NCBI GenBank assembly: GCA_015523565.1
Contig: WAKA01000052.1
Span: forward strand, 1-16,732
Direction of reading: 5' to 3'
DNA: 16,732 nt
Source: Candidatus Heimdallarchaeota archaeon
Lineage (GTDB): Archaea > Asgardarchaeota > Heimdallarchaeia > Heimdallarchaeales > Kariarchaeaceae
The translations under genes were made by a program, and so were the position numbers. Shown one piece after another: positions 1 through 16,732 of the stretch. The notes beneath the pieces were generated by a model, which was not told the DNA's origin, made no database searches, and was given only the letters and a program-made list of their open reading frames with translations. Positions within the stretch are counted from its first letter, which is position 1; every line of letters starts with the position of its first letter.

Positions 1-448
1 TACCTGCTCTCCCGTTTCCAGCAACAAAAAGGAAATGACAGGGTGGCATTTGGCTATGCTAGAGTCAGCAGTCATAAGCAAAGATCTTGAAAGGCAGAAG
101 CAATCGATACAGAATTATGCATACAAGAACGGATATGGCGGATGCCGGATTTTTGTAGATATTGCTTCCGGTTTGAACGACCAAAGAAGAAACCTGAAAA
201 GGCTTATCAAGGCTGTTGCAGTATTTCCGCCAGAGGTGGTGATTGTCACCTACCACGATCGGTTGGCAAGATTTGGCATCTCTCTGATCCGGCAGTTCTG
301 CGGACTTTTTGGTACAAAACTCGTCTCAATTCACCAAAAAGAGGATCGTCCGGTGGAACAGGTTCTTGTTGAGGATGTTATTGCCATCATGACCTCCTAT
401 GCGGGGAAATTGCATCGGCGACGAAGAGTTCCAATTACCTCTTCATGA
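1..448 (+). pseudogene. tnpA: IS607-family serine recombinase/transposase TnpA, 5'-partial and split by a frameshift at ~79-85
   Basis: Frame 1 from base 1 reads YLLSRFQQQKGNDRVAFGYARVSSHKQRS* (catalytic YARVS at 55-69, stop 88-90). Frame 2 continues KDLERQ...DIASGLNDQRRNL...YHDRLARFG...LVEDVIAIMTSYAGKLHRRR, all typical IS607 TnpA motifs. The ORF-track N-terminus (MTGWHL...) is the wrong frame. Confidence 0.88.
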
Positions 449-481
449 CTTTTTGTACTAAACCATTCCATTACATGTTGT

Positions 482-3394
482 ATGGGACGACAAACTCCTT
501 CAACTTTTCCTTGGATAAAAAAGGAAGAGGCGGATTCCCACTTCACCCCTAGAAAATGGGGGTGGAAAGCTTGGATTGGCCGCCATCTGCTTGGGATAGT
601 GGTCATCTATGCCTATATCCTTTGGAATTTTCCTCAATTCGCCCCTGATTTTGATCTGTGGCTGCGTAAGATAAGACTTGTTGTGTCGCAGCATGGAGTG
701 GACATTGTCGTTTGGTTGTGTCTTCTTTCTTACAGGTATCGTATTCGGTTCAGCTATTGGCAAATGACAATTCGCCCATTGACTTTGACTTGGCAGACCG
801 AAGTGGCAGTACTTGTTGAATTTGCTGCAAAGATGGAACACCCCCTACCTTTTGCGTCCTTTGCCTCAACCATTGGGGCAGAGCTTAGTTATTGGATCCT
901 TCATGATATCCATCAGTTCTCCTATCTGGTTGCCTACCGCAGAACCCGGCGATTTTTTCCCTATTTGCCTTTAACCCTGAAGCATCAGATTCTGAGCAGT
1001 CTCAAGTCGGTGGCCGCCCAAGGACGGACGGTTCCATTCAGAAATCTGCCTCGGCGAGTGAAACGCCTTGACTTTGTCCATGTACCTGACCTGAATGACC
1101 TGTTCCAGAAGCTTGTTCTCCTCAATCCTCAGGGTCGATTTGCATTTGCAGTGCTTTACCGCTTCGCCAAAGTTGATCGGATCATTACCGGGGAAATGCT
1201 TACTGCCACGCGACAGGTCAACCACATTCCGTTGGTTCGCATCCAGTGTTGCTTGTGGGCATCAGAAAGAGCCACTCGAAATCAATTGAAAGGGCTAATC
1301 AGTGGTGTGACAGAATCAAGGGCTTGGGTTTGGCCCAAGCTTCATCTTTTCCAACCCGAATTGTTTCCGCTCCCATTTCCTCCCTTCTTACCTCAGTCCG
1401 CGCGAGCGAGCCAAGGTCACAAAGGGACTCAAGTCGGTTATGTGAAGTTGAAGAACACCAAGGTTGCTCCGTACCGTCTTGAACCGGAAGACCTGTATCA
1501 CGGGGGAGTCATTGCAGGGGCCATCGGCATGGGAAAAACAACGTTACGGCTGGCTTTGACTGATTTGCTTCTCCGTCATGACGTCAGGATCATTGATTTT
1601 GATCCCAAGGGTGATACTGCCCGTTCTCTGCATTTCAGGCAGTTTGGAACCCCTCTGAAGCCTGGAGTCAATTTTGTGCACAACCTGTTCAGCAAACCGG
1701 CCAATGTGTCCTCTCATGATTTTACTTCCTTTCTGTACAACCTATTGTTGGACGTAATTGGACCGGATGTAACCCCTCCTCAGCAAAAGTTACTGTTTGA
1801 GGCCATCGACCGGGTGGTTGCCCTGAACGGCAACTGTTTGGATTTTCTAAGGGAGATCACCTTTTTGGGCATCCAACAGGGGCAGAGGCGAAAAGGGTTT
1901 CAGCGTCAAACCGCACAAGCGTTGGAAGCCAAATTTGCTTGGATGCATGGGCCATTGCGGGATGTCTTTTGGACGGAGGAAAGTGATTTGACAGAGTCAT
2001 TGTTTCAAAAATCAGTGTTCTTTGACCTTTCCAAACTGTACTCCTTGGTGCCCCTGCCATTGATCCGACTTTTCATCAATTTAGTGGTGTTCTATATCAA
2101 TTTCAGCAACTTGGCCCAACAACAGGGGAAAGTTTGTATCACCTTGGACGAGGCCCAGCTCTTCATGCCCCGAACCCATGGTGACCTGAGCCGATTGGAG
2201 CAATCAATTGTCACCTTGCGTGAGGCAGGGGTTTTTGTGATTGCATCAGGGGTGGATACTGCATTGATGAGCCGAGTATTGCTTGATGTCGGGTTTGTGG
2301 CGCAGTTTCGAAGCGGTTCTCGCGAACTTAGATCGGTACTAGAGGCACAGGAAACGGACTATCAGGATCTGCAACGGCATGAATGCCTTGTCAGAAGGCT
2401 ACTCAAGGACGAACAGCTTCTGAAAATCGAGACTATTCCCTTTGAAGACGAGAAGGAACCGCGGTTGATGACCGTTCGAAGTGCCTCCCTTCTCCCCCCC
2501 TTCCAAACAGAAGACCGTTTTGTCCGTTTGTGTGAATTACTGGTTCGTATCCCTGAACTGGAGGGATATTCGTGGACTGAATTGAGTCGCAGATTGCAAA
2601 AGCATGGACGGTTGTTTGATGGTGTTGCTGAATCTCCGTCACTGTTGGAAAGCCAATCCCCAATCGATCAACATCTGCTTTTGGCAGCCAAGCTTTCCGA
2701 ATTGCCAATCAGGGAGGCACTTCCTCTCCTCGGCACCAAATCCCTGAGGATGCTCAAAGGTGAACCGATTGAAATTAGGCTTGATCAATTTGAGGAACAG
2801 AATGAAGACAAAAATGACATAGGACCTGACCAATTGGGAAAACTAATTGGTATTGATGACCTGTTCAAGGAATTGAAAGAAGACAACTTGAATGACTCCT
2901 TTGAACAGAAGGAAAGGAAACCCGATAAGTTTGAGGAAATGAAACCGCTACAAGAAACTCCCCATAAGTTCCATAAAGGTGCAAACAAAAGTTGGCGAAC
3001 TTTGAGATCGACAGGCTACCGGCACATGTTTGTGCTCTGCAAGTTCAAGAAGGCATCTCTCTATTTCAGGAAATGTCAAAACCTAATAGGCCAAGATGAA
3101 AAACAAAAAGCAATCATAGACCTTTTGCTTGTAGAGAGTCTGGTCTTGGCCGGCCAACTCACACAAGCCAAAGAAGAGGCCTATCGGCAGTATCAGAGCA
3201 ACCCGAAGAATGCGGTGGCCAGTCATCAGTTTCTTATGCTTTCATATCTGCTGAATGAATTTGAACATGTGCCAAAAGTGCTTAAAGATCTGTATAAATT
3301 AAACCAAGATGCAGCCCAAGCTCTTCTTCCTCTGTTTCCCGTATCCATCCGGCAGGAATTCAGGACATTAAATAATAAACTGGAGAATATTTAA
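482..3394 (+). CDS. Membrane-anchored HerA/VirB4/FtsK-superfamily (DUF87-like) P-loop ATPase with C-terminal TPR-like helices
   Basis: 970-aa ORF with N-terminal hydrophobic segments (LLGIVVIYAYILW; IVVWLCLL). Walker A GAIGMGKTT at 1517-1543, HerA/VirB4-type IIDFDPKGD, VFFDLS, Walker B ITLDEAQ at 2138-2158. An acidic linker is followed by a helical-repeat-like tail (KFKKASLYFRKC...AGQLTQAKEEA...PKNAVA). Confidence 0.8.
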   Translation: MGRQTPSTFPWIKKEEADSHFTPRKWGWKAWIGRHLLGIVVIYAYILWNFPQFAPDFDLWLRKIRLVVSQHGVDIVVWLCLLSYRYRIRFSYWQMTIRPLTLTWQTEVAVLVEFAAKMEHPLPFASFASTIGAELSYWILHDIHQFSYLVAYRRTRRFFPYLPLTLKHQILSSLKSVAAQGRTVPFRNLPRRVKRLDFVHVPDLNDLFQKLVLLNPQGRFAFAVLYRFAKVDRIITGEMLTATRQVNHIPLVRIQCCLWASERATRNQLKGLISGVTESRAWVWPKLHLFQPELFPLPFPPFLPQSARASQGHKGTQVGYVKLKNTKVAPYRLEPEDLYHGGVIAGAIGMGKTTLRLALTDLLLRHDVRIIDFDPKGDTARSLHFRQFGTPLKPGVNFVHNLFSKPANVSSHDFTSFLYNLLLDVIGPDVTPPQQKLLFEAIDRVVALNGNCLDFLREITFLGIQQGQRRKGFQRQTAQALEAKFAWMHGPLRDVFWTEESDLTESLFQKSVFFDLSKLYSLVPLPLIRLFINLVVFYINFSNLAQQQGKVCITLDEAQLFMPRTHGDLSRLEQSIVTLREAGVFVIASGVDTALMSRVLLDVGFVAQFRSGSRELRSVLEAQETDYQDLQRHECLVRRLLKDEQLLKIETIPFEDEKEPRLMTVRSASLLPPFQTEDRFVRLCELLVRIPELEGYSWTELSRRLQKHGRLFDGVAESPSLLESQSPIDQHLLLAAKLSELPIREALPLLGTKSLRMLKGEPIEIRLDQFEEQNEDKNDIGPDQLGKLIGIDDLFKELKEDNLNDSFEQKERKPDKFEEMKPLQETPHKFHKGANKSWRTLRSTGYRHMFVLCKFKKASLYFRKCQNLIGQDEKQKAIIDLLLVESLVLAGQLTQAKEEAYRQYQSNPKNAVASHQFLMLSYLLNEFEHVPKVLKDLYKLNQDAAQALLPLFPVSIRQEFRTLNNKLENI

Positions 3395-3396
3395 CA

Positions 3397-3437
3397 AGAC
3401 ATAATTGCCAAACTTCCAATATTAGACAATTATGTCT
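3397..3437. repeat. Perfect 11-bp inverted repeat (AGACATAATTG-N19-CAATTATGTCT)
   Basis: Arms at 3397-3407 and 3427-3437, starting 2 bp after the ATPase stop codon and ending 2 bp before the first array unit. Confidence 0.85.
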
Positions 3438-3439
3438 AT

Positions 3440-3715
3440 GCACTTATGGTTATACCTTCGTGGCAAACCTAGTGCCCCTTTAGTGTCTTACTATACCTTC
3501 GTGGCAAGTAAACACCCATGCACTCAAGGATACACCTTCGTGGCAATCCTAGTGCTCCTGCACTCATGGTTATACCTTTGTGGCAAACCTGGTGCCCCTT
3601 TAGTGTCTTACTATACCTTCGTGGCAAGTAAACACTCAAGCACTCAAGGATACACCTTCGTGGCAATCCTAGTGCTCCTGCACTCATGGTTATACCTTCG
3701 TGGCAAACCTGGTGC
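3440..3715. repeat. Tandem array of 7 hairpin units with a conserved 16-nt core TAYACCTTYGTGGCAA (period 41/39/40; higher-order period 120 bp)
   Basis: Cores start at 3451, 3492, 3531, 3571, 3612, 3651 and 3691. Each is flanked by complementary arms. Type A: GCACT..GGT/ACC.(A/G)GTGC. Type B: (A)GTGT.TTAC/GTAAACAC(T). Type C: GCACT..AGGA/TCCTAGTGC. Order A-B-C-A-B-C-A. Confidence 0.93.
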
Positions 3716-3798
3716 AATCTGAAAAAGGTGAAAACAAATGAACACAATATCTGAACTCCTCACGGAACTGACATTTTGTCAGATATTGAACGGCAACT

Positions 3799-3805
3799 GG
3801 AGGTG
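3799..3805 (+). promoter_or_regulatory. Shine-Dalgarno motif GGAGGTG for the TnpB-like gene
   Basis: GGAGGTG lies 6 nt upstream of the in-frame ATG at 3812, favouring 3812 over the TTG at 3776 as the start. Confidence 0.7.
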
Positions 3806-3811
3806 CGGTAT

Positions 3812-5611
3812 ATGGAAACATTGACCTATGATGTCCCTCTGAAGTTTCCTGACCGTAAATTGAACAAGCTGGCACGAGCCAAACTTCAATCTCTTCTAGA
3901 CAGAAGCCTTGACATCCTCAATACCAAAGTTGTCTGGTATCGGGCCCTTTGGGTAACCAGTCCTCATTTTGTTCCGCAATTAAAGGCGTTACGAAATCAG
4001 AAACTGTTGATCAAACGACGAAAAGGGCAATCCATATCAGGGACCATGTTCAAGGCAAGCGTTCTGCGCAATGAACTCAAAGGGGTGATCCCCAACCATG
4101 CCGCCAACCTGAATGAATCAGTGTATCTGCATGCGCTTTCAACTGCCGCCGGTCATCGCCATCGGTTGACAATAGCCAGAACAGTGGTCAAGCAATTGAC
4201 TCCGTTACGCTATACGGAACTGTTACTGTTCGGCCAAACCGATAAGTTGATTTCAGTCATTGTTGATCAGTTCAACTACTCTTGGCTTGGAGCGAAAGTT
4301 GTTCTGAAAGGCATGGCTAAGCGGATGCAGCAGTTGAGCCCGGTGACAATCACCTCTTCTGTGACACTGCCGGATCCCAAGGACTTTGCCAATGCATTGC
4401 ACCAAGAAGGGCTCATCAACTCGCACCATGCCCAGCACAAGCTTCAAAGGCTTCTTATGCTGGCCAATTCTGTCGAGTTCGCAGGGCATCTTCAATGGTG
4501 GCTACAGCAGGCATCTTCTGGCAATGATTGCTGGAAGTTGACCAAGAAGCTGAGCAAAAGGCTCGGAATTCATTCCAAGGATCGGCTGTTTATGCGCCTG
4601 CTCAAGCACTATCTGGCCTATCTTCTTCTTCGGCCCTCTGTCCCCAAATTTCGTGCCGGTGATCTTATCACTACCCCAGTCTACAAGCGCACCACGATCT
4701 GGTTGGTAATGGGGAGCAAGTACGTAATCAAACGTCCGGGTAATGCCTCAACTATAAGGCAAATGATACTGGACGGCAAGGATATTGAGCTGCATTTCGG
4801 CTACAAGTACAAGATTCCCGTGAAAGGCTTGCTTAAGGTCCATCACAAGATGAGGCAGATCTTAAAAACCGGAGATCTGCGATGCATTGCCCTTTCAATC
4901 AACCCAAAAAACAATTTGATCCGTGCCCAATTGATTGTTGACAGAACTGACTTCCGCATCCACCTGCGAAAATTGAAGGTTCCAAAGGCAAAAGTTGTGG
5001 GAATCGATCTGAACAAGATCGGGAAGCACATTGTCGCTTTTTCCATTCCCTATACTGATCCCGGACTCAACAAACTCTGCGCCAAATATTGGCAGTACAA
5101 GGACCTGATCAGGGAGCTGCAAAGCAAACTGGATCGCCAGCGACGTCCCAATCCCCGATTGCATGAGCAAATCAGGCAATTGCATCGTAAGCGAAAGGAT
5201 ATTCGCAGAGCAATCCATAACATGCTGGTACCGCTGATTGCATCTGTCGTGGCTAGTAGTGGAGCAGAGACGTTAGTTATGGAACGCCTCCATATGAAAC
5301 CTCATGGACTGAAGAAGGGATTGGCTGAAGCGGTAAACAGCATGCCCAAAACGGGCTTGCAACTCCGACTGAAACAAGCCCTTCCCAATGTGGAAATTGT
5401 GTCAATTGATCCATGGAAACCTGCATTTAAGATCCATGCTAACTGCGGTGGAAAATTGGATCGAAAAAAGAATTGGCACTATCCTCCATGCAGCAAATGC
5501 AAAGCAGAGGTCAACAGTCATGAAAATGCCGCAAAAATGCTGGTCAAATATTACTTAAGCTCTTCAACAATCCAGCAATTCCTCTCGTCGCTTACCGGGA
5601 GAAAGTCCTAA
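3812..5611 (+). CDS. tnpB: Large TnpB/Cas12-like RuvC + zinc-ribbon protein (~599 aa), possibly catalytically altered
   Basis: Very basic protein. RuvC-I VVGIDLN (D at 5006), bridge-helix-like coiled region (IRELQSKLDR...LHRKRKDIRRAIH), RuvC-II LVMERL (E at 5282), VSIDP, Zn ribbon HxxC...CxxC (5435-5500), RuvC-III-like NSHENAAK. Co-oriented downstream of IS607 tnpA. Confidence 0.85.
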   Translation: METLTYDVPLKFPDRKLNKLARAKLQSLLDRSLDILNTKVVWYRALWVTSPHFVPQLKALRNQKLLIKRRKGQSISGTMFKASVLRNELKGVIPNHAANLNESVYLHALSTAAGHRHRLTIARTVVKQLTPLRYTELLLFGQTDKLISVIVDQFNYSWLGAKVVLKGMAKRMQQLSPVTITSSVTLPDPKDFANALHQEGLINSHHAQHKLQRLLMLANSVEFAGHLQWWLQQASSGNDCWKLTKKLSKRLGIHSKDRLFMRLLKHYLAYLLLRPSVPKFRAGDLITTPVYKRTTIWLVMGSKYVIKRPGNASTIRQMILDGKDIELHFGYKYKIPVKGLLKVHHKMRQILKTGDLRCIALSINPKNNLIRAQLIVDRTDFRIHLRKLKVPKAKVVGIDLNKIGKHIVAFSIPYTDPGLNKLCAKYWQYKDLIRELQSKLDRQRRPNPRLHEQIRQLHRKRKDIRRAIHNMLVPLIASVVASSGAETLVMERLHMKPHGLKKGLAEAVNSMPKTGLQLRLKQALPNVEIVSIDPWKPAFKIHANCGGKLDRKKNWHYPPCSKCKAEVNSHENAAKMLVKYYLSSSTIQQFLSSLTGRKS

Positions 5612-6860
5612 CGGATAACTGGTCGATTTGGCTAGATTTAATGTAATGCGTTGAGACTGTGAAAAGTCCTAGACTATCTGACAAAACGATTGTTATATTG
5701 TTCATGCCAATATTCAAGTTATCAAGGGAGAAGGAGATGGAGGCGTTTGAGATCCAATTTCCAGAGTCAACAACTATGCCGTTCATGAATAATTGATATT
5801 GATTGGGGGATGTATCCATGGCGATCCATTCGATTGAGGATTGATCCAATTGGCTTTCCTCGATTTGTAGGTCGTCAGGTTCCGAGATGATTTGTGGGGG
5901 TTGATTTGTGACAGTCAACCAAACAGTATGTGTTGCCGCATTATGTCCCATGTCTTTCACCAGCAGGGTGACGTTGTAAATCCCAGGTTCAAGTCCAGTC
6001 AATGTAATGGTGTTGGAGAGACCAGACACCCAAGTTCCATAGTCAATTTGTTCACCATTCAGGAACACGTAATACATACTAGGGTCTTCATCAGTTGCCA
6101 CCCATTCGATAACAGCAGGGGAAAATTCGGCAACGGTGATGTTGTTTGCTGCAGAAATTGTCGGGGGAGTGTAGGGATGCGTTTCATGAAAATCAAAAGT
6201 GTTGTTGAGAGCCGTGTTGTTGATCATTTCCACGTTGAAGGGATTTTGGAGGAAAAAGCCGTAGCCATTGAACGTGGCAAAATTGTCCATGACAATTGAA
6301 TCATTGATGAACAGGTTGAATCCCTTGATGTCATTGAAGGCGGCCTCGTTGTTGACAATTGAATAGTTGCTTCCCATTGCATAAATTCCGTCATTTACGT
6401 TATTGTATGCAAAATTTCCTTGGATGGTGGTGTTTGTCATGCCACTGAAAGACAATCCAATCTTATTGCCAAATGCCGTATTATTCATGACACTAATGTC
6501 CATCCCGTCAAAAAGATTAATGCCTGCAAAATCGCTGTTTTCTATTGAGTTGTCAGCAAAAGTGTTTTGGAAACCTTTCATGCCGTAGATTCCACTGGAG
6601 GTGATGTTTGACAGGAAATTGTTGGAAATAATGGTGTTGTTTGCATTATTCAAGTAAATGCCATTGTCGTTTTCATATATTTTGTTTCCCATAATTTGTG
6701 AGTGTGAAATGTTGGTCATGCTGAGACTAGTTACCGAATTGATGATTTCATTTGACAGGACATTAATGTTTTCACCATAGGTGACCAGAATGCCATGTTG
6801 TGCATTTTCCATGGAAGATTTCAATACTAAACAATGGATGAATTGAAACTCAGTCAGCAC
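5592..6860 (-). CDS. NosD/right-handed beta-helix repeat protein with two Ig-like repeats; probably a truncated fragment of a cell-surface protein
   Basis: Asn-rich repeats (NKIYENDNGIYL, NNTAFGNKIGL, NNEAAFNDIKGF), then two ~90-aa repeats (PPTIS...IEWVATDEDPSMYYVFLNG...GTW...GIYNVTLLVKDMG / PPQIIS...IEWIAMDTSPNQYQLFMNG...GNW...GMNNITIVLSDSLG). No signal peptide or membrane anchor; start uncertain. Confidence 0.75.
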   Translation of the reverse strand: MLTEFQFIHCLVLKSSMENAQHGILVTYGENINVLSNEIINSVTSLSMTNISHSQIMGNKIYENDNGIYLNNANNTIISNNFLSNITSSGIYGMKGFQNTFADNSIENSDFAGINLFDGMDISVMNNTAFGNKIGLSFSGMTNTTIQGNFAYNNVNDGIYAMGSNYSIVNNEAAFNDIKGFNLFINDSIVMDNFATFNGYGFFLQNPFNVEMINNTALNNTFDFHETHPYTPPTISAANNITVAEFSPAVIEWVATDEDPSMYYVFLNGEQIDYGTWVSGLSNTITLTGLEPGIYNVTLLVKDMGHNAATHTVWLTVTNQPPQIISEPDDLQIEESQLDQSSIEWIAMDTSPNQYQLFMNGIVVDSGNWISNASISFSLDNLNIGMNNITIVLSDSLGLFTVSTHYIKSSQIDQLSVRTFSR

Positions 6861-7319
6861 TGGAACCGTTTTCCCTAGGATCTTTAGATCCTTTCATACT
6901 CGGACTATCAACACCAAACACCAAAAAGGGATTCAATAGTCTTCCAGTGGAATATAACGTGAAGATCAGCCCCATAGTTGCAGGAGCAACGATCGTCAGT
7001 GATTTAAGGATTGCAAACGAAAGCATAAGGTTATTTAGATCCTGTCCAATATAAACACACCTAAATCTCTGAAATTGGGAAAAATTTGGGAAAGACCAAG
7101 GTGCTCCGACTGAACTCATTTTGTTTTCAGCTACAGTCCTTCACGCCGAAAGCAAGCTACACCTATGAAAACAGCAAACGAGTTTCAGAAAAACACTGTG
7201 AACCAATAGTTGGTCTATCTAGGCTTAATGCAGCTATAAAGAACATATGGGATCATGAAAATGTGAATTAAATAAAAAAATTTTGTATATTGGAAAGACG
7301 AAATTATACATAACAGGGA

Positions 7320-9338
7320 TTATTTTTGTTTATTTTTTCTGTATACCAAGATGATTAGGGTGAAAGTGCCGACCAATCCAATATTGAGCGGAGAGAAATT
7401 CTTGTTGGATCCAGAACCATGGAAACCGTTCACTGCATCCTCATAACTGACTGCAGGAGCTCGGTATGAAACAACAAAAGGACCCCTGAACCCAGTGAGG
7501 AAGAATTCATTTGCGGCATACATTCCTTTGTCAGTATAGAAGGTATAGTCAGTGACATTCCAAGATCCATTTGAGAGACGGATTTCACCAGCAGGCATTG
7601 GAGCCATGCCATTTGTTGCACCTGCCGACTTTTGCATAGGGGGCAGGGGGATGTTGTCGGAATCCACATTTCCTCCAGTCACATGGTCTTCAGAAAGTTG
7701 GAAGCCAGAGTTATCCACAGCAGTTTCAAAGAATTGGATGAGGCGGTAGTGGGCAAGAGGGGATGCCTTTTCATCTGCCAATCCCATGATGCTTCTAAGT
7801 CCTGCAACGACGCTTGCAATGCTTGCGGGGTTGTAAACTTGTTCGGTTGCATCTTCAGAGCTTCTGTAAACCATGTTGTCATCATCCCACAAATTGTTTT
7901 CAATGAATGAGAATGCAGACAGTGCGGCATCCTTGAATTTGGTATCTCCTGTAAGGTTATAGGCAGTGATCAGTCCCCTTATGGCACTGCCTTGGGTTTC
8001 AATTGTTCGGGCAGTGGTGCTTGGAGCATTCTGTGCAAGGTCAAAGCTGTTGTCAAATCCGCCATCGTTCCTTTGCAGGTTATCGACAAGGAAATTTGCT
8101 TGATCACGGATGAATTGGGTTTGGTTCATGGCGTCATTTGTTGCGGAACTCCATTGTGCCAAGGCAATGATGGCTTTCGAGATGGTTTTGGTGCTGGCTG
8201 TTTTTCCTGGAGTGAGTGTTCCAGAGTTATAGGAAGCAGTGTCAACAAATGTTTTGGCAGTTGCATCCCAATGCCAGTTTTTCATGGTCAGCCATGCGAT
8301 TTTTGCCAATCCCTTTCCAAGGTCTGCGGGACCAGGCTTTCCTGTTTCTGCCATCGATCCAGGGAATGGTTGGGCACCAGTTCCATCTCCTCCGAACACA
8401 TCATCCTGTTCGGGGGCATTTGCCCATTCGAAGAACTTGGATGCCATCCAGAGCAGGGACAATTGATCCCATAAATTGGAGCTGGAATCAACGATGGAGT
8501 AGTTTTCGGGCATTGGCATTTGCATGGACCCTCCTGCGGGGACTGTCATTTTGGTATCATAGGTGTATCTATGTGCAAAGTAGTAGTTCCCTGCATTTGT
8601 AGCAGGATCCAATTGTCCGTCCATGGTTCCGTTGGCAATGTTCACGGCAAGGACATTCTTGAGGAACTGCATTTTGTTGATCAATTCAGCAGTGAGCACG
8701 AACCCCCTGAATCCATCGGTTGTGTAGTCATCAGGATTCACTTTGCCCTTGCCTAATGCCACATTCCCTTGAAGTGCTTTTTGGCTGGAATCAACGGGAC
8801 TGTCAGTCAATTCATTTGTGTCGACCAAATGGTTCTTGCTGAAGAATTCCTCTGCCCACAAGACATTCTTGAGTCCGCTTTGTGCCAATGCGGCGGGATA
8901 TAAGTCTCGGTCGGCAGTACTCAAATCCCAACGGAGTGTGGCAAAATCGTTTGGATTATTTGTATCCACAGCCTGTGAAAAGAATGGTTTTGCAGAGGCA
9001 AATTCCGCGAAAATGGGAAACGGATTCATTGGAGGTGATGCATGGGTGATGTTTGCGGCCATTTTTATCTTCATCATCATCATGCTGAGGTTTCCTTGAA
9101 ACACAGGGCTGAACACCATATGGAGACCTGCACCCGATCTCATTTCAAGGTGTCCCAGATAGTAGCGTGAATACCAATAGCCCTCATTGATGACTTCTCC
9201 CCAACTTAATGTGGGTTCATTTGTTGTTGACGCAGCGTTGCTTATTTGGACAGTGCCAATCAGCAATGAAAGAATATAAAGCAACACTGCCGCGGTGCGT
9301 AATTTATTCCAGATAAAGGTACGTTGTATTTTTTTCAT
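7320..9338 (-). CDS. Secreted, C-terminally membrane-anchored protein with probable alpha/alpha-barrel (six-hairpin-like) C-terminal region; function unknown
   Basis: 672 aa. Signal peptide (MKKIQR...AAVLLYILSLLIG...SNA). Helical-hairpin motifs (ANFLVDNLQRNDGGF; AYNLTGDTKFKDAALSAFSFIENNLWD). C-terminal PL-hydrophobic helix-RKNKQK sorting-like tail. Confidence 0.75.
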   Translation of the reverse strand: MKKIQRTFIWNKLRTAAVLLYILSLLIGTVQISNAASTTNEPTLSWGEVINEGYWYSRYYLGHLEMRSGAGLHMVFSPVFQGNLSMMMMKIKMAANITHASPPMNPFPIFAEFASAKPFFSQAVDTNNPNDFATLRWDLSTADRDLYPAALAQSGLKNVLWAEEFFSKNHLVDTNELTDSPVDSSQKALQGNVALGKGKVNPDDYTTDGFRGFVLTAELINKMQFLKNVLAVNIANGTMDGQLDPATNAGNYYFAHRYTYDTKMTVPAGGSMQMPMPENYSIVDSSSNLWDQLSLLWMASKFFEWANAPEQDDVFGGDGTGAQPFPGSMAETGKPGPADLGKGLAKIAWLTMKNWHWDATAKTFVDTASYNSGTLTPGKTASTKTISKAIIALAQWSSATNDAMNQTQFIRDQANFLVDNLQRNDGGFDNSFDLAQNAPSTTARTIETQGSAIRGLITAYNLTGDTKFKDAALSAFSFIENNLWDDDNMVYRSSEDATEQVYNPASIASVVAGLRSIMGLADEKASPLAHYRLIQFFETAVDNSGFQLSEDHVTGGNVDSDNIPLPPMQKSAGATNGMAPMPAGEIRLSNGSWNVTDYTFYTDKGMYAANEFFLTGFRGPFVVSYRAPAVSYEDAVNGFHGSGSNKNFSPLNIGLVGTFTLIILVYRKNKQK

Positions 9339-9362
9339 AAGGCATGATGCAGTGACCCAGAA

Positions 9363-9426
9363 TTTATTTCAAAGGTGAGTTTGAAAAAAAATAGTACGAA
9401 ATTTCAAACTGAAGGTTTATTTCAAA
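9363..9426. promoter_or_regulatory. Putative promoter/operator of the 7320-9338 gene
   Basis: 9-bp inverted repeat AGTTTGAAA (9378-9386)/TTTCAAACT (9402-9410), flanked by the direct repeat TTTATTTCAAA (9363-9373, 9416-9426), 25-90 bp upstream of the ATG. Confidence 0.4.
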
Positions 9427-9575
9427 ATATTTTACGGATCCAAAAATGATGCAATGGTGATTTTACAGCATCTGAAGATTGAAAATACCCAAATCTGAAA
9501 TATTTTATATGTCTTTAGACCGAATATGCATTTGTAGAAAATGAGGAAAAGTTGACCAATGATGAAGGGAGAGGG

Positions 9576-10562
9576 TCAGTCTATGAAACGTATTGGGAGT
9601 TTCACATCCATATCGTAGAAAACATCAGGATTTTGTTTCACAACCTCATCTATGGTAAGGACTGGCTCAACACAAGCATCAAGTCCTTCAAACACATTTT
9701 CCCAATGTTGTAGGGGTTTTTCCCTTATGGCATTTTTGATTCTTTCCTTAAGCTTCTTGTCAAACAGGTAATCGTCACCTGAATATTCTATTTTTAGACC
9801 TTTCAGTAGCATGTCAAAAAACTTTTTTTCGAGCGAGGCAAGGGAAAGGTATCTTCCGTCTTTTGTCTCATAAAAGTCATAGATACTGCCGCCATCAAGA
9901 ATTCCAGTCCTTGGTTTTGGGACGGCCAATCCTGCAAGCGGATAGGCAGACTTGAGCAGGGCAAGAGGCATTAGGCAATGAGTCATGGAAATGTCAATAT
10001 GGCATCCCTGTCCGTTTCTTTCTCGTTGAAGAAGGGCACTGAGTATACCGATAACTGCATGCAATGATCCCCCAACCATATCACCCAATTGCAATGCAGG
10101 AGGTGTTGGAGAGGGAGCAAGAAGTGATGCAATTCCTGATTTGGCAATGAAATTGAGATCATGACCTGCCTTTGTTGAGTTTTGACCGAAAGCAGAAATT
10201 GAGCAGTAGATGATATCTGGATTGATTGACTTTACCGTTTCATAATCTAGACCCAATCTTTCCATTGTTTCAGGTCTGAATTGTTCTACAAGGATGTCCG
10301 CGTCAATAATCAATGATTTGGCTTTTTTCAGTCCCTTTGGCTCTTTCAGGTTGATTTTTTCGATTTTTTTGTTTTTATTCAGGATTTGGTAGACAAGCGG
10401 TTTCCCATTGACATGGGGAGGGAAAATGTCTTCCAGTCTTTGCTTGGAGGGGTTTTCGATTTTGGTGACTTCCGCCCCCATATCTGCAAGCATTTTTGTT
10501 GCATAAGGACCGGGCAGGAGTGTGGTGAAATCAAGGACTTTAATGCCATCAAGTTGTCCCAT
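9576..10562 (-). CDS. CaiB/BaiF family III CoA-transferase / alpha-methylacyl-CoA racemase-like protein
   Basis: LDGIKVLDFTTLLPGPYATKMLADMGAEVTKIE, ADILVEQFRP..MERLGLDY, NPDIIYCSISAFGQ, GHDLNF, LGDMVGG, G.G.HIDISM, YETKDGRY: canonical family motifs. Confidence 0.95.
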   Translation of the reverse strand: MGQLDGIKVLDFTTLLPGPYATKMLADMGAEVTKIENPSKQRLEDIFPPHVNGKPLVYQILNKNKKIEKINLKEPKGLKKAKSLIIDADILVEQFRPETMERLGLDYETVKSINPDIIYCSISAFGQNSTKAGHDLNFIAKSGIASLLAPSPTPPALQLGDMVGGSLHAVIGILSALLQRERNGQGCHIDISMTHCLMPLALLKSAYPLAGLAVPKPRTGILDGGSIYDFYETKDGRYLSLASLEKKFFDMLLKGLKIEYSGDDYLFDKKLKERIKNAIREKPLQHWENVFEGLDACVEPVLTIDEVVKQNPDVFYDMDVKLPIRFID

Positions 10563-10776
10563 GAATTATAGCGAGCTTATAAGTTCCTTAAGTTTGTCGG
10601 CAGTCCAAGGTAGTCCTTTGCGTCAAGAAATGCCAGTAAATAGCTCAAATCCTTACATTTTTACAAAAAACCTATAGAGCATTACTTCCTTAAGCTAGAA
10701 TTTCCGTATTATAATTAAATCATGCAATATAGTTATGAATTACCAAATTTTCTTTATCTCCCCCAACCAATTCACA

Positions 10777-11373
10777 TTATGTAACAGCTTGTTTTCTCAG
10801 GGAGTACTGTATTCTCCTGAATCCGTTTTTATTTGGCAACTTGCTTTCCTGCAACTGATGCCCCAATACCCGAACCCATTCCACAAAATCCTTGAGTTCA
10901 GTCTCTGCAACAAAACTGATGGCGTCCTTGATGACGGTGTCAGCAGTTGCAATGTGGTACGTCATTTTCCCAGTGTCCAAGTAGGCGGTAAACAGGAACA
11001 GTCCAATGATGGCTGTGATGCCTCCCGTGACGATGTTCCTCCCATCCGCGATTTCGAAGGATATGCTGAATTCCATGATTTCATTCCACCTAAACTCCTT
11101 CCTTGAGCCCAACTTAATTCTCACAAGGGATTTTTCCCCTGCCTCGATACTGTGGAACACTCCACCCAAAATCTTTCGTTCGATCAGTGCCGTGGGGATG
11201 AACACCAATGCAGCAAGCGTGATGACCCCTGTGAACACGGGTGATGGCGTGGTGGCAATGATGTAAGTGAAAAAGCTTGCTGAGATGATGGGGAGCAGGA
11301 TTGCCCAAATCAGATTGACCCGCGTTCCTTTCAACGATTTTACTTTGCCCATGTGCTTTAAAAGATAATTCAC
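10777..11373 (-). CDS. Hypothetical membrane protein (about 3 TM helices)
   Basis: 198-aa ORF with hydrophobic segments LIWAILLPIISASFF, VFTGVITLAALVFIP and GGITAIIGLFLF. Start codon uncertain. Confidence 0.7.
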   Translation of the reverse strand: MNYLLKHMGKVKSLKGTRVNLIWAILLPIISASFFTYIIATTPSPVFTGVITLAALVFIPTALIERKILGGVFHSIEAGEKSLVRIKLGSRKEFRWNEIMEFSISFEIADGRNIVTGGITAIIGLFLFTAYLDTGKMTYHIATADTVIKDAISFVAETELKDFVEWVRVLGHQLQESKLPNKNGFRRIQYSLRKQAVT

Positions 11374-11477
11374 ATAAAAGTATTATCCGCATTTATCTTC
11401 AGGAGGAATAATACGCATACCTTTTATTACGAGGAAGTGCGAAACTTGTTTTCCTTAACCCATTTGTTTCCTTCAAG

Positions 11478-12125
11478 TCATTTGTTTTCCTCAAATGTGA
11501 TGGTAAGTGTCCCCAACTCAGTCTCACCTTGGAGGATCGTCAATTCATGAGTTGACAGGACAACATGAAGGATGGGGTCTATTCCATTTTCTGTGATAAT
11601 CTTGTCAATTGGAGCGTTCAATTTGCGTGCCACTTTTTTCATCATGTCCAAGTGATGGGGGGTCAATTCCTTTCCAGACCGGGTCACATATTGTACTTTG
11701 CGTTTCATGGTTCTTTTTTGGGGCTTCCAGTTAATTTTTTGGAGAAGTTGGTAGACATAATTTCGGTGAATTACGATGCCCATTTTCTCTGTGATGAATT
11801 GATGGATCAATTGCACAGTCCATCCATTTTCAGGGTAGCCGAAGTCTTTGGGGTCATGTTTCAAAGCTTCCTTCAGTTCAGCGAGATTGACCTTCTGTTT
11901 TCTTCCTCGTTTACTTGGTGGAGACAATATCCCATTTATTCCATATTTCTTGTACTTTCTCAACCAATAGTAAATTTGATCCCGATTTAGGAGGAAGATT
12001 TCACAAAGTTCGTCAACCTTTTTTCCTTTCAGGTAATGGATTACAAGAAGTATTCTGAACTTTATTGCATGATTTTTTTCCTTTTGGCAGATATCCACAA
12101 GTGTTTCGAGTTCAGATGGCAACAA
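11478..12125 (-). CDS. IS630-transposase-like tandem HTH/winged-HTH protein lacking a recognisable DDE domain
   Basis: RILLVIHYLKG...IYYWLRKYKKYGINGI...RGRKQK...P.DFGY...WTVQLI...I...GI......V..LL...W matches the IS630 N-terminal DNA-binding region. The remaining ~75 aa show no intact DDE triad. Confidence 0.7.
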   Translation of the reverse strand: MLPSELETLVDICQKEKNHAIKFRILLVIHYLKGKKVDELCEIFLLNRDQIYYWLRKYKKYGINGILSPPSKRGRKQKVNLAELKEALKHDPKDFGYPENGWTVQLIHQFITEKMGIVIHRNYVYQLLQKINWKPQKRTMKRKVQYVTRSGKELTPHHLDMMKKVARKLNAPIDKIITENGIDPILHVVLSTHELTILQGETELGTLTITFEENK

Positions 12126-12298
12126 TTAAGATAGACATCAAACTTATTTAAGAAATTAGATCCAACAAAAACCAAAAGAAAAATGGATTTAATTGATTAA
12201 CAATGACATATCCATTTGAATAATTTTGACATATTATCTTAATTTGAACGATCATTAGATACCGCCATATTTTTCGAAATTGGAGACAATGATGAATC

Positions 12299-13414
12299 AT
12301 GAAAGACTTCAAGTCAAGTCCATACTTTTTCACGGCATTAGTTTATTCGATATTTGGATTGATGGCCGCGATAGAGGCATTGGCAATCTCATGGGGATGG
12401 CTTGCAGGAATAAATTCCATCTCATGGACCAGGATACATTTTATTACATTGGGGATTGTAAGTCAAGCCATATTCGGCTATGTGCCCAAGCATCTCCATC
12501 CAAATTCAGAAACCGATTGGAATATCTGGATTCTATTGAATGCAGGAATAGTCACCTTCTTTTTTGGGAGGGGGATCGTTAATGCACCCATTATGATTGT
12601 AGGGGGCATGTTGGTCTTTATTGCAACATTGCTTTTTGTCATTCAGCTTGTTTCGTTACGGGATGGGGAATACCAGACAGGGAAGTTCTATATTACCGCC
12701 ACCATCTTTCTCTTGTTTGGGATTGTTTTGGGAACTAGCATCTGGGCGGGATGGAACAGCGTTTTGGGAATACACAATGCATTGGAGGCACATATCCATG
12801 CAAACAATTGGGGATTCCTTTCCTTGGTTTTTGCAGCATTGTTGTTGGATTTATATCCCACATTTACAGGGAAACAGATTCATTGGCCAAATTCCATAGG
12901 ATTGATCTACATGACCTTGACAATAGGGGGAGTGGGGTTGGTTATGGGACCATGGATTGGGAACATTCCGATAACAGTTGCGGGAATGATTTCGTTCATC
13001 ATTGGAGGAGTTACACTTTTATTGGACATCACACTTCCGCTGAGGGGAGAAAGAAAAGAGATAGGGGTTTTGCATCTTTTGGCGGCATATGTTTGGATTT
13101 TTGTGCCCCTGTTCTTTGCACCATTTGTGATTTTTGAATTCCAAGGGTTTGAATGGGTTGAGCCAAGCGCACCCCAAGCACTGATTTACGGTTGGGTTCT
13201 CCAGTTTGCAATAGCCATAATCCCCTATTTCATTTCAGGGAAGCTTGGAGGAACAAAGCAAACCTTGGTTTTGACAAACGCAGGAGCAGTATTTCTCTGG
13301 ATTTCCATATTTGCTGGTGAATTCAGGCTTTATTTCCATGGGGCGGCATATCTATTGTGGACCATTGCAATACTTCTGTGGATTAGGTCAATAATTAGGC
13401 AAGTAGAAATTTGA
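12299..13414 (+). CDS. Polytopic membrane protein (about 11-12 TM) with intramembrane histidines; NnrS/heme-copper-oxidase-subunit-I-like fold suspected
   Basis: 371 aa of alternating hydrophobic helices, with motifs WTRIHFITLG and LEAHIHANNWGF and an internal repeat pattern (H...G / ALIYGW). Confidence 0.65.
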   Translation: MKDFKSSPYFFTALVYSIFGLMAAIEALAISWGWLAGINSISWTRIHFITLGIVSQAIFGYVPKHLHPNSETDWNIWILLNAGIVTFFFGRGIVNAPIMIVGGMLVFIATLLFVIQLVSLRDGEYQTGKFYITATIFLLFGIVLGTSIWAGWNSVLGIHNALEAHIHANNWGFLSLVFAALLLDLYPTFTGKQIHWPNSIGLIYMTLTIGGVGLVMGPWIGNIPITVAGMISFIIGGVTLLLDITLPLRGERKEIGVLHLLAAYVWIFVPLFFAPFVIFEFQGFEWVEPSAPQALIYGWVLQFAIAIIPYFISGKLGGTKQTLVLTNAGAVFLWISIFAGEFRLYFHGAAYLLWTIAILLWIRSIIRQVEI

Positions 13415-13453
13415 TTTGAAATGTTTTGAGGGAATCCATTAGGTTGCTACAAC

Positions 13454-13500
13454 CATTGCCAATTCTTTTGTTCGGCAATGCTAAAAGCCCTTTTTTTATT
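13454..13500 (+). terminator. Possible terminator after the membrane-protein gene
   Basis: CATTGCC (13454-13460)/GGCAATG (13474-13480) stem followed by a T7 run at 13491-13497. Confidence 0.35.
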
Positions 13501-13660
13501 TGCTGCTAAGAAAATAGATGAGATCGATAATGGACAATTGATAGTGATGAAAGAGAGGCTGAGAACTTGGAAATCAAAGAACAGGAAGGGAAAATATTCC
13601 AATTAAAGAGAAAATAGCTGTTTTGCCATTATTTAAGTAGTTTTGTTTAGCTTGCAATCC

Positions 13661-14527
13661 ATGGAATATTATGTTGTAAATGTATTCTCAGAACATGGCA
13701 TTCGTGGAGGCAATCAACTTGGTGTGGTCTTGGATCTTGAACAGCAATTATCGGAACAGGATATGCAGGTAATTGCCAAGCAGTTCAATTATTCAGAATC
13801 CACATTCATCACATCTCTAGAAAAGGATGGAGCAGACGTACGGATTTTTTTGCCGAACAGGGAGATTGATTTTGCGGGGCACCCAACTATTGGCACTGCA
13901 TTTGTCATTTCAAAATTGATGCCTGAAATGGGAAACAATATTGTCCTTAGATTGAAAAGGGGAAATATAGATATCAGGAAGGATGGAGACCTTTTTACCA
14001 TGATTCCATTCATTCCAGAGGTGAAAAAGAGATATGAAGATATTGATGAAATCATCCAATACTTGGGAATTGATGAGAAGGATGTTTTGGTCGATCAGTT
14101 CTATTCAATCACTGCATCGGACTTGCCATTTGTGTTTATTCCTGTAAAAAAGGCAAAAGTCCTTGAGACAATGACTCCAGATTTGGAAGGCATAAAAGCA
14201 TTTCTGGCAGAAGACAGGGCAGATCCCTATGTATTTGCCTTGGAGGGAATTGATGGGGGCAACATCCATGCCCGATTTTTTGCACCAAACAGTGGCATTG
14301 TGGAAGACCCTGCGACAGGGAGTGCACAAGCACCTCTCGGACTTGCCATGCATCTTTATTTTCCAGAACGTTTTGATGGGGATTACAAATTTGTAACGGA
14401 ACAGGGATATGAGATGGGAAGACCTTCTAAATTGCATAATTCCGTCAAGACCACTGGAGGCAAGCTTTATGCTGCGGAGACAGGTGGCTACAATTATTTG
14501 GTGGCGAAGGGAGAATTATTTGTCTGA
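13661..14527 (+). CDS. PhzF-family (DAP-epimerase fold) isomerase
   Basis: VNVFS...GGNQLGVV, MQVIAKQFNYSESTF, VRIFLP.REIDFAGHPTIG, ARFFAP..GIVEDPATGSA, EQGYEMGRPS. The ATG at 13661 is a better start than the TTG at 13643. Confidence 0.95.
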   Translation: MEYYVVNVFSEHGIRGGNQLGVVLDLEQQLSEQDMQVIAKQFNYSESTFITSLEKDGADVRIFLPNREIDFAGHPTIGTAFVISKLMPEMGNNIVLRLKRGNIDIRKDGDLFTMIPFIPEVKKRYEDIDEIIQYLGIDEKDVLVDQFYSITASDLPFVFIPVKKAKVLETMTPDLEGIKAFLAEDRADPYVFALEGIDGGNIHARFFAPNSGIVEDPATGSAQAPLGLAMHLYFPERFDGDYKFVTEQGYEMGRPSKLHNSVKTTGGKLYAAETGGYNYLVAKGELFV

Positions 14528-14791
14528 AAAACTGTTTCTACAAAGAAAGTTGAAACGATCAATTGAAGTCAAGGATAAGGAAATCATATAGTTGAGATGG
14601 CAATTGTCATGACCCGAAAAAAGGGTTAACAGTCTTCAGCAGTTCACTACCAAAAAGAGAAATATTTTCCAGGATGTGTTCACGCAATGCATAAGAAAAT
14701 GGGAATCGTTAATTTCATTGCACTGTCGCATTTGTTTGTTGTTGGATCACAGAGAATTGGAACTCTCATTGAAAAAACCCATTGCTTGGGT

Positions 14792-16054
14792 TCAACTGAA
14801 AAGAATTTTGTCGATTTGATATTCCTCAATGATCCTGCTGAAATCTTTGCTGATGTCTTCCCATACCTTTCTATTTAATTTTTCAATGGTTTTGGCACCG
14901 ACAAGAGCCTTAAGTTCTTCATTTGTTTTTTTAATTGGCTCCAGATAGTTTCTAACGAAGGCAAGAACATCTTGGTATGAGGATTCCCGTAACAAGTCAA
15001 AGATTTTATCGAGGGACTGCACCCGTTTGTTTTCAAAATCAGGTAAGACAGGCCTGATTTGACTGTGATCCATGTACGAAAAGAAGGTACGTTGTGCAGT
15101 CTTACCCAATTTTTTGCTTATTCTTTCATGATAGTTGAGATAATACGTTTGAAGAAAATTGCCGAGAATGTACACCTTTGGAAGAGGAACAATGATGTGA
15201 GTGAATAACAGTTCGTGAATTATGTCATTGAACAACACCATATCTATTTTTTTTATCTTTCTTTTTATTCTCATTTTTATCTCGTTCAGGGTTCTCTGAT
15301 TATCGATTTCTGAAAGAAAGGGGACAACAATATCATTCCAATAGTTTTTCAAGTAGTCATTTGGAATTTCCTTTCTGTTGAAAAGGAGATCCATCCCATA
15401 AGGGGTGATTTGATATATTTGCTCATCATCAAAGCCTACACTAAAGGCGATATAATTTTTCGACAACAATTTTGATGCGATAATGGACACTTTGTTCCAG
15501 CTCATCCCTAAGTTTTTTGAAATGTCGAGAAGGGTTCTGATGCCATTGATCTGACTGAAAAATCGGGCAACATCATCAAAATTTTCAGGGAAATCATTGG
15601 GAGAAAGTGATTGCTCTAAAATAACAGGGATAAGATAATCGTGAATCACTTCTTTTTGGAAAACAGATATGATTGTGTCAATGAACCTATGACCTGCCAA
15701 CTGTATTTTTCCGACATCAATCGAATAGATGTCTTGGAAATCAGCAGTGAATTCCTCAAATTCATCAAGTATTAGTATAAGCTTGTCTTTGATACTTTCA
15801 TCAAGATCTGTACCTATTAGGACACCAATTGATTTTTCCCCAGAATAATAAATAATTTTTTGATTTCCATAGGTAATTTCACCTACTTGTTGGCGGTGGG
15901 TATAGTCGCTTTTCATCTCTTCCAAAAAAGGTTGGATTGCACTGATAAATCCTGAAAACAATACCTCATCAACCTTAAGTCCACCTTTTGCAAAATCAAA
16001 AGATGTGATGGGGATCCCACCTTTTGTCAAAAGGAGTGCATATTTTAATGTCAT
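14792..16054 (-). CDS. Longin/roadblock-like N-terminal domain protein with two winged-helix-like repeats
   Basis: The N-terminus ALLLTKGGIPI...DEVLFSGFISAIQPFLEEM...EITYGNQKII...ILDEFEE fits the longin-like pattern common in Asgard archaea. Repeated INGIRTLLDI / IDNQRTLNEI wHTH-like starts follow. Confidence 0.65.
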   Translation of the reverse strand: MTLKYALLLTKGGIPITSFDFAKGGLKVDEVLFSGFISAIQPFLEEMKSDYTHRQQVGEITYGNQKIIYYSGEKSIGVLIGTDLDESIKDKLILILDEFEEFTADFQDIYSIDVGKIQLAGHRFIDTIISVFQKEVIHDYLIPVILEQSLSPNDFPENFDDVARFFSQINGIRTLLDISKNLGMSWNKVSIIASKLLSKNYIAFSVGFDDEQIYQITPYGMDLLFNRKEIPNDYLKNYWNDIVVPFLSEIDNQRTLNEIKMRIKRKIKKIDMVLFNDIIHELLFTHIIVPLPKVYILGNFLQTYYLNYHERISKKLGKTAQRTFFSYMDHSQIRPVLPDFENKRVQSLDKIFDLLRESSYQDVLAFVRNYLEPIKKTNEELKALVGAKTIEKLNRKVWEDISKDFSRIIEEYQIDKILFS

Positions 16055-16063
16055 GGCTATCCC

Positions 16064-16348
16064 TCAATCACTTACAAGCCTATAAAGATGAACAACTGCA
16101 ACAACCAACAAAAAAGCGGCAACACCTTCAACTGCTTCGGATACTGCAATTAGGGTCTGGTTGGTTTGAAAGAGAGCCTCCATAACATGATGGGTGCTAA
16201 AAACAAGAGACGATAATCCTGCAAATAAAACAGATTTGCTCAAATATCCTGCAAAGCCCTCTTTTCTTCCAAAATTCAATGCATAAAGGAAGATCAATAA
16301 ATTAATGATAAAAGTAATGAAAAATATTGTGCTTACGAGATCATTCAT
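16064..16348 (-). CDS. Small 3-TM membrane protein (94 aa)
   Basis: Three hydrophobic helices with a THHVME motif. The start overlaps the upstream stop (ATGA), and the stop is 9 bp from the next gene. Confidence 0.8.
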   Translation of the reverse strand: MNDLVSTIFFITFIINLLIFLYALNFGRKEGFAGYLSKSVLFAGLSSLVFSTHHVMEALFQTNQTLIAVSEAVEGVAAFLLVVAVVHLYRLVSD

Positions 16349-16629
16349 GATTGAACCTCCAATGGTTTTGTGCTGAGATTTGCATAATATATTGCAACGA
16401 AGTAAAAGATTGATGCAACTAAGGCAGTAATCGCATAATAGATTTCATCCAACCCAAACACTTCAACACTTGTATGAAGAATAAGGATGATTGCAGTGAT
16501 AGCAAAACACACACCTGTCACGAACAACCTGCTTTCCTTTAGGTTGGGGACTGCTTTCAAAATAGTGGCAACAATTCCAAATGTGATTGCAAGATTAGCT
16601 ATTGCAATAATAAAACTTACAACACTCAT
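16345..16629 (-). CDS. Small 3-TM membrane protein (94 aa from ATG 16629), apparent distant paralog of the adjacent gene
   Basis: Three hydrophobic helices with an LHTSVE motif at the equivalent position. ATG 16629 is preferred over the GTG at 16665. Confidence 0.78.
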   Translation of the reverse strand: MSVVSFIIAIANLAITFGIVATILKAVPNLKESRLFVTGVCFAITAIILILHTSVEVFGLDEIYYAITALVASIFYFVAIYYANLSTKPLEVQS

Positions 16630-16732
16630 AGTTAATTCATTGTCACAAAAGATTAAATACTTCACTAAAGCTCACCATCGTGAATAATTTTGAATAATTT
16701 CAGGAAACATTAGTTAATTTTTTATTTTATGA

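Follow-up and report, generated by a model that had tools for sequence, protein, structure and literature searches.

What do a P-loop ATPase gene and an array of hairpins do between tnpA and tnpB in an element of the IS607/TnpB type, elements that are thought to be minimal and in which cargo is rare and poorly described? We analyzed this question in a stretch of 16,732 nucleotides (hereafter, the window), which is the start of contig C52 in a 3.6-Mb assembly that is 90% complete and in which repeats are collapsed. The nearest relatives of its proteins carry the label Heimdallarchaeota or unclassified archaeon, and the host was read as an Asgard archaeon of Heimdallarchaeia.

Layout, ends and mobility of the element

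The original prediction had described four co-oriented parts, namely a recombinase, an ATPase, a hairpin array and TnpB, and all four were found on the plus strand within positions 1–5650 (Table 1). Position 1 is the contig end and lies ~180 bp inside the left side of the element. Further pieces of the element were present on other contigs of the same assembly, and the left end was deduced from contigs C34, C9, C221 and C109. With the left end ~180 bp upstream of position 1 and the right end at 5650, the IS607-family element is therefore ~5.8 kb long, and runs from the left end through a frameshifted tnpA, an intact ATPase gene, the array and tnpB to the right end, with only three protein genes between the ends. 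The tnpA-tnpB distance was 3.4 kb, which departs from the compact IS607 layout. However, cargo is a reported exception for IS607, so this layout is no bar to family membership.

Table 1. Features of the element and its right-hand flank, in window coordinates.
Feature	Position	Strand	Basis
IS607-type serine recombinase tnpA, 3′ part, pseudogene	1..448	+	NF033518, Pfam Resolvase
HerA/VirB4/TrwB-type ATPase, 970 aa	482..3394	+	Fold, motifs, purifying selection
Inverted repeat with 11-bp arms, opening the structured spacer; kept in L100	3397..3438	.	
Hairpin array, 7 units of 39–40 nt	3439..3718	.	Period, folding, covariation
Upstream ORF of 28 codons that overlaps the tnpB start and has a GGTGA ribosome-binding site of its own	3738..3824	+	
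TnpB, 599 aa	3812..5611	+	NF040570, fold
Right end, which overlaps the tnpB tail, contains an omegaRNA-like scaffold and ends at the CG core	5513..5650	+	
Host beta-helix/PKD surface-protein gene, insertion target of the element; ORF now terminates inside the right end	5592..6860	-	
Host DNA of the right flank; predicted to serve as omegaRNA guide segment	5651..5670	+	Analogy with IS607 TnpB (10.1101/2023.11.20.567912)

A one-off insertion or a misassembly might be suspected, given the repetitive array and the contig end at position 1. However, contigs from two vent sequencing runs, probably the source samples, were used to check the junctions, and the tnpA-ATPase, ATPase-array and array-tnpB junctions were each spanned by contigs of both runs. 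Thus, the predicted separation of tnpA from tnpB by a 2.9-kb P-loop ATPase gene and an array was borne out. The same order was also shared by diverged independent copies, and the two copies described below as L100 and L064 already refute this explanation, which is highly improbable. The architecture is genuine, and misassembly is ruled out.

A TnpA catalytic domain was identified at 35–448 (NF033518, 102 bits against a cut-off of 110; also Pfam Resolvase), so that the recombinase had been rightly named as IS607. Nevertheless, tnpA has to be corrected to a pseudogene, in which a 5-nt deletion at ~81 places the catalytic YARVS motif (Ser codon 67–69) out of frame with the remainder. The HTH lies upstream of the contig end and was present in C34 and in L064; hence, the HTH and serine recombinase parts that define an IS607 TnpA were both found, with the catalytic part alone giving the above score. 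Sibling tnpA copies carried an 8-nt deletion in the HTH region, and those of L064 and L066 contained a stop or frameshifts. The assembly, incomplete and collapsed as noted above, yielded no intact tnpA.

Junctions from two genomes and one metagenome defined the ends. On the left, nine junctions shared ACC(G), and on the right, ten had a terminal CG and then variable DNA; in the window, the CG core is at 5649–5650, the target is ACCG, and there is no target duplication. Empty-site alleles, which the original prediction had proposed as a means to define the ends, were found twice: at C19, the left flank of C9 was joined to the right flank seen in run X1, and at C67, the element was absent where run X5 showed the right end. 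The shared junctions and the two empty sites indicated scarless insertion at ACCG, with CG as the core. In congeners, no empty allele of the window’s insertion site was found. Several insertion sites were observed for the element. Most copies were mini-derivatives that join ~80 to 5513 and therefore lack the ATPase while keeping the last 140 nt, and the depth of this 80→5513 joint was ~3 times that of the full element. The predominance of these mini-derivatives indicated that movement does not require the ATPase in cis. With ends, empty sites and several insertion sites in hand, and with the ATPase-array-tnpB linkage kept in the independent, diverged L100, the prediction of an IS607-derived cargo transposon was upheld. 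By analogy with IS607 biology, TnpA, here acting in trans, would excise a dsDNA circle and integrate it at ACCG. Among the assembled contigs compared, no circle junction was seen, which counts neither for nor against such excision.

The cargo ATPase and its conservation

The ATPase core (residues 315–660) was modelled confidently, and the predicted structure matched HerA, VirB4 and TrwB about equally. Walker A (residues 346–353), Walker B (DE, 556–557) and Arg580 were intact; thus, the protein shows the fold, the Walker motifs and the arginine finger of the HerA/FtsK/VirB4 ATPases. An acidic linker and a helical C-terminal tail were also present. The N-terminus contained two moderately hydrophobic segments (KD19 1.58 and 1.63), which correspond to stronger ones in orthologues; two N-terminal TM helices are probable. 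The ATPase gene showed a dN/dS of 0.31 against a hot-spring copy (residues 1–367, 90% nucleotide identity).

The ATPase belongs to a host gene family that has members in 59 of the 83 genomes of the class, mostly one or two per genome. The host-family gene adjoins cdc6 in two congeners, and that locus is a contig gap in this assembly. In the ATPase tree, the element protein shared a long branch with L100 inside the clade of the host family (99/97), and it was ~33% identical to the chromosomal copy of a congener. The clade placement, the long branch and the low identity fit an old capture from the host family followed by divergence, although the donor is not identifiable from the tree alone. Relatives of the ATPase were not found on viral contigs.

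We next compared related copies. L100, from an independent JGI metagenome, carried the ATPase, the inverted repeat, an array of three units in the position seen in the window, a tnpB remnant shortened by an internal deletion, and the right end. It was inserted at another site and was ~70% identical to the window at the nucleotide level, with 61% amino acid identity in the ATPase. The comparison gave a pS of 0.83 (saturated) and a pN of 0.22, with a pN of 0.15 in the ATPase core. L064, from a hot-spring population, retained the left end, tnpA and ATPase residues 1–367 at the nucleotide identity given above, and in L002, also from a hot spring, an ATPase fragment was fused to tnpB via a 9-nt microhomology. 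The linkage was common to three samples, and the ATPase and TnpB were both intact only in the window copy. Regarding the predicted conservation of order across genomes, ATPase-array-tnpB-right end was thus retained in L100 and tnpA-ATPase in L064, whereas most TnpB homologues were without such linkage. Judged from sequence comparison, the order ATPase-array-tnpB-right end is conserved in a narrow lineage and under purifying selection.

From these results, we propose, with a probability of about 0.6, that this is a cargo-bearing IS607-family transposon in which a captured ATPase has been kept as an accessory motor for the spread of the element. The ATPase would have been captured long ago from the host’s membrane-anchored HerA/VirB4-like family, with selection retaining it. 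Its most likely route of action would be to move excised circles or resected DNA at the membrane, possibly for cell-to-cell transfer with host partners. The membrane anchor makes such DNA handling or transfer likelier than a role as a TnpB subunit, although no pore or pilin is encoded on the element.

Alternatively, the captured gene could be passive cargo that benefits the host as an extra copy of a membrane ATPase and has no role in the life cycle of the element, with the array as a by-product or as a terminator or regulatory region of the cargo. The nesting of the ATPase in the host family agrees with this, as does the frequent loss of the cargo from copies, and rare cargo genes, an ATP-dependent RNA helicase included, are known in the serine-recombinase TnpB branch Ser-3 (Altae-Tran et al. 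2023, PMC10691335). However, a protein with only ~33% identity to its same-genus chromosomal orthologue, on a long branch, has nevertheless been kept with the element across 70% DNA identity and at different sites, and the array covaries and is conserved in position. We therefore regard passive cargo as improbable and retain the accessory motor as the preferred reading.

TnpB, the hairpin array and a sister cassette

TnpB was recognized by NF040570 (E 1e-9), and its model (pLDDT 84) had Cas12f/TnpB as the best Foldseek matches. A split RuvC and a zinc ribbon (HxxC/CxxC) were present, consistent with a TnpB/Cas12f fold. In place of the D-E-D triad, however, the RuvC site consists of D399, E491 and His570, which replaces the third Asp. 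This His was invariant in 20 of 20 aligned homologues, motor-free members included. Replacement of the RuvC-III Asp by His is a described rearrangement (RIIIr-4) that is predicted to keep activity (PMC10691335). The TnpB gene showed a dN/dS of 0.21 against a 95%-identical copy.

The predicted size of ~599 aa was confirmed, but the protein is not enlarged, since 570–690 aa is normal for this Asgard family. Strong homologues of this length occurred in about 40 genomes of this Asgard order, and most were located directly behind tnpA (L014, L023, L025, L028, L080 and L081) or alone. The original prediction had itself named two grounds for abandoning it, homologues placed directly after tnpA or alone, and an ATPase block that is a one-off insertion or misassembly. 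The former is what was observed for the TnpB family as a whole, whereas the latter was refuted. Consequently, the idea of a new system that pairs an enlarged TnpB with an ATPase does not hold as a general property. Neither does a general TnpB-ATPase coupling, as the close relative L182 has a leader RNA and no motor gene. A partnership between TnpB and a motor would be limited to a small sub-clade.

The right end contained three short hairpins with compensatory changes and was kept in all mini-derivatives, although its folding z was only about -1.4. From its sequence, the last 140 nt is likely an omegaRNA scaffold. By analogy with IS607 biology, TnpB would load the right-end RNA, with the right flank as guide, and recognize the empty donor site at a predicted TAM of ACCG; such recognition would lead to the element being copied back.

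The array units are arranged as ABCABCA, with a higher-order period of 120 nt and a near-constant 16-nt core. Folding against shuffles gave z values of -2.5 on the plus strand and -7.3 on the minus strand; G-U pairs in the core favored the minus strand, whereas those in several variable stems favored the plus strand. The closing stems vary yet stay paired, with 6 of 14 pairs changed on both sides. Pairing was retained in 84% of cells compared with 32–40% when slid, a contrast between related units that is not to be read as a probability. The variable parts are self-complementary stems that repeat with the 120-nt period, and there are no spacers. The array therefore is not CRISPR-like, and the constant repeats with unique, target-derived spacers of a guide array (CRISPR type V or TIGR-like) were not seen.

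A covariance model search recovered arrays in the window and L100 only, and among the other TnpB homologues examined, no repeat array was located upstream of tnpB. The exact two-core pattern had no match in genome contigs, and the five repeats that it recovered from metagenomes were unrelated. With a single core, matches in 47 genomes stayed at control level, and Rfam returned nothing meaningful in the array, the right end or the sister leaders. The array core was also likened to a short motif of the leader in L182 and L067. This motif was absent in L066 and had a different structural context; hence, the likeness was taken as chance. Separately, the middle array unit of L100 resembles the predicted circle junction over 10 nt. 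An upstream ORF similar to that in Table 1 was apparently present in L100, as judged by eye.

A sister cassette was observed in the hot-spring genome at L066, whose left end and tnpA were ~85% identical to the window element at the nucleotide level. Behind tnpA, this locus encodes a DinG/XPD helicase of 739 aa, followed by a TATA-like box and a structured leader of 270 nt (folding z on the sense strand, -4.5). TnpB comes next, only 32% identical to that of the window, and the right end again terminates in CG. Because L066 shares the left end and tnpA yet differs in cargo, one set of IS607 ends carries two different motor-leader-TnpB cassettes. L067 contained DinG, the leader and TnpB without ends of the L066/window type, and L182 had the DinG-type leader and TnpB only. 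In the TnpB tree, the window, L066 and L067 were placed in one clade (99/97 and 100/99), where long branches meet. These observations hint that IS607 transposons of this kind recruit motors to aid spread.

Such a cassette could also be an RNA-guided motor, in which target binding or nicking by the His-RuvC TnpB goes together with recruitment of a HerA-type or DinG motor to unwind or resect DNA, with the array as a scaffold loading several copies. CasDinG in type IV-A CRISPR and HerA-NurA are the analogues. In L066, L067 and the window, related TnpBs and a structured leader are preceded, in one slot, by DNA motors of two unrelated kinds. This argues for such a mechanism, as do the replaced third catalytic Asp and the purifying selection on both the ATPase and TnpB genes. 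However, the His is family-wide and shared by members that have no motor, L182 carries the leader and TnpB without one, and a membrane anchor poorly suits a soluble R-loop helper. This mechanism is thus rather unlikely. Under the preferred reading of an accessory motor for spread, the array would be a structured, protein-binding leader of tnpB, in the same slot as the different, ~270-nt structured RNA of the sisters, and would most likely control TnpB expression or nucleate a protein-RNA complex rather than serve as a guide array.

A broader possibility, which we put forward tentatively and consider doubtful, is that the Asgard His-RuvC TnpB sub-clade has repeatedly recruited motors (HerA/VirB4-type and DinG) with a 5′ structured RNA or array as interchangeable RNA-guided motor modules on IS607 ends. 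Such modules would then amount either to an equivalent of type IV-A CRISPR at the level of transposons or to a minimal OMEGA element able to transfer itself. The element is of interest because a single set of transposon ends carries two different cassettes of motor, structured leader and TnpB, in the class of Asgard archaea that is nearest to eukaryotes. The defined ends and empty sites, together with the predicted TAM (ACCG), make DNA cleavage by a His-RuvC TnpB directly testable, and also permit tests of whether an OMEGA nuclease can be linked with a translocase or helicase, be it for homing or for spread between cells.

Comparison with known systems

The closest counterparts are IS607 elements with TnpA(S) and TnpB/omegaRNA, such as the C. 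botulinum IStron (10.1101/2023.11.20.567912). Both have an HTH-serine recombinase tnpA, tnpB near the right end, a dinucleotide core, a scarless empty site and a structured right end overlapping tnpB. The IStron uses a 4-nt target, TGGG, with a GG core, compared with ACCG and a CG core here, following the same logic. In contrast to the IStron, the present element has a 2.9-kb ATPase cargo and a hairpin array between tnpA and tnpB, and a 599-aa TnpB with His at RuvC-III; a group I intron was not detected by Rfam in the regions searched. Similarly, the Ser-3 TnpB elements (PMC10691335) are serine-recombinase elements with rare cargo, and the RIIIr-4 TnpBs of the same paper have the Asp-to-His replacement. 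The main text of that paper names no HerA/VirB4 ATPase, DinG or hairpin array, and in the papers that we searched, we found no HerA/VirB4 cargo, DinG counterpart or hairpin array described.

Membrane-anchored HerA/VirB4/TrwB ATPases (CedB/TedB, TrwB and HerA; PMC9905601) resemble the cargo protein in fold, in Walker A/B and arginine motifs, and in the probable N-terminal TM helices. However, the cargo ATPase is 11–15% identical to solved structures, and the element has no CedA/VirB6 pore, pilin, NurA or relaxase gene, so that the pore plus pilin (or relaxase) genes that accompany the ATPase in Ced/Ted or conjugative (ICE) systems are missing. The aloposon (PMC8813620) was considered and rejected, as its giant tandem genes, tRNA integration and MinD/ParA ATPase were not found here.

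Here, two of the three catalytic residues of RuvC are intact, the His is family-wide, and there are no spacers, cas genes or Tn7 genes, which sets the element apart from type IV-A CRISPR, TldR and Cas12k/Cas12m. These systems (type IV-A with CasDinG) resemble the element in combining an RNA-guided protein that has an altered RuvC with an adjacent accessory motor. The element is therefore neither a CRISPR, ICE or Ced system nor an aloposon; in the features analyzed, it agrees with an IS607/TnpB element except for the compact layout and the third Asp.

Structured leader RNA and the sister element

The structured leaders of a hot-spring sister element (L066), a DinG-TnpB cassette without L066-type ends (L067) and a locus lacking the motor (L182) form one undescribed RNA family of ~270 nt, which precedes a TnpB sub-clade with DinG present or absent. 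A TATA-like box lies 5′ of the leader, and Rfam gave no match for the L066 and L067 copies. This RNA could act as a 5′ guide or scaffold. L128 and L133 were deletion derivatives of the sister element. The two long ORFs beside the L067 cassette had no Pfam match, and their region may represent a larger mobile element.

Locations of the features described
Feature	Location	Strand	Remarks
Complete sister element	L066:4342-9398 (G055:C60)		IS607 ends, frameshifted tnpA, DinG/XPD helicase, 270-nt structured leader, His-RuvC TnpB
~270-nt structured leader RNA	L067:7365-7670; L182:1318-1602; L066:7205-7485		
Long ORFs, 856 and 561 aa	L067:799-5121		Divergent from DinG-TnpB cassette
Left-end-only relics	G000:C221:25701-25816; C217:1-85		
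Membrane-anchored HerA/VirB4-like ATPase	L068:7654-9549; L070:7260-9770		Chromosomal
672-aa protein	Window 7320-9338	-	Secreted or membrane-anchored
215-aa ORF	Window 11478-12125	-	Likeness by eye to HTH part of IS630-type transposase

Relics and TnpB relatives

Both left-end-only relics, on contigs C221 and C217 of the window's own assembly, end at the same internal CCGT within tnpA, suggesting that a pseudo right end was used.

The window's TnpB family also forms the C-terminus of 1,200-1,780-aa proteins (P0049, P0051, P0052, P0054). At another locus, a 10-nt tandem repeat (L001:2955-3043) lies at the contig end, directly 3′ of the hairpin behind a homologous tnpB.

Other window genes and the chromosomal ATPase

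Pfam gave no match for the window's 672-aa protein. The membrane-anchored HerA/VirB4-like ATPase family is widespread across the class and possibly serves DNA transfer in Asgard archaea in the manner of CedB; in two congeners (L068, L070), two cdc6 genes flank or adjoin its chromosomal gene.

Follow-up and report, generated by a model that had tools for sequence, protein, structure and literature searches.

The stretch of DNA analysed here, hereafter the window, is 16,732 nt long and forms an entire contig of a 3.57-Mb archaeal assembly (Candidatus Heimdallarchaeota archaeon). It carries an IS607-type transposable element in which a broken tnpA gene, a gene for an ATPase, an array of hairpins, a short upstream open reading frame (uORF), tnpB and the right end of the element follow one another (Table 1). 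The carrier is assigned to the IS607 type by the combination of a serine recombinase with TnpB and by common ends at different sites, the left ends being preceded by the common motif ACCGT and the right ends terminating in ATGCGT. The TnpA of a relative (L002) passes the NCBIfam IS607 cut-off, and a homologue in G001 matches the NCBIfam IS607 transposase model. When compared with the G001 copies, tnpA of the window is frameshifted near position 80, and its stop at 253 is also found in two other assemblies. A scan of the host did not find a contig carrying the left junction of this copy.

Table 1. Positions of the features of the window, and of the leaders of sister elements
Feature	Position	Strand	Remarks
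tnpA, IS607-type serine recombinase	1-448	+	5' part cut by contig start; Resolvase PF00239, E 1.7e-14
HerA/TrwB/VirB4-like P-loop ATPase cargo, 970 aa	482-3394	+	Hydrophobic N-terminal helices, helical C-terminal domain
Putative archaeal TATA box	3368-3375	+	Within the end of the ATPase gene; an AT-rich box is equally spaced from the first hairpin in L071
H0, leading inverted repeat	3397-3437	+	11-bp stem, variable loop; conserved in L071
Unit A1	3440-3475; core 3451-3466	+	Predicted Cas6b site, cut after core base 14; orthologue of the first L071 unit
Unit B, first copy	3481-3516; core 3492-3507	+	From core search and arm pairing
Unit C, first copy	3520-3555; core 3531-3546	+	T>C at core base 3
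Unit A', first copy	3560-3595; core 3571-3586	+	Loop TTTGT
Second B-C-A' block	3601-3715; cores start at 3612, 3651, 3691	+	96% identity to the block 120 nt upstream
uORF, 28 aa	3738-3824	+	Own Shine-Dalgarno-like motif at 3726-3731; overlaps tnpB start in another frame
TnpB-like RuvC protein, 599 aa	3812-5611	+	D, E and His at RuvC-I/II/III; HxxC/CxxC finger
omegaRNA-like 3' region and element right end	5570-5652	+	Ends ATGCGT; abuts the 3' part of a host NosD-like gene
Sister leaders	L061:3728-3985; L064:2388-2672; L078:1340-1602; L066:3150-3450 (minus)		Covarying RNA; no Rfam match

The cargo ATPase gives weak matches to DUF87/AAA models, and comparison with Foldseek returns VirB4, HerA and TrwB; a word-based search with the whole protein found no relatives. 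Stand-alone chromosomal homologues exist and are without arrays, and two of them (L041 and L046), in two genomes of the genus, adjoin ORFs that by eye resemble cdc6/orc1. The right-end region has a hairpin motif and an end motif that are homologous across the family, has a sharp boundary in four loci, and is kept in mini-elements, that is, short derivatives on several contigs that have both ends but neither array nor cargo. End-bearing copies of the element were seen on G000 contigs C9, C34, C45, C109, C217, C220 and C221; those on C34 and C45 are mini-elements of about 400 nt that comprise the left end, the 5' part of tnpA and the last 140 nt with the omegaRNA-like region, and mini-elements of this type could supply guides in trans. 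Because array-less mini-elements lie at several genomic sites, the recombinase needs no array in cis, and a role of the hairpins as recombinase sites, one of the possibilities named in the initial annotation of this DNA, is not supported. Further along the window (7320-9338, minus strand) a secreted-looking protein of 672 aa is encoded that has no Pfam match.

The tnpB gene most likely starts at 3812. A predicted model of its product matches Cas12f and TnpB structures, and the protein is viewed as a divergent branch because it falls below the IS607_TnpB cut-off. The family to which it belongs (580-700 aa, with an HxxC/CxxC finger) is common in the host order; D and E of the RuvC site are invariant, and the third Asp, at RuvC-III, is replaced by His throughout. 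Such D-to-H branches of TnpB have been described as probably active (PMC10691335). Seven proteins of 800-1800 aa end in a RuvC domain of this family (P0033, P0038, P0047, P0049, P0050, P0052 and P0060), and those placed in the tree nest within it. A related-locus search with TnpB found no relatives. In the loci examined the family has no array, most relatives being tnpB genes without one, and every member, that of the window included, has an omegaRNA-like 3' region of similar length. The presence of this normal-length region at the right end, together with the array-less state of most relatives, argues that the array is not the guide or cofactor of the RuvC protein that had been envisaged; moreover, the array lies upstream of tnpB, whereas the omegaRNA-like region is separate. 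The array was also thought to lie directly upstream of tnpB, and this has to be amended, as the 28-codon uORF intervenes. The uORF has a counterpart in a homologous element from another metagenome (L071:1965-2057), the pair spanning 28-30 aa and differing by a frame-preserving 6-nt indel. A bacterial-type scan found no terminator between the array and tnpB, and the last hairpin of the window ends 10 nt upstream of the ribosome site.

The array itself is built on a 16-nt core, and all seven cores of the initial annotation were recovered exactly, against a chance expectation of 0.42 even with three mismatches allowed. Its layout is A-B-C-A'-B-C-A', or A1-[B-C-A']x2, in which the second block stems from a 120-nt duplication, and thus there are four arm sets and not seven independent ones. 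The 23-25 nt between cores are self-paired and duplicated. The arms pair as stems in the manner first described, with about nine pairs and one or two 5'-side bulged bases per unit; each unit folds better than versions of it in which the 3' arm is shuffled (p 0.001-0.05), and the arms of types A, B and C each prefer their cognate partner to that of another type and to shuffled ones. Covariation exceeds that of 500 of 500 shuffles, in a comparison whose rows are related. An A>G change in the fourth and seventh units, once read as merely leaving a G-U pair, is accompanied by T>C in the 5' arm; together the two changes exchange a whole T-A pair for C-G, the register being shifted. An alternative fold of the core (YAC/GUG with a tetraloop) is preferred in unit C only. 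An assembly artefact is excluded because two other assemblies carry the same units, in one of which a gap of Ns interrupts the last core. When the 16-mer core patterns were searched for exactly in viral contigs, in the GTDB genomes and in 400 genomes belonging to the phylum, the window locus alone was returned, and 11 metagenome matches to the core pattern proved to be unrelated repeats. The members of a covariance model run over 83 genomes were the window and L071, two distinct loci in all, and an Rfam scan of the array and of the sister leaders discussed below gave nothing relevant. The possibility that the array was duplicated from the right end, or forms an anti-repeat to it, was rejected, since neither in the window nor in L071 did it significantly match the end of its own element.

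The ATPase of L071 is 66% identical to that of the window (about 71% DNA identity in the gene), and the element keeps two cores, both with the loop TTTGT, on structure-preserving stems, as well as an equally spaced TATA-like box, the leading inverted repeat and the uORF. Between the cores lies an unrelated hairpin of similar size (L071:1864-1894), a short stretch of which resembles the right end of the element. Most of tnpB has been deleted from L071, perhaps recently, and both cores have been retained. The six arm differences between orthologous units of the two loci fall in bulges, repair a mismatch or create a plus-strand G-U pair; both changes in the leading stem H0 are to plus-strand G-U, and the orthologous stem changes that create a wobble do so on the plus strand in three of three cases. 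As the changes in arms and leading stem are either neutral or give plus-strand G-U, the comparison speaks for selection acting on a structured RNA of plus-strand sense, in spite of the folding energy, which favours the minus strand (z -6.3 versus -1.9 for the plus strand); as DNA the minus strand folds slightly better. The plus strand is preferred for three reasons, namely the putative promoter, the orthologue differences that give G-U, and the orientation of the CRISPR resemblance described below; H0 is the probable 5' hairpin of the array transcript. The initial view that selection acts on a single-stranded structure in which one motif is displayed repeatedly, as in a multivalent protein-binding RNA, is supported, all six arm differences being structure-neutral.

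A candidate for the protein that reads this structure is suggested by the CRISPR complement of the host, which has many arrays overall and a complete type I-B operon with cas6b (L095:4716-5477, on G000:C49) and arrays of a 30-nt repeat on contigs C49 and C197. The direction of the repeat is fixed by degenerate copies that follow cas2 in the cas direction; five of these (L095:13420-13725, G000:C49) are succeeded by a 1052-aa ORF with no PADLOC match, and several lone copies of the I-B repeat occur in G002. Cleavage by Cas6b is known to take place 8 nt before the repeat ends (PMC5965381). If the 16-base stem-loop of the repeat is aligned with the 16-nt core (TACCTTTATGG versus TACCTTYGTGG), 10 of the 11 nt just before the predicted cut agree, in sense and with pentaloop on pentaloop; the outer A-U pair is switched to U-A, and the extent of the invariant core coincides with that of the stem-loop. 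The likelihood of such an in-register match by chance is 0.001 for genomic 16-mers near a cut site, and with random pentaloop hairpins it falls to 0.0001, neither figure being adjusted for the existence of three core variants; with register ignored it is 0.09 (34/400), which is not significant, and the window by itself matches 10 of 16 nt of the repeat (p 0.05-0.09) and 13-17 of 30 over its whole length. The T>C variant of the core is also found in host repeat copies (C49:13496 and 13628), and the loop TTTGT in a 29/30 copy of the repeat (G002:C395). The cut-site base pair is an A-C mismatch in all seven units, which are also without the 5' eight nucleotides of the repeat, and the 8-nt handle is not conserved. 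With the scaffold stem, the predicted formation of the loop-closing pair rises to about 0.9 in five of the seven units, versus 0-0.88, mostly below 0.6, in ten native repeats.

The I-B repeat family and cas6b occur together in all four genomes of the genus, and elsewhere among the 83 genomes only single matches at chance level were encountered; those in G017 and G081 equal the control rate and were left out of account. Antisense matches of the array to the CRISPR repeat are at background level, as are eight-base matches of the arms to other host repeats, and 93 host spacers compared with the element gave nothing beyond 12-nt chance matches. As no host spacer matches the element, spacers lend no support to a CRISPR conflict. 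The array was originally said to reverse the logic of CRISPR, a view which overlooked the likeness of the constant core to the part of the host repeat that folds. The anatomy of the array, the conservation of its structure, the in-register match and the co-occurrence with type I-B systems can be regarded as established.

Because the core-repeat match was found post hoc, a second test was sought in the relatives of the element. The TnpB of the window sits on a long branch in a clade (100/99) shared with the four TnpBs of related elements, and all four of these are preceded by GC-rich leaders of about 250 nt that start after TATA-like boxes and covary in their 3' part; three of the four fold well above shuffles on the plus strand. 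These leaders contain one repeat-like hairpin and, after it, a long hairpin that covaries and extends into the Shine-Dalgarno motif. Structured RNA upstream of tnpB can thus be viewed as a feature of the clade, the array filling this slot in the window. The repeat-like hairpin, a degenerate copy that is again in sense and in the same place, matches 21 of 30 nt of the repeat in L066 (p<0.001), 13 of 16 in L061 (p 0.001) and 11 of 16 in L064 and L078 (p 0.014 and 0.021, respectively); it is the best-conserved hairpin of the leaders, lying 78-87 nt from the end of the stretch tested, and the best score among 20 regions upstream of non-clade tnpB genes is 9 of 16. Since the sister elements are kin, the leaders are not four independent tests. 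L066 retains its structured leader though tnpA and the cargo have both been lost. Two sisters carry a DinG/XPD-like helicase as cargo (L061:1435-3708, between tnpA and tnpB, and L064:189-2336), for which type IV DinG is the best PADLOC match, and the leaders of L064 and L078 contain a near-copy of their own sub-terminal right-end hairpin.

The likely binding partner of the array is the host Cas6b, and recognition of the hairpins by this protein, on the sequence evidence given above, is probable. The function that may follow from it is more tentative. The array may be a multivalent decoy RNA, similar to the Racr RNA anti-CRISPRs, that offers pre-folded, handle-less Cas6b sites; we rank this account first because the amplification of copies suits titration, and put it at somewhat below an even chance. 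A promoter within the end of the ATPase gene would drive a plus-strand transcript from about 3397, each unit of which would present the 16-nt stem-loop of the repeat, the part read by Cas6b, on a scaffold stem of 9 bp. The scaffold, free in sequence and conserved only in pairing, would pre-fold the weak hairpin of the repeat and replace the 8-nt handle. Several molecules of Cas6b would be held by such an RNA, which would perhaps nucleate Cas7 but would fail to recruit Cas5/Cas8, and the production of crRNAs would be drained; transcription, binding and inhibition are the steps that we infer. The units cannot yield working crRNAs, as they have no conserved handle and only about 10 nt in the place of a spacer. 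RacrIF1 requires its stem-loop but can do without the handle (PMC10651486). The main weaknesses of the decoy are the A-C mismatch at the cut position, which with the missing 5' eight nucleotides means that Cas6b may not bind the units, the modest match of the window taken alone, the kinship of the sisters and the lack of an element-matching spacer; the better folding of the minus strand and the restriction of the core to two distinct loci also count against it.

The same recognition step would serve a leader that senses Cas6b, in which the hairpins act in cis and their binding or cleavage alters how stable the uORF-tnpB message is or how well it is translated, so that TnpB output would depend on an active host I-B system. 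Such a role is doubtful for the array, but it accords with the absence of a terminator ahead of tnpB, with the conserved uORF coupled to that gene, with the place of the single repeat-like hairpin of the sisters before the hairpin that enters the Shine-Dalgarno motif, and with the persistence of the leader in L066; indeed, for the single-site sisters it fits better than a decoy. However, one site would be enough for sensing, and amplification to two and then seven is more readily explained by titration, the last hairpin of the window stops short of the ribosome site, and L071 has held on to both cores despite its mostly deleted tnpB, with the proviso that this deletion may be recent. It is unlikely that the resemblance to CRISPR is due to chance and that the hairpins bind a protein of the element (TnpB or the helical C-terminal domain of the ATPase) or another host RNA-binding protein, for autoregulation or RNP assembly, which is close to the idea of the initial annotation. 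That reading leaves the repeat-like hairpin in four sister leaders unexplained, and the normal omegaRNA region and the array-less chromosomal homologues of the ATPase also weigh against it; in its favour, the core is found only with HerA-type cargo, the TnpB of the window is the longest branch of its clade, and the repeat match is weak when taken out of register.

Neutral amplification of one leader hairpin, with the symmetry of the arms maintained by template switching, would be in line with the recency of the 120-nt duplication, the variation in copy number from two to seven and the broken tnpA of the window. This is very improbable given that the core is invariant, save for two tolerated positions, across four arm types and between elements whose ATPase genes share about 71% of their DNA sequence, and that bulges have been retained and not perfected. 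The least probable account is that the array acts as DNA, either as bottom-strand ssDNA hairpins with bulges, akin to attC or REP sequences, or as iteron-like dsDNA 16-mers for the ATPase or the recombinase. The folding preference of the minus strand, as RNA and slightly as DNA, and the likeness of the cargo to coupling proteins that move ssDNA would agree with sites of this kind, but mini-elements at several sites do without an array, the element showed neither a relaxase nor an HUH protein, the wobble-creating stem changes are G-U on the plus strand, and a reader of dsDNA would not retain flanks that vary yet remain complementary.

In a broader reading that spans decoy and sensing roles, this clade of IS607/TnpB elements is wired to the type I-B system of the host by a dedicated upstream RNA, with one leader site in the DinG-carrying sisters and an array in the window; we consider this about as probable as its opposite. 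Binding by Cas6b would then either disarm immunity or switch or mature an RNA used with TnpB and the ATPase or helicase cargo.

Of the systems described to date, the Racrs, exemplified by RacrIF1 (Camara-Wilpert et al. 2023, PMC10651486), are similar in that they are encoded by mobile elements, intergenic, preceded by a putative promoter and free of cas genes; they also mimic the stem-loop of the host repeat in sense, as the array may do, do not conserve the handle and correspond to a subtype present in the host. The array, which likewise lies between genes of a mobile element that has no cas genes, differs in that its mimicry would extend to the 16-nt hairpin only, in its two to seven tandem copies, in its covarying scaffold stems, and in being carried by an archaeal IS607/TnpB element and not by a virus or plasmid. 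SRUFinder looks for solitary units with high similarity over the whole repeat, and because the array is neither solitary nor a whole-repeat match it is not filed as a member of the Racrs. CreA is an example among the crRNA-like regulatory RNAs. These RNAs and the CRISPR mini-arrays share with the array tandem repeat-like units that would use host Cas6 (PMC11656645; bioRxiv 10.1101/2024.10.29.618823). The 40-nt period of the array leaves about 10 nt for a spacer, versus 36-38 nt in host arrays; its cores are separated by self-pairing DNA in place of free unique sequences of spacer length, and it has no 8-nt handle, so a CRISPR array or mini-array was rejected.

Two further types of repeat array were considered and set aside. 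TIGR-Tas arrays (bioRxiv 10.64898/2026.09.09.750476) also lie beside a nuclease gene and have units of about 40 nt whose complementary stems vary, but they consist of variable spacers between box C/D motifs and are paired with a Nop-domain protein; here the loop is constant, inspection revealed no interval of box C, 9 nt and box D, and Pfam and fold searches with the protein give TnpB/Cas12f and no Nop domain. The repeats of type III toxin-antitoxin systems (ToxI, CptI, TenpI; PMC3401426) likewise combine a promoter, tandem RNA repeats of 35-45 nt and a nuclease gene, but the array is without the terminator (in the bacterial-type scan) and the near-identical pseudoknot repeats, and the gene downstream of it is TnpB-like and not a ToxN, CptN or TenpN toxin. 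As for the carrier, IS607 elements with TnpB and omegaRNA, their cargo-bearing Ser branches included (PMC10691335), have in common with it the serine recombinase, TnpB, a conserved omegaRNA-like right end, a short core common to both junctions, ACCGT before the left end, and non-autonomous derivatives. The present elements are set apart by a TnpB of 600 aa with a family-wide His at RuvC-III, by ATPase or DinG-like cargo between tnpA and tnpB, and by a structured leader with a CRISPR-repeat-like hairpin. In a literature search of incomplete coverage no report was found of repeat mimics on IS607/TnpB elements, or of an IS607/TnpB leader bearing such a hairpin.

The RNA anti-CRISPRs known from viruses and plasmids reproduce a repeat almost in full, and in the published search a match is retained only if it is solitary and of high identity. 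If the interpretation is correct, a minimal hairpin on a free scaffold would suffice, such mimics would escape existing searches, and elements of the insertion-sequence type would use them too. A small system in which this can be tested is provided by a single host protein together with a 36-nt RNA whose loop and stem vary in nature. The element would then encode either a transposon-borne RNA anti-CRISPR or a TnpB system that depends on the CRISPR system of its host, and TnpB, the ancestor of Cas12, would be linked to the Cas6 of the host without a CRISPR array of its own.

Follow-up and report, generated by a model that had tools for sequence, protein, structure and literature searches.

A conserved D-E-H catalytic triad in a mobile IS607-type TnpB family of Asgard archaea, predicted to be an active homing nuclease

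The window, the whole 16,732-nucleotide stretch of Candidatus Heimdallarchaeota DNA analysed here, opens inside an IS607 element whose order is a frameshifted tnpA, a HerA-like ATPase gene, a hairpin array and tnpB. The tnpA serine recombinase gene (1–448, + strand; NF033518, 2.7e-29) has its 5′ part beyond the contig start and is frameshifted just past the catalytic motif (positions 1–90); sister contigs carry a second shift upstream together with the N-terminal HTH part, and a congener's copy has an internal stop. With its tnpA frameshifted, the element is probably non-autonomous. A membrane-anchored HerA/VirB4-like ATPase follows as cargo (482–3394, +; Walker A at 1517, Walker B at 2144), then seven 40-nt hairpins with a constant core and covarying stems, defined by repeat and folding analysis (3439–3715), and a 28-residue upstream ORF (3738–3824, +) that has its own ribosome-binding site, overlaps the start of tnpB (3812–5611, +) and has a similar counterpart in a related element (L325). 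The right end with its putative omega-RNA scaffold (5513–5650, +) overlaps the 3′ end of tnpB and is kept in all mini-elements examined; the adjoining host flank (5651–5670, +) forms the predicted guide. A host gene for a β-helix/PKD surface protein (5592–6860, −) overlaps the right-end boundary at 5650, its last ~20 codons extending into the element's right end, and was probably interrupted by the insertion. None of three congeners showed the insertion site in an empty state, and no convincing one was seen among the loci examined. Near the surface-protein gene, reads include a variant of 6784–7360 in which 436 nt are exchanged for 725 others, reflecting strain variation, and an ORF at 11478–12125 (−) encodes an IS630-like HTH protein with an unknown part fused at its C-terminus.

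The hairpin array folds much more stably on the minus strand (z −7.3) than on the plus strand (z −2.5) and is kept as two units at L325:1815-1938. A CRISPR reading was ruled out: the array contains duplicated units, varies in its stems and has no unique spacers. Searching the genome contigs with the array core returned scattered single matches only. At the array's position in the subclade that carries a helicase gene, another conserved segment of ~200 nt lies directly upstream of tnpB (L161:6250-6490, L165:5400-5675, L324:1360-1605). Rfam gave no match to the array or to conserved segments upstream of tnpB (for the ~200-nt segment, L161 and L165 were scanned).

The tnpB frame is open from a TTG at 3776 (611 residues, along which residue numbers are counted here) and from an ATG at 3812 (599 residues); the latter is probably the true start, as the family profile match begins there and a relative shares it. 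The ORF, NCBIfam, a structure model and the family profile describe a large IS607-type TnpB with an enlarged helical lobe, although the NCBIfam scores themselves (guided_TnpB 1e-9, IS607_TnpB 1e-7) both lie under the cut-off. An AlphaFold model (pLDDT 85.5) finds its best fold matches in Cas12f/TnpB (Foldseek E 2e-10; VIA comparison Z 12.6, rmsd 5.2, 349 residues aligned), and model, fold searches and profile alignment together place a WED-REC-RuvC-zinc ribbon fold in the protein. A PDB search with the single sequence found no match, and a related-locus search with the window's protein in genomes and metagenomes found none.

Motif reading places the RuvC-I aspartate D411 at 5006–5008 (+), in GIDLN starting at 5000 and with N413 close by, and the RuvC-II glutamate E503 at 5282–5284 (+), in VMERL starting at 5276. 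The RuvC-III position is occupied by H582 (5519–5521, +, in NSHENAA starting at 5513), followed by E583 (5522–5524, +). A zinc ribbon (5435–5500, +) is formed by H554 and C557 (HxxC, 5435–5446) with C572 and C575 (CxxC, 5489–5500), and encloses a conserved R563. The D-E-H triad and the HxxC/CxxC ribbon are thus as the initial annotation read them. Its consensus alignment was right to set the histidine at the third catalytic aspartate; the nearest consensus is of NADxN type, however, and not the DRDxN that it had used. In a gap-free alignment the family profile VNtHxNAA matches NADYNAA of AsCas12f1 and CnCas12f1, which puts H582 on D401 of AsCas12f1, a residue that we take to be catalytic, and E583 on the variable Tyr402. 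A sequencing error at the histidine is ruled out by a protein of 96% identity in a second assembly, which also reads NSHENAA, and by the absence of any change in the H582 codon among the variants listed for four sequencing runs.

A cluster-representative search yielded 80 relatives. Family matches occur in 38 of 61 related genomes, with up to 11 per genome, and in 43 of 301 genomes of a phylum sample at 1e-30, mostly in the window's order; named records among the relatives belong to Candidatus Heimdallarchaeota. This is a multi-copy Asgard IS607-type TnpB family, found mainly in Heimdallarchaeia. Six relatives of 1000–1800 residues (P0047, P0049, P0050, P0052, P0060 and P0076, the last at L356) carry the same RuvC/zinc module at the end of very long N-termini that have no clear Pfam match; P0049 and P0076 were confirmed to carry the His motif.

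An alignment of 141 distinct homologs has His at the position of H582 in 136 of 138 and Gln in the other two, alongside D411 in 130 of 131, E503 in 137 of 137, N413 in 130 of 131 and R563 in 137 of 139, counts that are not independent because many rows come from one genus. The catalytic D, E and H are fixed at 98.6–100% and the four zinc ligands are invariant; these residues, with N413 and R563, are the most fixed columns in a family whose members share 21–38% identity. The suggestion of a rewired site is borne out to this extent. The initial annotation had also raised two ways in which the oddity might dissolve, namely that close homologs all carry Asp or that the adjacent Glu fills the site. 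No homolog has Asp here (0 of 138), so the canonical D-E-D triad is absent from the family, and in the tree canonical DRDxN matches fall only outside the His clade. Glu at position 583 occurs in 11 of 138 homologs, and compensation by it is therefore ruled out. Relocation of the third acid fails as well: D411 and E503 are the only invariant acidic columns, and the 93%-conserved D568 column, itself His in the window's protein, aligns to a non-catalytic Asp of Cas12f.

Both histidine codons are in use (40 CAC, 34 CAT). Across 14 pairs of family genes dN/dS is 0.10–0.19, and the RuvC part of the window's gene differs from that of L001 by 22 synonymous and 7 non-synonymous changes (dN/dS 0.10). 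Judged by these rates the family evolves under purifying selection, and the alignment identifies the histidine as a family trait rather than decay of the window's copy. Drift is what one would expect of a dead site, and the D-E-H site shows none.

The right end of the element has a sub-terminal inverted repeat (5627–5639), hairpins in which the changes seen in L325 and L001 are compensated, and a CG core (5649–5650), beyond which copies diverge sharply; Rfam gave no match to this end. Elsewhere in the genome, mini-elements join the 5′ part of tnpA to the element's final ~140 nt between differing flanks (non-autonomous mini-elements and element ends on contigs C34, C45, C220, C9, C221 and C109 of G000), with joints at 5411 and 5513 formed by short microhomology. 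Read depth over the right-end segment is 81, against 15–19 in its flanks, in one sequencing run. ACCG precedes all six left ends inspected for the window's element type, in this genome and a congener, and the CG core is present at both ends with no target-site duplication. Among relatives, left and right core dinucleotides agree in 14 of 14 elements (nine CG/CG and five TG/TG), which represent few independent changes. From the ACCG at left ends and the matching end cores we predict a family target motif and TAM of 5′-ACYG (AC[C/T]G) and a guide starting at 5651, so that the target of the window's guide would be 5′-ACCG followed by the sequence of 5651–5670; the window's own genome holds no TAM-flanked match to it. 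Family genes often lie directly behind tnpA, with flanks that differ between copies, and the family is still mobile.

This architecture closely parallels that of known IS607 TnpB/omega-RNA systems, the CboTnpB IStron (10.1101/2023.11.20.567912) and ISFba1 TnpB (PDB 8iaz). All have a serine-recombinase tnpA upstream, a TnpB/Cas12f fold and a 2-bp core common to both ends, at which, on the prediction made here for the window's family, the scaffold stops and the flank becomes the guide; the identity of target motif and TAM, demonstrated for active CboTnpB (10.1101/2023.11.20.567912), is predicted for the window's family. The differences are a D-E-H rather than D-E-D triad, ~600–680 residues against ~400, an HCCC zinc ribbon in the window's family, a YG core and ACYG motif in place of GG and TGGG, no detected group I intron in the family, and 2–3 kb of NTPase cargo in the window's subclade.

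Other His-type tnpB genes stand without a transposase beside tRNA genes, for tRNA-Cys (L186, L187, L226, L232, L233, L244, L178), tRNA-Asn (L190, L192, L195, L018), tRNA-Ser (L185), tRNA-Pro (L203) and tRNA-Leu (L212, L229, L014). In the tree, types with several members form clades that follow the target tRNA, and the mobile clade nests among these solo genes. Their guide flanks resemble the neighbouring tRNA gene without matching it, the linked alleles being recoded. At 16 tRNA-Cys loci the scaffold end is followed by a guide whose conservation spans 20 nt exactly and then falls from 0.81 to 0.38; each genome has one matching gene, and every linked tRNA-Cys allele at the 16 loci has a mismatch at guide positions 1–2 (the seed), a broken TAM or both. 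Linked Ser, Leu and Pro tRNA alleles also lack ACYG. At five further loci a scaffold end and a tRNA-Cys guide lie beside tRNA-Cys with no tnpB in the stretch examined (L257, at a contig end, L261, L262, L267 and L268), and one genome carries a second tRNA-Cys-like fragment (G033:C19:20511-20542) ~2.3 kb from its tRNA-Cys gene. Two genera share one guide (L206:5385 and L223:5471, oriented coordinates) that matches an intergenic element just downstream with 2–3 mismatches, no TAM and no Rfam match.

The tRNA-Cys genes themselves are more varied than those of two control tRNAs, with 21 alleles in 23 genomes and a mean pairwise difference of 14.4 nt, against 3.5 for tRNA-Thr and 6.2 for tRNA-Ala; the variation extends outside the guide region. 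Alleles without a TAM differ less from the consensus guide (p 0.04, one-sided); p-values in these comparisons overstate the evidence, because the genomes are kin. Distances to the guide do not differ significantly between a genome's own allele and those of other genomes (5.8 versus 5.2 mismatches, p 0.11), only two guide–allele cross pairs look cleavable, and a split into ACCN and ACTN (p 0.0008) is a post hoc comparison on which we do not rely. Escape of the linked alleles from the guide is compatible with cut-and-rescue homing, as for the free-standing homing endonuclease SegB of phage T4 (PMC13565253), which resembles the solo relatives in adjoining tRNA genes and in having a resistant linked allele. 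The likeness is an analogy, applying to these relatives and not to the window's copy, and the relatives differ in being RNA-guided, chromosomal and archaeal. Escape of an essential tRNA gene is equally expected from lethal binding without cutting.

We predict, with a probability of about two in three, that the window's TnpB is a functional D-E-H homing nuclease, either a double-strand cutter or a nickase. The fixed residues, purifying selection, mobility, matched end cores and guide/TAM architecture argue for activity. TnpA would insert the element at 5′-AC[C/T]G sites through a YG crossover dinucleotide; TnpB would load an omega-RNA made of its own 3′ end and ~20 nt of flank and cut or nick the vacated or empty allele beside an ACYG TAM, after which recombination would restore or spread the element. 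Expression of the omega-RNA, the TAM as a requirement of TnpB, catalysis and homing are steps that we infer. H582 would replace a metal-A ligand, as does the histidine of DEDH Argonautes, to which it is presumably equivalent in position. His may be tolerated at Asp134 of RNase HI, a precedent that we do not use as support. Argonautes of the RNase H fold cleave with a DEDH site whose last catalytic residue is His (PMC10772731); they share the fold with TnpB, on a different scaffold and with a four-residue site.

The strongest competing explanation, which we nonetheless judge unlikely, is that the family binds its targets under RNA guidance without nuclease activity, repressing or blocking them in the manner of TldR or Cas12m, with D and E kept for structure or RNA processing. 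Replacement of the third aspartate would suit such a binder, as would the recoded tRNA alleles if binding silences an essential gene. TldR, Cas12k and Cas12m share the TnpB/Cas12 fold and an altered canonical catalytic residue; they are immobilised or linked to CRISPR or Tn7, and their catalytic sites are degenerate (PMC10691335). In the window's family, by contrast, two acids and the histidine are fixed without drift in an IS607 context, the family still transposes with tnpA, its flank-derived, variable guides offer a repressor no consistent target, and the loci examined show no CRISPR array, Tn7 genes or flagellin/ABC context. The initial annotation's proposal of a nuclease-dead protein like TldR, Cas12k or Cas12m is therefore disfavoured: the family shows no drift at its remaining catalytic positions, it is mobile, and its predicted guide/TAM layout is that of IS607 TnpBs that home.

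A marginally less probable alternative is that the family cuts and the window's own copy has lost activity in part or in full and is carried along in an immobilised element. The protein sits on a long branch and has lost several family residues (D568 to H, D525 to K, R414 to K), its tnpA is frameshifted, and internal deletions are present in its relatives L001 and L325. Against this, the tnpB frame is intact, the substitutions that separate its RuvC part from L001 are mostly synonymous, as given above, and the mini-elements with differing flanks indicate recent mobility.

The cargo bears on one further proposal. Linkage of the ATPase to tnpB recurs in a congener (G001:C80) and at L001 and L325, and the ATPase-array-tnpB order of L325 is held at ~71% nucleotide identity. 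Most His-type tnpB genes have tnpA directly upstream or stand alone, without the ATPase, whose homologs elsewhere are chromosomal and in two congeners lie near cdc6. Within the window's subclade (99% SH-aLRT, long branches), a sister IS607 element instead orders tnpA, an XPD/DinG-like helicase gene and a His-type tnpB (L161:3410-8400), and a helicase gene lies directly upstream of a His-type tnpB, with no tnpA detected, at L165:3231-7389. The histidine is thus older than and independent of the cargo, and the ATPase and array are unrelated to it. That the histidine reflects a rewired site through which TnpB cooperates with the ATPase or recombinase, for instance by using its RNA to direct ATP-driven transfer or integration to a target, is accordingly very improbable despite the recurrent order and the NTPase of the sister element, since the histidine predates a cargo that most members lack and insertion sites are scattered and set by a 4-nt motif rather than by the guide; the initial annotation's idea of a protein serving the ATPase falls with it.

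Substitution of the RuvC-III Asp by His is in principle no novelty, having already been described computationally. Altae-Tran et al. (2023; PMC10691335) recognized six TnpB branches with altered RuvC-III, the largest of which, RIIIr-4, has a conserved His in place of the Asp, lacks a zinc finger and includes RHH/MazE-linked members; they infer retained activity for conserved RuvC-III rearrangements. The window's family shares with RIIIr-4 the conserved His and the prediction of activity, and it is not RIIIr-4, because it keeps the zinc finger (H554, C557, C572 and C575) and is IS607-linked. It may correspond to the archaeal Ser-6 or RIIIr-6 branch.

Our literature search found no paper showing cleavage by any D-E-H TnpB and none on Heimdall TnpBs or tRNA-targeting TnpB. 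Because the ends of the element reveal its TAM, guide and scaffold limit, an activity test in this family would be direct and cheap. If active, these proteins would provide a compact class of programmable nuclease or nickase with a GC-rich TAM, and annotation that admits only D-E-D would be misfiling working enzymes as dead. More tentatively, with the odds rather against so full a picture, they may constitute an independent Asgard lineage of D-E-H RNA-guided nucleases that have an ACYG TAM and differ in their chemistry, for instance as natural nickases or in metal preference, acting both in NTPase-carrying IS607 cargo transposons and in transposase-less homing cassettes that diversify essential tRNA genes. 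The relatives beside tRNA genes suggest that RNA-guided homing on essential genes occurs naturally in the prokaryotes most closely related to eukaryotes.
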